Origin: Nitrososphaeria archaeon
GTDB lineage: Archaea; Thermoproteota; Nitrososphaeria; Geothermarchaeales; JDFR-13
Assembly (NCBI GenBank): GCA_027078545.1
Contig: JALWXN010000004.1
Location: 960,001-1,024,000 of the forward strand
Length of the DNA stretch: 64,000 bases
Reading direction: 5' to 3'
The translations under genes were made by a program, and so were the position numbers. Positions 1 to 64,000 of this stretch are shown in pieces (within the stretch, counting starts at the first letter, position 1; each line of letters starts with the position of its first letter). The notes beneath the pieces are model-generated. The model was given only the letters and a program-made list of their open reading frames with translations. It was not told where the DNA came from and ran no database searches.

Positions 1-1
1 G

Positions 2-457
2 ATGGAGCTCGTCCGACTCATATTCGGGGAGGGTGGTGAGGAGACCCTCGAGCCATATACACCCATACTCCTCATAACGATATTCCTGAGGAACCTAGCG
101 ACCGCGACGTTGATACTTGCATCGGCACCCTTCGCGGGCCTACTCCCCGGCGTTATACTACTCCTCAACGGCTTCATAGTGGGGGGCGTCGTGACATACT
201 CAGTCACAGAGATGGGTAGGACACCCCTTGAGGTGGCCGCCCTCCTACTCCCCCACGGGGTGGTCGAGATACCCACCCTAATCTATGCATCCGCCCTGAG
301 CCTGGAGGCGGGTCTAAAGATAGTTAGGGGGGAGTTCACAAGGGAGGACGGCGAGGCCCTACTGAGGAGCTACGTCAGGGTCATACTACCCCTTATATTC
401 ATCGCCGCATTGATAGAGACATTTATAACCCCCTGGATAGCCTCCCAAGCGGTGTAG
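2..457 (+). CDS. SpoIIM/DUF95-family membrane protein (probably 5'-truncated by the window edge)
   Basis: Hydrophobic helices with LLPHGVVEIP and AALIETFITP motifs typical of the family. Confidence 0.8.
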   Translation: MELVRLIFGEGGEETLEPYTPILLITIFLRNLATATLILASAPFAGLLPGVILLLNGFIVGGVVTYSVTEMGRTPLEVAALLLPHGVVEIPTLIYASALSLEAGLKIVRGEFTREDGEALLRSYVRVILPLIFIAALIETFITPWIASQAV

Positions 458-461
458 AACA

Positions 462-1607
462 TTGCTGAGGATAACGAGGAACAAGAACCTCAGGGTAATG
501 GCTATCTTCTACCTCGTAATGGGCCTAGTCATGGGATTCGCAGCCCCCCTAATACCCAGCCTAGTCATAGATGTGGGGCTCACCTTCACGGAGCTAGGCG
601 GGGCCTCCTCACTCGCCGCACTCCTAGCCGGGCTCGGCCTCCCAGTCCTCGGATACCTGGGGGACAAGTATGGTAAGAAGAAGATGCTCATCCTTGCCAC
701 GGGGATAAGGATCTCCGCACTAGCCATCTTCGCCGCGACGATGGATAGGGAGCTTATACTACTGGCCTACATGCTCAACGAGCTGGGCTTCATACTATAC
801 CTCCCATTCGCCCGGGCAGTCGTCAGCGAGGCCGCTGGAAAGGAGGAGATGGGTAGGGCCTACGGAGAGCTCATAACCATTGTGAGCTTCACCGAGGTTG
901 TGGCACCACTCATCTCCGGCCAAATATACAGGTTTGTACAGGACTACAACGCCATGTTCCTACCACTATTCCTAGCCAGCGTGGGGGCTACACCCATCCT
1001 CCTCCTACTAGACGAGGTGAAGGCCGAGAGGCCCATACACCCGAGGGAGATACTGAGGCTATCCAGGATGGAGAGGAGGGTCTATATACCGGCGATACTC
1101 GAGGCAGTTGCATGGAGGGTATGGATCTTCCTACTATACACGGCTCCTAAGGACAGGCTAGGGATAGGCCCCGACTTCATAGGGATAGCCTATACAGCCC
1201 AGAGCGGGGCGTGGTTCCTCACCCAGTACGTCGCTGGCCACCTAACGGATAGGGTTGGCGCCAAGAAGATGTATATAGTCTCAGACTCACTCATGATACC
1301 GATGGCGCTACTCTACATCTTCTACATGTCTGAGGCCACCGTACTTATCAACGCCGCCCTATTCGGCCTAAGCATCTCACTATGGATACCCGCCTTCAAT
1401 AGGGTCGTCTTCGAGGCATCCACACAGGAGACAAGGGCACTGACATACTCCAAGGTGGACAGCTTCCGATACCTGGCGAGTACACCGGCAGCCCAAATAG
1501 GGGGTATGATGTATGAAGGGCTGGACCCGGCATCGCCCTTCATACTTGGTATCGCCCTGGTGGCTATAGATATATACCTAGAGTATAGGTTATTCCCCGA
1601 TGTATAG
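462..1607 (+). CDS. MFS transporter
   Basis: About 12 TM segments; motif A GYLGDKYGKK and a second copy GHLTDRVGAK. Confidence 0.85.
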   Translation: MLRITRNKNLRVMAIFYLVMGLVMGFAAPLIPSLVIDVGLTFTELGGASSLAALLAGLGLPVLGYLGDKYGKKKMLILATGIRISALAIFAATMDRELILLAYMLNELGFILYLPFARAVVSEAAGKEEMGRAYGELITIVSFTEVVAPLISGQIYRFVQDYNAMFLPLFLASVGATPILLLLDEVKAERPIHPREILRLSRMERRVYIPAILEAVAWRVWIFLLYTAPKDRLGIGPDFIGIAYTAQSGAWFLTQYVAGHLTDRVGAKKMYIVSDSLMIPMALLYIFYMSEATVLINAALFGLSISLWIPAFNRVVFEASTQETRALTYSKVDSFRYLASTPAAQIGGMMYEGLDPASPFILGIALVAIDIYLEYRLFPDV

Positions 1608-1621
1608 CCAATTATTAAGGG

Positions 1622-2851
1622 ATGATGGGGAGAGACCCGATAGACGAGATCAGGGGAACCTATGGAGAGGAGCTGGGGGATAGGAGGATCATACTAGTCG
1701 TCACAGGGAGCATCTCCGCCTACAAGGCTCCGGACATAGCTAGGGAGCTGATTAGACATGGTGCCGAGGTCTACATCGTCGCGAGCCAGGACGCCCTGAG
1801 ATTCGCCACTAGGGATACCCTTGCATGGAGCGTGGGTGGTAGATTGATTACCGAGATGTCCTACCTAGCAGAGCATATATACCTGCTTAGGGATGCAGAC
1901 CTAGTCCTCGTGGCTCCTGCAACGGCCAACACGGTGGCTAAGGCGGCATACGGCGTAGCGGATACACCAGCGACACTGGCCATACACTCTGCACTGGGGT
2001 ATGGGAAGAAGGTGTTGATAGCCCCCGTGATGCATCTAAACATGGCTGAGAACCCCCTCTATAAAGAGGCTGTGGAGAGGCTTAGGAAGATGGGAGTAAT
2101 ATTCATAGACCCACTGGTCGAGGAGGAGAAGGCTAAGCTACCACCCCTCAGGGATATCAAGATGGAGGTCTTCAAGTCCCTATACCCGGAGATACTCTCA
2201 GGTAGGAAGGTGGTGGTCACTGCTGGACCCACCATAGAGTATATCGACCCAGTCAGGATAATCACGAATAAGAGTAGTGGCAAGATGGGTGTCTACATAG
2301 CTGAGGAGGCCTACCTAATGGGGGCTGAGGTCACCCTTATACACGGCCCGATAAGGGTCGAGCCATATAGAAAGCTGGAAAGGATACCTGTCGAGACCAC
2401 CGAGGAGATGCTGGATGCAACAATGGAGGCCCTCGAGGGGGCCGACATATTCATAAGCGCAGCTGCACCAGTAGACTATAGGCCGGCCCTCCAGTGGGAG
2501 GAGAAGATAGATACCCGTAGCACAGGTGGACTGGACCTAGAGCTCGTCCTAACACCCAAGATCGTGGCCGAGGCTAAGAAGAGGTATCCCGATCTATACA
2601 TCGTGAGCTTCAAGGCCCTCTACAACGTGGGTGACGAGGAGCTAGTAGCTGCAGCGGCCGAGCATGCCAGGAGATACAGATTCAACCTGACGGTGGCTAA
2701 CGACGTAGCCCGTGAAGGTACAGGGTTCCAGCACGAGACAAACGAGGTCTTCATAGTCGATAGGGATGGCAGGCTGGTGAAGAGGCTTAGGGGGCATAAG
2801 AGGACCTTGGCCAGGGAGCTACTCCAGATCATAGCGGGAGAGCTTGGATAG
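1622..2851 (+). CDS. coaBC: Bifunctional phosphopantothenoylcysteine decarboxylase / phosphopantothenate-cysteine ligase
   Basis: VTGSISAYK, APATANT, VTAGPTIEYIDPVRIITNKSSGKMG. Confidence 0.95.
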   Translation: MMGRDPIDEIRGTYGEELGDRRIILVVTGSISAYKAPDIARELIRHGAEVYIVASQDALRFATRDTLAWSVGGRLITEMSYLAEHIYLLRDADLVLVAPATANTVAKAAYGVADTPATLAIHSALGYGKKVLIAPVMHLNMAENPLYKEAVERLRKMGVIFIDPLVEEEKAKLPPLRDIKMEVFKSLYPEILSGRKVVVTAGPTIEYIDPVRIITNKSSGKMGVYIAEEAYLMGAEVTLIHGPIRVEPYRKLERIPVETTEEMLDATMEALEGADIFISAAAPVDYRPALQWEEKIDTRSTGGLDLELVLTPKIVAEAKKRYPDLYIVSFKALYNVGDEELVAAAAEHARRYRFNLTVANDVAREGTGFQHETNEVFIVDRDGRLVKRLRGHKRTLARELLQIIAGELG

Positions 2852-3568
2852 CCTATCCATTATACGCCTCAACACCGCTGCGAGGACTGCTCCATTATCA
2901 TACCTGGTCAGTATCTCCCGGGCCTCCTCCCTAGTCATCCCCGTCATCTCCCTAGTAAGTATGGGGAAGACCCTCACAAGGTTATCCACAATTGTTATGT
3001 CCGAGTTCCTAGCCGTCCTACTCAGGGGGTTCAGATCGACCGATATAACCCTCTTCCCAAGCCTCCTAAGCCCCTCCGGCATATCCCCATCCTCAATCAT
3101 AAGCATAACAGTGTCAGCGGAGTAGATCCCCATGCTTGAGACGAGGCGCCTCCTACTCGACACTGTGGGTATCTCCACATCATGGTCGGTATATACCGGT
3201 ATAGAGAGCCCCCTGAACAGCCTAGCTATCGCCTCGACCCTCTCCCTAGAGTAGTGGAAGAGGTTTATCTCGATCGGGATCCCGAACCTCTCGGCGAAGC
3301 CCGCTATCTCCTCATGGGCAAGGGCCGCCGCATTACCATTAACGGCTATAACCGGCCTCTTAGAGAGTATGAGTAGGGCTGCTGCAGCCCTATAGGCTGG
3401 TAATGCCTCCTCTGGTGTCTCCTCACCTAGGATATAGTCGAAGCACTCCCCCCTGCCATGGGCGATGAGGCCCTGGGGGACGACGACATCCCCAAGCATA
3501 CTAACCAGTCGTTCACGTATGACCAGGCTCTTGTAGCGTGGGTGGCTAGTGGGGATATCAGTCATCAA
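2819..3568 (-). CDS. pps: Archaeal 4-phosphopantoate--beta-alanine ligase (phosphopantothenate synthetase)
   Basis: IPTSHPRYKSL, GLIAHGRGECFDYILGE, VDLNPLSRTA, TIVDN. Confidence 0.93.
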   Translation of the reverse strand: MMTDIPTSHPRYKSLVIRERLVSMLGDVVVPQGLIAHGRGECFDYILGEETPEEALPAYRAAAALLILSKRPVIAVNGNAAALAHEEIAGFAERFGIPIEINLFHYSRERVEAIARLFRGLSIPVYTDHDVEIPTVSSRRRLVSSMGIYSADTVMLMIEDGDMPEGLRRLGKRVISVDLNPLSRTARNSDITIVDNLVRVFPILTREMTGMTREEAREILTRYDNGAVLAAVLRRIMDRLSKLSRYDLE

Positions 3569-4406
3569 TTATCCTTAATCCACACCTCGATATTTTAAGA
3601 ACCTCTGTATACCCCATACCGGAAAGATTATCAGCCACCTCGGGGCCGAGGCCCTTGTCAACATAGACCAGGACGATATTCTTCTTCCTATGGAAACCTA
3701 TGAGGGAGCCCCTCCTCATATAGATCCTCAGCCTACCCACCAACTCCTCATAGAGATCCCTATCCATAAGCCCCGTCATCAATGAGAATCTCTGACTAGC
3801 CTCAACAAACCTCTCTAGACCCGGGTCCTCGAGGAAGTATCTATGTATCTCAGGGCCCACAGCCGAGACCTTCTCACCAACCCTCCGGAGCATCTCAGGA
3901 GTGGTCTCCGACCCAGTCTCGAGGGCCACTACGTCGGGATCACCGTCCACCCTGACCGACTCTACAACAGCCTCTCCAGGCCCACCTGGGAAACGTCTAA
4001 CCTCGAGCCCACCCCTTATAATGGCTACCACGTCTCCATAGCCAGTCCGGTTTAGAACCTCCGCATTGTGGACAGCCCTACCTGCCTCCTCAACTGTATG
4101 GGCACCAGCTAGTAGGAGGCCAGCCATCGAGAGGCCAGCGCTCATGCCATAGCCAATGCCTAGGAGTGGGCGTGAATAGGCCTCTATCGCGATTGGTTCG
4201 AGACCGAGGTAGGAGAAGCTGTCCAGATATGTCTTGAAGACTACTCTCCCAGAGCCACTGAAGTATACCCCTGGGCCGCCCTTTCCCATCCCGACCCTTA
4301 TAGGGCTCAGATTCACACCTGCGCCTACACTACCAGTCGTCTGGGGATCATGCCCCTCAACGACGTACCAATACCCAGTTACATGTCTAGGAACCTCTAT
4401 GATCAT
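3558..4406 (-). CDS. pok: Pantoate kinase (GHMP family)
   Basis: VPRHVTGYW, TGSVGAG, GIGYGMSAG, AEVLNRTGYGDV; overlaps pps. Confidence 0.88.
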   Translation of the reverse strand: MIIEVPRHVTGYWYVVEGHDPQTTGSVGAGVNLSPIRVGMGKGGPGVYFSGSGRVVFKTYLDSFSYLGLEPIAIEAYSRPLLGIGYGMSAGLSMAGLLLAGAHTVEEAGRAVHNAEVLNRTGYGDVVAIIRGGLEVRRFPGGPGEAVVESVRVDGDPDVVALETGSETTPEMLRRVGEKVSAVGPEIHRYFLEDPGLERFVEASQRFSLMTGLMDRDLYEELVGRLRIYMRRGSLIGFHRKKNIVLVYVDKGLGPEVADNLSGMGYTEVLKISRCGLRIIDD

Positions 4407-4451
4407 GCCTAGAAAGAATATGGTGGATATCTAGGAGGTATAAAGAGGAGA

Positions 4452-5615
4452 TTAGTGGGTGGGCGACCTCACTAGTAGGCCGTTCTCCTCGAGCCACCTC
4501 ACCATGCCCTGGTAGGCCAGTATCCTGGATATAGACTTCCCACCCTTCGGCCCAGGCTTCTTCATGTAGAAGGCGTTGACCTCGTATATCGTACCGGTGT
4601 AGCCAGCGTCCAGCGCCAGCCTACCCAGCCTAGCAAGGTCGACCATGTAACCAGCCAGTGCCGGGCTATCATTGATCCTCATGTTAACATAGATACTGTC
4701 CCTAACACCGTTGAAACTCTTATACTCTATGTGTATACTGACGAACTTCTTGTCGCCGAGGGGCTCCAGGTAGCCAGTGGGCTTGATATAGTGTGGCGCG
4801 TCGTAGCCCAGGATATCCTCCACGATACTGCTCTTCGTCTTCTCCTTCATCAGGTTCTTATCCGGATCTGTGAGAGCGTAGAAGTCTAGGTTACCCCCTA
4901 TATTGAACTGTACCACGAACTCAACACGCCTATTCCTCTCACTGAGATGCTCCAGGACATCGGCTGTGAAGGGCGTCGCACCAGTAGCTCCGTCGTCACC
5001 CAGTATCAGTCCACCGGCCTCCCTATACATCTTCACGTAGAGGTCGTCGTTGGCCAGTGGGGTGGGTATCAGGTTTACGAAGGCGACTGGGCTATGCCTC
5101 CTACTATACTCTGCAGCCACGTAGGCGTAGAACTGGCCAGCCGATACCCTCCCCTCAGCCAGCCTCTCCTCCAAGACCTCTATAGACCCGATCTCATCGG
5201 CATACTCGGTAGTTATCACGTTGATGATGACGTCGGGCTCCAGCTCCCTCCACTGGTCGATCAAGGTCTCCGCCGCCTCTAGGAGGCTCATCCTATAGTC
5301 TAGACCCCTGGACCTGATGCCCAGCCTATCCAGGTTCCCAAGGTGGACACCCTCCAGTACCCTGAGACTCCTGAGACTCTCCGGTATAGGCACTACATCG
5401 CCTATCTGCCTCTTAGCCACCTCGTAGAGCGTCTTGCCAACCTTGGACTCGTCGACGTCATAGGCAGCCACTACCTCTACCTCGGATATACTCTTCTCAA
5501 GCTTACCTGCAAGGGGTACTCCATAAGGCTCTATCTCACCAGCCTTAATCCTCTCAAGCCCCACAGCGAAGTGTGAGGCCGCCATACCCATGCCGAGCAG
5601 TATAACCCTCACCAT
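4452..5615 (-). CDS. ino1: myo-inositol-1-phosphate synthase
   Basis: N-terminal Rossmann fold, GDDGATGATP, QFNIGGNLDF, RINDSPALAG. Confidence 0.92.
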   Translation of the reverse strand: MVRVILLGMGMAASHFAVGLERIKAGEIEPYGVPLAGKLEKSISEVEVVAAYDVDESKVGKTLYEVAKRQIGDVVPIPESLRSLRVLEGVHLGNLDRLGIRSRGLDYRMSLLEAAETLIDQWRELEPDVIINVITTEYADEIGSIEVLEERLAEGRVSAGQFYAYVAAEYSRRHSPVAFVNLIPTPLANDDLYVKMYREAGGLILGDDGATGATPFTADVLEHLSERNRRVEFVVQFNIGGNLDFYALTDPDKNLMKEKTKSSIVEDILGYDAPHYIKPTGYLEPLGDKKFVSIHIEYKSFNGVRDSIYVNMRINDSPALAGYMVDLARLGRLALDAGYTGTIYEVNAFYMKKPGPKGGKSISRILAYQGMVRWLEENGLLVRSPTH

Positions 5616-5701
5616 ATCTAATCACCTCCTTAGGGTGTGATGGAGGATTAGTGAATAGGTGTGGAGCTAGTAGCCCCGAGGATCCACAGAGACCTCCATC
5701 C
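5616..5701 (-). promoter_or_regulatory. Structured 5' leader of ino1 (candidate cis-regulatory RNA)
   Basis: TATA-like TTTATAT at 5735-5729; GAUGGAGG/CCUCCAUC helix; CUAAUCCUCC complementary to SD region GGAGGUGAUUAG. Confidence 0.5.
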
Positions 5702-5749
5702 AAAAAATATTGTGATGTATGGTGGAGGATATAAATATGATTGGGAGCG

Positions 5750-7162
5750 TTACCAGCTCTCCACGTATGTCTTGGCCTCTGCAACGACCTTAGCGGCGTC
5801 GCTCAACGCCTCTAGATGCGTCTCAATATCCTCCATCGTATGCTGTACACTCATCGTCCACATCTCCTCAGGCCCCGTGGCCATGGGTATAACACCCCTG
5901 TTGAGCATGGCGTAGTAGTAGGGGTACCACAGCTCGAATGGGAGGTTCAGGAGGTCTCTAAAGCTGTGTACAGGCTCTGGGGAGAATAGGAATGCCCCTG
6001 AGACTCCAAAGGTTTCGACCACGACATCGACGCCATTCTCATCGAAGATCTTCTCATACCCCCTGCTGAGCTCCTCGTTAAGCCTTATCATCTCACGGTA
6101 TGCATCGTCGGTAAGGATCTCCGTCAACGTGGTGTATAGCGACCTGAGGCTGAATGGATTGGCGTTATAGGTACCTGCGTGTAGGACGCCCTGCTCCCTA
6201 ATACTCTCGCTCGGCCCTATAAGAGACATTATCTCGTCGATCCCCCCGATCATGCTTATCACCGCCCCTCCACCTATCGCCTTTGCCGCGGTTATTATGT
6301 CCGGCTCTACACCGAAGATCTGGGCAGCCGTAGTCCTCCCAGCCCTGAAGGCCGTCTTCACCTCGTCGAAGATGAGTACGACGTCATACTCGTCGGCTAT
6401 CCTCCTAAGCCTCTGTAGATAGTCGTTCTCAGGCTTGATAATACCGGCGTTCATCATCACAGGCTCAACAATGATAGCCGCTACGTCGTCCCCCTCCTCC
6501 TCCAGGATGTCTATGAGGGGCTCAGTATCGTTGAAGGGAACCACCCTGACCAGCTCCTCCATCTTATCGGGTACGCCGAGGGTCTCCAGGACGCTGACAG
6601 GCATCTTCCTAGGCCCTGCTAGCCCCCTGAATGGCCATATGCTGAATAGGACATTGTCATAGGTGCCGTGGTAGCTCCCCTCAACCTTTATGATGATGTC
6701 CCTACCCGTGAACGCCCTCGCCAGCCTGATAGCGAACATCACGGCCTCGCTACCACTGTTGCTGAAGCGGAACATGTCGACATCCAGGAGGTCTGTGATC
6801 AGATCGGTGATCTCGTCTAGGAGGTAGTAAGGGAATGTGTAGAGGATCCCCTCCTCTATCTGCCTATGGAGAGCCTCGTTAAGCTTCGGGTGGCTATGCC
6901 CGACTAGGAGGGTTCCATACCCCATGTTGAAGTCGAGGTACTCATTTCCATCTACGTCCCATATCCTACTACCCCTGGCCCTGGTGAAGTATATCGGGTA
7001 CGGCGGGTAGTACCTCTGGTTACTGTTCACACCGTAGGGGATGTACTCCGAGACCTTCTCGAAGACCTCCCTGCTCCTCCTCGTCCTGTCTAGGTAACGC
7101 CTAACCTCCTTCAGGGTCGAGGGTCCATAGTCCTCAAAATCGGCTAGATAAGCCTCATACAT
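5750..7162 (-). CDS. Class III PLP aminotransferase, glutamate-1-semialdehyde aminomutase-like
   Basis: DVDGNEYLDF, FSNSGSEA, EGSYHG, LIFDEVKT, AAKAIGGG, HAGTYNANP. Confidence 0.85.
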   Translation of the reverse strand: MYEAYLADFEDYGPSTLKEVRRYLDRTRRSREVFEKVSEYIPYGVNSNQRYYPPYPIYFTRARGSRIWDVDGNEYLDFNMGYGTLLVGHSHPKLNEALHRQIEEGILYTFPYYLLDEITDLITDLLDVDMFRFSNSGSEAVMFAIRLARAFTGRDIIIKVEGSYHGTYDNVLFSIWPFRGLAGPRKMPVSVLETLGVPDKMEELVRVVPFNDTEPLIDILEEEGDDVAAIIVEPVMMNAGIIKPENDYLQRLRRIADEYDVVLIFDEVKTAFRAGRTTAAQIFGVEPDIITAAKAIGGGAVISMIGGIDEIMSLIGPSESIREQGVLHAGTYNANPFSLRSLYTTLTEILTDDAYREMIRLNEELSRGYEKIFDENGVDVVVETFGVSGAFLFSPEPVHSFRDLLNLPFELWYPYYYAMLNRGVIPMATGPEEMWTMSVQHTMEDIETHLEALSDAAKVVAEAKTYVESW

Positions 7163-7250
7163 AAGGAATATACACCCCAGTCCATAGAAGGAGTGTAAAG
7201 CCGCCTCTCAATGGAGTGTCATCCGGCTCCACACTCAAACCTCCGTATGT
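7163..7250 (-). promoter_or_regulatory. Structured 5' leader of the GSA-AM-like gene (candidate cis-regulatory RNA)
   Basis: TATA TTTTATATA at 7281-7273; 13-bp core stem GAGUGUGGAGCCG/CGGCUUUACACUC with G.U pairs that form only on the minus strand. Confidence 0.55.
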
Positions 7251-7298
7251 ATTAGGTTTCTACTGGCCGAGGTATATAAAATATAGTGTATATCCAGG

Positions 7299-7574
7299 CT
7301 ACCCACCTGCAGGCGGGTGTAGAGCCACTACATCGCCCTCAGACAGCACCGTCTCCACCCCGGATAGGAGGTCTATATCACGACCATTAACAGTTATCCT
7401 GTGGTAGGGGGCTGGAGACCCATCCCTGATCACTAGGCCATCCAGTCCGGGATAGATCTCCAGGAGCCTGTTGAGGAGATCCGCCACTGTGGACCCCTCA
7501 GGGAGGTCCACCAATGTCTCCATCACCCCAGTGGCTAGGTAGGAGTATCCGTAGAGCCTGACTACTATCCTCAT
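7299..7574 (-). CDS. moaD: MoaD/ThiS/SAMP ubiquitin-like sulfur carrier
   Basis: 91 aa beta-grasp pattern, VNGRDI, ends HPPAGG; directly after aor. Confidence 0.9.
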   Translation of the reverse strand: MRIVVRLYGYSYLATGVMETLVDLPEGSTVADLLNRLLEIYPGLDGLVIRDGSPAPYHRITVNGRDIDLLSGVETVLSEGDVVALHPPAGG

Positions 7575-7591
7575 AAATAGGTGGGGAGGGG

Positions 7592-9442
7592 TTATGCCGG
7601 GTACTCCAGCTTCCTAGCCTCCTTGGTGAGGCGTAGGCTCCTTAGCTTACCCTTCCTAGGCACCCCGTTCTTATCCCATCCCCTGAGCCTATAGTAGTCA
7701 TCCAGCATCTTCTCGAACTTCTCCCGGCCAAGTATCTTCCCAGCTGGTGGGCCGCTCTTGAGTGGCTCGTTCAGTATCCTGTAGGGTACGTAGTCATCCC
7801 TCCTCGTGAAGCCCTCCCTAACGTTGAAGAGCCTTATCAGGTTCCATATCCTCTCTCCCCTCCAGCGGAGATCCTCGACACTCATGTCCCAGCCAGTGGC
7901 CAGCTTCAGATACTTAGCCATCTCCTCATAGTTGATCGCTATGAAGTCGCACCAGACCATGCTCCACTTGATCGTGTTGAGGTCCTGGAGCCTGATAACC
8001 ACCTCAGCCTTACCCTCAGGTGTGAATGGGTCTAGCTCCCCGAATGCCTCCTCAGCTATGCTCCAGGCCCTCAGGTGGCAGGCACCCCTATCAGCGGTTG
8101 CGTATGCCAGGGCCATGGAGACGCTTCCACGTGGGTCATATGCCGGATACTCCAGGCCCTTAGTCTCGATGGCGAATTTATAGGCGTCTCCACCCACATA
8201 TGCGGCTATGCCCTTCACACCCTCAGCCATGATGTCTCCGAAGCCTATCCTATGGGCCATCATCTTGATCAGCTCATACTCAGCCTCGGGATCACCGAAC
8301 CTAGCCTCTACACCGTTGAGATCCTTCTTGGTTAGGTAGCCCTTCTCATAGAGCTCCATAACATAGCCCACTATGTTACCTGCGGAGATACTGTCCATAC
8401 CCATGTCGTCTAGGAGGGCGTTGAGGGATACGATGGCCTTGAAGTCGCCTATACCCGCCGCGCCGCCGACCATAGCGATAGTCTCATACTCAGGCCCATC
8501 GATGTGGAACTCGCCCCACCTTGGATCCTTAACCTTAACCAGATTCCTACATGCTATTGAGCATCTGTAGCATGCCGCCTTACTAGTCCTGAACCTCTTG
8601 AGGACATCAGCAGATATTTCCTCCCACTCCTCGAAGACGCCGTCCTGGAAGTTCCTAGTCGGGAATACCCCTACATTGTTGCTCCACTCTACGATAGTTG
8701 GCGTACCACCGTTCTTGGCCCATGCATAGTCCTCGCTGAATATCTTCTCCTTGATATACCACCTGTTATACTCGTTGAAGCCGTCTGGATCCGCCAGCTC
8801 AAACCTCGGGTTCTTGGGGTCAGCCGAGACGACGACCGCCTTCAGGTTCTTACTACCCATTACGGCGCCTACTCCGCCCCTAGCATGTATGTGATGCTTA
8901 TCCACAACCACTCCCGCTATCTTAACTAGGTTCTCCCCAGCCGGGCCTATCGCCGCTACCTTGGCATCCTTGTCACCTACCTCCTCTCTTAGAGCCTCCT
9001 CCGTGGCGAAGACTCCCCAGCCCCAGTATTTAGAGGCGTCTCGGAAGTGGAACTTCCCGTCGTGGTCTATATAGACATATGTGGGCTTCTCAGCCCTACC
9101 CATGAATACTATGGCGTCGAAGCCGGCTATCTTCATATAGCTGGTGAAGAAGCCTCCGCCGTTGCTATCGTTGAATGTCCCCGTGGCTGGAGACTTGGTG
9201 GCGATCACACCCCTCGCAGAGGCGGGGGCACCAGTCCCTGTTAGGGGGCCGACGGCGAATATAAGGATGTTTGCTGGGGAGAGTGGGTCTATCCTTGGTG
9301 GCAACATGTCGTAGAGCAGCTTAGCGGCCAGCCCCTTACCCCCTATATACTCCTTGAGGAGGCTCTCCCTAGGCTTCCTGATCTTCACCTTCCTCCGTGT
9401 AAGGTCTACATAGGCGATCCTATTGCCATAGCCATATGCCAT
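7592..9442 (-). CDS. aor: Tungsten-containing aldehyde:ferredoxin oxidoreductase family protein
   Basis: YIGGKGLAA, KSPATG, IGPAGENLV, GGVGAVMGSKNLKA, CxxCxxxC (CYRCSIAC), GPEYET, RGACH; start set at MAYGY. Confidence 0.93.
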   Translation of the reverse strand: MAYGYGNRIAYVDLTRRKVKIRKPRESLLKEYIGGKGLAAKLLYDMLPPRIDPLSPANILIFAVGPLTGTGAPASARGVIATKSPATGTFNDSNGGGFFTSYMKIAGFDAIVFMGRAEKPTYVYIDHDGKFHFRDASKYWGWGVFATEEALREEVGDKDAKVAAIGPAGENLVKIAGVVVDKHHIHARGGVGAVMGSKNLKAVVVSADPKNPRFELADPDGFNEYNRWYIKEKIFSEDYAWAKNGGTPTIVEWSNNVGVFPTRNFQDGVFEEWEEISADVLKRFRTSKAACYRCSIACRNLVKVKDPRWGEFHIDGPEYETIAMVGGAAGIGDFKAIVSLNALLDDMGMDSISAGNIVGYVMELYEKGYLTKKDLNGVEARFGDPEAEYELIKMMAHRIGFGDIMAEGVKGIAAYVGGDAYKFAIETKGLEYPAYDPRGSVSMALAYATADRGACHLRAWSIAEEAFGELDPFTPEGKAEVVIRLQDLNTIKWSMVWCDFIAINYEEMAKYLKLATGWDMSVEDLRWRGERIWNLIRLFNVREGFTRRDDYVPYRILNEPLKSGPPAGKILGREKFEKMLDDYYRLRGWDKNGVPRKGKLRSLRLTKEARKLEYPA

Positions 9443-9525
9443 GGTCCCACCAGGAATATAACCTATTCTCAATAGAGTAGGGAGAGACGTATTTTAGCCC
9501 CTATATATAGGGTGTCCAGAAGGGG

Positions 9526-10020
9526 TCAATGCTTATGCCCACGGTAGACCTTTATAAGGTGGTCGGCCTCAGGGAGTATCAGCCTCTCTATACATAGCTC
9601 CACAGCCTTTGGAGACCCTGGTATCGCGTATACAAGGACACCCTTAACGAAGCCTGCCGTGGCCCTAGACGCCATTGCCCTCACACCGATCTCTTTCTCG
9701 CTATAGAGGATGTACAGCGTGTTGAACCCCGTTATCTCCTTCTCAAACATCCTCCTCAGCGTCTCATAGGTATAGTCGTCCTTCGCCACCCCGGTACCAC
9801 CTATGAAGACCAGGATGTTGTATGACTCCCTCCTAGCCATATCCACGGTACGCCTGATCATGTCGGGGTCGTCCCTGATCAGTACTCGCTTAACCTCCCT
9901 ATACCCCGCCTTCCTGAAGAGCTTCTCCGCCAGGTCGCCTGAGACATCCTCTATCTTCCCACCCTCCATCAACTTGTCATACCTGCTGGTGCTCACCGTA
10001 GCGATGAGCACCCTATACAT
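9526..10020 (-). CDS. moaB: Molybdopterin adenylyltransferase MoaB/MogA
   Basis: TVSTSR, DVSG, GGTGVAKDDYT, SRATAG, IPGSPKAV. Confidence 0.9.
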   Translation of the reverse strand: MYRVLIATVSTSRYDKLMEGGKIEDVSGDLAEKLFRKAGYREVKRVLIRDDPDMIRRTVDMARRESYNILVFIGGTGVAKDDYTYETLRRMFEKEITGFNTLYILYSEKEIGVRAMASRATAGFVKGVLVYAIPGSPKAVELCIERLILPEADHLIKVYRGHKH

Positions 10021-10048
10021 CGGGCCACCCACCTCCATAGGTGGCCAC

Positions 10049-10489
10049 CTACCTAGGCACCTTCTTCTTATAGACCACCTCTATACCCTCTATCCTCGTG
10101 TCGGGATAGTTACCAGTCTCATCCTTCTCATACTGCTTAACCATGTCCCATATACAGAGTAGCGCCGCGGCTACGCCTGTGAGGGCCTCCATCTCCACAC
10201 CCGTCTGCTCAATGCTCTTGACCCTGACCCATACATCTACATATGTATCCCCAATCTCGTGGCCCACCTCGACACCAGTGATCTTGATGGGGTGGCAGTA
10301 GGGGAGTATATCTGGGGTCTTCTTAACAGCGTTTATAGCTGCCACCTTAGACGACTCGATGACATCCCCCTTCTCAACACTACCCGTCCTGATCCTCTCT
10401 ATAGTCTCCCTCCTGAGGAGTATCCTACCCCTCGCCTCCGCCTCCCTATATACAAAGTCCTTCTTAGTTATGTCCACCATCCCGGGCAT
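10049..10489 (-). CDS. moaC: Cyclic pyranopterin monophosphate synthase
   Basis: MVDITKK, KGDV, LPYCHP, TGVEMEAL, IWDMVK. Confidence 0.95.
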   Translation of the reverse strand: MPGMVDITKKDFVYREAEARGRILLRRETIERIRTGSVEKGDVIESSKVAAINAVKKTPDILPYCHPIKITGVEVGHEIGDTYVDVWVRVKSIEQTGVEMEALTGVAAALLCIWDMVKQYEKDETGNYPDTRIEGIEVVYKKKVPR

Positions 10490-10598
10490 CGGGGGCACCA
10501 CCCAAATATAGTGTATAGACACGCTATTAACGGTTCCAGGCATGGGATGAGGGATATATTACCAGTGGGGCCAGACCTACTTATAATGTGGATCCGGG

Positions 10599-12215
10599 AT
10601 GGCGAAATACATCTTCGTGACCGGGGGCGTCCTCTCAAGCGTGGGTAAGGGGATAACAACCGCCTCCATAGCCAAGCTTATACAGGCGAGGGGCTACAGC
10701 GTAACCGCCGTGAAGATAGATCCCTACATCAACGTCGACGCTGGTACAATGAATCCATACATGCATGGAGAGGTCTTCGTAACCGACGACGGGGGAGAGA
10801 CAGACCTCGACATAGGCCACTACGAGAGGTTCCTAGGGAAGGACCTGGGCAAGCATAACAACATCACGACTGGGAAGGTCTATCTAAACGTGATCGAGAG
10901 GGAGAGGAGGGGTGACTACCTAGGCAAGTGTGTACAGATCATACCCCACATAACCGACGAGATAAAGAGGCTGATCAGGGAGGCGATCAAGAAGGACGGC
11001 GCCGATATAGGGATAGTCGAGATAGGCGGCACTGTGGGGGATATAGAGGGCCTTCCATTCCTAGAGGCGATTAGGCAGATGAGGTTTGAGTATGGCTCCG
11101 AGAACACCTTCTTCATCCATGTGGGGCTAGTACCCATACTCGACACGACGGGTGAGCAGAAGACTAAGCCGCTCCAGCACAGTATACAGGAGCTGAGACG
11201 TATAGGTATACAGCCCGACATGGTGATAGCCAGGTCTAGGAAGAAGCTCCTGAAGGAGACGGTGGCTAAGATAGCCCTATATGGAAACGTCCCAGAGGAG
11301 ATGGTGATATCCTCCCACGACGTCGAGACGGTCTATGAAGTACCACTCCTCCTGGAGAGGCAGGGAGTCTCAAGCAAGATACTTGGGAGGCTAGGCCTAG
11401 AGGATGGGGAGCCAGACCTGAGCGACCTAGAGGCATATGTAAACCGTTGGAAGAGGCTCTCAAAGACGGTCAACATAGGGATGATAGGCAAGTATACGAA
11501 GCTCAGGGACAGCTACATAAGCATAGTCGAGGCGATAAAACACGCCGCTACACAGGTGGGAGCCAAGCCAGAGCTACACTGGCTAGAATCCACAGATATA
11601 GAGAGGGACAGGGTAGACCTAGAAGGCTTCCTAGAGGAGATAGAGGGGGCAGTCATACTACCAGGGTTCGGGAGGAGGGGGGCCGAGGGAAAGATAATGG
11701 CCCTGAACGCCCTCAGGGAGAGTGGGAAGCCCACCCTAGGCATATGCTTCGGCTTCCAGCTAATGGTGGTGGAGTACGCCAGGAACGTGGCAGGGCTGAA
11801 GGGGGCCAACAGCACGGAGATAGACCCCTCGACCCCACACCCCGTCATAGACCTGATGGAGGAGCAGAGGAGGATGGATAGGCTGGGCGGGACGATGAGG
11901 CTCGGCGGATACGACATAGACCTGGTGGAGAACACCCTGGTATACAGCCTATACGGGAGGAAGAGGGTGAGGGAGAGGCATAGACATAGATATGAGGTGA
12001 ACCCGAGGTACTGGGACAAGATATTCGTCGACGGGCTAATAGCGGCTGGGTACAGCTTCGACGGGAGGGTAGAGTTCATAGAGCTGGAGGAGGAGCAGCA
12101 CCCCTTCTACATAGGTACACAGGCACATCCAGAGTTCAGGTCTAGGTATAACAACCCCGCCCCACTATTCACGGGACTCTTGAGGGCCTCGTTGAAAAAG
12201 ACGATAAAGGTATAG
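10599..12215 (+). CDS. pyrG: CTP synthase
   Basis: [60 protein letters not shown]. Confidence 0.98.
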
Positions 12216-12283
12216 TCCATACTTTCACCGGGGTTTTAAAACCCGTCCACAGAATCAATATATATGGTTTAAAAGGTGGTACA

Positions 12284-12949
12284 ATGCGGTTTGACGTGGA
12301 GAAGGCGAAGAATGTCCAGACCCTCCTAGCCCCAAGGATAGTCGAGCGAGACATGTTTGTCTACCCCCCTAGAAACGTGGCTGGGGTCGACGTCGCATAC
12401 CTAGAGGACTACGCGATAGGGGCGGCGGTCCTCATGGACTACGAGGGGCTATACGTCATCGAGACGGCGGTGGCTGCTGTAAAGGTGGACATCCCATACG
12501 TCCCGACACTCCTCGCCTTCAGGGAGATACCCGCCATGGCGAAGGCTGTTAAGAGGCTTAGGTCTAGGCCCGACGTCCTACTCGTAGATGCACATGGGAA
12601 GATCCATCCCAGGAGGCTAGGGGCAGCCTCACACCTAGGGCTTATCCTAGGGATACCCACCATAGGCGTCGCCAAGAAGCATCTATACGGGAGGGACCTC
12701 GGGGGCAACATCGTAAACGGGAACGAGATCCTGGGTAGGAAGCTGGATAGAGGTATCTACGTAAGCGTTGGCCACATGGTCTCGCTGGACACCGCCGTAA
12801 AGATCGTGGAGAAGCTCAGGCTATACAGCCTACCCGAGCCTGTCAGGAGGGCCCATAAACTAGCCGACAAGGTAAAGAACATGGTTAAGCTGGGGGAGCT
12901 AGACCTGGAGAAGATTGTTGACGAGGGGCTCAACGGGGTCTTCTCCTAG
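12284..12949 (+). CDS. nfi: Endonuclease V
   Basis: AGVDVAY, PYVPTLLAFRE, LVDAHGKIHPRRLGAASHLG, IGVAKK, YVSVGH, PEPVRRAH. Confidence 0.95.
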   Translation: MRFDVEKAKNVQTLLAPRIVERDMFVYPPRNVAGVDVAYLEDYAIGAAVLMDYEGLYVIETAVAAVKVDIPYVPTLLAFREIPAMAKAVKRLRSRPDVLLVDAHGKIHPRRLGAASHLGLILGIPTIGVAKKHLYGRDLGGNIVNGNEILGRKLDRGIYVSVGHMVSLDTAVKIVEKLRLYSLPEPVRRAHKLADKVKNMVKLGELDLEKIVDEGLNGVFS

Positions 12950-13454
12950 TAAATGGCAATGCAAGGCTCTCCACACCCCTATACCTACCCCTATAGGGCC
13001 TATCGCTAGGGGTGGCCGTCCTAAAGAGTACTAGGTGGAGAATCCTCTCACCCCTCCTAAGAACGACATCCAGATTAGTGGGGTATAGAGCCACCGTCAA
13101 CCTACCCTCATAACCAGCGTCCACCACCGTGGGGGCTATGAAGACGCCGAGCCGTGCATAGCTACTCCTGATCTCTATAAGGCCCACAACATCCTCGGGA
13201 AGCGAGACATACTCCATCGTCGAGATCAGTGTCAATACCCCACGCCTCAGGATGAGCTCCTCGGAGAAGCCCCTCTCGAAAAAATCCTCGGGATCGGACT
13301 CCCCAGGCCTGAAAAGCCCCTCCCGAGCAAGTGCATACTCGCCGGAGAACCTCAGGTCCAGGCCGTTCTCCCTAACCGTATCCCCACCCAGCGGCTCGAC
13401 CCTTAGCCTACCCTCCCTGATAAGCCTCTCAATATCTGTGGAGCTCAGTATCAA
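12930..13454 (-). CDS. dcd: dCTP deaminase
   Basis: MILS, RENGLDLR, RSSYARLG, VDAGYEGRLT, PYRGRY. Confidence 0.9.
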   Translation of the reverse strand: MILSSTDIERLIREGRLRVEPLGGDTVRENGLDLRFSGEYALAREGLFRPGESDPEDFFERGFSEELILRRGVLTLISTMEYVSLPEDVVGLIEIRSSYARLGVFIAPTVVDAGYEGRLTVALYPTNLDVVLRRGERILHLVLFRTATPSDRPYRGRYRGVESLALPFTRRRPR

Positions 13455-14845
13455 GGCTTTCCACCGGGGATCTTCCTAGGCTCGAGATACTCCTTGTCAT
13501 AACCCATCGCGTCGAGATACTTCCTGAGGACAGGCGGTATCCTCACCCTCCCATCCTCCTCCTGGAAGTTCTCAATAATAGCTGTTATAGTCCTCTGCAT
13601 AGCCATAGCCGTACCGTTCAGGGTATGTACATACCCCTTTATCTCCTTACCCCTCTCCTCGGCATACCTGATGTTCAGCCTGTAGGACTGCCAGTCCGTA
13701 CAGTTACTGGCCGAGCATAGCTCCCTATACCTGAGCTGGGCAGGCATCCAGGCCTCCAGGTCATACTGCTTAATAGCCAGCCTATTCATATCGCCACTAG
13801 CCAGCACCACGACCTGGTAGGGTATCCCCAGCCCCCTATAGAGCTCCTCCTCATTCCTGATCAGCTCCTCATGGAGCTCCTCACTCTGACCAGGCTCGCA
13901 GAAAATGAACTGCTCCACCTTGTTGAACTGGTGGACCCTGAAGATACCCTTCGTATCCTTCCCATGGGCTCCAGCCTCCCTCCTGAAGCACGGGCTCCAC
14001 CCAGCCAGCTTTATAGGGAGCTCCCTAGTCTCGAGAACCTCGTCCATGTAGAGCCCGGCTATTGACTGTTCACTAGTCGCTATGAGGTATAGATCCTCGT
14101 CACAGACCTTGTAGAGCATCTCCTCGAAGGCCTCGAAGAAGGCGGCCCCCTCCATAACCCTCCTCCTAACCATGTAGGGAGGCTCGACCGGGATGTAGCC
14201 CCTCTTGACGAGGAACTCCATCGTATACATGGTGAGGGCCAACTCAAGGAGGACTAGGTCGTTGAAGACGTAGTAGAAGCGGGAGCCACTAGCCCTACCA
14301 GCCCTGATAATATCTACATAGCCCATCCCCTCCCCCCAGTCAGCATGGCCTATAGGCCTGAAATCTATCACCTCGGGCTCGAGATCAGGGTATAGCTCCC
14401 TGAACCTCTCGAGCTCCTCTCTATACACCCTAGGCCTACCCCATCGCCTAACAACCCTGTTCCCAGCCTCATCCTCGGCTACTGGCACGTCGGGCGCGAC
14501 TAGGTTGGGTATCCTGTTGAGAACAGACCTATACTCACCATCGATCCTTGCTATCCTCTCCTCCAGGCTACGTATCTCCTCATCGATCTTCCTAGACTCC
14601 TCGATGAGAGTCTTCCTCACATCCTGGCCAGCCTTGGGTATCCTCTTGGTGATGCTGTTCTTATAGGCCCTAAGCTCCTCCAATGACCTTTGGAGGGCCT
14701 TCCTAGTCCTAAGGAGCCTCTCTGCCCTATAGGCGAGGCCCTTATCCATATACCTCTTCTCAAGGCTCTCTATGAGTAGGCCTGGATCATTCTCAAGCAC
14801 ATACTCTATGCTATACTTCTTACCCACCTTGGACCAGTCAAGCAT
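13451..14845 (-). CDS. serS: Seryl-tRNA synthetase
   Basis: N-terminal coiled coil, LYLIATSE, FRREAGAHGKDTKGIFRVHQFNKVE, SASNCTDWQS, HTLNGT. Confidence 0.97.
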   Translation of the reverse strand: MLDWSKVGKKYSIEYVLENDPGLLIESLEKRYMDKGLAYRAERLLRTRKALQRSLEELRAYKNSITKRIPKAGQDVRKTLIEESRKIDEEIRSLEERIARIDGEYRSVLNRIPNLVAPDVPVAEDEAGNRVVRRWGRPRVYREELERFRELYPDLEPEVIDFRPIGHADWGEGMGYVDIIRAGRASGSRFYYVFNDLVLLELALTMYTMEFLVKRGYIPVEPPYMVRRRVMEGAAFFEAFEEMLYKVCDEDLYLIATSEQSIAGLYMDEVLETRELPIKLAGWSPCFRREAGAHGKDTKGIFRVHQFNKVEQFIFCEPGQSEELHEELIRNEEELYRGLGIPYQVVVLASGDMNRLAIKQYDLEAWMPAQLRYRELCSASNCTDWQSYRLNIRYAEERGKEIKGYVHTLNGTAMAMQRTITAIIENFQEEDGRVRIPPVLRKYLDAMGYDKEYLEPRKIPGGKP

Positions 14846-14948
14846 GGCTCAACACCGGGGCCGGAATAATCAATATATCCCACTAGCCATGTATTAATGG
14901 CCAGTCCACGGGTAGCGGGTATATAATCCACACATCCTAATAAGGGTT

Positions 14949-16070
14949 GTGATGAGCCAAGAGCCTCCACACTACAGGGTCTCACGAATTGCTAGGGAGC
15001 TCGAGGCCCAGGGCAGGGACGTTATCCACATGGAGATAGGTGATCCCGAGCTGGACACTGATCCAAGGATCATAGACGCGATGTGCAGGGCTGCTAGGGA
15101 GGGGCATACCCACTACGCGCCGGCAAGGGGTGTGAAGCCCCTACTCGAGAGGCTAGTGGACTATATGGAGAGCTTCATTAAGCCTGGGTTCGACCTATCG
15201 ACCGAGAACATCGTGGTCACCCCGGGGAGCAAGGTTGCTATATACACCGCCCTACGCCTACTGAGGCCTAGGAGGATCTATGTGGTCGAGCCTATGTGGG
15301 GGCTATACCACAGCTTCGCCTCCGAGATAGGGATAGAGGTCGTACCCATACCAACTAGGATGGAGGACGGCTGGGAGCCCAGGGGAGCCATTGAGGGCAT
15401 AGGCAAGGGCGACGCCATAGCCGTTGTAAACCCGAACAACCCTACAGGGACAATACTCAGTGAAGAGGCGGTCGAGATGATTGTAGAGGCGGTTAGCCGG
15501 GCAGACGCATATATCCTAGCGGACGAGGTCTACTTCGACCTAATCTACAGGGGATCCATGACCAGCTTCCTATCCATGGGCTACGAGAAGGTACTGGCAT
15601 TCTACACATTCTCGAAGAACTTCGTGATGTCGGGCTTCAGGGTGGGCTGGGTAGTCAGCCCAAGCAGGGAGCTGGCGAACAACTTCCTAAACAGGCTCCG
15701 CCTAATCGTGGGGGGCCCACCACCATTCTCCCAGTATGGAGCTGCGGAGGCCCTCACACTCAGAGAGGTCCTAGAGAGGAATAGGAGGTTCTACATCGAG
15801 ACGCTGGGATACTCGGTCGATAGGCTTAGAGAGATGGGCTTCAAGTTCGTGGAGCCGAGTGCTGGGATGTACATCTTCGCCAAGCCGCCAGTGGAGGATA
15901 TGGATGGGGTAGAGTTCACCTATAGGCTCCTCGAGGAGGAGGCGGTCGCCCTAGCACCGGGAACCGGCTTCGGCAACTATCCCGAGTACGTCAGGCTAAC
16001 CACAGCCCTTAAAAAGGAGAGGTTGGAGGAGGCCTTCAACAGGATGGAGCGTTTCCTCGAGAGGCTCTAG
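14949..16070 (+). CDS. Class I/II PLP aminotransferase (aspartate aminotransferase-like)
   Basis: IHMEIGDP, NPNNPTG, ADEVY, FSKNFVMSGFRVGW, LAPGTGFG. Confidence 0.9.
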   Translation: MMSQEPPHYRVSRIARELEAQGRDVIHMEIGDPELDTDPRIIDAMCRAAREGHTHYAPARGVKPLLERLVDYMESFIKPGFDLSTENIVVTPGSKVAIYTALRLLRPRRIYVVEPMWGLYHSFASEIGIEVVPIPTRMEDGWEPRGAIEGIGKGDAIAVVNPNNPTGTILSEEAVEMIVEAVSRADAYILADEVYFDLIYRGSMTSFLSMGYEKVLAFYTFSKNFVMSGFRVGWVVSPSRELANNFLNRLRLIVGGPPPFSQYGAAEALTLREVLERNRRFYIETLGYSVDRLREMGFKFVEPSAGMYIFAKPPVEDMDGVEFTYRLLEEEAVALAPGTGFGNYPEYVRLTTALKKERLEEAFNRMERFLERL

Positions 16071-16666
16071 ACGAAGACCACCCCATCCACCGACCTGACC
16101 ACGACGCCTCTGTATAGGAAGCTTATCTGCCTCAGGGCTAGGTGGTAGTCGAACTCGTTCAGGGCGCTTATACCATCCATTGGTACGTATACCTTGTACC
16201 ACCTGAGGGCGGCGCTCCCAGCCGTGTGGAGTACACAGATATTGGCTACAGTGCCGACAACCACTAGATCCTTGATGCCATAGATCCTTAGGAGGTCGTC
16301 CAGCGGCGTTCCGTAGAAACCGTCGTACCGGGTCTTCCTAACAACGATGTCCCCATCCCTAGGGGCGAGCTCATCAACTATCTCCCAGCCCCAAGTCCCA
16401 TACTTTGCATGGACACCCCAGATCCTATACTCAGGGTCATCCTCATAATGCGTATCCTGGGTGTAGAAGATCCTGACACCGGCCTCCCTAGCCCTCTCCA
16501 AGAGCCTCCTGATAGGCTCGACAGTGGCCTCGGCTGTAGGCACCCTGAGGGCCCCTCCCTCCTTCACGAAGTCGTTCTGCATATCAACGACTATCACGGC
16601 TGTGGATCCCCTATCCAGCTCAACCCGATCCACAACCTCATACTCGGGGACCTCTACACTGACCAT
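16067..16666 (-). CDS. Isochorismatase-family cysteine hydrolase (nicotinamidase-like)
   Basis: VVDMQNDF, KTRYDGF, GTVANICVLHTA (D-K-C triad). Confidence 0.88.
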   Translation of the reverse strand: MVSVEVPEYEVVDRVELDRGSTAVIVVDMQNDFVKEGGALRVPTAEATVEPIRRLLERAREAGVRIFYTQDTHYEDDPEYRIWGVHAKYGTWGWEIVDELAPRDGDIVVRKTRYDGFYGTPLDDLLRIYGIKDLVVVGTVANICVLHTAGSAALRWYKVYVPMDGISALNEFDYHLALRQISFLYRGVVVRSVDGVVFV

Positions 16667-16751
16667 CCCAGTCACCAGGCTATACAACCACTCAAGGTAT
16701 AGATAAGGAGATGTATAACTCTGAGCAGGTAGGTAGACCCCCGCCTATAAC

Positions 16752-17066
16752 ATGGCTATAGACATCAATATTGGTATGGAGAAGGACAGGAGCATAACTA
16801 GGAGCAGCAGAGGGAGGCTCGAGAGGAGGATACTGGTGGAGAGGGGGCTCTACACGATCGTGAAGTATCTCGACCTGAAGACCGGGGAGGAGGTCAGTGG
16901 TAAGTGGAAGATCTATCTCAAAGGCCCCAGTGGCCTTAGGGGCTACCTAATGATCAGGCTCAAGGATGGAGACAGATACCTAGCCATACCCGACGAGGAT
17001 GTAGACCCGGAGACATATGTCTACAACGAGGCCGAGGATAGGGAGGAGCCCCTATTCCCAGACTGA
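16752..17066 (+). CDS. Hypothetical protein (start may be at MEKDRS)
   Basis: Fills an intergenic gap; codon use matches neighbours; no recognised motif. Confidence 0.6.
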   Translation: MAIDINIGMEKDRSITRSSRGRLERRILVERGLYTIVKYLDLKTGEEVSGKWKIYLKGPSGLRGYLMIRLKDGDRYLAIPDEDVDPETYVYNEAEDREEPLFPD

Positions 17067-17122
17067 TATACGCGATATAAATCCCACCTGGTGTGAATAT
17101 GGCTTAGACAGAGGGATCCTCA

Positions 17123-18418
17123 ATGACCGACTACAACGAGCTTAGGAAGAAGTATGTCCCACGTGGGGTATACCTAGTAAACAACGTAACCGTTGTCAAG
17201 GGTGAGGGGGCAAAGGTATGGGACGTAAACGGTAGGGAGTATATAGACTTCACAACCGGTATAGCGGTCCTAAACCTTGGGCACAGGCCTAAGGAGGTGG
17301 TCGAGGCTATAAAGGAGCAGGCCGATAAGCTCCTACACCAGTGTATCCACGTAGCCAACTACCCACCATACCTAGAGCTGGCAGAGAAGCTAAGCAAGAA
17401 GTATAAATGGGGGGATGCCAAGACCCTACTCCTCAACAGTGGGGCCGAGGCAGTTGAGAACGCCGTCAAGATAGCCAGGTACTGGACGAGGGCGATGGGG
17501 ATAATAGTCTTCGACTACAGCTTCCACGGAAGGACAAACCTGACCATGACGATGACGAGTAAGCATAGGCCCTACAAGCTCTGGTTCGGGGCATACTCAC
17601 CCGGGATCATAAGGCTCCCATACCCAGACCCATACAGATGCCCCTTCAAAGCTGAGGACCCCGAGAAGTGTGGAGAATATGCTCTGGAGTATCTAGAGAA
17701 GGCCCTGAAGACCCATACCGATAAGGAGGAGACAGCAGCTATAGTCCTAGAGCCAGTGGCTGGAGAGGGTGGATACGTAGTCCCACCCAAAAACTTCGTC
17801 GAGGGGGTTGCTAAGATAGCGAGGGAGAACTGCATCCTATTCGTCAGCGACGAGGTCCAGACAGGCCTTGGAAGGACCGGCGAATTCTGGGGCATAGAAC
17901 ACTTCAATGCCGAGCCAGACCTGATAACAGTGGGTAAGGCCCTAGCATCAGGCCTACCACTCTCCGCGGTGGTGGGTAGGAAGGAGATAATGGACTCTGT
18001 ACACGAAGGCGGACTAGGCGGGACATTCGGCGGGAACCCATTGGCCGCCGCAGCAGCGATCAAGACGATCGAGCTGGTGGAGAAGAGCCTAGACAGAGCT
18101 AAGGAGGTGGGTAGGATGATGGAGAAGAGGATGGAGGAGCTGAAGGATAAGTACGACGTAATAGGGGACCATAGAGGCCTGGGACCCATGAGGGCCTTCG
18201 AGTTCGTCAAAGATAGGGAGAAGAAGACTCCCTACCCAGAACTCGTCAAGGTGCTCATCAAGAAGGGTGTCGAGAAGGGAATCCTACTCCTATCAGCGGG
18301 GATATATGGGAACGTCGTCAGGATAGTCCCACCGATAAACATAAGCGACGAGGATCTCGAGGAGGGCTTCAACAGGTTCGAGGAGGCCCTCAAGGAGGCG
18401 CTTAAGAGTGTCAAGTGA
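17123..18418 (+). CDS. gabT: 4-aminobutyrate/ornithine-type class III aminotransferase
   Basis: NSGAEAVENAVK, SFHGRT, EPVAGEGG, DEVQTGLGRTG, GGTFGGNP. Confidence 0.85.
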   Translation: MTDYNELRKKYVPRGVYLVNNVTVVKGEGAKVWDVNGREYIDFTTGIAVLNLGHRPKEVVEAIKEQADKLLHQCIHVANYPPYLELAEKLSKKYKWGDAKTLLLNSGAEAVENAVKIARYWTRAMGIIVFDYSFHGRTNLTMTMTSKHRPYKLWFGAYSPGIIRLPYPDPYRCPFKAEDPEKCGEYALEYLEKALKTHTDKEETAAIVLEPVAGEGGYVVPPKNFVEGVAKIARENCILFVSDEVQTGLGRTGEFWGIEHFNAEPDLITVGKALASGLPLSAVVGRKEIMDSVHEGGLGGTFGGNPLAAAAAIKTIELVEKSLDRAKEVGRMMEKRMEELKDKYDVIGDHRGLGPMRAFEFVKDREKKTPYPELVKVLIKKGVEKGILLLSAGIYGNVVRIVPPINISDEDLEEGFNRFEEALKEALKSVK

Positions 18419-19022
18419 GAAGCCCCTCTTCATAGTCCTAGAAGGCATAGACGGCTCGGGAAAGACTACCCAGGCCTTCAGGCTCGAGAGGTGGTTCAAG
18501 AAGAGTGGTAGGAAGGCCTACACCACTAGGGAGCCTACCGACGGGATAATAGGCGGCATAATAAGGGCAGCACTAAGCACAAAGCTCAGGATAAGCCCCA
18601 TGACCCTCCAAATACTCTTCGCCGCAGACCGGAGCGAGCATGTAAGGGAGATGGAGGAGAGGATAGCCAATGGATACAACGTGATATGCGATAGATACAT
18701 ACTCTCCAGCGTGGCTTATGGCATGATAGACCTAGACAAGGACTGGCTACTCAGGATGAACAGCCCATTCCCCAGGCCAGACCTAACAATCATACTCGAC
18801 CTCCCAGCAGAGACAGCCCTCAGAAGGGTTGGGAAGAGGTTCTCAAAGACACTATTCGAGAGGAGGAGCCTCCTAGAACAGATCAGGGAGAACTTCCTAG
18901 CCCTACATAGGGAGCTGGGTAAAGAGTATAACACCGTGGTGATCGACGCCTCGAGGAGCCCAGAGGAGATCCACCGAGACATACTGAATGTGCTGGGGGA
19001 TAGGCTCGGACTGGAGACCTAG
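18408..19022 (+). CDS. tmk: Thymidylate kinase
   Basis: FIVLEGIDGSGKTTQ, TREPT, LFAADR, CDRYILSSVAY. Confidence 0.95.
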   Translation: MSSEKPLFIVLEGIDGSGKTTQAFRLERWFKKSGRKAYTTREPTDGIIGGIIRAALSTKLRISPMTLQILFAADRSEHVREMEERIANGYNVICDRYILSSVAYGMIDLDKDWLLRMNSPFPRPDLTIILDLPAETALRRVGKRFSKTLFERRSLLEQIRENFLALHRELGKEYNTVVIDASRSPEEIHRDILNVLGDRLGLET

Positions 19023-19065
19023 AGAGTAGTTACATGAATAAGCATCCGAGGCAATACAGATATTA

Positions 19066-20187
19066 TTGGAGATGGACATAGAGGTATACACCTACCTCGT
19101 AAGGCCAGACACATTCGGGATATGGAACCATAAGGAGGTACGGGAGAGGCTCTCATGGTACTACAGCGTAATGAAGAAGATATATCCACCCAGATACCTG
19201 ATAGCCAGGCACACCCCGGTAGAATATACACGGGACATGGGGCTGATTGAGCTCCTAGAGATACACGCCAAGACTAGGAGGGAGTTTGAGAAGCTCCTGA
19301 GAGACGTGGTCAATGGTGAGAGGCTCGATAGGCTCGAGAAGCCTGTGAAAAGCTTCCTAGACCTGAAGATAGACATAGCCTATAAACTCCTCGAGAACTG
19401 TGGGCTATGCGAGTGGAACTGCCGGGTGAACAGGCTGGCCGGGAGGAGAGGTGTATGTGGACTGGGGAGGGAGGCATACATAGGATCCGCATTCCTACAC
19501 TTCGGCGAGGAGGCCCCACTAGTCCCCAGCGGGACGATATTCTTCACCGGCTGCAGCCTCAAATGCGTCTTCTGCCAGAACTGGGACATAAGCCACCACG
19601 CGGAGGCCGGGGTAGTGGCCGATGCCCATAGGATAGCTGAGGTGGCCACGGAGCTCGCGGACAGCGGGGCTAAGAACATCAACTATGTAGGTGGAAACCC
19701 GGACCAGAGCCTCCACCTAATACTGGAGTCGATGAGGTATCTCGACAGGTGGATACCACAGCTATGGAACAGCAACATGTACATGACAGAAGAGGCGCTG
19801 GAGCTCCTCCTAGACGTTATAGATATATGGCTACCAGACCTGAAGTGGTGGGACGACAGCCACGCCTTCGCCTACAGCAGGATAAAGAGGTATAGAGAGG
19901 TGGTCACGAGGAACATCAAGAGGGTTCACGACCATGGGGCGGACATGATTATACGCCACCTAATAATGCCTAACCACGTGGAGTGCTGCACACTACCCAT
20001 ACTAGACTGGATAGCCGAGAACACACCCAGAGCCCTGGTAAACATCATGGATCAGTATAGGCCTGAGTACAAGGCCGCGAAGGAGGAGAGGTTCAGGGAG
20101 ATAGGGAGGAGGGTGACTAGGGAGGAGGTTAGGAAGGCCATGCGCCACGCATCTAGACTAGGGATAGTCTACGAACCAATATCCTAG
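19066..20187 (+). CDS. Radical SAM protein, PflX-like
   Basis: CGLCEWNCRVNR, HFGEEAPLVPSGTIFFTGCSLKCVFCQNWDIS, WNSNMY, IIRHLIMP. Confidence 0.9.
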   Translation: MEMDIEVYTYLVRPDTFGIWNHKEVRERLSWYYSVMKKIYPPRYLIARHTPVEYTRDMGLIELLEIHAKTRREFEKLLRDVVNGERLDRLEKPVKSFLDLKIDIAYKLLENCGLCEWNCRVNRLAGRRGVCGLGREAYIGSAFLHFGEEAPLVPSGTIFFTGCSLKCVFCQNWDISHHAEAGVVADAHRIAEVATELADSGAKNINYVGGNPDQSLHLILESMRYLDRWIPQLWNSNMYMTEEALELLLDVIDIWLPDLKWWDDSHAFAYSRIKRYREVVTRNIKRVHDHGADMIIRHLIMPNHVECCTLPILDWIAENTPRALVNIMDQYRPEYKAAKEERFREIGRRVTREEVRKAMRHASRLGIVYEPIS

Positions 20188-20633
20188 GCCTCCACAACCT
20201 CATCGACACTACTTAGCTTGGAGTAGAGCTTGATACGGTTGAAGCTACCCGAGACCCTGAGCCTACCCACCCTATGTATCTTCACAACACGTTCGATAGC
20301 CTCATCATCAAGATCCAGGAGCTCGAGCTCCTTGATATAAGCGAATATCACGGGCCTCTCGAGACTCTTCAGCTCACCACCCCTGATGCTCAGCCTATCC
20401 AGCCCCTTAACAATGTAGGACCGTGAGACTAGGCTGCTCAGCCTATCACTAGCCTCATCGGTAAACCTGATGAAGAGCTCAAGCGCCTCGTTAACCACCT
20501 CACCAACGGTCTTATCCAGCTCCCTAGCTATGGTGGACACCTTCTTATAGAGATCCCTATCCACACCCCTGATGGAGACGACCCCCTTATCCCTACGTTC
20601 CTCACGAGCATCATCCCTATTCTCCTCAGCCAT
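20184..20633 (-). CDS. Hypothetical protein with N-terminal ribbon-helix-helix-like segment
   Basis: VVSIRGVDRDLYKKVSTIARELDKTVGEVVNEALELF fits an RHH pattern. Confidence 0.6.
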   Translation of the reverse strand: MAEENRDDAREERRDKGVVSIRGVDRDLYKKVSTIARELDKTVGEVVNEALELFIRFTDEASDRLSSLVSRSYIVKGLDRLSIRGGELKSLERPVIFAYIKELELLDLDDEAIERVVKIHRVGRLRVSGSFNRIKLYSKLSSVDEVVEA

Positions 20634-20717
20634 CAAGCCCACCCATTAAATAGTAGGTGTATGCATGGTTATAAATGTATTACGTGTAGGGATGGTTATA
20701 CTTGTCATACAAATATC

Positions 20718-21428
20718 TCAACGCCTCTCCAGGGCCTCCCTAAACTTCTTATTCGTTATGGATAGCTCTCTCACGGCCGAGGCAATGTCCTCTCCAGGCC
20801 TGAGGACATATTCGAGGAAGACGCCGGTTCTCCCATAGACCATCCTCTTGGAGAGGATGTATACCCGCTCGTTTACTATAGCCTCTGGTATCCCAAGCTC
20901 CCTGGCTGCGTATCCCGTCCTACCCAGGATGCACTCCTCCCTATGCCCATGCTCCAGGGGCTTGATAAGCATAAGCCTCTTATCGACACCCTTAACCCTC
21001 AACCCCTTCCTCAGGCCTTCAGAGTCAAGCATCCCCCCGAACCTATAGAAGTATAGCTCGTTACTTGTGAGCTCCCTGAGGGGGTAGCTCAGCACACGGG
21101 TCTCCTTCTCATCGAAGATGTAGTATACCTTTGGGGTTGAGGAGGGGGTTGCCTGGACAATCATCTTCTTAAGGACTTCATATCCACCGGACATTAGGAT
21201 GGTGTCGAGGATGGCTGGGCTGACATACTTAGGTATGACTATGTCTATATCGCTCCACTCATCCACGTCTCCCCGGGCGACGCTCCCATGTACATATGTC
21301 CTGATCCCCTTCGACTCGAGGAGGGTCATCAGGCCCAGGGCCCACTCCCTAAGCCTCCTAAGAAGCTCGAACCTCTCCTTTGGATACGTGACCTCCCTCT
21401 CCTCACCCTGGCGGCATATCCTCATCAA
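20718..21428 (-). CDS. Archaeal pol-beta-superfamily nucleotidyltransferase (COG2413-like)
   Basis: HGSVARGDVDEWSDIDI, VQATP, FYRFGG, RVKGVDKRL, GRTGVF. Confidence 0.85.
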   Translation of the reverse strand: MMRICRQGEEREVTYPKERFELLRRLREWALGLMTLLESKGIRTYVHGSVARGDVDEWSDIDIVIPKYVSPAILDTILMSGGYEVLKKMIVQATPSSTPKVYYIFDEKETRVLSYPLRELTSNELYFYRFGGMLDSEGLRKGLRVKGVDKRLMLIKPLEHGHREECILGRTGYAARELGIPEAIVNERVYILSKRMVYGRTGVFLEYVLRPGEDIASAVRELSITNKKFREALERR

Positions 21429-21479
21429 AAAATATTTAGGTTTCTGGCCAGATTAATCCGAGCAGGAGAAAAAAGGGAT

Positions 21480-22595
21480 TTAGATGGAGATTATCCCGCG
21501 CCAGTCTACGTCGAATACCTCGGCCACGCCGCTATACTCTACGTAGGCCCTCAGGAGTAGATCCACGATCTCATCGTCTGAGAGCCCCATCTTACGTAGG
21601 TAGAACATCCTATACTCGTCGAGCCTACTGACCGATGTTGAGTGGCTAGCACCGGCGACTATGCCCGTGTCGACCTCTAGCATAGGTATTGAGTGGGCAG
21701 TCCCATGCTCACCGAAGATTGTTAGGTAGCTCTTGACCGCCGTCTCAGCCTCGTGGGACTTGTTAAGTATCCTGGCAGCCCCTCTATGGACCAGGTAGCC
21801 CTGCTCGAGCACCCCACCCCTCACCGATAGGACGCTCTTACTATAGTCTCCATGGTGGGTCACATTGGTTATGACGTCTGTCTTCGTATCGGTCCTGGCT
21901 ATTAGGCTACCATAGGTGTAGCCCTCGCTCTCCCTGCCTACTGGATGCATATGGCTCCTGACATGGGTCATGTACCCGCCGAAGCCGAGAAATCTGAAGT
22001 CTATCCTTGACGACTCTCCAGCCCTCATCGTATACTCGACATATACCGGGGCCTCCCTCTGGTGGAGGAAGAAGTAGTTTATCTCTAGCTTAGCGCCATC
22101 ATCGACGTCGACCTCTACGAAGAGGGTCTTCAAGCCCCTATCGAGCGCCAGGTCGACCAGGTTAAGCCTATTCTCACCCTCCGTAACCTTTACGACGAGG
22201 TGGTTCGGCAGGTATCCCTTGGGTGATGGGGATACCGCTGTGACCTCGCCGCCACCAAGGGTTAGGACGGCTACATACTTGTTGAGGAGCCTATGGTATG
22301 CCTCCATCTTGTTAAGCTGAGCCGTATCCTTCCTATACAGCTCCGAGACGTCCTCGAAGCCCTCGCGGAGAACCTCTACCGAGTCGTACTCCCCCTCCAC
22401 ACCGTCAAGCGTAAAAAGGAGGTTAGGGGTGAAGCTCGCGAACCGGAGGTCATGCCTCAGCTCCTCGGCGTAGCCTATACCGAGGAGCTCCTCGAAACGC
22501 CTCCAGTCGGTGTAGTACTTGACGGTGGGGCTATCCCTCACCTTCTGGAATGGTATATCGCTGAGCTGCTTCAGCACCTGCTCCGTCGAGGTCAT
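21480..22595 (-). CDS. sufD: Fe-S assembly protein SufD
   Basis: SufBD beta-helix, SIPMLEV, ASHSTSV, FYLRKMGL; follows sufB. Confidence 0.85.
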   Translation of the reverse strand: MTSTEQVLKQLSDIPFQKVRDSPTVKYYTDWRRFEELLGIGYAEELRHDLRFASFTPNLLFTLDGVEGEYDSVEVLREGFEDVSELYRKDTAQLNKMEAYHRLLNKYVAVLTLGGGEVTAVSPSPKGYLPNHLVVKVTEGENRLNLVDLALDRGLKTLFVEVDVDDGAKLEINYFFLHQREAPVYVEYTMRAGESSRIDFRFLGFGGYMTHVRSHMHPVGRESEGYTYGSLIARTDTKTDVITNVTHHGDYSKSVLSVRGGVLEQGYLVHRGAARILNKSHEAETAVKSYLTIFGEHGTAHSIPMLEVDTGIVAGASHSTSVSRLDEYRMFYLRKMGLSDDEIVDLLLRAYVEYSGVAEVFDVDWRGIISI

Positions 22596-24013
22596 CCTAC
22601 GCCACCCAGCTTCTCAAACTCTATCTCCAGGACCTTCTTCAGCACGTGGGCTACCTCGAATGGCACCTCGATGAAGAGCTCGTCCAGGAAGCCCATTATG
22701 AGGAGGTTCTTAGCATCGTCCTCGTCCAGCCCCCTGCTCAGCAGGTAGAAGATCTGGTCCTCCGTCAGCCTCATCGTGGTTGCCTCGTGGGACACTGAGG
22801 CGGTCGGCTCCTCTATCTGGTTGTGTGGATAGGTATAGGCATAGCTCTTGTCGTCGAGGATCAGGCTCTCACACTCCACGTTAGAGACGGCGTTCCTAGC
22901 TCCATAGGGTATCCTGATGACGCCCCTATAGACGTTGATCCCTCCATCCACGCTGATGCTCTTGTTCACGATCCTGCTCTTGGTGTTGGGCGCCACGTGG
23001 AACATCTTGCTACCACTATCCTTGAGGTATGGGCCCTTGGCCAGTGTGAAGACCACGCTCCTACTGCTGCTTCCCTTGCCCCTGAGGACTGTCGATGGAT
23101 ACACATAGGTGAGCATGCTACCGATGCTCCCCTCGACCCAGTCCACCCTGGCATTCTCCTCGGCAATAGCCCTCTTATTGTTGAAGTTGATGACGTGCTT
23201 ACTCCAGTTCTGGAAGGTCGTGAACCTTATGTGGGCACCCCTATGGGCATATAGCTCGACCATACCGTCGTGGAAGCTGAAGCCCTTATACATAGGCGCT
23301 GTACAGCCCTCGATGAAGTAGATGTAACTATTCTCATCAGCAATCAGGAGTGTATGCTCGAACTGGCTCTCGAAGGCCCTCCCTATCAGGAAGAAGGCCT
23401 CGATAGGCGCCTCGACCCTGACGCCCTTGGGCACATATACGAATACTCCACCGCTCCAGAGGGCTCCGTGGAGGGCGGCGAACTTATGGTCACTCGGTGG
23501 GAAGATCCTTAGGAAGTATCTCTTCACTATGTCTGGATACTTCTGTACAGCCTCCTCCATAGGTATCATTATCACTCCCTTGTCCTCCAGGCTCTTCTTC
23601 ATCTTATGGTATATCGTCTCGCTCTCATACTGTGCGGAGAGGCCGTGTAGCACCTTGGCCTCCAGCTCGGGAATGCCGATCTTCTCGTAGTACTCCCTAA
23701 CCTCCTTCGGGATATCGTCCCAGCTGCTGCTCAGCTCTATATCCGGCTTTACGTAGTGGGCCATCGTGTCGAGGTCGAGCATCTCGATGCCCTGTAGCCA
23801 GTTGGGCATCGGGAGCTTGTAGAAGAGCTCTAGACTCTTCAGCCTCAGCCTAGTCATCCACTCAGGCTCCTTCTTAACCTTGGATATCTCCCTGATAAGG
23901 CTCTCCGTGATCCTGCCCTTCAGCTCCACCTCGGCTGGATAGTCCTTGGCGAAGCCAAGCAGCTCCTCCGGCTCGCGATACCTCACAAGCTCCTCAGGCT
24001 TCTCGATAGACAT
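22592..24013 (-). CDS. sufB: Fe-S assembly protein SufB
   Basis: KKEPEWM, KFAALHGALWSGGVFVYVPKG, QFEHTL, IEGCTAP, ECESL, HEAT, FYLLSRG. Confidence 0.96.
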   Translation of the reverse strand: MSIEKPEELVRYREPEELLGFAKDYPAEVELKGRITESLIREISKVKKEPEWMTRLRLKSLELFYKLPMPNWLQGIEMLDLDTMAHYVKPDIELSSSWDDIPKEVREYYEKIGIPELEAKVLHGLSAQYESETIYHKMKKSLEDKGVIMIPMEEAVQKYPDIVKRYFLRIFPPSDHKFAALHGALWSGGVFVYVPKGVRVEAPIEAFFLIGRAFESQFEHTLLIADENSYIYFIEGCTAPMYKGFSFHDGMVELYAHRGAHIRFTTFQNWSKHVINFNNKRAIAEENARVDWVEGSIGSMLTYVYPSTVLRGKGSSSRSVVFTLAKGPYLKDSGSKMFHVAPNTKSRIVNKSISVDGGINVYRGVIRIPYGARNAVSNVECESLILDDKSYAYTYPHNQIEEPTASVSHEATTMRLTEDQIFYLLSRGLDEDDAKNLLIMGFLDELFIEVPFEVAHVLKKVLEIEFEKLGGVG

Positions 24014-24019
24014 TCGACA

Positions 24020-24763
24020 TCACCTCGTAACAACCTTATCATAACCATGGGTCTCGACGAACTCGGCCACCTCGAGACCCCCGGTCATCACGATCTTCCC
24101 ATCTATCAGGACATTCACCTCATCAGGGGTTATGAAGTGGAGGAGCCTCGGGTTATGGGTGATGAGCAATACCCCCTTACCATTCTTCCTCATATCGTCT
24201 ATCACACGTGCAACCATCTTCACACCATCCACATCCAGGCCGGAGTCGGGCTCGTCCAGGATGACTATCTTCGGGTCATAGGCAAGTGCCTGGAAGAGCT
24301 CGAACCTCTTCTTCTCACCGCCGGAGAAGCCTACGTTGACCTCCCTCCCCATATAGGAGCTGTCCAGACCTACTAGCTCGAGCTTAGGCCTCACCTCACG
24401 TAGAATCTTGATATCCGCGAACTTGTCGTCCATAGGTATCCCACGCCTCTTCTTGATCACCGCCGGTACGAGTAGGGAGCCCTTGACGCCGGGGAGGGGT
24501 GGCGGCTCCTGGACACTTAGGAAGATCCCGAGCCTACTCCTCTCATCCGGCCCCAGCTCAAGTATAGACTCTCCGTTGAAGAGTATGTCTCCCTTGGTGA
24601 CCTCGTAGCCCTCACGCCCCATTATGGCATAGGCCAGTGTAGACTTACCACCAGCGTTGGGGCCCATGACGACGACCAGCTTACCAGGCTCTACCTTGAG
24701 GTTAACCCCCTTCAGTATCTCCTTCTCCTCCACAGTGACGTGGAGATCCTTGACCTCCAACAT
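24020..24763 (-). CDS. sufC: Fe-S assembly ATPase SufC
   Basis: MGPNAGGKSTL, REVNVGFSGGEKKR, LDEPDSGLDVD, LITH. Confidence 0.96.
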   Translation of the reverse strand: MLEVKDLHVTVEEKEILKGVNLKVEPGKLVVVMGPNAGGKSTLAYAIMGREGYEVTKGDILFNGESILELGPDERSRLGIFLSVQEPPPLPGVKGSLLVPAVIKKRRGIPMDDKFADIKILREVRPKLELVGLDSSYMGREVNVGFSGGEKKRFELFQALAYDPKIVILDEPDSGLDVDGVKMVARVIDDMRKNGKGVLLITHNPRLLHFITPDEVNVLIDGKIVMTGGLEVAEFVETHGYDKVVTR

Positions 24764-24767
24764 CCCT

Positions 24768-24782
24768 TATAACACCGTTATA
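24768..24782. promoter_or_regulatory. Palindromic operator candidate TATAAC-ACC-GTTATA at the sufC promoter
   Basis: Perfect 6-3-6 inverted repeat between TATA (24808-24801) and the start codon; same core at 38994-39006. Confidence 0.5.
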
Positions 24783-24839
24783 GAAGACGGGTTTTAACAT
24801 ATATAAAATCATGCATATTCAGGAGGGGCCTCGGTATAT

Positions 24840-26321
24840 TCAGTTATGACTCTTCCCAGTCCCGCTCCCCACGCGTCGCTCCATCAGTTTATAGGCTCTA
24901 TACCCCCCTAGGAGGTAGTATGCCTCGACACCCTTCTCCCTCAGCTTCTCCACAAGCTCGATACTCTCCAGCCCGACTGGGCATACCAGGACTACAGGCC
25001 GGCCCTCCTCCTTGAACTCCCTCCACCTATTCAGAACCTCCTCAGGCTTCATGTTTATCGATCCCGGTATGTGGCCCAGCATGTAGCTGAAGCTCCCCCT
25101 GATATCTATGACTATGGCGTCTCTAGGTATCTCCCCTGGCTCCACTCCATACTCATCCGGGATATCCAGGTTGACGTTGTAGAGATCCCTTAGACTATAC
25201 TTCATAGCGTTGGAGACCGCCTCCTCAATAAGCTCCATAGGTATCTTCGCCTCCTCCTCAGCAGCCACCTCAGGATCCGCCCACGTCACAGGGGCCTCCT
25301 CCACTAGGGCGCAGACCTCCTCCACAACCCTGCTCACGTCGTAGAGCCCTATCCTACGGGATAGCCTAATCACCTCCTCCTTATCCATCCCCACAAGGGG
25401 CCTGAGGACTGTGGAGCCTATAGCCATATCAGTGACGACGAGGTTCCTCAGTGTCTGGCTACTGACCTGTCCGACCGACTCCCCAGTCACCAGGGCCTCG
25501 CCACCGATCATCTCGAGGAGCTTCTCAGCCGCCCTGTACATCAACCTCTTCAGTATGACTATCCTATAGTCCTGCCTAACCCTCCTCCTAATCTCCCTAG
25601 CCACATCCCTGAAGTCGACCCTATAGAGAACAGGTTTATAGCCATAGGCCCAGTCCCTAGCCAGCTGAATAGCAACCCTCAACACCTTGTTGAAATGCCT
25701 CTCCCCACCCAGCTGGAAATGGACCATATGCATCTCTATCCCACGCCTCATGGCTAGCCATGTAGCGACGGGGCTGTCAAAGCCTCCTGAGAAGAGGGAT
25801 AGTGCTGAGCCCCCCGTCCCAATGGGTAGGCCGCCCGGGCCTTCACGCTCCTCGAGGTAGTAGTATACCTTGTCACCCCTGATCTCCAGCCTTACCCATA
25901 TATCGGGGTTCTCCAGATCCACCTTCTCAGCATATTTCAGTAGGGCCTCTCCAAGAGCCCTATTCACATCTATACTCCTGAAGCTGTGTCTACCAACCCT
26001 CCTAGCCCTGACACCGAAGCTCCTACCCCTGACCAGCTCCCCATATATCTCCACACCCTTCTCGACAATATCGTCGAGCGACTTGAACCTGTGGCTAACC
26101 ACCCTCACCACTCCGACTACCCCAAAGACACGTGTGAGGACATCCATGGCGTCCCCATCAACCTCTACATATATCCTCCCAGGGCTGGCCGTGACCTCAT
26201 ACCTCTCGAACCCGTTGGACTCGAGGGCATCCCTAATGTTCTCCACAAGCCTAGACTCGAACCTCTCCCTACTCCTACCCGTCTTAAGTGTCAGCTCACC
26301 CAGCCTGAGGAGGTATTCCAT
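24840..26321 (-). CDS. thiI: tRNA 4-thiouridine synthase ThiI with THUMP and C-terminal rhodanese domains
   Basis: RLGELTLK, GPGGLPIG, SGGFDSPVA, TGESVGQVSSQTLRN, EVC, rhodanese IDIR..GHIPGS..VCPVG; start set at MEYLL. Confidence 0.94.
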   Translation of the reverse strand: MEYLLRLGELTLKTGRSRERFESRLVENIRDALESNGFERYEVTASPGRIYVEVDGDAMDVLTRVFGVVGVVRVVSHRFKSLDDIVEKGVEIYGELVRGRSFGVRARRVGRHSFRSIDVNRALGEALLKYAEKVDLENPDIWVRLEIRGDKVYYYLEEREGPGGLPIGTGGSALSLFSGGFDSPVATWLAMRRGIEMHMVHFQLGGERHFNKVLRVAIQLARDWAYGYKPVLYRVDFRDVAREIRRRVRQDYRIVILKRLMYRAAEKLLEMIGGEALVTGESVGQVSSQTLRNLVVTDMAIGSTVLRPLVGMDKEEVIRLSRRIGLYDVSRVVEEVCALVEEAPVTWADPEVAAEEEAKIPMELIEEAVSNAMKYSLRDLYNVNLDIPDEYGVEPGEIPRDAIVIDIRGSFSYMLGHIPGSINMKPEEVLNRWREFKEEGRPVVLVCPVGLESIELVEKLREKGVEAYYLLGGYRAYKLMERRVGSGTGKSHN

Positions 26322-26370
26322 CTCCCGACTCCCAAGACCTTTAAACACCCCATAACCTATTTATCTAGGG

Positions 26371-26694
26371 ATGCCCAGGTACGTACTCGTCTACACCAAG
26401 AAGTCGAGGAAGCCTGAGGTTGGGGAGGTGGTAACCTACGACCCCGAGGGCGTCATAGGCATCTTCCATAGGAAGGCCCCGTTGACCCCTAAGCTGAGGG
26501 AGGGGATGCTCGTCATAGCGAAGATACTCAGCCCCAAGAGTAGGGGGAGGAACTTCTACATCCTCTGGCCAGTCAAGATAGTGGATGAGGAGGGCATCCC
26601 ACCAGAGTATGACAGGGATATAAAGGTGTGGGGTAGGCCGGCCTACAAGGCCCTAAGAGCCCTCAAGAGGAGAAGAGCTCAGACAAGACGTTAA
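26371..26694 (+). CDS. Hypothetical basic protein
   Basis: 107-aa ORF divergent from thiI; genome-like codon use; no recognised family. Confidence 0.6.
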   Translation: MPRYVLVYTKKSRKPEVGEVVTYDPEGVIGIFHRKAPLTPKLREGMLVIAKILSPKSRGRNFYILWPVKIVDEEGIPPEYDRDIKVWGRPAYKALRALKRRRAQTRR

Positions 26695-26926
26695 CCAGCT
26701 CCTCCTCATCCCTAACCCCCGAGACGACTATCCTCCCATTCTCGAATACGCTCACCTCATACTTACCGTAGAGACCCTTTGTAAATATCTTCCCGATCCT
26801 CCTAGCGCCCTCGAGCTTCGAGACCACCCTATCCTTCAGGCTCTCCCAGGCCTCCCTCTTCACATAGACGCTATAGGTATCAGTCTCCCCACAGTGCTTC
26901 TCAACAGTCTCGAGAAGCTCCCTCAC
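26663..26926 (-). CDS. Small Cys-containing protein resembling the C-terminal domain of Firmicute-type MoeB/ThiF
   Basis: HCG near N-terminus and YEVSVFENGRIVVSGVRD; GTG start overlaps the sufS TAG (TAGTG). Confidence 0.65.
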   Translation of the reverse strand: MRELLETVEKHCGETDTYSVYVKREAWESLKDRVVSKLEGARRIGKIFTKGLYGKYEVSVFENGRIVVSGVRDEEELVNVLSELFSS

Positions 26927-28158
26927 TACCCACTCACCAGCTCCTCGATGAGGCTGGCTACATACTCAGCCTCCTCATACGTGTTGTATATGTAGAAGCT
27001 CGCCCTGGCACTAGCCTCTATACCCAGCCTCTTATGGAGAGGCCCCGTACAGTGGTGCCCACTCCTAATTGCTACTCCCTGGCTGTCCAGGTATGCAGCG
27101 ACCTCATGGGCGTTGAAGCCCTCAACGTTGAAAGATACCAGGCCGGCCCTATCCTCACGCCTCCTAGGGCCATAGACCTCGACACCATCCAGCTCGGCCA
27201 ACCTAGTGTATAGCGTCCACATCAGGCTATTCACATATCTATGTATGTTCTCCATACCTATCGACTCGAGATACTCGAGGGCCACTGGGAAGACCGCTAT
27301 CTCGGCGAAAGCCGGTGTACCTGCCTCATACTTGATGGGCGGATCTGCATAGGTCACGACTGGGCTATAGTCATCGCGGTAGGAGACGCTCCTAATCATG
27401 TCGCCACCACCCTCGAAGACCCCCATCTCCCTATACAGATCCTTCCTAACATAGAGGACACCCACACCCGTGGGGCCCAGCATCTTATGTGAGCTGAAGA
27501 CCATGAAGTCAACGTCAAGCCTCTTAACATCCAGCCTCATATGTGGAGCCGACTGGGTAGCGTCTAGGAGAACCAGGGCACCAGCCTCACGGGCCAGTTT
27601 AACAACGCTTGATACATCGTTGATCGTGGATAGCACGTTGGATACGTGGGGGAATGTTATGATCTTGGCCCCCCTAATCTTCTCCGCCAGATCCTCCATA
27701 TCGATATACCCATCATCAGTTATCTCGACACCGATGTGATCAGCCCCCCGGAAACCAGTCACGATGTGGAATGGGACGATGGTCGCATGATGATCCATAA
27801 GTGTGTATAGGACCTTGTCACCACTATCAAGGTTGTAGAGGCCCCATGCATAGGCTACTAGGTTGACACCCTCGGTGGCGCTCCTAACGAAGATGATCTC
27901 CTCGGGCTCGGCATTTATGAATCTGGCCACCTTCTCACGGGCCTCCTCATACAGCTTACTCGCCTCATTGCCCAGGCTATGTATACCCCTATGGACATTG
28001 GCGTTCCTCATCAGGTAGAACTCCTTCAACGCCTCGACAACCTGTACAGGCTTCTGGGTAGTGGCTGCGTTATCCAGGTATATCAATCTACGCCCGTTGA
28101 ACATCCTCTCGAGGATGGGGAAGTCCCTGCGTATATATGCCACGTCAAGGCTACACAT
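26926..28158 (-). CDS. sufS: Cysteine desulfurase, SufS type
   Basis: IRRDFPIL, YLDNAATTQKP, ANVHRG, SSHKMLGPTG, EAGTP, RSGHHC, RASFYIYN; start set at MCSLD. Confidence 0.95.
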   Translation of the reverse strand: MCSLDVAYIRRDFPILERMFNGRRLIYLDNAATTQKPVQVVEALKEFYLMRNANVHRGIHSLGNEASKLYEEAREKVARFINAEPEEIIFVRSATEGVNLVAYAWGLYNLDSGDKVLYTLMDHHATIVPFHIVTGFRGADHIGVEITDDGYIDMEDLAEKIRGAKIITFPHVSNVLSTINDVSSVVKLAREAGALVLLDATQSAPHMRLDVKRLDVDFMVFSSHKMLGPTGVGVLYVRKDLYREMGVFEGGGDMIRSVSYRDDYSPVVTYADPPIKYEAGTPAFAEIAVFPVALEYLESIGMENIHRYVNSLMWTLYTRLAELDGVEVYGPRRREDRAGLVSFNVEGFNAHEVAAYLDSQGVAIRSGHHCTGPLHKRLGIEASARASFYIYNTYEEAEYVASLIEELVSG

Positions 28159-28223
28159 ACATATATAATGATTACACCAGCCCGAATAAAGGGTTGGGTA
28201 TAGATAGTGGACGGTGTATAGAC

Positions 28224-28688
28224 ATGGCGGGGAAGCATATCGAGATCCTGAAGAGGCTGGAGGCGGAGGAGATACCCTACACCCTCTACTACGACCCACG
28301 GGGATTCGAGACCGTCCAGAAGGTGGTTGAATACCTAGGCGTCGACCCAGACATGGTCCTCAAAACCATGCTTATAAAGTCTCGAGACGGGATCTACGCA
28401 TTCCTCATAAGGGGTGGGAAGGAGCTCGACATGGATGTTGTTCGTGGAGAGCTGCAGGACGAGGAGGCCCGACTAGCTACCCCCGATGAGATGAGAAGTA
28501 TGGTTGGAATGGGCCCCGGGGAGGTCAGCCCTCTACATCCTAACATAGAGGGTAGGAGGGCCTACCTCGACCTCGACTCGACCAGGTATGACCATGTAAT
28601 CGTGGGTGGCGGCACGCCTAAACATGTCTTCAAGATCTCCCTCGACGACCTAGTCAGGCTATTGAAGCCCTTCTACACCTCTATCTAG
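28224..28688 (+). CDS. YbaK/EbsC aminoacyl-tRNA deacylase family
   Basis: VLKTML, RLATPDE, GMGPGEVSPL, VIVGGG. Confidence 0.85.
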   Translation: MAGKHIEILKRLEAEEIPYTLYYDPRGFETVQKVVEYLGVDPDMVLKTMLIKSRDGIYAFLIRGGKELDMDVVRGELQDEEARLATPDEMRSMVGMGPGEVSPLHPNIEGRRAYLDLDSTRYDHVIVGGGTPKHVFKISLDDLVRLLKPFYTSI

Positions 28689-29864
28689 CCCCCTACCCAG
28701 TATAAGGGGGACTAGCAGAGTCATCCCGAGGGCTGCTACGAGGGGTATCCACATCATACCCAGGCCAAGGAGATCCGCTAAGAAGCCTGAAAGCGGGGCG
28801 CCTATGGCGATGCCCATGATGTTGAATGTCTGCTGGAGCCCCGTGGTCACGCCCCTTATACTGTCGTCGACGGTGACGGCTAGATAGGTACTCCCAACCA
28901 TGAGGAACCCTATCGCCCCACCCAGTATCATTGAGCTTATGAAGAGCCCCCTAGGCTCTGGATTAGCCATGAGGATGTAGAGCGACAGGACTAGTAATAC
29001 ACCCCCCATTATAGCTACAGGCCTCTCCCTACCACTCCCAAGTATCCTACCGGTGAGGAACATGACTGGTATACTCACCAGTGTGGCCACACCCATATAC
29101 ATACCCATCAGGCCCGAGACCCTCTCCTCCGGCAGGCCCAGTATATCGACGAGAAGGGTGGGGTAGCCACCCACGATGAAGCCGAAGGCTATGTAGAGGC
29201 TGAAGATCATAGCTATACTAGCAACGACCCTATCCCCGAAGACCTTTACCAGCCTGATATCTACGCTCCTCCTACTCACCTCCGGTATGTCGAGGAAGCT
29301 CGGGAGGAGTAGTGTAAGCAGCCCACCCATCAGGATTATACCAGCCAGGAGTAGGAAGACCAGGCGGAAGCCGAAGAGCGTTACTATCGTGGCCGAGGTA
29401 ACGGCGCCCGCGGCTACCGATATCGCTATGAATATGAGGAATAGGGAGATCCCAGGGGCGATCCTCTCCCTCCTACTATACCTAGCCACGAGTGATATCC
29501 CGCTGGGGAATAGCATACTACCCCCGATGGCGTGGACGACCCTAGTAGCCATCAACATCTGTGGAGTGGTGGATAAGTAGTAGAGTATCATGCTCAGGAA
29601 GTCTAGGAAAAGACCTAGCCTAAGCATCCTCCACCTACCAATCCGATCCATCACGAGCCCAGCGAATATACTGGCGGGTATGGCCACGATGGAGTAAAGA
29701 CCAGCTATCAATCCAGCCTCGAACTTCGTGGCGCCTAGACTATACGAGTATGGCGATATTATGGAGATGAGAAAACTCGTGTCTATAACGCCTATGAAGG
29801 CTATGAGGCTCAGTATGTAGATGATGAGCCCCTCGAGACTTCTCTCCTCACCTACTCTCTCCAC
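28659..29864 (-). CDS. MFS transporter
   Basis: About 12 TM segments; GLVMDRIGRWR motif A. Confidence 0.85.
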   Translation of the reverse strand: MERVGEERSLEGLIIYILSLIAFIGVIDTSFLISIISPYSYSLGATKFEAGLIAGLYSIVAIPASIFAGLVMDRIGRWRMLRLGLFLDFLSMILYYLSTTPQMLMATRVVHAIGGSMLFPSGISLVARYSRRERIAPGISLFLIFIAISVAAGAVTSATIVTLFGFRLVFLLLAGIILMGGLLTLLLPSFLDIPEVSRRSVDIRLVKVFGDRVVASIAMIFSLYIAFGFIVGGYPTLLVDILGLPEERVSGLMGMYMGVATLVSIPVMFLTGRILGSGRERPVAIMGGVLLVLSLYILMANPEPRGLFISSMILGGAIGFLMVGSTYLAVTVDDSIRGVTTGLQQTFNIMGIAIGAPLSGFLADLLGLGMMWIPLVAALGMTLLVPLILGRGLDRGVEGLQ

Positions 29865-30720
29865 CCTCCAGCACCTCCAACAAATTATTAACTAGGTTTC
29901 TAAACTCTTTAGAAAACTCGCTATCAGGATCCTGTACAAGTAGGCTATACCCACTATCACCCAGCTCGGCCACCCTAGGGTCTATAGGTATCCTACCCAG
30001 GAGGGGAACGTTAAACATCTTGCTCAACATCTCACCACCATTGCCAGAGAAGATCTTATACTTCTTACCATCACCACATACGAAGTAGCTCATGTTCTCC
30101 ACAATGCCCAGTACACGTATATTCGTCTTCCTAGCGAAGTTTATCGACTTGGCCACAGCCAGGGCAGAGACCTCAGTAGGCTGTGTAACAGCTATCACAC
30201 CAGCCAGATCCTTTATCGACTGTGCCAGGTTGAGGGCCTCGTCACCAGTACCAGGTGGGAGGTCAAAGAGGAGGAAGTCTAGCTCACCCCACTGGGTGTA
30301 GAGAGCCAAGTCGTCGAAAAATTTCTTCTTGAGCGGGCCCCTCCATATAACGGCCTCCGTCTTTTCCGGGAGCAGGTAGAGTATACTGACGATCTTTATG
30401 CCGTAGGGCCCGGTGACGGGAAGGATCTTCTTATCCTTCGTAACCTCTAGGGTGGCGTCCTCAACACCCAGCATCTTGGGGATGGATGGGCCGTGAAAGT
30501 CGCTGTCGAAGACCGCCACCCTATAGCCCTCCAGCGCCAGGGCGACAGCTAGATTAGCCGTGACGGTCGACTTCCCCACACCCCCCTTACCACTTATCAC
30601 CCCTATCTTATACCTTATACTCTTCATATTCTCGGCTATACGGGCCTCGATACTCTTCATCTGGAATAGGCTGGCAAGCCTCTGCTTAGTCTCCTCGTCG
30701 ATATCCCTCGACATCCCCAT
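29848..30720 (-). CDS. mrp: Mrp/ApbC/Nbp35 Fe-S carrier ATPase
   Basis: SGKGGVGKSTV, DSDFHGPSIP, IWRGP, DLPPGTGD, GIVENMS. Confidence 0.94.
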   Translation of the reverse strand: MGMSRDIDEETKQRLASLFQMKSIEARIAENMKSIRYKIGVISGKGGVGKSTVTANLAVALALEGYRVAVFDSDFHGPSIPKMLGVEDATLEVTKDKKILPVTGPYGIKIVSILYLLPEKTEAVIWRGPLKKKFFDDLALYTQWGELDFLLFDLPPGTGDEALNLAQSIKDLAGVIAVTQPTEVSALAVAKSINFARKTNIRVLGIVENMSYFVCGDGKKYKIFSGNGGEMLSKMFNVPLLGRIPIDPRVAELGDSGYSLLVQDPDSEFSKEFRNLVNNLLEVLEGGESR

Positions 30721-30789
30721 CTCCTCAGAATATTTGCCGGGGACCACTAGTTATTAATAAGGAGGATATAGAAACTATATTTTTGGGAA

Positions 30790-31041
30790 ATGATTATAGG
30801 GTTCGCTGAGGCGGCCTTACTATTCATACTGGCCGGGATAGTCCTCCTCATGGTGGCGATGGCTATCCTCATACACAGGTCGAGGGGCGACCTAGGAGGA
30901 GTCGTCCTGATAGGCCCAATACCAATCATATTCGGGAACGCCAGGTTCCTCAGGAAGTATTGGTGGATGCTGGTACTGATGGGCGTAGCTATACTGGCGC
31001 TATACTTAGTCCCGATACTGATCGTGAGCATAGCCCTTTAA
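30790..31041 (+). CDS. DUF131/TIGR00304-family small membrane protein
   Basis: GGVVLIGPIPIIFG signature between TM helices. Confidence 0.8.
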   Translation: MIIGFAEAALLFILAGIVLLMVAMAILIHRSRGDLGGVVLIGPIPIIFGNARFLRKYWWMLVLMGVAILALYLVPILIVSIAL

Positions 31042-31069
31042 CACCTACCCAACCCATTAATAGATTGGC

Positions 31070-31462
31070 ATGGACGTGAGGGACTACTGCGAGATATGCG
31101 GGATAGAGAGGGCTGTATACCGCTGCAGCTCATGCGGGAGGAGGGTATGTAAAGACGACTTCAACCTCTCCGAGAAGGTCTGTATAGAGTGCTACGAGGC
31201 CAGGAGAGCGGTGACTGTCGAGAACGTAGGGGGGATTATGCTTGCCGGGATACTATCCATAGTTGCCATACTACTACTATTCATAGGCTTCACATTCCTA
31301 CTCGAATCCTTCCCCCGTGGAGAGTCGATAGTCATCATATTCCCATTCATAGTGATCTCAGACCCCTACACCGGGCTCTTCATAGCCCTCGTCTATGCAG
31401 CCGTCATAATTGGGATCATGGCGCTATTCGTGAGATACTTCCTCAGGAGCATCACTGGATAG
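31070..31462 (+). CDS. Zinc-finger membrane protein
   Basis: CEIC..CSSCGRRVCKDD..CIEC followed by 2-3 TM helices. Confidence 0.7.
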   Translation: MDVRDYCEICGIERAVYRCSSCGRRVCKDDFNLSEKVCIECYEARRAVTVENVGGIMLAGILSIVAILLLFIGFTFLLESFPRGESIVIIFPFIVISDPYTGLFIALVYAAVIIGIMALFVRYFLRSITG

Positions 31463-32134
31463 TAGGGGGCCGGAGTAGTAGGGAGGTATCACCAGCCTCC
31501 CTGGACGGGACTCCCTATACATAGCCTCTGAGGCCATGATCTTCGGGACGATGTAGAGCGATATAGCCGTCTCCACATCGAGCCTCCTAGCTATGAGGCG
31601 TAGAATAGGATCACCACCACCCGGCTCAGCAACCGGGAGGTATCTCCTCATACGCCTAGCCCCAGCCCTATCTATCAAGCCCTCACGTAGAAGTAGTTGG
31701 ATAACCCTCTCGACCCAGCCTGGCCTCCTAATCGGTAGGCCATAGGTCCTACGCTCAACCGGCCTGTTATGTATCGCCCTACACGCCTCCGGCATCGACA
31801 GCTCATATAGATTCCTAACCGTGTTGTACAGCCCGTAGCCCGCCGATCTGGAGACGATGTAGAGTGTATAGATGGGGCTGGGCACGTTATACATGTAGAC
31901 CGTGCCGAGTACGTCTAGGAAGCCCCGGAGAGGCTTTGCAACCTGCTCCACAGCCCTCTCCAAAACAGGGTAGTGCTGCCCAAAGAGATTCCTAGCTACA
32001 CCGCTGAGCCCAGCCTCCATCCACCTCTCCAGGGGGAGGCCCCTGATAAATACCTCCCCGCTATACCTGTTGAGGTGGAAGAGCCCCGTCTTGAGGAGGT
32101 AGACCTCATCATCGATATGGAAGGGGCGGCTCAT
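31424..32134 (-). CDS. Hypothetical protein
   Basis: 236-aa ORF filling a gap; no recognised motif; start set at MSRPF. Confidence 0.55.
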   Translation of the reverse strand: MSRPFHIDDEVYLLKTGLFHLNRYSGEVFIRGLPLERWMEAGLSGVARNLFGQHYPVLERAVEQVAKPLRGFLDVLGTVYMYNVPSPIYTLYIVSRSAGYGLYNTVRNLYELSMPEACRAIHNRPVERRTYGLPIRRPGWVERVIQLLLREGLIDRAGARRMRRYLPVAEPGGGDPILRLIARRLDVETAISLYIVPKIMASEAMYRESRPGRLVIPPYYSGPLLSSDAPEEVSHE

Positions 32135-32193
32135 ACAACAAGGGATTATCCCCCGGGTAATAATTATTGGCTGGAGATGGGAAACAATATCTA

Positions 32194-32261
32194 GGGGCCG
32201 ATGAAGGTCTCCACCGATCCGAGCCGAACGGCTTTGAGGATAGTTGCACGTATGAGGCCCC
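32194..32261 (+). ncRNA. Candidate box C/D guide sRNA
   Basis: Terminal stem GGGGCC/GGCCCC; C-like GAUGA; D' CCGA; hairpin GCCGAACGGC; C'-like UUGAGGA; D-like AUGA; AT-rich TATA-like element ~25 nt upstream. Confidence 0.6.
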
Positions 32262-32303
32262 CATAAACCACCCATTTTTCAGTAACATCCAGGTGAATAC
32301 ATC

Positions 32304-33005
32304 TTGGTGTCTGGCTTGAGCGACCCTATAAACAGCATCATCTCAAAGGCCCTAAGCGAGGGGAGGAAGGCCCTCCTCGAGCATGAGGCCCTCGAACTTG
32401 CTAGGGCCGCTGAGATACCCACCCCTAGATACCTATTCACACCCCTCGGATCCAGGCCGGAGCCAGACTTCCCACCACCATATGTCCTCAAGATCGTCTC
32501 CCCAGACATCATACACAAGTCCGACGTGGGTGGCGTCAGGCTAAACATAGGTGGCGACGAGCTTGAGAGGGAGGTCGGGGAACTAGTCGAGACCGTGAAG
32601 AGGAACGCGCCCAACGCAGAGATCACTGGTGTGCTCGTCATGGAGATGGCTGAGGAGGGTGTCGAGACCCTAGTAGGGCTGACCAGGGACCCCCAGTTCG
32701 GCCCGGTAGTAGCCTTCGGACTCGGGGGGATATTCGTCGAGATATATCGTGACGTGAGTTTCAGGCTGGCGCCAATCCCCATTGAGGAGGCGAGGGAGAT
32801 GATCAGGGAGGTCAAGGCATACAAGATACTCAGCGGCTATAGGGGGAGGCCCCCAGCAGACATAGACGCATTGGCCGACGTGATTGTGAAGGTCTCACAG
32901 CTGGGGGATAAGTATCCCGAGATCATGGAGATGGATATAAACCCATTGATAGCCTACCCAAGAGGGGCATTAGCCGTGGATGTGAGGGTGATACTGGGTG
33001 AGTAG
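32304..33005 (+). CDS. acdB: ADP-forming acetyl/acyl-CoA synthetase beta subunit
   Basis: LKIVSPDIIHKSDVGGV, RDPQFGPVVAFGLGGIFVE, EMDINPL. Confidence 0.94.
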   Translation: MVSGLSDPINSIISKALSEGRKALLEHEALELARAAEIPTPRYLFTPLGSRPEPDFPPPYVLKIVSPDIIHKSDVGGVRLNIGGDELEREVGELVETVKRNAPNAEITGVLVMEMAEEGVETLVGLTRDPQFGPVVAFGLGGIFVEIYRDVSFRLAPIPIEEAREMIREVKAYKILSGYRGRPPADIDALADVIVKVSQLGDKYPEIMEMDINPLIAYPRGALAVDVRVILGE

Positions 33006-34386
33006 GCCCTGGCTAAAGGAGGCCCTAAAGAGGACACTATACCCAGACTCAGTAGCGGTTATAGGGGCCAGTAGGAGCCCCCGGAAGATAGGTTTCCAGG
33101 TGGTGTACAACCTCATCAAGGACGGCTTCAGGGGGAGGATATACCCGGTAAACCCCAATGCAGAGGAGATTATGGGGCTCAAGGCATACCCAAGCATAAC
33201 ATCCATCCCAGACGAGGTCGACGTGGCGGTAATAGCAATACCCGCTGAGAAGGTTAGGAGGGCTCTGAAGGGTAGTATAGAGAAGGGGGTCTCAGGAGTC
33301 GTAGTAATAACCTCTGGCTTCGCAGAAGTGGGTAGGGCCGAGGAGGAGAGGGAGCTCGTCAGGATGGCTGACGAGGCGGGGATAGCCCTCCTAGGACCCA
33401 ACGTCGTCGGCATACTCAACACCGACCACAATATGAACCTAAGCTTCTGCCCAAGCCTCCCCTACAGGGGGAGGATAACAATGGTCACTCAGAGCGGGGC
33501 CCTAGCAATAGGACTGGTCGGGTGGACATGGGCCAACAGGATAGGCCTCTCAAAGATGGTGAGCATAGGCAACATGGCCCAGATAGGCTTCGAGGAGATG
33601 CTGGAGTACCTAGAGGATGACGAAGACACAGAGACGATCCTCCTATACATGGAGAGCCTCAAGGATGGGAGGAGGTTCGTCGAGATAGCTAGGGAGGTCT
33701 CGAAGAAGAAGCCTATAGTGGCGATAAAGTCGGGTAGGAGCCAGCGGGGAGCCAAGGCTGCGATGAGCCACACAGGCAGCCTCGCCGGGGATGTTAAGCT
33801 ATACGATGTGGCATTCAGGGCAAGCGGGGTGATACCTGCATATGGCCTGGAGGACGGGTTCGACAAGGCTTTGGCGCTGCACCTACAGCCACCTATGAGG
33901 GGGCCCAACCTCGTAGTCGTAACCAACGGTGGCGGGGCTGGTGTACTGGCGTCGGACTTCGCCGAGGAGTATGGACTACCACTTAGGGACATGCCCCAGG
34001 ACCTGGAGAAGGAGGTTAGGAGGGCAATCTCACCCTTCGGAAGCCCGAAGAACCCTATAGACCTGACGGGCAACGCCTATAAGGAGGACTATATAGAGGT
34101 GCTTGACAAGGTCCTATCCCACCCCTGGGTGGACGGCGTCGTCGCGATATATGTACATGCAGCGATAACCGACCCCTACGAGATAGCGGATGGGATAGTC
34201 TCAATTGTTAGGAGGCACCCCGGTAAGCCAGTGATAATGTCCATGATAGGCGGTAGGGAGGTCTCGATAGCCAACACCTGGCTACGCGACAACGGGATAC
34301 CCGTATATCCAAGCCCTAGGAGGGCTGTAGCAGCTGCATCAGCCCTCTACCGCTATGGAGAGTTCCTAGAGAGGGTAGGCATGTGA
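32998..34386 (+). CDS. acdA: ADP-forming acetyl/acyl-CoA synthetase alpha subunit
   Basis: VAVIGAS, LGPNVVG, TQSGAL, AAMSHTGSLAG (phospho-His), TNGGGAGV, NPIDLTG. Confidence 0.94.
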   Translation: MSRPWLKEALKRTLYPDSVAVIGASRSPRKIGFQVVYNLIKDGFRGRIYPVNPNAEEIMGLKAYPSITSIPDEVDVAVIAIPAEKVRRALKGSIEKGVSGVVVITSGFAEVGRAEEERELVRMADEAGIALLGPNVVGILNTDHNMNLSFCPSLPYRGRITMVTQSGALAIGLVGWTWANRIGLSKMVSIGNMAQIGFEEMLEYLEDDEDTETILLYMESLKDGRRFVEIAREVSKKKPIVAIKSGRSQRGAKAAMSHTGSLAGDVKLYDVAFRASGVIPAYGLEDGFDKALALHLQPPMRGPNLVVVTNGGGAGVLASDFAEEYGLPLRDMPQDLEKEVRRAISPFGSPKNPIDLTGNAYKEDYIEVLDKVLSHPWVDGVVAIYVHAAITDPYEIADGIVSIVRRHPGKPVIMSMIGGREVSIANTWLRDNGIPVYPSPRRAVAAASALYRYGEFLERVGM

Positions 34387-34967
34387 AGACCTGGCTCCTC
34401 GAGAGGGCTAGACACCTGGAGAAGCTCGGAAAAGCCCTTGAGAAGGGGCTAGTTGATGAGGGTGTGATCCCCATACTAGAGGCCGTAAACAGGTGTAGCA
34501 GCTACGTCACTAAGAGCAGCTGCTACGGCAGGATACATATTACACAGGAGGAGAGCCTGATAAAGAAGGGACGGGGGAAGACCCTGTTAAAGATACATGG
34601 GCCAATAAGCCTCGACAAGGTGGAGGAGGCGCTGGAGAAGGCCCGTGGCGGCGTAGTGTGGATGAACGTAGAGGGGACCATACTACACATCGCCGCGGAG
34701 GACCTAGGAAAGGCCGTGGAGCTCCTAGGCATAGCCATCGAGGCCGGATATAGATACTCAAGCATATACAGCATAGGGGGCCGTGGAGTGACTGTGGAGA
34801 TACTCCTAGCCCCAAAGTATAGCATACCACTCAGGGCATGGGGAGAAGATATACTGGGGAAGGAGGAGATCCAGGAGGCGCTTAGATACGCGGAGAGACT
34901 CTTCGGAGAGGCTGAGAAGGCTAGACACAGGTTTTTAACCATACTAGGGGAATTGGGGTGTGAATAG
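34383..34967 (+). CDS. taw3: tRNA wyosine-derivative methyltransferase Taw3/TYW3
   Basis: VDEGVIPIL, TKSSCYGRI, ILHIA, AGYRYSSI. Confidence 0.8.
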   Translation: MKTWLLERARHLEKLGKALEKGLVDEGVIPILEAVNRCSSYVTKSSCYGRIHITQEESLIKKGRGKTLLKIHGPISLDKVEEALEKARGGVVWMNVEGTILHIAAEDLGKAVELLGIAIEAGYRYSSIYSIGGRGVTVEILLAPKYSIPLRAWGEDILGKEEIQEALRYAERLFGEAEKARHRFLTILGELGCE

Positions 34968-34969
34968 CG

Positions 34970-36055
34970 ATGATACGCCTAGCCGAGCCATACATCAGCG
35001 ATGAGATTAAGGAGAAGATACTTGAGGTGATAGACTCTAAGCAGTATGTCGATGGCCGTTACACTAGGGAGTTCGAGGAGAGATTTGCAGGTTACATAGG
35101 CGTGAAACACGCAGTAGCTGTCTCCAGCGGGACATCAGCACTCTTCCTCATACTAAGGGCCCTAGGAATAGGTAGGGGGGACAAGGTAGCTGTACCCTCA
35201 TTCACATTCATAGCAACCGTCTCGCAGGCCGTCGAGCTGGGGGCGGAGCCAGTATTCATCGATGTAGACCCCGAGACCATGACCCTCGACCCAGCCGACC
35301 TCGAGAAGAAATTAGACTCCAGCGTCAAGGCGGTGATACCTGTACACCTATTCGGACACCCAGCGGATCTAGACCCGATTATAGAGGTCGCCGAGAAGCA
35401 TGGGGCCCACCTAATAGAGGACGCTGCACAGGCACATGGAGCAAGGTATAGGGGTAGACGAGTAGGGGGGATAGGCCACGTGGGATACTTCAGCCTATAC
35501 CCCTCCAAGAACATGGGTGTATATGGCGAGGGGGGAGTAATAACCACGAATGACGATGAGCTGGCTGAGCGGATAAGGAGCCTCAAGAACCACGGGATAA
35601 GGAATGGCGAGTTCGTGATGTTCGGATACAACATGAAGTTCAACGAGATAGGGGCGGTGGTGGCTCTCGAGCAGCTCAGGCTCCTTGACAGCTGGAATGA
35701 GCGGCGTAGGGAGAACGCGTCGATCTATACAGAGGCCTTTGGAGACTTAGAGCTCGAGACACCGATCGAGAAGGAATGGGCATACCACGTCTACAACCTA
35801 TACACCCTGAAGACCAGTGCCAGGGATGGGATTAGAGAGGCCCTCAGTAAGAGGGGCGTGGCTACAGGGATATACTACGACCGGCCTGTACACACACTCA
35901 ATATTGTGAGGGAGAGGTTTGGATACACGAAACTACCCATCACCGAAGAGCTTGCCAAGAGGGTGATAAGCCTACCCGTCCACCCAATGCTTACAAGGGA
36001 CGACCTCGAAAGAGTTATAGACGGTGTTAGAGAGGCTCTCCAGACTCCTCCCTAG
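34970..36055 (+). CDS. DegT/DnrJ/EryC1/StrS sugar aminotransferase
   Basis: VSSGTSAL, PSFTFIAT, PVHLFG, IEDAAQAHGA, SLYPSKNMGVYGEGG. Confidence 0.93.
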   Translation: MIRLAEPYISDEIKEKILEVIDSKQYVDGRYTREFEERFAGYIGVKHAVAVSSGTSALFLILRALGIGRGDKVAVPSFTFIATVSQAVELGAEPVFIDVDPETMTLDPADLEKKLDSSVKAVIPVHLFGHPADLDPIIEVAEKHGAHLIEDAAQAHGARYRGRRVGGIGHVGYFSLYPSKNMGVYGEGGVITTNDDELAERIRSLKNHGIRNGEFVMFGYNMKFNEIGAVVALEQLRLLDSWNERRRENASIYTEAFGDLELETPIEKEWAYHVYNLYTLKTSARDGIREALSKRGVATGIYYDRPVHTLNIVRERFGYTKLPITEELAKRVISLPVHPMLTRDDLERVIDGVREALQTPP

Positions 36056-37208
36056 ACGCCTCAGCACTCCTAACCTCTTCACCAGCAGGGACGGGCCCAG
36101 TCTCGACAAGCTCCCTAACCATATCGACCTCATGGTGGACACCGTTCACCATGAACACTAGGAGACCATCATTACTGGCAACCTCACGTAACATGTCCTC
36201 AGGCTCCAGGTCATAGAACTCTACAGCCTTACCACCCAGGACCTCCTTCACCTTCCTATAATACCTACCAGCGAGGAAGACCTTCTCCACACGGGTATCC
36301 CTAAAGATATCCTCGAAGAAGGGGATGAAGAACCTGGTCCTATCCGCCCTGTCACCCCTGAAATACGCGAAGATGTAGATCGGGCCGGAGTAGTTCCTCT
36401 TCAAGTAGTTGTAGACCATCCTCGTAGATGATGGGTCGTTCACCTTGGCGATATCTATATACTTGAAGCCCCAGGGACTATACCTCGGCCTAAGCCTAGC
36501 CATGATATGATGCACAATATGGTTGAACTCAGCCATTGAGAGGGGCTCCATACCCATTATGTCTAGGAGCTCCTGCACAATGTATACCCTCTCGATACCC
36601 AGGATATCCAGCTGCCCCTCAGGGACATCCACAACCCTAAGCTCAACCCCATACTTTATCGCATACTCCTCAAGGATGGGGTACGTCGCCTCAAAATTCT
36701 CCCTAATCGTCTCAGCGTAGATGACATACTCGAGGTCGTAGAACTGGCTCGCAAAGGTGTGAGCCATCTCCTCCAGAGTCTCACCAAGCTCGGCATGCTC
36801 AAGCCTGATGTTTGGGATGATCTCTATATTAGGCCTAAAGATCCTATGTATAACACCGTTTGTATACTTCCTGATACTCTGGTTCTCAAACACATAGATA
36901 TCCGCGGGGAACTCTGCAATAATGCCCCCGTTCTCCCAGTCCAGCATAGGGTTCTTAGGCTTATCCCCCCTATCGATAACCCACTCCTCACCATCATATC
37001 TAAAGCGGGGCCTATCACCAGTCACCTTACCAAGAACCTTTACCCCCGACTCCCCCAGCCTATTATAAAGTATGTCATAGATATCGAGGACCAGGCCCGT
37101 CTTTCCCCTGCTACCAGATACGAGTACCCTATAGATCGACTTTCTAAGGTTCTCCCTATATCTGGCCAGCATCCCGTTGGCCAATGGCCGTACCCTGTAA
37201 ATATTCAA
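36027..37208 (-). CDS. capB: Poly-gamma-glutamate synthase CapB/PgsB-like Mur-ligase protein
   Basis: RVLVSGSRGKT, VLGKVTG, VFENQSI, PNIRLEH, AKVNDPSST, FRGDRADRT; TTG start with GGAGGT SD. Confidence 0.75.
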   Translation of the reverse strand: MNIYRVRPLANGMLARYRENLRKSIYRVLVSGSRGKTGLVLDIYDILYNRLGESGVKVLGKVTGDRPRFRYDGEEWVIDRGDKPKNPMLDWENGGIIAEFPADIYVFENQSIRKYTNGVIHRIFRPNIEIIPNIRLEHAELGETLEEMAHTFASQFYDLEYVIYAETIRENFEATYPILEEYAIKYGVELRVVDVPEGQLDILGIERVYIVQELLDIMGMEPLSMAEFNHIVHHIMARLRPRYSPWGFKYIDIAKVNDPSSTRMVYNYLKRNYSGPIYIFAYFRGDRADRTRFFIPFFEDIFRDTRVEKVFLAGRYYRKVKEVLGGKAVEFYDLEPEDMLREVASNDGLLVFMVNGVHHEVDMVRELVETGPVPAGEEVRSAEASREESGEPL

Positions 37209-37295
37209 TTCTGAGTTACCTCCCTGGCTCTACGGGGGCGTTAGGATAGTAATGTCTTACAATAAATATATAAATCAGTCGCTATTAGGAGCGAG

Positions 37296-37769
37296 TTATA
37301 TGGTTATGACCCCAGCCATGAGGTATATTATGAAGGCTATCAACATGACTGTTAGAAACTCGGCCATCCAGACCAAGACAGGCCTAAGGTAGTCACCATT
37401 CGAGACGATCTCCTTATGCATGTTATAGGCTATGATCCCTCCAATAAGTGAGGTGAAGGCCGAGGATATCTGTGTACCCACCCAGTTATAGGTGCTTAGG
37501 AAGACGATCATGCTGATAAATGCAGCCACATAGAATGCACGCCTACCGTATATCAAGTACCTGTCATGGACAATCTCGAGTGCAACCACCGCCAGGGATA
37601 TGGCGAGGCCTGTGGAGAGGATTATCGCGGGCTCCTTAACCACATAGATTACGAGGAAGGGGGTGGCTATCACACCTCCTACAGCGGTCCTATACTTGAT
37701 ATAGTAGAGATAACCAACGACAAAGCCTACCATGAGGACTAGTATGTCTAGGGCCAAGACATGTTCCAT
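37296..37769 (-). CDS. capC: Poly-gamma-glutamate biosynthesis membrane protein CapC/PgsC
   Basis: GGVIATPFLVIY, LIYGRRAF, IGGIIAYNMHKE; adjacent to capB. Confidence 0.8.
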   Translation of the reverse strand: MEHVLALDILVLMVGFVVGYLYYIKYRTAVGGVIATPFLVIYVVKEPAIILSTGLAISLAVVALEIVHDRYLIYGRRAFYVAAFISMIVFLSTYNWVGTQISSAFTSLIGGIIAYNMHKEIVSNGDYLRPVLVWMAEFLTVMLIAFIIYLMAGVITI

Positions 37770-37857
37770 GGTTACACCTTCCTCCCCACCTCAATATAGC
37801 CCCATAAATATAAGGATGAGCCTCATATATCACACACCCAGATACACCTAGACAGGG

Positions 37858-38403
37858 ATGAGGATAATAGTATATGCAGACCCCATAGAGATAGGTAGGG
37901 AAGACGTGAGGGAGGCCCTCTCAAACGCGGGTATAGATGCTGGACACGTCATCCTAAGGAGGGACTACGACCATATAGAGATAGACATCGAGACCGATGC
38001 AGAGGTCCAGGAGGTCCTAGAAGCTATTCGGAGCATCGGGGTCAGGCCCCACAGGGTATCCTTGATAGAGGAGGGGGAGAACGACCTGGATATAGACCCT
38101 ATCCAGACCTTCCTAGAATACTTTACAAGGGGATGGTTCTGGGAGATCCATGAGAAGCTCGAGAAGGTATGGAGGAGGAGTGGCGACCCCTTCCTAAGAG
38201 GCCTAATACTTGCTACGATACCCTACGTCAAGCAGCAGATGGGGCAGTACGACAGGATATGGCAGGCGATCGAGAGGCTTGAGAGATACGCAACGGAGAC
38301 CGGCGATGAACGGCTAACCTGTCTAGCAAAGGAGATAAAGAAGGGTTATAGAGACTGTAGGCTTACCCGTATAGACCCGGGGAGATGCCTCTCTAGACCT
38401 TGA
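37858..38403 (+). CDS. DUF309-domain protein
   Basis: GWFWEIHEKLEKVW..LRGLI matches the ExHExLExxW motif. Confidence 0.7.
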   Translation: MRIIVYADPIEIGREDVREALSNAGIDAGHVILRRDYDHIEIDIETDAEVQEVLEAIRSIGVRPHRVSLIEEGENDLDIDPIQTFLEYFTRGWFWEIHEKLEKVWRRSGDPFLRGLILATIPYVKQQMGQYDRIWQAIERLERYATETGDERLTCLAKEIKKGYRDCRLTRIDPGRCLSRP

Positions 38404-38566
38404 CCTCCGCCTGTGGAGCCTTGAACCCAATCTTTGCATGTGTCCCGTCGCAGAAAGGCTTCTTGTTACTCCCGCCACACCTACATAGGGCGGCCACGAC
38501 CTTACCCTCCTTCATGACCAGGTATGGCCCGTTCTCCTTAGCCAGGATGACTATGTCCTCCACCAT
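38393..38566 (-). CDS. CDGSH iron-sulfur (NEET-type) small protein, 57 aa, not in the ORF track
   Basis: Hand translation MVEDIVILAKENGPYLVMKEGKVVAALCRCGGSNKKPFCDGTHAKIGFKAPQAEVKV. Confidence 0.92.
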   Translation of the reverse strand: MVEDIVILAKENGPYLVMKEGKVVAALCRCGGSNKKPFCDGTHAKIGFKAPQAEVKV

Positions 38567-38578
38567 ATAACCATCACC

Positions 38579-38606
38579 AAATAGTTAGTAGCACTACAAA
38601 CTATTT
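38579..38606. promoter_or_regulatory. 28-bp inverted repeat upstream of the CDGSH gene
   Basis: AAATAGTT-A-GTAG-CA-CTAC-A-AACTATTT. Confidence 0.45.
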
Positions 38607-38613
38607 ATTGTCC

Positions 38614-38973
38614 TCAGGACATCTGCTTTATCCACTCACCCACGATGTCATAGCCATATAGCTCCTCCAGCATCTTCCTACCCTCCTCAGTGATCTTCGC
38701 AGGTGTCCATGGAGGCTCCATGACCAGCTCGACATTCACCTCCCAGTCCTCGCCAAGAGCCTCCTTGATAGCAGCCTCCGCATCGTCGATTATGGCGTAT
38801 GCCACTGGGCAGCCTATCGAGGTTATCGTCATATCCACATGTACCTTCTTGTTCTCCACGTCTATATCGATCTTGTATACCAGGCCGAGGTCATACACGT
38901 TCACAGGGATCTCGGGGTCATGGACCTTCCTCAGCGCCTCTATAATCTTCTTCTCAACCTCAGCCTTATCCAT
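38614..38973 (-). CDS. DUF59/SufT/MIP18-family Fe-S assembly protein
   Basis: LRKVHDPEIPVNVYDLGLVY, MTITSIGCP, EPPWTP; start set at MDKAE. Confidence 0.92.
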   Translation of the reverse strand: MDKAEVEKKIIEALRKVHDPEIPVNVYDLGLVYKIDIDVENKKVHVDMTITSIGCPVAYAIIDDAEAAIKEALGEDWEVNVELVMEPPWTPAKITEEGRKMLEELYGYDIVGEWIKQMS

Positions 38974-38993
38974 CCTCTCCCCCACCCTATTCC

Positions 38994-39006
38994 ATAACCC
39001 TGTTAT
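38994..39006. promoter_or_regulatory. Palindrome ATAAC-CCT-GTTAT at the DUF59 promoter
   Basis: Immediately downstream of minus-strand TTTATA (39016-39011); same core as at sufC. Confidence 0.5.
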
Positions 39007-39057
39007 ATCATATAAACCGGGCAAGCTATTTTTGACAGGTAATATAATATATGTACT

Positions 39058-40203
39058 ATGCCTGGGGATGAGGAGATCCTACCCATCAAGGGGGACGAGA
39101 AGCTGCTAACCGACCCAGTCCTCATACACAACGGGAGGATATACAAGAGGGTCGACTTCGGCTGGGAGAAGGATATATCCGCGTATCTCCAGAGGAATAA
39201 GAAGATCCTCAGCAGGATCTTCGGCGAGGGGAGCATATTCATACCGACGGAGAGGATCATAGGGAAGAGTAGCAAGATAATGACTGATGCCCTCCTCCTA
39301 AAGACTGGTAGGAACAGGATGGAGATATGGGTGGTAGAGGTAGACATGCTGAGGCACGGCGTGAATAGCCACATCAAGGACCAGGTATTGAAGATGAACG
39401 AGGCACTGAAGCAGGTCGACCCGGCATCACTAGCCTTCAAGATCTACGAGGAGCTTAGACGTAACAGATACATGTTCCAGAAGATCAGGGAGGAGGTCCT
39501 GGGCCAGAGGAGGGATAAGGAGGATCTACTCCCCAAGATCAAGGAGGCGGTGGAGAAGATGTCCCAGAACATTATACTGATCATCGACAAGGTCAACACC
39601 GACCTCCTAAGGGCTGTAGAGGAGATTAGGAAGAGTAGGAGGAACGTCGAGCTGATCATTATACAGCGCTTCGTCGACATAGACAAGGTGGATGGAGACG
39701 GGTCAGAAATATTCCTAATCACCCCACTGAGGGGGAGTGAGGCGGAGAAGACCAGGATAGATACTAAGAGCCTAGTTAAGAGGAGGATGGATAAGTATTG
39801 GAACACGACCCTCAAGGAGGTCCGTAGACTAGGCTGCGAAACCAAGAGGAAGGAGGTGAAGAAGACCAGGTACTACATAGCAGTTGTAGAGGATAGGCCA
39901 ATACTCGTGATGAGGAAGATGAGGAAGAAGGGTGGAGTGGAGGTATGGATAGACACCGAGCTCGTCGACGACGAGACTATTAGGGAGCTCTCAATACCCA
40001 GGAGGATAGTCAAGACCGGTAGGAGCAAGCTATTCAAGAAGCTCCTCGAGGACAAGACGTGGAGGGAGGCCTACAACTTCACCAGTAAGGAGGTACCCAT
40101 ACCCCGCATGCTAGAGCTGCTCAAGAGGGCTATAGAGAGGGTTAGGAAGACTGGAGACGCCGAAGCTCCTCAAGAACCTCATCAACATGTCCAGCAACCC
40201 TGA
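39058..40203 (+). CDS. Hypothetical protein with a PD-(D/E)xK-like nuclease N-terminal domain
   Basis: WEKDI..IFG..TDALLL..WVVEVDMLRH..HIKDQV pattern. Confidence 0.5.
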   Translation: MPGDEEILPIKGDEKLLTDPVLIHNGRIYKRVDFGWEKDISAYLQRNKKILSRIFGEGSIFIPTERIIGKSSKIMTDALLLKTGRNRMEIWVVEVDMLRHGVNSHIKDQVLKMNEALKQVDPASLAFKIYEELRRNRYMFQKIREEVLGQRRDKEDLLPKIKEAVEKMSQNIILIIDKVNTDLLRAVEEIRKSRRNVELIIIQRFVDIDKVDGDGSEIFLITPLRGSEAEKTRIDTKSLVKRRMDKYWNTTLKEVRRLGCETKRKEVKKTRYYIAVVEDRPILVMRKMRKKGGVEVWIDTELVDDETIRELSIPRRIVKTGRSKLFKKLLEDKTWREAYNFTSKEVPIPRMLELLKRAIERVRKTGDAEAPQEPHQHVQQP

Positions 40204-40618
40204 CGTTCCTCCATATCCTCCTGATCCTACCCTCAGGGTCTATCAGGAAGGTCGACCTTATCACGCCCAGATACTCCCTACCAAACCTCTTCTTGATCCC
40301 CAGGACGCCATACATCTCCAGGACCCTCCTCTCCACATCGCTGAGCAGTACGACCTTCAACCCATGCTTCTCCCTAAACCTCCTATGACTCTCGACAGGG
40401 TCTGGACTCACACCTATCACCACGGCACCGAGGCTGAGGAAGTCGTTTAGCCTACTGGTGAAGTCCACAGCCTCACGGGTACAGCCAGAGGTATTGTCCT
40501 TGGGGTAGAAGTATAGGACTACCCACCTACCCCTGAAGTCTCTTAGACAGACCTCCCTACCCTCATCCGATGGTAGGCAGAAGTCTGGGGCCTCCATACC
40601 CTCAACGACAGTCGCCAC
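40142..40618 (-). CDS. bcp: Peroxiredoxin, Bcp/PrxQ type
   Basis: APDF, VVLYFYPKDNTSGCTREA, GVSPD, RSTFLIDPEG. Confidence 0.93.
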   Translation of the reverse strand: MATVVEGMEAPDFCLPSDEGREVCLRDFRGRWVVLYFYPKDNTSGCTREAVDFTSRLNDFLSLGAVVIGVSPDPVESHRRFREKHGLKVVLLSDVERRVLEMYGVLGIKKRFGREYLGVIRSTFLIDPEGRIRRIWRNVRVAGHVDEVLEELRRLQSS

Positions 40619-40667
40619 TATACCCACCACATAGCTATATGGATGGGGCTGGATAGAAAAATCGGGG

Positions 40668-41951
40668 CTATCCATAGACGGTTATAGTCTCAACCATCTC
40701 CACACCCTTCATCTCCCTCCCCAGGAAGACGCCTAGGACGCCTAGGAGGTGGACCAGGGCGAAGAGTGTGAAGACGACGTACCAGTCCATACCTAGGAAC
40801 GGGACCACCGTAGCGCCTAGTATACCACCGATCCTACCGAAGAACCCAGCCCAGCTGGAGCCCAGGCCCCTTATATGGGTTGGGTACTGCTCAGGGGTAT
40901 AGGTGTATAGGGCTGCCCATGCACCCAGGTCGAAGAAGCTCAGTATTATCCCATATAGGTAAAGCTCGAATACGGTCCTGCTCGAGGCGAAGAGGAATGA
41001 GGAAAGGGCAGTCGCGGCTAGGTATATGCCTAGTACACGCCTCCTACCCACCCTGTCCACCAGGAGTACGGCGCTGAAGTAGCCGGGCAGCTGGGCAAGT
41101 GTGATGACCAGTAGGTAGGTGAACCTATTACCAGCTATATACTCCCCTATCTCGGGGGATATACTGCCCAGCATCGAGGGGAGCCATATGAAGATTCCGT
41201 AGTAGCCCATCGTTATGGAGAACCACGTTATCCATAGGCCTATCGACTCCCTTCGATACCTGGATAGGAGGAGCCTCACAGACTCGAGCCAGGAGAGCCT
41301 CCTCTCCTCAACCTCGGGGAGGGGCACCCCGTATAGGCTGGCCAGCCTAGAGGCCTCCTCCCTACGGCCAAGCATCTTTAGGAAGCGGAGTGACTCGGGG
41401 AGCCTGGCTATCGAGCCTAGGAATACGAGTAGTGAGAGGCCACCAGCTAGGAACATGTAGGGCCTCCACTCACCACTGGCGAAGACTGTGAAGTATGAGA
41501 GTATCAGGGCGGATAGCCAGCCCACCGCCCAGAAGCTCTCGACCAGGCTTATGTTACGCCCCCTATGCTCCGGGCTACTATACTCGGCCACGAGTGATGC
41601 TATTATGGGGAGCGCCCCACCAACACCGAAGCCTGTGGCCACCCTGAAGAGTATCAAGCTCTCCGCATTGGGTGCTAGGCCGGCTAGGAGGGTAGCTAGG
41701 GAGTGTATAGCCGCGTATATCCCTATGATCCTACGCCTCCCAACCCTGTCCGCTAGGAAGCCCGAGGTGAAGGCTCCTATAAGCATCCCTATGTTTGCAC
41801 CGCCACCTATGAGGCTCTTAATCAGTGGATCCTCGATGGATAGGCTGGTGATTATTGGGCGGAGGCTGAAGCTTATCACACCGACGTTCTGGGACGATAT
41901 GAGCCATAGCAGCCCCGCCAAGAATACTATCCTAAGCTCCCCCCTCATCAC
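40668..41951 (-). CDS. MFS transporter (YceI/NiaP-like)
   Basis: GFLADRVGRR, AEYSSPEHRG, DRVGRR, YTYTPEQYPTHIRG. Confidence 0.88.
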   Translation of the reverse strand: MMRGELRIVFLAGLLWLISSQNVGVISFSLRPIITSLSIEDPLIKSLIGGGANIGMLIGAFTSGFLADRVGRRRIIGIYAAIHSLATLLAGLAPNAESLILFRVATGFGVGGALPIIASLVAEYSSPEHRGRNISLVESFWAVGWLSALILSYFTVFASGEWRPYMFLAGGLSLLVFLGSIARLPESLRFLKMLGRREEASRLASLYGVPLPEVEERRLSWLESVRLLLSRYRRESIGLWITWFSITMGYYGIFIWLPSMLGSISPEIGEYIAGNRFTYLLVITLAQLPGYFSAVLLVDRVGRRRVLGIYLAATALSSFLFASSRTVFELYLYGIILSFFDLGAWAALYTYTPEQYPTHIRGLGSSWAGFFGRIGGILGATVVPFLGMDWYVVFTLFALVHLLGVLGVFLGREMKGVEMVETITVYG

Positions 41952-42033
41952 CAGGTGAGCAATATACTATTCATAGCCTTAAAACCAAGGCTACACATAA
42001 ACACTACTCCAAACCCAGTATCACAGATGAGGG

Positions 42034-44187
42034 TCAGAGCCTCCGCATAGAGTTGATGAGAAGGCTCGTCACGCTGAGAACCATGAATATCATCGCCCAG
42101 TAGGGCTGTATAAGGCCTAGAGCAGCTAGGGGGATCCCAAGCCCATTATACATGAAGGCGACGAACAGGTTGGTCCTAGTCCTGCCATACATCCTCCTCG
42201 AGAGCCGGAAGAGCTCGACAAGCCTATCAAACCGGTCGCTGACTATCAATACATCACTATTCACAGCGGTTATGTCAGACCCTACACCGAACGCCACACC
42301 CACATCAGCCAGGGTCACCGACGGCGCATCGTTAAACCCATCACCCACCATGACCACCCTATACCCCCGTGCCTGTAGACCCCTGACTACCTCTGCCTTC
42401 TCACCAGGCCTTAGCCCTGCCATATACCAGTCCAGGTCAAGCCCACCAACCATCCTACGGGTATTCTCCTCAGAGTCCCCAGTTATGAGAGCTACTCCAG
42501 ACACGTATCCCCTCAGCTCGGCAATGGCTCTGGCAACATCATCCCTTAGGACGTCTGATAGGTGGATATAGCCGGCGAGGGAGCCATCGACGGCGGCATA
42601 AACCGTCCTAAAACCCTCCTCAGGAGGGTGGTCCACATCGATACCCATAGCCATCATCAACTCCCTACTCCCCACAGCTATGCGATGGCCATCCACCACC
42701 CCAGCAATACCCATCCCCGGTATGACCTCCACGTCACTTACCTCTCCACACTCTATCTCGCCCAGCCTGTCCAGGGCATAGCCGTAGATAGCCTCGGCAA
42801 CAGGGTGTCGGGAATAGCTCTCTAGACAGCCCACCAGCCTAAGCAGCTCCTCCTCATCAAAACCGTTGAGGGCCCCAAGCCCCGCCACCATCGGCCTACC
42901 AAGCGTCATTGTACCCGTCTTATCCAGGAGTAGGTATGGCCTCCCACTGAGGATCTCTATGGAGTCGCCATTCCTAATAAGGATCCCCCTCTCAGCAGCT
43001 ACTCCGGAGCCCCTAATGATAGCGAGGGGTATAGCCATGCCCAATGCACAGGGATAACCCATGACTAGGACCGTCATAAAGACGTATAGGGGCCTAACCC
43101 AGTCCAATCCCCGGCCCAGGATCAATGGAGCGATATCCCAGAGGACCAGCCCGGCCACCGCTGTGAAGAGGACGAAGGATATATACCTCTTCAATACACG
43201 GTCTAGGAGGCTCAGGATAGGTGGCTTAAGAGCCCTCGCCTCCCTGATATGCATGACTAGACGGTGGAGGAAGGAGTCTCTATACCTCCTCGACACCCTT
43301 ATCTCCACGGGGTCAGAGAGGTTGATGGAGCCCGAGACCACCTCATCCCCCCTATACTTATCCACAGGAAGCGGCTCACCAGTAACTATGCTCTCATCGA
43401 CCGATGCATAGCTACTTAGCAGTATCCCATCAAGGGGTATAGACTCACCCCTATCCACTATAACCACTTCACCCGGCTCCACATCCTCAACATCGACATA
43501 TCTTACTGCTCCACCCCTCCTGACCCTAACTACTCGGGGACGATACCTCAGAAGCCTCCCAACAGCCTCTTCAGACTTCTTCCTAACATATGATGCCGAG
43601 TATCCACCCAGCAAGTGATAAGTAGTCACGAATGAAGCGACACCGAAGAAGTCTCCCGGTGGGTAGAGGCCAGTCAATAGACCAATAACACCACCTAGGA
43701 GCCCAGACAAACCTGTTAGAAACATGAGTACATGCTGATTAAGGATTCCCCTGCGTAGTGAGTTGATGGATATAGCTATATACTCCCTACCCAGGAATAG
43801 GAAGTTAGCCCCTGCTATCAGGCCCATAGCCAATGCTGCCTCTCTACCCAGTGTGCCGAGCCACATACCCAGCATAAACAGTCCTGCGACTAGTGAGAGC
43901 ATAGTTGATAGGAGTAGACGTCTCCTAAGAATCCTGTATACCTTCTCATAATCAGGGGATTCATCAACATCTCTAAGCCTATATCCCAGGCCCTCTAGCA
44001 AAGCCTCTATCTCGGATTCATCTACCCTATCAGGGTCATACCTAATGTAGATCTCCTCATGGGCGATACTGACATTATACTCCCACACACCCTCTATACG
44101 GGAGAGGGCATCCTCAATATTCGAGACGCAGAAGGAGCAGTGCAGCCCCTCGATCCTCCTGTGTAGAACCCTCTCCCTACTATTCAC
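42034..44187 (-). CDS. copA: P1B heavy-metal (Cu+-type) ATPase
   Basis: N-terminal HMA GLHCSFC, TGEPLPV, GYPCALG, DKTGT, HP, GDGFNDAP, YN motif. Confidence 0.92.
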   Translation of the reverse strand: MNSRERVLHRRIEGLHCSFCVSNIEDALSRIEGVWEYNVSIAHEEIYIRYDPDRVDESEIEALLEGLGYRLRDVDESPDYEKVYRILRRRLLLSTMLSLVAGLFMLGMWLGTLGREAALAMGLIAGANFLFLGREYIAISINSLRRGILNQHVLMFLTGLSGLLGGVIGLLTGLYPPGDFFGVASFVTTYHLLGGYSASYVRKKSEEAVGRLLRYRPRVVRVRRGGAVRYVDVEDVEPGEVVIVDRGESIPLDGILLSSYASVDESIVTGEPLPVDKYRGDEVVSGSINLSDPVEIRVSRRYRDSFLHRLVMHIREARALKPPILSLLDRVLKRYISFVLFTAVAGLVLWDIAPLILGRGLDWVRPLYVFMTVLVMGYPCALGMAIPLAIIRGSGVAAERGILIRNGDSIEILSGRPYLLLDKTGTMTLGRPMVAGLGALNGFDEEELLRLVGCLESYSRHPVAEAIYGYALDRLGEIECGEVSDVEVIPGMGIAGVVDGHRIAVGSRELMMAMGIDVDHPPEEGFRTVYAAVDGSLAGYIHLSDVLRDDVARAIAELRGYVSGVALITGDSEENTRRMVGGLDLDWYMAGLRPGEKAEVVRGLQARGYRVVMVGDGFNDAPSVTLADVGVAFGVGSDITAVNSDVLIVSDRFDRLVELFRLSRRMYGRTRTNLFVAFMYNGLGIPLAALGLIQPYWAMIFMVLSVTSLLINSMRRL

Positions 44188-44211
44188 AAGTTATAATTCA
44201 TGGAGGACCAC

Positions 44212-44227
44212 TACAAATATATTTGTA
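44212..44227. promoter_or_regulatory. Perfect 16-bp palindrome between copZ and copA
   Basis: TACAAATATATTTGTA. Confidence 0.4.
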
Positions 44228-44437
44228 TCAGTCCTCCGGACTAAAGCCGAGATCCCTGATAGCCCTTATCAGATCCTCCCTCGATACCTTATCAGGATCG
44301 TATCTAACGACTACGCGTTTATCATTAATAAGGACACGTATATCCAAGACCCCATCTAAACTCGATAGTGAGCTCTCTATACTCGCTGCACAGGCCTCAC
44401 AATGTATATCCCCGACCCTTATTGAGACCAGCCTCAA
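44228..44437 (-). CDS. copZ: Copper chaperone (HMA domain)
   Basis: 69 aa, DIHCEAC, VRYDP..IRDLGF; directly upstream of copA. Confidence 0.9.
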   Translation of the reverse strand: MRLVSIRVGDIHCEACAASIESSLSSLDGVLDIRVLINDKRVVVRYDPDKVSREDLIRAIRDLGFSPED

Positions 44438-44567
44438 TGCGGATCCCCATACCCCCGATAATATGGATGCTGACGGCCATCAAGGTATATAGACATTTAT
44501 ATTAGACCCATGATGAGTGTCCTAGTATATACCGTGTATCGCCCGTAGAGGCTGGAGGTGTGCCGAG

Positions 44568-45953
44568 ATAGTCTATGACATACCCGGGCCCAAGTCTAGA
44601 GAGTATCAGGAGAGGCTTAAGAAGGTCGCCCCAGGAGGACTGAACCCCAAGTACCTAGAGCTCCTAGAGGCCATGGCCTCCTTCATAACAGGAGGGGCAG
44701 ACCTATTCCACGTATATGACGTCGATGGGAACAAATACGTAGACTTTACCAGTGGATGGGCATCCAACAATGTCGGGAACATCCATCCAGAGGTGCTGGA
44801 CGCTGTCATAGCCGCTCTTAAAAAGTATGGCTTTATATATTATCACCCCTTAGCGATTGAGTTGGCAGAGAAGCTTGTCGAGATAACCCCACCCAACCTT
44901 ACTAGAGTCTCCATGGAGGTATCAGGTACAGAGGCTGCTGAGGCAGCTGTCTCATATATAATAACAGCATCGAAAAGACCCCACATCATCAGCTTCTTAG
45001 GTTCATACCACGGCGACAGTATAGGTGCCAGGATGATAGGAGCGCATGATGCGGCTAGGAAGAAGTATTTCGAGGGTATGGATGGCGGTGGAGTCATATT
45101 CATACCCTACCCCAGGAATTATAAGCTACCCCCTGGGATGAGCCAGGACGATTTCGCCAGGCTCATACTATGGTACCTAGACGAGTTCATCCTGGAGCAT
45201 ATAGCTGAGCCGGACAGGATAGCCGGGATACTCTATGAGCCCATGATGGCCGAGGGTGGAAACTTCATCCCACCCAAGTTCTTCGCCAAGAAGCTTATGG
45301 AGATGGCTAGGAAGTATAACTGGTTCGTAATAGCGGACGAGGTCTTGACGGGCTTCGGGAGGACGGGTAAGTTCTGGGCCTTCGAACACTACGATATAGA
45401 GCCAGACGTCGTGGTTACAGCTAAGGGCCTGACAGGCGGGTTGATACCTATCGGGGCAGTTGTCCTAAGCGATGAGGTAGCAGGTAGCGAGAGGGCATAC
45501 TCCGGAAGCACCTTCGCGGGGAGCCCAGCGGGATGCGCCGCTGCCCTCAAGACGATAGAAATCATCTACAGGGACAATCTCCTGGAGAAGGTTACAAAGT
45601 ATGGGGAGGAGGCCCTTAAATACATGAGTGAGTGGCCCGAGAAGTATGAGATAATCGTGGATAGCAGGGGCATAGGCTACTTCCTAGCCACGTCGATCGA
45701 GACCGGTAGGGGTGATGAGGCCGATATCGAGCTGGCCAAGAGGATATTCATAGAGGCTAAACGCTTCGGGGTATGGACGATATGGGATGATGAGCCCCAT
45801 ATAAGGATCTACCCACCCCTCAACATGGAGCTAGACCTACTCCTAGACGGGCTGGAGAAGCTTGAGAAGGCCATCGCGAAGGTCGAGAAGGATCTCAAGG
45901 AGGGCTTGATAACCCTGCCCGAGAAGAGGCAGACCATAGAGTTCTTCGAGTAG
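44568..45953 (+). CDS. Class III PLP aminotransferase (start uncertain: ATA at 44568 or ATG at 44673)
   Basis: DVDGNKYVDF, SGTEA, GSYHG, DEVLTGFGRTG, AKGLTGG, STFAGSP; in-frame upstream IPGPKS typical of family N-termini. Confidence 0.88.
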   Translation: MVYDIPGPKSREYQERLKKVAPGGLNPKYLELLEAMASFITGGADLFHVYDVDGNKYVDFTSGWASNNVGNIHPEVLDAVIAALKKYGFIYYHPLAIELAEKLVEITPPNLTRVSMEVSGTEAAEAAVSYIITASKRPHIISFLGSYHGDSIGARMIGAHDAARKKYFEGMDGGGVIFIPYPRNYKLPPGMSQDDFARLILWYLDEFILEHIAEPDRIAGILYEPMMAEGGNFIPPKFFAKKLMEMARKYNWFVIADEVLTGFGRTGKFWAFEHYDIEPDVVVTAKGLTGGLIPIGAVVLSDEVAGSERAYSGSTFAGSPAGCAAALKTIEIIYRDNLLEKVTKYGEEALKYMSEWPEKYEIIVDSRGIGYFLATSIETGRGDEADIELAKRIFIEAKRFGVWTIWDDEPHIRIYPPLNMELDLLLDGLEKLEKAIAKVEKDLKEGLITLPEKRQTIEFFE

Positions 45954-45962
45954 ACCCCCTTT

Positions 45963-46916
45963 TTATCTACCCCTCTCAACAACCAGCCTCCTCACATACT
46001 CAATCCTTCTACAGGCTGAGCAGACCTCCCCAGAGGATGGGCCGCCACAGACCCTACAAACCCTATACTCAACCGGCTCACCCACCTCCTCAACCCTATC
46101 CAGGAGTGGGATAAGCTTCTTCATGAAGCTCCCGAAGAGCTGGAACTTTATCATCGGCTCCCTCTCCTCCCAGAGTCTAAGTATCTCCTTCCTCCTGAGG
46201 CTACGGGCGTCGTCGGCGAAGGGGCAGTCGATCCTCTTGACGGGTAGGCCGTTGAACATAACGTAGAGAAGCACCTCATACTCAGGGGTATCGATGAGGG
46301 GCTTGACCTTCCAATAATTGTTTGGAGGGGATGGGGGGAGCACAGGCCTAAGCCTCTTTATAGACTCGTAGTCCCCAGCTATGAACGCGTTCAGCATGAC
46401 CTCAAGGGTATCGTCAAGGTTATGGCCAGTGGCAAGAATATCTACACCGAGCTCCCTAGCAGCCTTTGATAATGCCCACCTCCTAATAGTGCCACAGGTC
46501 GCACATATCTTCCTACCATACTTGGTCTTCTTAACATCAGGTATCGTTATCCCGATCTCCTCGCTATACCTAAATACGTGGAGCTCCACATCGAGGGACT
46601 CGGCCAGCTCCCTAGCCGCCCGGAGGCTATCCTCGCTATAGTCGTAGATACCGTGGTGCAGATGGATAGCTATATACCTCTTATCCGGGAAGTGCTTCTT
46701 CAGGACGGTTAGGAGGGCCGTGCTATCCTTACCCCCTGAGAGGCCTATACCTACATAGTCTCCACGGCTAAGCATCCTATACTTCTCCACAGTCTTGACT
46801 ATCCGGTTCTCGAAGAACTTGTTGAAACAGTCTAGGCATAGATACTGCCTCATGTAGCGGATATATATCTCCGCATCCCTAACCCTACACCTACTACACT
46901 TGACAGGCATCTCCAT
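45963..46916 (-). CDS. ttuA: tRNA 2-thiolation protein TtuA/Ncs6 (TIGR00269-like)
   Basis: N- and C-terminal Zn fingers, SGGKDS PP-loop, CATCG, ATGHNLDD, CP. Confidence 0.88.
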   Translation of the reverse strand: MEMPVKCSRCRVRDAEIYIRYMRQYLCLDCFNKFFENRIVKTVEKYRMLSRGDYVGIGLSGGKDSTALLTVLKKHFPDKRYIAIHLHHGIYDYSEDSLRAARELAESLDVELHVFRYSEEIGITIPDVKKTKYGRKICATCGTIRRWALSKAARELGVDILATGHNLDDTLEVMLNAFIAGDYESIKRLRPVLPPSPPNNYWKVKPLIDTPEYEVLLYVMFNGLPVKRIDCPFADDARSLRRKEILRLWEEREPMIKFQLFGSFMKKLIPLLDRVEEVGEPVEYRVCRVCGGPSSGEVCSACRRIEYVRRLVVERGR

Positions 46917-46954
46917 AAATCTTAAGAGGTGGGGAGATATAAGGTGAGGACACT

Positions 46955-49900
46955 CTAGACCTGCCTAACCCCTATTACATACCTCTCCCCCGAGATCTCC
47001 CACTCCCTAGTATAGTGGTCCTGAGGTATCTCGAGGCCAGGCCCAATCACGAGGCTCTTTGCACGAGTCTCATTCGAGATGTATCCGCTATGCTCCCTAA
47101 GCATCTCGGCAGCCTCCTCGTCAGGGGTCGAGACATACACCGATACATAGGCCGATATCGGTAGATCCATCTCCTTCCTCATGGCCTGTATCCTCCTAAC
47201 AACATCCCTGGCGAGGCCCATAGCCAGCTCCTCACGGGAGACCTCCCTATCAAGGACGAGGACCCCATGTGGGAAGCTCCTCACCACGTATCTAGGGTCT
47301 GGCTCCTCCAGGACCTCCACCATATCCCTGGTTACCCTATACTCCCTATCATCGACCACCACTACGTAGTGGCCCAGCTCCTCAAGAGCCTTTAAAGCCT
47401 CCTCGCCACCCTCCTCAAGAGCTCTAGCAACCTTAGAGGCGTCGGCCTTGAAGACGGGGCCCAACACCCTCATGACCGGCCTGACCCTCCTCACCATGAA
47501 CCTTCCCTGCTCGGAAGTGGGTAGGACCATGACCTCCTTAACATTGAGCTGGCTCCTGAGGACGTCTCTAAACACCTCCACAGCCTCCCTCATACCCGGG
47601 TCGTCACTGAGTATGTATATCCTCTTCACCGGGATCCTGAACTTCAGGCCGGCCTCCATCCTGGCGGCTCCACCTGCCTCCAACACCTCGTCTATATAGT
47701 TCATCAGCTCCTCGAGACGCGTATCTATAAGCTCCTCATCAGGGTCTGGCAACATGTCTAGGTGGATACTCTCAGACCCATCGGCCAATGCTGGGAGAAA
47801 CATATCCCTATAGATCTTCTCCGTTAGGAAGGGTGTTATCGGGGAGAGCATGAGTAGGAGTCGGTATAGGACGTAGTAGAGAACCGCGTAGGCACTGAGC
47901 TTAGCCGGGTCATCACCCTCTAGCCACGTCCTCCACCTAACCAGCCTTATATACAGCCTACTGAGATCCTCGACGAAGAAGTCCCTAAGAGTCCTGAGGG
48001 CCTCATGGATGAATGCCCTATCCATAGCCCTTAGATACTCCTTGAGCACGGTGTTTACCCTGCTCAGTATCCACCTATCCTCAGGCCTCAAAACCTCGAG
48101 ATACTTCTCCAGGGGATGCTCGTCATACCTATAGCGGTCAAGGTTCATATACATCGAGGCGAAGAGGTAGATGTTCCAGAGTATATTGAGGTCCTTAAGG
48201 CTATGCTCAAGCTTCGCCCAGGAGAACTTGAGATCCTCCCAGATCGTGTACTGTAGTAGTGTATAGCGGAGTATATCCCTTCCAAACCTATCCACCACCT
48301 CGGTGGGGGAGACATAGTTACCCAGGCTCTTATGCATCTCCCTACCCTTCTCATCCAGTACGAAGCCGTGGATCTGTAGCCTCTTATAGGGAGACTCGTC
48401 GAACCCTATGACCCCGGCCCTCAACAGGCTGAAGAACCAGCCCCTAATCTGGTCATGACCCTCTGTTATGAAGTCGACTGGGTAGAGGGTCTTGAAGGGC
48501 TCCTCCCTCATGGGGTAGGAGAGACTCGCGTAGAAGGCGACTCCACTATCGAACCACACGTCCAGGACATCGGGGACACGCTCCATAACCCCTCCACATC
48601 TACACCTAAGCTTCACCCTGTCTATCCAGGGCCTATGGAGGTCTTCAAGGCTACCCTCGACCATACGCTCCTCTATCTCACCCCTGGATCCTATCACGAC
48701 ATAGTCTCCACAATCCCTACAGACCCAGACAGGTATGGGAATACCCCAATACCTCTGCCTAGATATGACCCAGTCCCTAAGCTCCGTCAACCAGTTCCTA
48801 AACCTCTCGACGCCCCAGGCTGGGGTTATATCTACATCCTCAATAGCCCTGAGGAGATCATCCCTAATCCTCGTAACCCTTATGAACCACTGCTCCGTAG
48901 CCCGTATGATCAGCCTACTCTTACATCTCCAGCAGACCGGGTATTTATGGACTATACTCTCCCTCTTGAAGAGGTATCCATCCCTCTCGAGATCCCCTAT
49001 GATCTCCTCATTAGCCTCGAAGACATTCATCCCGGCATACTTGCCGACCTCCTCCCTATACACTCCACGCTCATCGACGGGCGACACGACTGGGAAGCCC
49101 CTAGACCTACCCACCGAGAAGTCCTCCTCACCATGCCCAGGGGCGGCGTGTACAAGGCCTGTACCCTCCTCCCTAGAGACATGCTCAGCGGTCGTCACGA
49201 CTACATGGTAGTCATCCAGCCCCTCCTGGAGCTTCACATACCTCCTCAGGGGATGGATATACCTAAGCCCCTCAAGCTCCCTACCAGGGAACCTCCTGAG
49301 AACCCTATACTCCTTATCACCCATCACGGCCTCGAGCCGGGCCTCCATCAGTATAAGCCTCTCACCCTCGACCTCCACCTCGACATACGTCTCGTCGGGA
49401 TGGGCCATGACGAAGACGTTGGCGGGGAGTGTCCATGGAGTAGTCGTCCATACAAGGAGGCTAGCGCCACCATCCCTCAGGGGGAAGCGTACATAGATCG
49501 AGGGGTCCTTCAGATCCTTATACTCGGAGACCTCATAGTCCGAGAGGACGGTCTCACACCGGGGGCACCACCAGACGATGCCTAGATCCCTCGTCAGGAG
49601 CCCCTTCTCATGGGCCTTCTTAATCAGCCACCAGGAAGACTCTATATACTCGTTCCTAAGGGTGTAGTATGGGTTCTCCCAGTCCATACTGACCCCGAGG
49701 TCCCAGAAATGCCTACTCATACTCCTCGAGTTCTCAATAGCAAGTCTCTTACACTCCTCTATGAAGCGCTCAACCCCCACCTTCTCCTCGATCTCCCGCT
49801 TATTCGAGATCCCCAGCCTCTTCTCAGTAGCCACCTCGATCGGGAGGCCATGCGTATCATAACCGGGCTGGTCCCAGACCCAGTACCCCCTCATCCTCCT

Positions 49901-50131
49901 ATACCTGATCACAGCATCCTTCATAGACTTGTTCCAAGCCGTACCGATGTGGGGAACGTCGCTCGAGGGGTATGGAGGCCCGTCTAGGAAGTAGTATTTA
50001 GGGCCTCGCCGGGACCGGGCCTTCTCATATATCCTAGCCTCCTCCCAGAACCTGAGTATATCCTCCTCAAAGGATTTTGGCGAGTATCTACGCTCGAGAC
50101 TACCTATGTATCGATCCTCATCACCAGCCAT
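46955..50131 (-). CDS. ileS: Isoleucyl-tRNA synthetase (type 2)
   Basis: FLDGPPY, HIGT, GYDTHGLPIE, WTTTPWTLPAN, GTGLVHAAPGHG, SRQRYWG, EMHKSLGN. Confidence 0.97.
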   Translation of the reverse strand: MAGDEDRYIGSLERRYSPKSFEEDILRFWEEARIYEKARSRRGPKYYFLDGPPYPSSDVPHIGTAWNKSMKDAVIRYRRMRGYWVWDQPGYDTHGLPIEVATEKRLGISNKREIEEKVGVERFIEECKRLAIENSRSMSRHFWDLGVSMDWENPYYTLRNEYIESSWWLIKKAHEKGLLTRDLGIVWWCPRCETVLSDYEVSEYKDLKDPSIYVRFPLRDGGASLLVWTTTPWTLPANVFVMAHPDETYVEVEVEGERLILMEARLEAVMGDKEYRVLRRFPGRELEGLRYIHPLRRYVKLQEGLDDYHVVVTTAEHVSREEGTGLVHAAPGHGEEDFSVGRSRGFPVVSPVDERGVYREEVGKYAGMNVFEANEEIIGDLERDGYLFKRESIVHKYPVCWRCKSRLIIRATEQWFIRVTRIRDDLLRAIEDVDITPAWGVERFRNWLTELRDWVISRQRYWGIPIPVWVCRDCGDYVVIGSRGEIEERMVEGSLEDLHRPWIDRVKLRCRCGGVMERVPDVLDVWFDSGVAFYASLSYPMREEPFKTLYPVDFITEGHDQIRGWFFSLLRAGVIGFDESPYKRLQIHGFVLDEKGREMHKSLGNYVSPTEVVDRFGRDILRYTLLQYTIWEDLKFSWAKLEHSLKDLNILWNIYLFASMYMNLDRYRYDEHPLEKYLEVLRPEDRWILSRVNTVLKEYLRAMDRAFIHEALRTLRDFFVEDLSRLYIRLVRWRTWLEGDDPAKLSAYAVLYYVLYRLLLMLSPITPFLTEKIYRDMFLPALADGSESIHLDMLPDPDEELIDTRLEELMNYIDEVLEAGGAARMEAGLKFRIPVKRIYILSDDPGMREAVEVFRDVLRSQLNVKEVMVLPTSEQGRFMVRRVRPVMRVLGPVFKADASKVARALEEGGEEALKALEELGHYVVVVDDREYRVTRDMVEVLEEPDPRYVVRSFPHGVLVLDREVSREELAMGLARDVVRRIQAMRKEMDLPISAYVSVYVSTPDEEAAEMLREHSGYISNETRAKSLVIGPGLEIPQDHYTREWEISGERYVIGVRQV

Positions 50132-50254
50132 ATATAATTGTTTCTAGGCCCAGGCGTTATTAACCCCCAACATTTGAACGGGCATTATGAACGGGGTGTA
50201 CACATCTGGGGCTATCCCTGTAAATCACGGGTAAACAGTGTTAACCACGGTTTA

Positions 50255-50974
50255 CTATGGCGAGACCGAGATGTATATCCTCCTATTCCTCCTACCCTTA
50301 CTCTCATACTTAAGGAAGACTATCTCCCCGATCTCCCTGGTATTCTTGACATGTGTACCCCCATCGAACTGGATATCGATATCCCCTATCTTAACCACCC
50401 TGAGGGGGCCCTTCATATACTTCTCATACTTGCTGAAGTCCGCAACCCTGAAGAGATGCTTCATCTTCAATGCCTCCTCGGGGGAGACGAAGAATACCTC
50501 CACCTCATGACCCTTCCTAGCCAGCTTGTTAGCCTCATCCACGATCTCCATCGCATACTCCTTATTCATCTCCTCGGCGGGGAAGTCTATCCTGGCACGG
50601 TCCTCATAGATCTGGCTACCCGTTATGAGTACGCCGAGCCTCTCATACATCACAGCGCTTATCACGTGGAGAGACGTATGGAGCCTCATTATCCTATACC
50701 TCCTCTCCCAATCGATCTCGAGCTCTACAGCCTCACCAACCTCTGGCAATCCATCCTCAGCCACATGGTAGACTAGTGAGCCCTCCCTATACGCCCTGAC
50801 TATCCTATGCTCAGAGCCTCCCCACCTAGCCAGACCCGTGTCGTGGGGCTGCCCACCCCCACCCGGGTAGAATACTGTCTTATCCGTGGCGAAGCCATCC
50901 TCACTCCTCGCTATAACCTCTGCCTCCACCCTCCTGGCATAGGAGTCTCTCCAGTATATCGGGTCGGTCTCCAT
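50255..50974 (-). CDS. alaXM: Free-standing alanyl-tRNA editing protein AlaX-M
   Basis: YWRDSY, TVFYPGGGGQPHDTG, MRLHTSLH, DGGTHVKNT; start set at METDP. Confidence 0.92.
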   Translation of the reverse strand: METDPIYWRDSYARRVEAEVIARSEDGFATDKTVFYPGGGGQPHDTGLARWGGSEHRIVRAYREGSLVYHVAEDGLPEVGEAVELEIDWERRYRIMRLHTSLHVISAVMYERLGVLITGSQIYEDRARIDFPAEEMNKEYAMEIVDEANKLARKGHEVEVFFVSPEEALKMKHLFRVADFSKYEKYMKGPLRVVKIGDIDIQFDGGTHVKNTREIGEIVFLKYESKGRRNRRIYISVSP

Positions 50975-51026
50975 ATCAATAATGGATGGGGCTGCAGCCC
51001 CTATATCTATTACAGGTGTCCAGCGC

Positions 51027-51404
51027 ATGACAGCTAGGAGGAGGGCTGAGAAGATCGTAGAGTCCATACGGGATAGGGCCGAGGTAGTGAGGATCGTCGG
51101 CGACAAAAGGGGCAGGGCCTACGTAAAGACAGGGCTATCCATGGAAGATGCTAAACAGATAGTAGAGGATGTACTGGGGAGGGTGGAGGAGGGTGAGGTG
51201 GTCAAGATGAGTGTAGATAGGGGCGTATTCATCGACATGGGTAGTGAGACCGTCGAGATAACCGGGGGAGCCATATACGAGTACTACGACTACCCAACAT
51301 CCTCACACCTATACCTTAGGCTCCTCAGGCTGAGGTATCTAGGGAGGGAGTGGACAGCGGTCTATATAGACTGGGACATAGACTCACCCTGGTGGAGCGA
51401 CTAG
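51027..51404 (+). CDS. Hypothetical protein
   Basis: 125-aa ORF divergent from alaX; no recognised motif. Confidence 0.55.
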   Translation: MTARRRAEKIVESIRDRAEVVRIVGDKRGRAYVKTGLSMEDAKQIVEDVLGRVEEGEVVKMSVDRGVFIDMGSETVEITGGAIYEYYDYPTSSHLYLRLLRLRYLGREWTAVYIDWDIDSPWWSD

Positions 51405-52483
51405 GATCCAGTATCGATCAGGACCGGGGCCTCTACATCCCTCCACCTGAGGACAAAGTTGAGCTTATACCCACACCTGGGGCATCTACCATCCCTATCC
51501 AGCTCGAACCTAGTGATGTAGAAGCCATATCTATCCACAACCTTGTAGCCACAGCCTGGGCAGTAGGTATCCTCATAGGGATGGCCCCAGACATTCCCTA
51601 TATAGACGTGGTGAAGCCCCATAGACCTAGCCCTCTCCACATACTTCTCGAGGAGCTCCACAGGTGTGTGGGGCACATCCATCATCCTATAGTCGGGGTG
51701 GAAGCGTAGGAAGTGTAGAGGAGTCTCTGGCCCAAGCTCGTCATGTACGAACCTAACCAGCCTCTCAAAACTCTCCTCCCTAAGACCCTCCTTAACCGGG
51801 ACGACTAGATCCGTAACCTCTATGAATATCCCACGCCTCCTCATCTCCCTAAGCGACTCGAAGATATCCTCGGCATCCTTCACCCAGATATACTTCCTGT
51901 AGAAGGCCCTGTCCCCATGCCCCTTAAAATCGACGGTGGCCGCATCCAGGTCACGGCTAATCTCCCCAAGCGCCTCAACCGTCATATACCCATTCGTCAC
52001 CCACGTGTTAAAGAGCCCCCTACTATGTGCCAGAGCCATGACGTCCATGGCATACTCCGCGAATATCGTGGGCTCGTTATAGGTGTATGATATCCCCGAG
52101 GCACCCCTCCTAATAGCCTCCTCCACCACATACTCAGGAGGTGTATAGGGCTCCTCCACACGCCTCCTCTGGCTTATATCCCAGTTCTGACAGTACTGAC
52201 AGGCATAGTTACATCCCGCAGTAGCTATTGAGGCAACCAAGGTCCCGGGCATGAAATGGCTCAACGGCTTCTTCTCAATAGGATCCACGTTCAGGGTGAC
52301 TATCCTACCATAGTTGAGGGCGTACAGCCTACCATTAACAACCTTCCTCACACCACAGAAGCCTATACCCCCCTCAGGGATACGGCAATGCCTAGCACAT
52401 AGATAGCAGTGGACCCTACCATCCTCCCTCCGCCAGAACCTAGCCTCGACAAGACCCGTCTCCACAGTCCACCTCCCACCCAT
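51401..52483 (-). CDS. AmmeMemoRadiSam-type (PflA-like) radical SAM enzyme
   Basis: CYLCARHC, GFCGVR, VDPIEKKPLSHF, GCNYACQYCQNWDISQ, YTYNEP, LRFHPDY, TYCPGC. Confidence 0.92.
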   Translation of the reverse strand: MGGRWTVETGLVEARFWRREDGRVHCYLCARHCRIPEGGIGFCGVRKVVNGRLYALNYGRIVTLNVDPIEKKPLSHFMPGTLVASIATAGCNYACQYCQNWDISQRRRVEEPYTPPEYVVEEAIRRGASGISYTYNEPTIFAEYAMDVMALAHSRGLFNTWVTNGYMTVEALGEISRDLDAATVDFKGHGDRAFYRKYIWVKDAEDIFESLREMRRRGIFIEVTDLVVPVKEGLREESFERLVRFVHDELGPETPLHFLRFHPDYRMMDVPHTPVELLEKYVERARSMGLHHVYIGNVWGHPYEDTYCPGCGYKVVDRYGFYITRFELDRDGRCPRCGYKLNFVLRWRDVEAPVLIDTGS

Positions 52484-52526
52484 ATAGACTGGGACGGATG
52501 GTGATAAAGAATATTTAGCTATAGCC

Positions 52527-52958
52527 CTACATCAGCAACGCTGTGGTGGCTATAGCGGCGGGGCTCGCAGCTATAAGGGGGATAGCAGAGCCCTCAAGCC
52601 CGAGGAGATTCCTGAGATACGGTATGAAGAGGCCTATCGTATTCGTCATCAATACTAGCATCAGGTAGGCCGCCAATCCACCGAAGACAGATGCATAGAA
52701 GACGTAGAGGAAGTATAGGATCATATCTCCCTCCCCAAACCCCTCCCCAAGCCTGTTAAGGACTATGTAGACAGGGATGAAGATGACGATGTAGAAGGGT
52801 ATGATCTCGACGACCCTGTAGGGGAAGTGGGTCAGGGAGTAGATAACCACGGGTATAGTGGGTAGCCACATAAAGTCGTCAACATAGTAGTCAACGAAGT
52901 CGTCTATCGCCGCCGGGACCAGTGAGAGCACCAGGAATATATCTGGCAGGGTGAACAT
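52527..52958 (-). CDS. Short A24-family prepilin/preflagellin peptidase-like membrane protein
   Basis: AAIDD..VDD in TM1 and GFGEGD (GxGD) motif. Confidence 0.55.
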   Translation of the reverse strand: MFTLPDIFLVLSLVPAAIDDFVDYYVDDFMWLPTIPVVIYSLTHFPYRVVEIIPFYIVIFIPVYIVLNRLGEGFGEGDMILYFLYVFYASVFGGLAAYLMLVLMTNTIGLFIPYLRNLLGLEGSAIPLIAASPAAIATTALLM

Positions 52959-52967
52959 CTAATGCCT

Positions 52968-53318
52968 TTACCCTTCCACGCCCAGCTCCTTCCTCACATC
53001 CTCAGTCGCATTCTTACTCAGTATCTCGTCCTTATCGAAGACCTCCACCTCGATATCCACGGGGACGACCCTACTATCCTCGACCCTGAACCTCAGGTTG
53101 ATATTCGTCACGGCCTGCTTAGGAACCTTATACTTCTCCGCCAAGACTCGGTAGATAGCCCTGTTAACCTCGGTTATACTATCATTCAAAGCCTTGGAGT
53201 CCACCTTCCCAGCCTTGACATCATCCCTTAGTACTCCGTTGATCACCCTCCTAAGCTTCAGGGCATACCCACTGACCCTTACAGGGCCAGTTCTGACCTC
53301 GAGGACATCAGTACTCAT
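52968..53318 (-). CDS. ThermoDBP/DUF2258 single-stranded DNA-binding protein
   Basis: RTGPVRVSGYALKLRRV..EVNRAIY resembles the ThermoDBP N-terminal motif. Confidence 0.75.
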   Translation of the reverse strand: MSTDVLEVRTGPVRVSGYALKLRRVINGVLRDDVKAGKVDSKALNDSITEVNRAIYRVLAEKYKVPKQAVTNINLRFRVEDSRVVPVDIEVEVFDKDEILSKNATEDVRKELGVEG

Positions 53319-53426
53319 AGCCACCACAATAACCATAATATTATTATATCCATAGTTAATTAAGCAGGGCCCATGGATAGTCGGGGTACCCCCTTAAATA
53401 CTCGTTAGACGTGTAAAGAATACCAG

Positions 53427-56400
53427 ATGAAGACTAGACACATACACGGGATATACCTATCCGGATGCGTGGTCTGCGGAGGCCCCATAGGAGACGACAG
53501 GCTAATGATGGGCCTCCCATGTAGGGGATGCATACCCGATAAAGACCTTGAGAGGCTCGGCCCCAGACCAAGCCTCCTAGAGATAGACAGGTATATCAGG
53601 GATAGGGGGGTCGAGCCCAGCCAGACATTCAGGCTAATGGTTGAGGTGGAGAGGAAAACCAAGGAGTTTAGAGATCTCTTCCAGAGGGCCGTGGGTAACA
53701 GGCCCTGGTCCGCCCAGCTAACCTGGGCGAGGCGAGTATTCAAGAAGGAGAGCTTCTCGATAGTCGCTCCCACCGGTATCGGGAAGACAGTCTTCGGGAT
53801 AGTCATGAGCATATATAAGACCTACATAGAGCTGGAGAGGGGGAGGGACAGGGACAAGGCATACATAGTCCTCCCCACGACAGCCCTGGTCAAACAGGTC
53901 TACCAGAAGACCCTCCAGTTCCTCGATAGGCTCGGTCTGGACCCCAGCTACGTAGTGGCATACCACAGCGACCTCAGGACCAGGGAGAGGAGGGAGGTTG
54001 TGGAGAAGATAGTGAGTGGAGACTTCAAGATACTGATAACGACCAACCAGTTCCTATCCACTAGGTTCGACCTACTCAGCGACAAGAAGTTCGAGTTCAT
54101 ATTCGTAGACGACGTAGACGCGGTGCTTAGGAGCAGCAAGAACATAGAGAACATCATAATCCTACTGATGCGCCGCGGCAGATCAAAGGCGGAGACCCTG
54201 AGGAAGGACCTCAAGAACATCCTTGAGGCCCTGATAGAGATTAGGAGGGCTAACCGTGAGGGAGACCCCGAGAAGATAGCCGAGTATAGGCGTAGGGTGG
54301 AGGAGATAAAGGAGCGGATGAGGGCTATAGGGACACTAGTCATCTCAAGCGCCACCGGGAGGCCCCGGGGGATAAAGGTCAAGCTATTTAAGGAGCTCCT
54401 AGGCTTCGAGGTGGGCCTGAGGAGCGAGACGATAAGGAACATAGTGGACACCTACCTCATCGTGGATGACGAGGAGGAGGCGCTGGAGAAGCTTGTATAC
54501 TACACAAAGACCCTGGGTAGTGGCGGCCTGATATACGTCCCCGTGGACAAGGGGATAGAGTATGCAAAGAGGCTTGCAGAACACCTGGCAAACAGGGGTA
54601 TAAAGGCCGACTACATGGCTAGTGGTAGGCTAACACCCCTGGAGAAGTTCCTCACAGGCGAGCTAGACGTCTTGATAGGGGTCTCGATCTACTACGGCGT
54701 CATGGTCAGGGGGCTCGACTACCCAGAGCATATTAGATACGCCATATTCCTAGGAGTCCCACGCTTCAGGTTCAGCGCGAGGCTTGCTGAGCCCAACGTC
54801 AGCCAGATAGCGAAGACGCTGAACATCCTGAAGGACATCGTACCCCAGGAGGAGATAGGCTACTGGCTCCGACTGGCAAACAAGATCGTGAAGACCGGGA
54901 CAATATACTACATCAGGAAGCTAAACGAGGTTCTACAGGGGGCTAGGGAGCCGGAGACAAAGACTGAGAGGGAGCTCCTAAAGGCTCTACAGTACATCAG
55001 GGAGAGGCTTGCCCAGGAGGAGGTCAGGGAGGCCCTAAAGAAGCATCCAGACGTGGTGATCGAGGAGGAGGGTGGCGAGCTATACCTCGTCATACCAGAT
55101 GTATATACCTATATACAGGCTAGTGGGAGGACGAGTAGGCTATACGCAGGAGGAGTCACCAAGGGCCTATCACTAGTCATAGAGACGGAGGAGAAGCTCC
55201 TAAAGATACTGATCAGGAGGATGGAGATAGTCTTCGAGGAGGCCAGGTGGAGAAGTATAGACGAGGTAGATCTGGATAAGCTCCTCAGGGAGATAGACGA
55301 GGATAGGCAGAGGGTCGTCATGGTGAGGACGGGCCAGCTAAAGGCGGAGTTCAGAGACCCGATCAGACCCATACTGATAATAGTGGAGAGCCCTAACAAG
55401 GCCCGGACCATAGCCAGGTTCTTCGGAAGGCCGAGCACCAGGAGGAGGAATGGACACCTAGTATACGAGGTGACCACGGGAGACATGTTGATATCCGTCA
55501 CCGCCACCGGAGGCCACATATACGACATCGTTGAGAGGCTGGATGAGGAGACCCTAAATAGGATAACCAGCCTACTCGGGGAGGAGCTCGAGAACGTCTA
55601 TGGCGTCCTTAGAGGCAGGGGGAGATACATCCCCGTCTATGGGAGGATAAAGATATGTAGGAATGGCCATCAATACATAGTCCCCGAGAAATACGTGATA
55701 GACGGGGAGACATACGAGGTCTGCCCCAAATGCCTCAGGAGCCTTAGGAGGAAGAGCCATAGGAAGAACCACCTAGAGAAGCTCAGGCTCGAGATCCCAC
55801 TCCTAGCAAGCGACGTGAGGGACAAGGGAGAGGCGGTAGACTTCATCAGGGGGATAGCCTCCGAGGTCGAGACGGTACTCGTGGGGACAGACCCCGACAC
55901 AGAGGGTGAGAAGATAGGCTGGGACATAGCCTCACTCGTAAACCCCTTCGCCAGGGAGATGCATAGGATAGAGTTCCACGAGGTGACCAGGAGGGCGATA
56001 TCAAACGCAATACGGGAGAAGAGGGAGCTCAACGAGAAGCTGGTGGAGGCACAGCTCGTCAGGAGGATAGAGGACCGCTGGATAGGCTTCGAACTATCCA
56101 GGAGGATCTACGGCGAGATATCTAGGGAGAGGGATAGCTGGTTAGTCCAGACCCTACAGGGCGGGTGGAGCGCCGGCCGTGTACAGACACCGGTACTGGG
56201 ATGGATAGTGAACAGGACAGAGGAGGCGGACCGCAACAAGAAGCAAGGTATTAGGCTGAGCATACCCAGCCTCGACATAGTGGTCTGGCTAACCTACGAC
56301 GAGCTCAGGAGGCTGGGTATAGACCCGGGCGAGATCCCACGTAGGACAGAGGATGGTGGGGACGGGGAGAGGGACGTAGACACAGAGATACTCCTCAGGC

Positions 56401-57398
56401 TAGAGATTGGAGATACATATACAGCGGAGGCCAAGCCACCACCCCCACTAACCACCGACTCCCTCCTAAGAGAGGCCTCGAGGCTATACGGGATGGACAG
56501 TAGAAAGACGATGAGGATAGCCCAGGAGCTCTTCGAGTCTGGACTAATAACCTACCACAGGACAGACAGTACAAGGATATCCGAGGAGGGCATGGGGATA
56601 GCTAGGAAATACCTAGAGACACGCTACGGAGAGGAGGGGCTGAAGGACTACTACCCGAGGAGGTGGGGCGAGGGAGGTGCCCACGAGGCGATACGCCCGA
56701 CAAGGCCCCTAGACGTAGACACCCTGATAGACATGGTGAGCCAGGGAGACCTGATGATACCTATAAACCTGACCCGGGACCACCTAAGGATCTACGGCCT
56801 AATCTTCGACCGCTTCATACTCAGCCAGCTAGCACCTGCCAGGTTGACTAAGAGGGTCGTAAAACTCCTATACCGGGATAGGGAGATCTACAGCACAGAG
56901 ATAACTACTGGGGCCGATACACCGGTGAAGGAGAGGTTCTACAGCATAGCCCACCCGATCAAGAAGATCGAGCTGAGGGAGGGCTACGTCAAGGCACTGG
57001 CAAGGCATGGGACTGTCTACCTAGTCAGGTTCTACACCGAGGGAGAGGTCATCGAGGAGATGAAGAGGAAGGGTATAGGGAGGCCCAGCACATACGCCAG
57101 CATAATACAGACGCTTAAGGAGAGGAGGTATGTAAAGGCTGTTCTTAGGATCTACCTCCTAGCCACCCTAAAGGGTAAGAAGGCCTACCGCATACTAAGC
57201 ACGAAGTATGGAGACCTAGTCTCTGAGGAGAGGACCAGGTTCGTCCAGATGCTTATGGACATGATCGAGAGGGGTGAGAAGGACTATATATCCGTCCTGG
57301 ACGAGCTATACGAGGAGATAGAGTATCTCAGGCATCGGGACTCGACGGAGGCCCAGTCCGAGGAGGTAAGGACTGCGGGCCCAAGGATGAGGCCCTAG
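53427..57398 (+). CDS. rgy: Reverse gyrase
   Basis: N-terminal CxxC..CxxC, APTGIGKT, DDVD, QASGRTSR, TOPRIM VESPNKA/DPDTEGE, SAGRVQ, catalytic ITYHRTDS, IGRPSTYA. Confidence 0.98.
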   Translation: MKTRHIHGIYLSGCVVCGGPIGDDRLMMGLPCRGCIPDKDLERLGPRPSLLEIDRYIRDRGVEPSQTFRLMVEVERKTKEFRDLFQRAVGNRPWSAQLTWARRVFKKESFSIVAPTGIGKTVFGIVMSIYKTYIELERGRDRDKAYIVLPTTALVKQVYQKTLQFLDRLGLDPSYVVAYHSDLRTRERREVVEKIVSGDFKILITTNQFLSTRFDLLSDKKFEFIFVDDVDAVLRSSKNIENIIILLMRRGRSKAETLRKDLKNILEALIEIRRANREGDPEKIAEYRRRVEEIKERMRAIGTLVISSATGRPRGIKVKLFKELLGFEVGLRSETIRNIVDTYLIVDDEEEALEKLVYYTKTLGSGGLIYVPVDKGIEYAKRLAEHLANRGIKADYMASGRLTPLEKFLTGELDVLIGVSIYYGVMVRGLDYPEHIRYAIFLGVPRFRFSARLAEPNVSQIAKTLNILKDIVPQEEIGYWLRLANKIVKTGTIYYIRKLNEVLQGAREPETKTERELLKALQYIRERLAQEEVREALKKHPDVVIEEEGGELYLVIPDVYTYIQASGRTSRLYAGGVTKGLSLVIETEEKLLKILIRRMEIVFEEARWRSIDEVDLDKLLREIDEDRQRVVMVRTGQLKAEFRDPIRPILIIVESPNKARTIARFFGRPSTRRRNGHLVYEVTTGDMLISVTATGGHIYDIVERLDEETLNRITSLLGEELENVYGVLRGRGRYIPVYGRIKICRNGHQYIVPEKYVIDGETYEVCPKCLRSLRRKSHRKNHLEKLRLEIPLLASDVRDKGEAVDFIRGIASEVETVLVGTDPDTEGEKIGWDIASLVNPFAREMHRIEFHEVTRRAISNAIREKRELNEKLVEAQLVRRIEDRWIGFELSRRIYGEISRERDSWLVQTLQGGWSAGRVQTPVLGWIVNRTEEADRNKKQGIRLSIPSLDIVVWLTYDELRRLGIDPGEIPRRTEDGGDGERDVDTEILLRLEIGDTYTAEAKPPPPLTTDSLLREASRLYGMDSRKTMRIAQELFESGLITYHRTDSTRISEEGMGIARKYLETRYGEEGLKDYYPRRWGEGGAHEAIRPTRPLDVDTLIDMVSQGDLMIPINLTRDHLRIYGLIFDRFILSQLAPARLTKRVVKLLYRDREIYSTEITTGADTPVKERFYSIAHPIKKIELREGYVKALARHGTVYLVRFYTEGEVIEEMKRKGIGRPSTYASIIQTLKERRYVKAVLRIYLLATLKGKKAYRILSTKYGDLVSEERTRFVQMLMDMIERGEKDYISVLDELYEEIEYLRHRDSTEAQSEEVRTAGPRMRP

Positions 57399-57423
57399 AC
57401 TTATATAGCCGATCCATAGGCTA

Positions 57424-58167
57424 GTGATTAATATGCAGAGCCTCATAGAGAGCCTCCTAGAAGTCATCGACAGCCACGTATCGATAAGGAGGTATAAGCC
57501 CCACGAGATGGACGACGAGACCCTTGAGAAGCTGATATACGCCGGGATAAGGGCCCCATCATCCGCCAACCTACAGCCCTACACCATCATAGCCGTTAGG
57601 GACCAGGCCAAGAAGGACATAATAGCAGAGCTATGTGGGAACCAGCCCCACATAAGGCAGTGCTCAGTATTCCTACTATTCACAGCCGACTACTATAGGG
57701 CCTCTAAGGCGATGGAGAAGCTAGGTATAGAGCCGGCCCAACCAAACATATATGGACTATACGTAGCCGCGGTTGATGCAGCCCTAGCAGCCCAGAACAT
57801 AGCATTAGCAGCCGAGGCAATGGGCTATGGAATATGCTACATAGGAGCGGTCCAGAACAATCCATGCAGAATAGCAGAGCTCCTAGGCCTACCCGAGAAG
57901 ACATACCCACTCTTCGGAATGACTATAGGCGTCCCCGACGAGGAGCCGCCCAAGAGGCTTAGACTCCCAGTCAAGACCATACTGCATAGGGAGGCCTATG
58001 AAGGGGCCAAGGAGGAGAGCGTCATCAACACCTATAGGGAGGCGGGCCACCTAGACAGCCTGGTGAGACGGTTCAAGAGATACCTATCGATAGAGGGCGG
58101 CATAGCCAGGAGATTCCCCAGCTTCATAGAGTGCCTCGAGAAGAGGGGGTTCAGGACTACCCCCTAA
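57424..58167 (+). CDS. Nitroreductase / NADPH-flavin oxidoreductase (NfsA/Frp type)
   Basis: HVSIRRY, APSSANLQPY, DAALAAQN, GICYIG, PLFGMTIG, RLP. Confidence 0.9.
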   Translation: MINMQSLIESLLEVIDSHVSIRRYKPHEMDDETLEKLIYAGIRAPSSANLQPYTIIAVRDQAKKDIIAELCGNQPHIRQCSVFLLFTADYYRASKAMEKLGIEPAQPNIYGLYVAAVDAALAAQNIALAAEAMGYGICYIGAVQNNPCRIAELLGLPEKTYPLFGMTIGVPDEEPPKRLRLPVKTILHREAYEGAKEESVINTYREAGHLDSLVRRFKRYLSIEGGIARRFPSFIECLEKRGFRTTP

Positions 58168-59044
58168 CCCTAAACTCCTCGCTGAAGGCCTCCTCAAGGA
58201 TCCTGAGCCTGTTATACCTCCTGACAAACTCCTCCGCCGATAAGGATCCAGCCCTAAACTCCTCGACAAGCCTCTCCATCTCCACCCTGATCTCCTCCAG
58301 CCTCCTACGTATATAGTCGGAGACAGACTTCTCCATATCGGCCATCGAGGTGACCTCTGCCGGGCGGTATGTACCAACTACCCTCCCATCCTCCAGGAGG
58401 ACAACCCTGTCAGCCTCCCTAGCAACCCTAGGGTCATGGGTATTCACGACGACGGTCTTACCCCTAGCCACCTCGTCACGGAGTAGTCCGACAACCCTAC
58501 GGATATTCTCACCATCAAGCTCAGCAGTCGGCTCGTCAGCCAGTATAATGTCGGGGTCGTTGGCCAGGGCGGCCGCGATAGCGACCCTCTGCTGCTCACC
58601 CCCACTAAGCTCCTCCACAAGCTTGTCAAGCTTATCCCTGATACCAAGCCTCTCAGCCAGTGCCTCTACCCTCTCCCTCCTCTCACGCTCCGGTATCCCG
58701 AGTACAGACATGGGGAGCTCGATATTCTCCCTAGCAGTCAGCCTATGAACCAGGTTGAGGAACTGGAACACCACGCCGATCCTCCTAAGCCTAAGCTCCT
58801 CAAGCTCATCCTCCCTCATAGCTGAGAGGCTCCTACCCTCCAGCAGGACACGCCCCGAGCTGGGCATGTCGAGGCCCGACAATAGGTTTAGGAGCGTGGT
58901 CTTACCACTCCCACTTGGCCCCATAACAACTAGGAACTCTCCACGGTAGACCTCCAGTGAGACGCCGCGCAGCGCCACTACTCCCGACTCCCCCATGGGG
59001 TAGACCTTAACGACATCCTCCACGACATAGATCGGGTCAGCCAA
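58157..59044 (-). CDS. ABC transporter ATP-binding protein (LolD/MacB type)
   Basis: GPSGSGKTT, LSGGEQQRVAIA, LADEPT, NTHD. Confidence 0.94.
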   Translation of the reverse strand: MADPIYVVEDVVKVYPMGESGVVALRGVSLEVYRGEFLVVMGPSGSGKTTLLNLLSGLDMPSSGRVLLEGRSLSAMREDELEELRLRRIGVVFQFLNLVHRLTARENIELPMSVLGIPERERRERVEALAERLGIRDKLDKLVEELSGGEQQRVAIAAALANDPDIILADEPTAELDGENIRRVVGLLRDEVARGKTVVVNTHDPRVAREADRVVLLEDGRVVGTYRPAEVTSMADMEKSVSDYIRRRLEEIRVEMERLVEEFRAGSLSAEEFVRRYNRLRILEEAFSEEFRVRG

Positions 59045-61745
59045 CCCTACTCACCTCCAGGGTCACCCTCCTACCCAGGCGGGAGACATATACATAGGGT
59101 ATGATAAGCGCCAAGACGAGGGAGACCACCATGACTACCAGGTTAAGCTCGTTGAGGATTAGGGGGTAGATCACCAGCCTATCAACCGTTACAAACGTAT
59201 TTATGAACTGGTTACTACTCCCATAGCCCCCTATGAAGCCGGAGACTAGACCCACCGCAACGCTGAATATTATGACTGGCAAGATGAGTGAGTAGACGAT
59301 CCTAACAGTGTATCTACCCATACCCCTAGCCTTCAACACAGCTATATCCCTCCTGAGGCTCCTCATATAGACCGACGATGCCAGTACCATGACTATCACG
59401 ACGAGGCCAGCGCTATACACGTTGAAGGGGTAGAGGATCCTCTGGGACTGGCCAAACGTCTCTAGGAAGACGGCCTCCGGTGAGGAGGAGCGTCCAAAAC
59501 CCGCCAACGCCTGGCCAGCATCCTCGAAGACCTGCATCACAGTTGTTAGCCTAACAGGCTCCCTAGACAGTATCCTGAAGGAGACTAAGGTATGTTGGGG
59601 CAGCCTATACTCCCGGACATTATCGTAGTGGGTCACAATCCCGTATACCAGGCCCCTAGGATCTATTAGGAGGTAGCCATCTATAGCCAGCCTGATACCC
59701 TCCTCATCCGGCGAGTACTCGCCCTCCCAGGCGGGGACAATCAGCAGCTCAACATCCTCGGGATACTCTCCGAAGAGACTCTCAAACATCGATGCGAACC
59801 TCCCAGTTGCATATACCCCCTCCTCGAGATCCGCCTCACCAGTGGAGAACATCCAGTCCTTCAGATTGAATATGGAATCCACCCTATCACTCGGGATGAG
59901 GATGCCTAGCGTCACCTCAGTAACCATCCCCTTATGATTAATGTAGGAGGGGATATCCATGACTAGGAGGGCGGGCTCAGACAGGGAGCTGTTGAGGAGT
60001 GTCCCAAGCCTGTCACCCAGCTCCCCAACCGTCGTCTCATTGACCACACGCATATAGATAGAGTATTCATACTCATACTGGGAGGCCCCTGTATAGTCGT
60101 TGATGAAGGCTATAGACCTACCCATAAAGACCATGTAGTACATCATGAGGAATAGGATAAGAGCCACGAGGAAGGCTGTCTTTGGGATCATCCCGGGAAG
60201 CCTCATCGAGTATCTATAGGAGATGCTCCCTACAGGCCCTGCAACAACGCTCGAGAGGGATCTGGTGAGCCTCGCTACTAATCCAGTCCTGTGGAGCACA
60301 TAGTTGATGACGAAGTAGGGGAATATCACAGGGGCGATTATCTCCATAAACCCGCTTATCATGGCATAGATAAGTAGGAGGATCCCTAGGAGGCCCATGC
60401 CGAACATGTCAGGTGAGAAGGTGAAGCCAGAGGCCCACTCAACAATCTTTAGACAGCTAAGTATGAAGAGTATCGTCACGGTGGTCGAGGGCCTCCACTC
60501 AACCCTCTCCTCCCCATGTAGATAGACCCTAGAAGCCTCCAACGGCCCCATCCTCACAATCTGGCCATACACCTTCCTATAGGCCAGGAGAACAAACAAG
60601 GAGCCAAGGACAACCGTAGCCAACAAGACGTCTAGGGAGTAGAAGAGTGGGGAGACCTCTATAGATATCCCGACAACCCTGGCTAGGGAGTCCCCAGTCA
60701 GGCTGGCCAGTAGAATACCGATCAAGGCGGCGACTAGGAAGAGGACGATAGTCACCACCAGGAACGAGAGGGAGATACTCCTACCACCCACACCCCTAAG
60801 CCTGAGGATCCCGATATCCCTCCTATAGTTCGAGACCACGAGATCCAGCACGATATACGTCAGGTAGATGGTGGCGAAGGCATAGGGTATACTCGACCAG
60901 GCTATGGAGAAGTTTAGGGCCAGGTCTATGAAGTTGGCGAAGGTGAGCTGAGACTCGATAAGGTTGACCCATGAGACCGGGCTGTCTAGTATGGCGGTCA
61001 CCCTACCGCTCAGCTGCCCTGCCAGGGAAGCTGCATTCTCATTGATCGTCTCGACATCGAGGCCTAGATAGTCTAGGCTAACCCTGACAAGAATCTCAAG
61101 CCCACCCACAAACTCCTTATCCCCAATATCCACAAGCCCAGGCTCGAGGAAGACAGTGTCAGGCGATAGCTGGCCGACAATCGGGACCTGGGGCCCAAAG
61201 GGGGCGCCCACAAACCCTATATCAACCTCTATTACCCCCTTTACCCTGGTCTCTATACTCCCCTCCTCCCCATACAACCCTATTACAACAGGATCCCCAA
61301 TATCAATACCCGCCAAATCTGCGAAGTCGGAGGATATGTATACACCCTCCTCAATCGAGGGATCCTCACTAATAACCTGCATACCCGACAGCTCGAGGAA
61401 GGAGAGGATATCCGGATAAACAATAGCCACGTCCATGGGTCCAGACTCATTACCCACCTCTACAGATGTGGGGTAATACATGAGTAGGGCGTAGGACTCG
61501 AGCCTATCATCACCCCCAAGGAAGTCGAGGATCTCAGCCACCTCATCACCGGTATAGTCCCCCTCATACCTCATTATGAGGTGGGGCGTCACAGCATCCA
61601 CCAAGGCCCTTATCCTCTCTATCCTCATAGCGTTTGATAGAACCATGGGTGTCGAGACAATCATGGATATGAGGATGAAGATTATGAAGAGGGTTACCAG
61701 CCTATACCCAGTCCTGGCAAAGTATTTATACACCACACCAGGCAT
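59037..61745 (-). CDS. FtsX/MacB-type ABC transporter permease
   Basis: Two repeats with RRDIGILRLRG / RRDIAVLKARG and large extracytoplasmic loops; overlaps the ATPase gene. Confidence 0.88.
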   Translation of the reverse strand: MPGVVYKYFARTGYRLVTLFIIFILISMIVSTPMVLSNAMRIERIRALVDAVTPHLIMRYEGDYTGDEVAEILDFLGGDDRLESYALLMYYPTSVEVGNESGPMDVAIVYPDILSFLELSGMQVISEDPSIEEGVYISSDFADLAGIDIGDPVVIGLYGEEGSIETRVKGVIEVDIGFVGAPFGPQVPIVGQLSPDTVFLEPGLVDIGDKEFVGGLEILVRVSLDYLGLDVETINENAASLAGQLSGRVTAILDSPVSWVNLIESQLTFANFIDLALNFSIAWSSIPYAFATIYLTYIVLDLVVSNYRRDIGILRLRGVGGRSISLSFLVVTIVLFLVAALIGILLASLTGDSLARVVGISIEVSPLFYSLDVLLATVVLGSLFVLLAYRKVYGQIVRMGPLEASRVYLHGEERVEWRPSTTVTILFILSCLKIVEWASGFTFSPDMFGMGLLGILLLIYAMISGFMEIIAPVIFPYFVINYVLHRTGLVARLTRSLSSVVAGPVGSISYRYSMRLPGMIPKTAFLVALILFLMMYYMVFMGRSIAFINDYTGASQYEYEYSIYMRVVNETTVGELGDRLGTLLNSSLSEPALLVMDIPSYINHKGMVTEVTLGILIPSDRVDSIFNLKDWMFSTGEADLEEGVYATGRFASMFESLFGEYPEDVELLIVPAWEGEYSPDEEGIRLAIDGYLLIDPRGLVYGIVTHYDNVREYRLPQHTLVSFRILSREPVRLTTVMQVFEDAGQALAGFGRSSSPEAVFLETFGQSQRILYPFNVYSAGLVVIVMVLASSVYMRSLRRDIAVLKARGMGRYTVRIVYSLILPVIIFSVAVGLVSGFIGGYGSSNQFINTFVTVDRLVIYPLILNELNLVVMVVSLVLALIIPYVYVSRLGRRVTLEVSRVG

Positions 61746-61819
61746 ATACCCTACTCACCGCATTCCAAACATTAACGCCTTATCAAGGATATCTCTATAA
61801 GAGGTATTTATTAAGCTAA

Positions 61820-62428
61820 CTATATCAAAGAAAAGTATCTCCTAACTATCGTTTCCTCTATCTCCAAAAGATGGTGGTAATCCCTCAGGAAAACCTCCCT
61901 CAACACCCTCTTACGGAGTAGTAAAGAATCATATTTCTCATACGCCTCCGCCGAATCGATACTTGCTAGTAGCCCCATACCCACCAGCCTATCGATGGTG
62001 ACACCCTTGTATAGAAGGTTGAGGAGAGCATGTCCACCCCTGAACATCCCATAGGTGAACCCGCTTAGTAGGTGGCTATACCCCCGGCTCGCCAGGAGAG
62101 CCTCCCCACCCACATAGTCCGACGCAAGGAGTAGGTCTATGGGGAAGCCCCAGAGATCACCCTCGGCAACAGTTATGTAGATAGCGTCACTATAGATAGC
62201 GTTTGCAAGGGCGATCCTCAACCTCCTCAATAAGGCTAGATACTCCTCAGCATCAACCTCGGGATCCCCCTCCCTCAATGGTTTAAACGGGTCTGACCCT
62301 CCCCTATCCAGGTGTAGGATTACTAACCCCTCCCTCACGGAGAACCACTCCTCAAACATGGATACATATTCGGGCGTCACATGGTTAGGATAATCCTCAA
62401 CCCTGTACTCGACAACCTTCCCGCCCAA
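61820..62428 (-). CDS. Hypothetical protein, possibly a degenerate crotonase fold
   Basis: IYITVAEGDLWGFPIDLLLASD resembles the enoyl-CoA hydratase core; TTG start inferred. Confidence 0.5.
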   Translation of the reverse strand: MGGKVVEYRVEDYPNHVTPEYVSMFEEWFSVREGLVILHLDRGGSDPFKPLREGDPEVDAEEYLALLRRLRIALANAIYSDAIYITVAEGDLWGFPIDLLLASDYVGGEALLASRGYSHLLSGFTYGMFRGGHALLNLLYKGVTIDRLVGMGLLASIDSAEAYEKYDSLLLRKRVLREVFLRDYHHLLEIEETIVRRYFSLI

Positions 62429-62477
62429 GGAGTACCACCAACCATATAGATGCCGGGGCCTAAGAGTAATATGTGTA

Positions 62478-63092
62478 ATGGATAGGCTTGGTGAGCTGGA
62501 GGAGCTGGCCAACAAGATTAGGAGTTGCACCTTATGTAGGCTCCACGAGAACAGGACGAACGCGGTCCCCGGGGAGGGTAGTGGATCCTCGGGAGTCATG
62601 TTTATAGGTGAGGCCCCTGGTAGGAGTGAGGACGAGATGGGTAGGCCCTTCGTGGGGAGAGCTGGGCAGCTACTCACCGAGCTAATATCCCTCGCAGGGC
62701 TTAGGAGGGAGGATGTCTACATAACCAACGTGGTCAAGTGTAGACCCCCTGGGAATAGAGACCCCTTGGAGGATGAGATTAGGGCCTGCCTACCCTACCT
62801 GAGGAGGCAGATACAGATACTCAGGCCCCGCCTAATAGTGACCCTGGGTAGACACGCGGCTAAGACCATAGCCATGGAGGCCGGGAGGAGCTTCAGGGGG
62901 ATGACGAGGGAGAGGGGGAGGAGCTACAGGGCAGTGGTCGCGGGGGTTGAGGTGACGATATTCATGACCTACCACCCAGCGGCAGCCCTCTACAACCCTG
63001 GACTACTCGAGAAGCTTAGGGAAGACTTTATGAAGATACCCAGCCTCCTAAGCCCCGGGAAGAGAGGCGCCACCCTAGACGACTTCCTCTAA
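62478..63092 (+). CDS. udg: Family 4 uracil-DNA glycosylase
   Basis: CTLCRL, IGEAPG, GRPFVGRAG, TNVVKCRPPGNRDP, YHPAAALY; C-terminal PIP-like TLDDFL. Confidence 0.95.
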   Translation: MDRLGELEELANKIRSCTLCRLHENRTNAVPGEGSGSSGVMFIGEAPGRSEDEMGRPFVGRAGQLLTELISLAGLRREDVYITNVVKCRPPGNRDPLEDEIRACLPYLRRQIQILRPRLIVTLGRHAAKTIAMEAGRSFRGMTRERGRSYRAVVAGVEVTIFMTYHPAAALYNPGLLEKLREDFMKIPSLLSPGKRGATLDDFL

Positions 63093-63439
63093 TTCTTACC
63101 CTTCTTCTCAGCCTCTAGCCGCTCCTTGAAGTAGGCCTCCAGGTCAATATCCCTATACTCCTCAGCAAGGAGATCCCTCTTATCAGGGTTCTTGAGGAAG
63201 TAGTAGACACTGTAGCTACAGATGGGGACTATCTTAAGCCCATTCTCCCTCGCATACTCGATAGCCTTCTCCACAAGTTTCCTAGCCAGTCCACGTCCAC
63301 GCCACTGCTCAGGGGTATACGTGGCGTCGAGGAAGAGCTTACCATCCTCTTTGTGATACCTCAGGTATGCCTTGGACCCGTCGGGCAGCCTTATGAAGAA
63401 GACCCTACCAGTCATCTCGACATTAAAGTCCTCCGACAT
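63089..63439 (-). CDS. GNAT acetyltransferase, YjdJ/COG2388-like
   Basis: TYTPEQWRGRGLA, KIVPICSY. Confidence 0.85.
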   Translation of the reverse strand: MSEDFNVEMTGRVFFIRLPDGSKAYLRYHKEDGKLFLDATYTPEQWRGRGLARKLVEKAIEYARENGLKIVPICSYSVYYFLKNPDKRDLLAEEYRDIDLEAYFKERLEAEKKGKN

Positions 63440-63504
63440 CCCAAGACCAGCTATCACGGAGGGGGTTTATAAATCTTCACCACGAGTCTATAGGTGATGC
63501 GGAG

Positions 63505-64000
63505 ATGGTTGTATACGACGGCGGCGAGATAGAGCCGATTCTACGGCGGATAAGGGATATGGAACGTGTCAGGCTGGCGATATTCGATATCGACAACACG
63601 CTTATAGACTCTACAGAGAGGTTTAGGAAGAGCCTCGAGGATGTGGCTGGCAGGAGGGTCGAGAGCCTTGAGGAGCTGGGCCCAGAGGAGAGGAACAGGT
63701 TCTGGGACGTATTCCTAAGCCCCAAATACCTCTACCTAGACAGGCCGATGGAGAGGGGTATTAAGGAGCTCCTGGAGAGGAGGGGCGAGGGCTACTACAT
63801 ACTCATCCTCACAGGGAGGCCGGAGAGGATGAGGGATGTAACTGTCGAGCAGCTAAGAGAGATAGGTGTGGAGTACGACGCCCTACTCATGAGGAGGGAT
63901 GACGATAGGAGGCCCGACCACATCTACAAGCCCGTGAGGATAGGGATGATAATACAGGGGATAGACTATAGGGACGCCTCGATAGAGTATCACGAGGATA
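63505..64000 (+). CDS. HAD-superfamily phosphatase (3'-truncated; not in the ORF track)
   Basis: Hand translation gives IFDIDNTL (motif I), ILTGRPE (motif II), LLMR..D..YK. Confidence 0.85.
   Translation, partial: MVVYDGGEIEPILRRIRDMERVRLAIFDIDNTLIDSTERFRKSLEDVAGRRVESLEELGPEERNRFWDVFLSPKYLYLDRPMERGIKELLERRGEGYYILILTGRPERMRDVTVEQLREIGVEYDALLMRRDDDRRPDHIYKPVRIGMIIQGIDYRDASIEYHED

Follow-up and report, generated by a model that had tools for sequence, protein, structure and literature searches.

Background

To our knowledge, very few cis-acting mRNA elements have been described in archaea and almost none in the hyperthermophilic Thermoproteota, a group in which most mRNAs are leaderless. The leaders of Escherichia coli ompA and of Bacillus subtilis aprE and ermC carry 5'-terminal stem-loops that act as stabilisers, RNA thermometers such as ROSE and fourU mask the Shine-Dalgarno (SD) sequence by means of a short leader hairpin that can pair with it, and ON-type translational riboswitches, such as the adenine riboswitch of Vibrio vulnificus add, are laid out in the order P1 5' strand, domain, P1 3' strand with the anti-SD, SD and AUG.

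Long structured 5' UTRs have been reported in Methanolobus psychrophilus, where RBS-masking stem-loops are predicted and leaders have been linked to transcript stability (PMC5378194). The gene for myo-inositol-1-phosphate synthase, ino1, is strongly induced on heat shock in Pyrococcus furiosus (log2FC 4.0), as part of a response run by Phr, a repressor that binds DNA; for the Crenarchaeota a thermal regulator is not known (PMC10746257). No published account of a leader element of ino1 in archaea was found.

An earlier note on the window, by which is meant the whole stretch of 64,000 nucleotides that was analysed, had proposed that the leader of ino1 acts as a switch controlling the SD, either as a translational riboswitch or as an RNA thermometer. 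The analysis reported here favours a static 5' stem-loop domain that would lock up an anti-SD-like tract and leave the SD free, for the benefit of mRNA stability or efficient translation, a reading to which we assign a probability of about one in two. Like the ompA, aprE and ermC stabilisers, the ino1 leader is predicted to have a stem-loop that begins a few nucleotides at most from its putative 5' end and, after it, a strong SD free of pairing, and the conserved feature is the structure and not the sequence. Unlike them, it belongs to an archaeal host with other decay enzymes, its start is a predicted one and its closing helix is long-range and composed of SD-like and anti-SD-like words. The leaders of Methanolobus psychrophilus provide an archaeal precedent for long leaders, but they belong to a psychrophilic methanogen with alternative start sites, whereas the present case involves a probable thermophile, a single predicted promoter and an SD predicted to be open (PMC5378194).

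Methods

The genome of the window is referred to as G000, that of the sister species as G002 and the ino1 leader of the latter as L002. Folding energies were compared with those of dinucleotide shuffles and with a control set of 282 SD-led ORFs of the genome that are preceded by 110 nt or more of DNA free of ORFs. Fold populations in G000 were obtained from constrained ensembles, and nearest-neighbour energies above 70 C are extrapolated. Covariation was assessed against one close relative and comprises a single compensatory pair.

The ino1 locus and its host

The MAG holding the window comprises 1.24 Mb in 11 contigs, and the GC content of its 16S rRNA (64.5%) suggests that the organism is a thermophile. 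Its closest relative is G002, a hydrothermal-vent MAG deposited as "Candidatus Geothermarchaeota", the Ino1 protein of which is 96% identical. Apart from this sister, the best ino1 relatives in metagenome and genome scans show 71-74% identity; a search with the Ino1 protein identified P0003 and P0004 at 78-79% identity, along with eight more proteins of the 97% cluster. A search of the genome for genes of the di-myo-inositol phosphate (DIP) pathway yielded only two CDP-alcohol transferases, both short.

The leader is located in a spacer of 134 nt, flanked on one side by a gene for a class-III aminotransferase (PF00202; 5750-7162, minus strand) and on the other by ino1 (4452-5615, minus strand, 387 aa; PF01658, E = 5.5e-25). 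The gene downstream of ino1 has its own TATA box ~32 nt ahead of its ATG, and ino1 is therefore taken to be monocistronic. This downstream gene is weakly pantoate-kinase-like, without a Pfam match and with NCBIfam scores far under the cut-off; together with a phosphopantothenate synthetase gene (the two spanning 2819-4406, minus strand) it makes up a pair of archaeal CoA-pathway genes served by a promoter of the leaderless type.

Promoter and predicted transcription start

The TATA-like box reported in the earlier note is present and can be read directly from the DNA as TTTATAT (5735-5729, minus strand). The sister species and every orthologue of the family retain both the box and the A-run ahead of it. 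Across G000 the frequency of TATA-like hexamers is highest 32-39 nt ahead of first start codons, which indicates that most genes of this genome are leaderless or nearly so and that genes with an SD and a long leader, ino1 among them, are a minority.

The first T of the ino1 TATA box lies 34 nt ahead of G5701, and transcription is predicted from the promoter geometry to start at this G (5701 +/- ~3 nt, minus strand). A start near 5701 and a leader of ~86 nt, as previously proposed, are plausible, since they fit the 32-39 nt spacing of the genome and the layout seen in relatives: an A-run, TTTATAT, ~22 nt, an AT-rich stretch or T-run and a G recur ahead of ino1 in other members of the genus. The sequence ATATTTTTT(G) is kept in L002, L003, L036, L035 and L004. 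An AT-rich element at 5702-5712 on the minus strand, with a T6 run at 5707-5702, is putatively promoter-proximal and could double as an oligo-T terminator of the upstream aminotransferase gene. The data support the presence of an own promoter and a long leader for ino1, and it is plausible from the same geometry that the 5' arm of the helix described below is part of the RNA.

Structure of the leader

All the pairings claimed for the leader exist at the coordinates given for them. The 5' arm of helix P1, GAUGGAGG (5700-5693, minus strand), contains a 5'-proximal AUG and an SD-like GGAGG and is fully complementary over 8 bp to the anti-SD-like tract CCUCCAUC (5646-5639, minus strand), which forms the 3' arm. 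P1 encloses an inner hairpin (5688-5660, minus strand) closed by UGUGGA (5688-5683) and UCCACA (5665-5660), the bases of which are also used by an alternative GGGGCU/AGCUCC fold. The SD of ino1, GGAGGUGAU (5629-5621, minus strand), is a perfect 9-nt complement of the 3' end of the 16S rRNA, ...GGAUCACCUCC, which was located in the genome. The alternative helix that masks it is formed by CUAAUCCUCC (5650-5641, minus strand) with GGAGG-UG-AUUAG (5629-5618) and has 10 bp with a 2-nt bulge. CCUCC can pair with either the 5' GGAGG or the SD, and the two folds are mutually exclusive, as the earlier note had stated.

The leader (-105 to -22) has a minimum free energy (MFE) of -27.0 kcal/mol against a shuffle mean of -15.0 kcal/mol (z = -4.29), and none of 400 shuffles was as stable. 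Among the 282 control regions, for which the mean z was -0.21, with 5% below -2 and 1% below -3, it is one of the two most structured. The sole other region of equal structure, lying outside the window (G000:C4:637319-637430; L184 1521-1640, minus strand; z = -4.58), contains two clean hairpins ahead of a gene whose 387-aa product has a PP-loop ATPase domain and a ThiS-like one. A perfect 8-bp helix arises in 1.8% of the shuffles, and the 9-bp helix of the sister species in 0.8%. When the SD and the AUG are included, the 96-nt fold reaches a z of only -1.4; what goes beyond chance is a self-contained 5' domain, consisting of P1 around the inner hairpin.

Pairing of the extreme 5' end is less uniform across the genus. 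In L001, nucleotides +2 to +9, beginning with the start of P1 at +2 of the predicted transcript, are paired with a probability of 0.89 against 0.53 in shuffles, 5% of which were as high; the excess over shuffles is not consistent in the genus and the 5' end is free in L003.

Other possible identities of the structure were considered and set aside. The predicted fold lacks a bulge-helix-bulge processing site, and an H/ACA-like RNA was rejected as the ACA after P1 in G000 is UAU in L002 and no K-turn was seen. The whole spacer has a z of -4.2 owing to complementarity of the TATA region, which holds a third CCUCC tract, to the SD/AUG region; this pairing (5723-5740 with 5611-5629) was discarded, its arm being upstream of the predicted start and not conserved in L002. 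A blastn search of the genome returned no paralogue of the leader. A stretch of 16 identical nucleotides at C4:709078 sits in a coding frame, and the 12-mer CTCCACACCTAT occurs mostly within apparent long ORFs, in which its reverse complement reads I-G-V-E, and was taken as a compositional coincidence.

Conservation in the sister species

Between G000 and G002, 67 of 170 four-fold degenerate sites of ino1 differ (39%) and the three linkers of the leader are ~50% changed. Only 5 changes are found from +1 to +42 of the leader, the P1 5' arm is identical, UCCUCCAUC of the P1 3' arm is unchanged at all 9 positions and the P1 pairs are kept 8/8. In the inner hairpin 6/6 pairs are kept, the outermost U:A having become C:G, a compensatory change. 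The helix arms have changed far less than expected under neutrality, and the RNA structure of the ino1 leader is thus under purifying selection.

The masking helix fares differently, with 3 of its 10 pairs broken in L002. In the comparison with relatives suggested in the earlier note, made with this one close relative, P1 is conserved, the inner hairpin is conserved with a single compensatory pair and the helix that would hide the SD is not conserved. All four GGAGG/CUCC-type segments are nevertheless invariant between the two species, L002 has an alternative masking register (CCUCCAU:AUGGAGG, 7 bp, -8.8 kcal/mol) and in the consensus fold computed by RNAalifold for the two species CCUCC is paired with the SD. 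Already at this distance, ~50% of the junction strand of the inner domain has diverged.

Leaders of the family orthologues

All the family orthologues of Ino1 (57-74% identity) have a promoter with a long leader behind it, and their SD is strong. The z of the leader is below -2 in 11 of 17 orthologues, representing ~6-7 of 10 lineages, against 5% of the controls. The sequences of the stems are unrelated between genera and the lengths of the loops are variable; the leaders of other genera have no common sequence, and an aptamer-like core conserved across genera was not found. Distant groups (Desulfurococcaceae-like, Thermococcus-like and high-GC) have short ino1 leaders or none, and the structured leader is therefore a lineage trait.

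Two readings without a functional RNA structure bear on these data. A chance or compositional by-product devoid of function would agree with the weak z of the 96-nt fold that includes the SD, with the frequency of GGAGG and CCUCC words in the genome and with the 16-nt match and the repeated 12-mer, which were read as coincidences of coding sequence. It is scarcely credible in view of a rank among the top two of 282 controls, of the 400 shuffles that all fell short, of helix arms that changed far less than neutral expectation and of the recurrence of structured leaders in most lineages of the family.

The second reading places the function in the DNA. A conserved block extends from ~-17 to +46, beginning upstream of the predicted start, and its inverted repeat might serve as the operator of a transcription factor at or after the start. 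Archaeal repressors commonly bind at or just past the TATA box and the start site, and the palindromic sites of Phr are an example of such binding near the TATA box and start (PMC10746257). In the genus g2 (L007, L009 and L010), moreover, a 12-bp stem, GGGUUAUAUAGG / CCUAUAUAACCC, is near-identical in sequence in the three species, with one U:A replaced by U:G. The loop of this same stem, however, varies from 14 to 23 nt, so that the spacing of the arms is not fixed, and the stems differ in every genus; a conserved block of ~60 nt exceeds the typical length of an operator, and the symmetric double change in the inner hairpin preserves a pair. In 11 of 17 orthologues the fold of the sense strand is more stable than that of the antisense strand; the difference averages -1.9 kcal/mol and is -6.6 kcal/mol in G000. 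Unrelated stems, variable loops and the folding bias towards the sense strand together make an RNA hairpin more likely than a dimeric operator in the DNA. No regulator gene was found next to the ino1 locus, the small ORF upstream being ThiS/MoaD-like. The control by Phr in Pyrococcus furiosus concerns the same gene, but that repressor acts on DNA palindromes in Euryarchaeota and none is encoded beside ino1 here (PMC10746257). An operator is thus considered very unlikely.

Besides the g2 stem, a word UAUAUAGG occurs in the leaders of g5 and CCUAUAUA in g7, and this could represent a sequence-specific recognition element within the family.

Accessibility of the Shine-Dalgarno sequence

The proposal that the leader controls the SD depends on the balance between the two folds, and in G000 the SD-open fold outweighs the SD-masked one at each modelled temperature. 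In the constrained ensembles the SD-open P1 fold accounts for 77% at 37 C, 45% at 70 C and 16% at 80 C, and the CCUCC:SD fold for 0.3%, 2.5% and 5%, respectively. The masking hairpin has an energy of -8.0 kcal/mol at 37 C and ~-0.3 kcal/mol at 80 C, against -25.2 and -2.6 kcal/mol for the P1 domain (the 80 C values being extrapolated); at 80 C and above P1 is worth only -2.6 to -6.1 kcal/mol, on extrapolated nearest-neighbour energies.

The core of the SD is unpaired in the MFE fold from 37 to 75 C. At 37 C the SD is unpaired with a probability of 0.60, which compares with 0.18 for shuffles and lies at the 98th percentile, and at 70 C with a probability of 0.56, against 0.25. The native SD is more accessible than that of 95-98% of the shuffled leaders, and its modelled accessibility is nearly flat from 37 to 70 C, energies above 70 C being extrapolated. 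At 70 C, seven of eight orthologues of g1 and g7 are at or above the 87th percentile and the eighth is at the 83rd. The property under selection looks like an exposed SD, which according to these models would be achieved by a pyrimidine-rich leader folding on itself.

The complementarity that could mask the SD is not above chance. The leader:SD duplex energy gives p = 0.70 in G000 and p = 0.65 in the sister species, the corresponding energies of the 17 orthologues are distributed like those of shuffles and, with the SD forced to pair, local masking is at least as good in 39% of the shuffles. The local masking energy of the sister species is borderline unusual, with 7% of shuffles as good.

These results bear on the bistable translational switch, in which CCUCC(AUC) would toggle between the 5' decoy GAUGGAGG and the SD, with temperature, a metabolite or a protein setting the balance. 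Both pairings are present and exclude each other, and the order of the elements is the established layout of an ON-type translational riboswitch. In L002 the ensembles with the SD open and with the SD masked differ little in energy (-32.4 vs -33.1 kcal/mol at 37 C) and the masking helix is retained in its other register; the two-species consensus and the invariant GGAGG/CUCC words point the same way, as does the heat induction of ino1 in P. furiosus alongside the lack of a known thermal regulator in Crenarchaeota (PMC10746257). Set against this are a masked state of 0.3-5% at all modelled temperatures in G000, masking no better than in shuffles, an SD more open than in nearly all of them and similarly open in g1 and g7, the loss of 3 of 10 masking pairs in L002 and a masking hairpin that at 80 C contributes almost nothing. 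The claim of an SD-controlling switch is not upheld by these results and, on present evidence, such a switch is unlikely in G000. A more specific form of it, in which ino1, in a thermophilic lineage of Thermoproteota with no known heat-shock transcription factor, would be under post-transcriptional control by an SD decoy, the 5' GGAGG at the start of a mini-ORF (see below) competing with the SD for one CCUCC and temperature, a ribosome on the mini-ORF, a protein or a metabolite shifting the balance, is decidedly unlikely.

As regards the two classes that had been suggested, ino1 shares with SD-masking thermometers a short leader hairpin that can pair with the SD and, in other hyperthermophiles, a place in a heat-related pathway (PMC10746257). 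A thermometer of this kind is contradicted by the prediction that the SD is unpaired at low temperature, being open already at 37 C and more exposed than in shuffles; the signature motifs of ROSE and fourU are also absent. A search of Rfam 15 with E up to 10 returned no relevant match, the two chance-level ones lying inside coding sequence. The order of the parts is that of the add riboswitch, but the ino1 leader has no conserved ligand-binding core, its masking helix is not conserved and its P1 is ~17 kcal/mol more stable than the masking hairpin in G000. The riboswitch reading thus found neither a core common to other genera nor a match in Rfam and, with a junction strand that drifts between sisters, a ligand-binding riboswitch is unlikely.

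Small open reading frames in the adjacent leaders

The leader of the aminotransferase gene, also on the minus strand, contains an SD, GGAGGU (7244-7239), followed by a GUG (7232-7230) that opens an ORF of 25 codons, the TGA of which (7157-7155) shares bases with the ATG of the aminotransferase gene (ATGTATGA). G002, G003 and G001 retain this SD and start together with a frame that stays open as far as the same stop, and their peptides begin ME.(D/E)D; in G010 the arrangement is not clearly kept. This ORF is, judging from its sequence, a candidate for a leader peptide or for translational coupling. The folding z of the aminotransferase leader is -2.2.

A motif UGUGGA(K)CC (5683-5690 and 7223-7232) occurs in both adjacent leaders in G000 as well as in G002. 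A regulatory RNA family common to the two leaders was rejected, as the motif is absent from the ino1 leaders of G003 and G001 and in the aminotransferase leader is explained as the SD plus the GUG-GAG(-CC) start of the small ORF; the 6-mer hairpin pattern of the motif has 73 matches genome-wide.

The ino1 leader itself may, more speculatively, contain a leaderless mini-ORF of 10 codons from the AUG in the P1 5' arm (5699-5697) to a UAG (5669-5667; 5667-5699, minus strand). Ribosomes translating it would unzip P1 and the inner hairpin and free CCUCCAUC to mask the SD or otherwise remodel the leader. Counted from the first T of the TATA box, the AUG comes 36 nt downstream, where leaderless genes of G000 begin (32-39 nt, the start being predicted). 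L002 has retained the frame together with its start and stop, and the adjoining aminotransferase leader likewise has a conserved small upstream ORF. The peptide, however, is not conserved: 2 of its 10 residues are radically changed in L002 against 3.6% in Ino1, and third codon positions are as conserved as the others, so that the constraint acts on nucleotides and not on the peptide. The AUG is moreover buried in P1, and the mini-ORF is confined to the two sister species, with no equivalent in L003, L036, L004 or L035 and with non-homologous ORFs in g7 and g4. Coupling through this mini-ORF is accordingly highly improbable.

Proposed role of the leader

The leader of ino1 is exceptionally structured and under purifying selection, structured leaders recur in the orthologues and the SD is predicted to be open. 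In the static-domain reading, the ino1 mRNA would be transcribed from its own TATA promoter with a start at ~5701, and its first ~62 nt would fold into a domain in which the 8-bp GC-rich P1 (5700-5693 with 5646-5639) surrounds the inner hairpin. This domain would lock the strongest anti-SD-like tract of the leader, CCUCCAUC, in P1, and for that reason the perfect 9-nt SD would stay single-stranded. The 5' stem-loop would protect or stabilise the transcript and insulate the SD, possibly also offering a site for protein binding, and ino1 would be translated constitutively from a structured, probably long-lived mRNA. Stabilisation and insulation are the most likely functions to be ascribed to the 5' domain, and the alternative pairing with the SD is best explained as a by-product of a P1 built from GGAGG and CCUCC.

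Conclusion

Control by an SD decoy, if true, would constitute a new archaeal class of translational switch, at a gene for the precursor of a stress solute and lipids. In a leader rich in CCUCC and GGAGG, however, an eye-catching pairing between anti-SD and SD is no better than chance, and the feature under selection appears to be the opposite of masking, namely an SD that is kept free. A single gene has a long, exceptionally structured and selected leader across a whole uncultured family, and the ino1 leader thus offers a concrete target for understanding how such archaea tune mRNA stability and translation at high temperature.

Follow-up and report, generated by a model that had tools for sequence, protein, structure and literature searches.

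A candidate regulatory upstream open reading frame with a conserved acidic start in an aminotransferase leader of the Candidatus Geothermarchaeum family

In Escherichia coli, the residues EPDP directly after the first methionine of the leader peptide MgtL abort translation within the sequence MEPDPT, and the Mg2+-dependent frequency of this event sets the expression of mgtA (10.1101/2021.02.02.429294). N-terminal sequences rich in Asp, Glu and Pro abort translation generally, at a stage when the exit tunnel is still empty (10.1101/2021.02.02.429294; PMC11282234), early acidic residues act as regulatory pauses (PMC11282234), and the destabilisation by acidic runs is also seen on eukaryotic ribosomes, where it depends on Mg2+ (10.1101/2022.01.27.477990). 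In Salmonella, the Asp and Glu codons of the 8-codon open reading frame MgtQ destabilise the ribosome and control translation initiation of mgtB (PMC8092293). The effect of such runs is tuned by Mg2+ and by the stability of the ribosome. Regulation by upstream open reading frames (uORFs) is well worked out in bacteria and eukaryotes, whereas in archaea it is essentially uncharacterised, small ORFs in 5' untranslated regions having been catalogued there by ribosome profiling (PMC10117724). In Haloferax volcanii, such small ORFs are reminiscent of uORFs or leader peptides (PMC10117724). That catalogue covers one haloarchaeon and comes without a conserved motif or mechanism, whereas the leader described here has a predicted ORF and an N-terminal motif that recur family-wide.

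This leader lies in a 64,000-nucleotide stretch of a Nitrososphaeria archaeon genome of 1.24 Mb and 52% G+C (contig JALWXN010000004.1, positions 960,001 to 1,024,000; the whole stretch is called the window hereafter), and all its features are on the minus strand. It precedes a gene for a class-III, GSA-aminomutase-like aminotransferase of 470 amino acids (5750-7162; Pfam PF00202, E 8.6e-65). The enzyme scores below every NCBIfam cut-off (GntE 381.6 vs. 525, hemL 348.4 vs. 527.3); judged by the profiles, it resembles GSA aminomutase and GntE. The 12 orthologues first collected all align from residue 1 in tblastn comparisons, so that ATG 7162 is the true start, and a first-pass annotation of this DNA had both this start and its Shine-Dalgarno (SD) sequence right. 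The latter, GGGGUGUA, is found at 7178-7171 and includes the motif GGGGTG (7178-7173, SD2 in the following). Upstream of the aminotransferase are genes for an aldehyde:ferredoxin oxidoreductase and a MoaD/SAMP-like protein, the stop codon of the moaD-like gene being located at 7301-7299, and downstream follows ino1, the gene for myo-inositol-1-phosphate synthase. The leader has its own promoter with the TATA box TTTTATATA at 7281-7273. Archaeal TATA-to-start spacing would put the start of transcription near 7252-7248, and the leader is long, at about 88 nt.

Within this leader I found a uORF of 25 codons (7232-7155), which starts with GTG at 7232-7230 and ends with the stop codon TGA at 7157-7155, overlapping the main ATG within AUGUAUGA. 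It is preceded by the SD motif GGAGGT at 7244-7239 (GGAGG at 7244-7240; SD1 in the following), which all six genus sequences share unchanged; a TTG in the same frame, at 7238, abuts SD1 and is an unlikely start. SD2 is located inside the uORF, where it encodes Gly-Val, and its G.GGTG block is kept in the alignment of the genus. Orthologous leaders were collected from 13 genomes of the Candidatus Geothermarchaeum family and from metagenome contigs, and removal of duplicates left 16 distinct leaders; all genomes are metagenome-assembled and related, and counts across the 16 are not fully independent. All 16 share one layout, in which a TATA box is followed after about 25 nt by an SD-like motif (GGAGGT, GAGGTG or GGGGTG) and, 5-10 nt further on, by the GTG, TTG or ATG start of an ORF of 12-37 codons, the TATA-like box being located about 40-46 nt 5' of the uORF start in every case. 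Relative to the main ATG, the uORFs end anywhere from -40 to +19: the stop overlaps the main start in the genus of the window, precedes it by 4-5 nt in two genera and by 21-40 nt in the remainder, and in one leader the overlap amounts to 19 nt. As this distance varies from overlap to 40 nt upstream, strict termination-reinitiation cannot apply everywhere.

All 16 leaders have kept the frame open. In shuffled leaders, the chance of an ORF this long is 0.12-0.38 for each sequence; multiplied over some 11 diverged lineages, this makes, by my own arithmetic, a joint chance of about 1e-7. Neither the aminotransferase paralogues of the same genomes nor the homologues in other archaea have such an ORF; their leaders are short. 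Genome-wide, a scan for SD-led uORFs returned only about 32 genes, many of which are genuine small proteins, and no matching acidic N-terminus was found near other gene starts, one ORF on contig C1 set aside. This ORF (genome G000, contig C1) is SD-led, has 35 codons with an acidic first half and ends 18 nt before a gene of 541 codons (65176-66801, plus strand); it could be a second acidic uORF or a genuine small protein. A programmed frameshift joining uORF and enzyme was considered and rejected, as the frames and stop positions vary between genera.

The window peptide opens with MEPDDTP, and five of the six residues after the methionine are Asp, Glu or Pro. This acidic, proline-containing N-terminus (codons 2-7, E P D D T P, 7229-7212) is conserved, as seen from the counts of acidic residues and from the phase of GA dinucleotides. 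An acidic run, defined as at least three Asp or Glu in residues 2-8, is present in 13 of the 16 leaders, often with Pro or Ser/Thr after it, and shuffles of each leader put its chance at about 0.005 per sequence (range 0.002-0.012). In the window's own genome, only 4.4% of the long ORFs of a crude gene set begin so acidic. The remaining three leaders (L114, L121 and L148) have kept the SD motif and the short ORF without the acidic run, and hence the motif is not indispensable. Within the nine codons that follow the start, GA dinucleotides are distributed over the codon phases in a ratio of 51:2:4, with 51 at codon positions 1-2, and the wobble base of these GA codons is T, G, C or A in 21, 15, 11 and 4 cases, all four being used. 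This phase with its free wobble marks a constraint on the encoded residues and not on an RNA motif.

As 13 of 16 leaders have 3-5 acidic codons immediately behind the start, and an aminotransferase lies downstream, the uORF could also be read as a sensor of charged tRNA, in which the Asp and Glu codons tie progress along the uORF to the supply of Asp- and Glu-tRNA and so tune an enzyme that makes or consumes these amino acids. This would be the logic of a classical leader peptide, applied to translation. Aminotransferases commonly use glutamate and 2-oxoglutarate. However, the substrate of this enzyme is left unassigned by the profiles, Asp and Glu codons are freely mixed, which suits an effect of charge better than the sensing of a single tRNA, and neither conserved alternative helices nor oligo-T terminators are present that would relay a stall. 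I consider this sensor distinctly improbable. Oligo-T tracts are absent from 15 of the 16 leaders, which makes transcription attenuation unlikely and any control translational, and sets the family apart from attenuators of the trp and his type, as does the lack of conserved helices. Translational control is likely, and the leader as such is very likely regulatory.

The selection acting on the leader was mapped in two independent pairs of close relatives, with the third codon positions of the main gene as the neutral yardstick (24.5% for the window and its closest relative G002, 27% for L118 and L119). Between the window and G002, eight substitutions are found in positions -130 to -1: one in -130 to -56, which comprises the promoter, SD1, the start and the first five codons, seven in -55 to -20, and none in -19 to -1. 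Between L118 and L119, there is no change in -130 to -52, seven in -51 to -26 and again none in -25 to -1. Both pairs give the same map, with the promoter, SD1, the acidic codons and the SD2/AUG region fixed and the middle of the ORF drifting neutrally. In this drifting stretch replacements outnumber synonymous changes 5:1 in both pairs by my own count, so that the body of the peptide is unconstrained and the frame nonetheless open. The promoter region including the sequence from TATA box to SD1 is near-invariant, with 0-1 change in 75-79 nt vs. about 25% at synonymous sites (window 7292-7218, minus strand; L118/L119, -130 to -52), which suggests a transcription-factor site besides the basal promoter.

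A trans-acting small protein, such as an acidic peptide directed at the conserved basic stretch at the N-terminus of the aminotransferase, is another reading. An N-terminal extension rich in Arg and Lys is conserved in the consensus of the enzyme family, and in each orthologue the uORF is predicted to share its transcript with the enzyme gene and to be closely coupled to it. In two genera (L120 and L122), the uORFs end in GLRIF followed by the stop codon, 25-28 nt before the main ATG, and differ there by synonymous changes only, plus TAG vs. TAA. This C-terminus, which also counts in favour of a small protein, shows, as far as the two sequences go, that some lineages constrain more than the N-terminus. 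Arrest peptides have a conserved C-terminus at the stop codon. However, beyond the first 6-10 residues the uORF peptides have no conserved sequence, length (12-37 amino acids) or character, being hydrophobic, polar or basic; they drift neutrally between close relatives, whereas the enzyme orthologues are 63-97% identical, and the six uORF peptides searched against Pfam gave no match. A small protein acting in trans is therefore unlikely in my judgement.

The first-pass annotation had seen a different device in the same leader, i.e. a ligand-responsive RNA switch in which the loop sequence ACACUC of a hairpin captures GAGUGU and so frees UACACUCC to mask the main SD. The hairpin (7249-7183), the loop ACACUC (7219-7214), UACACUCC (7197-7190), the SD and the TATA box, 24 nt 5' of the hairpin, are all present on the minus strand where that annotation had placed them. 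The stems pair CAUA (7249-7246) with UAUG (7186-7183), GGAG (7244-7241) with CUUC (7190-7187), and 7236-7224 with 7203-7191 over 13 bp, enclosing a loop of 20 nt (7223-7204), and the three G.U pairs said to be in the stem were confirmed. The asymmetry between strands is real as well: the minus-strand RNA folds with a minimum free energy of -29.5 kcal/mol (z -2.34), which 3 of 200 shuffles equal, vs. -18.5 kcal/mol (z -1.0) for the plus strand. In this single sequence, the hairpin is moderately better than chance. The alternative conformer is feasible too, at -17.2 vs. -25.7 kcal/mol at 37 C in the window sequence, and is the predicted fold of the 3' part once 7247-7218 is held single-stranded; with the 5' arm held open in this way, SD2 is predicted to be occluded. 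The feasibility of both conformers in the window sequence and the presence of the heptamer ACACUCC twice within about 25 nt speak for the switch. In terms of the uORF, the 5' arm of the hairpin consists of SD1, the spacer and codons 1-3, the loop of codons 4-10 and the 3' arm of codons 10-17. The GGAG of the lower stem is itself the SD of a conserved uORF, which that annotation had missed.

Among the relatives, the hairpin is found solely in the window and in G002, which is 87% identical in DNA; the other four members of the genus fold differently. Seven of the eight substitutions in the G002 leader affect the loop or the 3' arm or lie immediately beyond that arm. A single loop change converts ACACUC to ACCCUC, by which the second ACACUC is lost; in the arms, a G.U and a G-C pair have each become G.G, breaking two pairs, and another G.U has become G-C. 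No compensatory changes accompany the two broken pairs, and the 5' arm is invariant. The 3' arm (7203-7183) and the loop lie in the drifting stretch, where the leader changes about as fast as neutral sites. The covariation that would be expected of a switch is missing from the alignment of homologues. Across the six genus sequences, 70.6% of the hairpin cells pair vs. 44-50% with slid partners, and 9 of 500 shuffles score as high; this signal, the third point in favour of a switch, is modest and comes from pyrimidine-rich, CUCC-type stretches opposite the invariant SD1. In the same six sequences, the masking helix between UACACUCC and the SD is at shuffle level (411 of 500 shuffles reach it) and the RNAalifold consensus amounts to only -2.7 kcal/mol. 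Masking of SD2 was also tested in all 16 leaders, with the whole leader and with its 3' part alone, which represents the situation behind a ribosome, at 37, 60 and 65 C, and SD2 was not paired above shuffled controls (mean z +0.3, +0.1 and 0.0). For SD1, pairing slightly exceeds that in shuffles of the 16 leaders (mean z -0.6), which is not convincing.

Rfam 15 gave no match at gathering scores in the whole window, and nothing relevant at E<=10 in positions 6900-7600. Folding bore out the hairpin and its alternative conformer in the window sequence and failed to bear out the masking of SD2 across the family, and the anti-anti-SD / anti-SD / SD logic of a riboswitch is not supported by the comparison of relatives. 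As a conserved element, the RNA switch is largely refuted, and I hold a ligand-responsive switch to be very improbable. The likeness to translational riboswitches and other SD-sequestering switches lies in the long leader and, in the window alone, in mutually exclusive helices of an anti-SD-like CUCC with the two SDs; a conserved aptamer, covariation and an Rfam match are all lacking, and the arms drift neutrally. Judging from the alignments, the hairpin is not a conserved RNA element; it is a lineage-specific overlay, outside the conserved device, that possibly modulates access to SD1. A lesson of method is that a coding leader can, as a by-product, give a single sequence a convincing 'switch' hairpin.

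The hairpin could alternatively belong to an independent small RNA, such as an H/ACA or C/D guide, or be the terminator of the aor-moaD transcript. It is stable and its loop has a GAUGA...UGAG motif. However, GAUGA is simply the pair of Asp codons, the stem has no pseudouridylation pocket but only bulges of 1 nt and 4 nt on one side, 7182-7163 contains no ACA, and, apart from the lack of an Rfam match, the genome search found the leader with its hairpin in single copy, conserved no further than the closest relative. As for a terminator, the leader's own TATA box precedes the hairpin, which is not followed by a T-run. I give these two options practically no credence.

Aminotransferase and ino1 are adjacent in the genus of the window and in one other genus. 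In a complete relative (L233; G008:C1:900000-912000, 956-8099), the genes behind the aminotransferase, in the same orientation, are those for a TrkA-N/C protein, a CLC channel, ino1 and an H+-pyrophosphatase. This neighbourhood suggests ion or osmotic stress and may hint at the signal and at the role of the enzyme. The ino1 leader (window 5616-5736, minus strand) also opens with GGAGGT and GTG, with a mini-ORF of 6 codons that is confined to the window genome and G002. The ino1 leaders of other family members (loci L220-L232) are of similar length and have a near-perfect hairpin near the 5' end, and the leader of the inositol-phosphate synthase gene may be a structured one. An RNA motif common to the ino1 and aminotransferase leaders was rejected, the shared 5' part being the SD and GTG.

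In this study I slightly favour the view that the leader is a translated regulatory uORF, the first cistron of the aminotransferase mRNA, and not a ligand-sensing RNA. The comparison of leaders documents its conserved anatomy, its coding signature and the pattern of selection upon it. From these I infer that the uORF is translated, that it is coupled to the main ORF and that it works by ribosome destabilisation, with the sign of the effect inferred likewise. Transcription would begin about 25 nt past the TATA box, and ribosomes would bind GGAGG of SD1 and initiate at GTG 7232, so that the N-terminus M-E-P-D-D-T-P, rich in Asp, Glu and Pro, would be synthesised first. This acidic N-terminus is the probable control point: passage through the uORF would be conditional on ribosome-stabilising conditions, and the fraction of ribosomes passing would set the arrivals at the main start. 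Continuing ribosomes would cross SD2 and terminate at the UGA that overlaps the main AUG (AUGUAUGA), from where ribosomes or subunits could re-initiate on the aminotransferase ORF by termination-reinitiation coupling. In the window genome only, a ribosome on the first codons might free the 3' arm to pair with SD2 and so sharpen the response. In the predicted folds, this pairing is the sole element of the switch model that could still operate, and its trigger would be the ribosome and not a metabolite. Candidate structures that link drop-off to downstream expression are present in the window sequence only and are not conserved; the overlap of stop and start is the alternative route of transmission.

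The locus resembles MgtL, from the mgtA mRNA of E. coli and Salmonella, in that a short leader ORF rich in Asp, Glu and Pro after the methionine (MEPDPT vs. MEPDDTP in the window) lies upstream of the controlled gene, and the Mg2+-tuned drop-off of ribosomes that underlies MgtL control is proposed likewise for the uORF here. However, MgtL is bacterial and acts on Rho-dependent transcription termination via defined alternative RNA structures, whereas the present leaders have neither a conserved alternative structure nor a terminator; its target is a Mg2+ transporter in a bacterium and not an aminotransferase in an archaeon, and the ORF here is longer, at 22-37 codons, and reaches the main start. 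The likeness of the two peptides is too short for homology, and convergence or coincidence seems more likely. MgtQ is alike as a small ORF with Asp and Glu codons just 5' of a gene, and translational control of the next gene is proposed in both cases, but MgtQ has 8 codons, is located between operon genes and frees the ribosome binding site from an inhibitory stem-loop, whereas here no family-wide masking of that site is seen.

The acidic residues in the present motif number 3 or 4, which makes it weaker than the runs used experimentally. Taken by itself, the nascent-chain destabilisation step is a tentative proposal and more probably wrong than right. A literature search on nascent-chain ribosome destabilisation and archaea found no archaeal case. 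It is more doubtful still that this is the first conserved archaeal leader peptide to act in that way, with an MgtL-like start that ties translation of the aminotransferase to Mg2+/K+, polyamines or temperature.

The family-wide conservation and the clear selection map make the leader a concrete candidate for an archaeal case in which a nascent peptide controls translation. It offers a test case for whether the destabilisation by acidic runs, so far described in bacteria and eukaryotes, operates on archaeal ribosomes as well. If the proposal is true, Thermoproteota-related archaea would have arrived by convergence at the principle of the bacterial MgtL and MgtQ.
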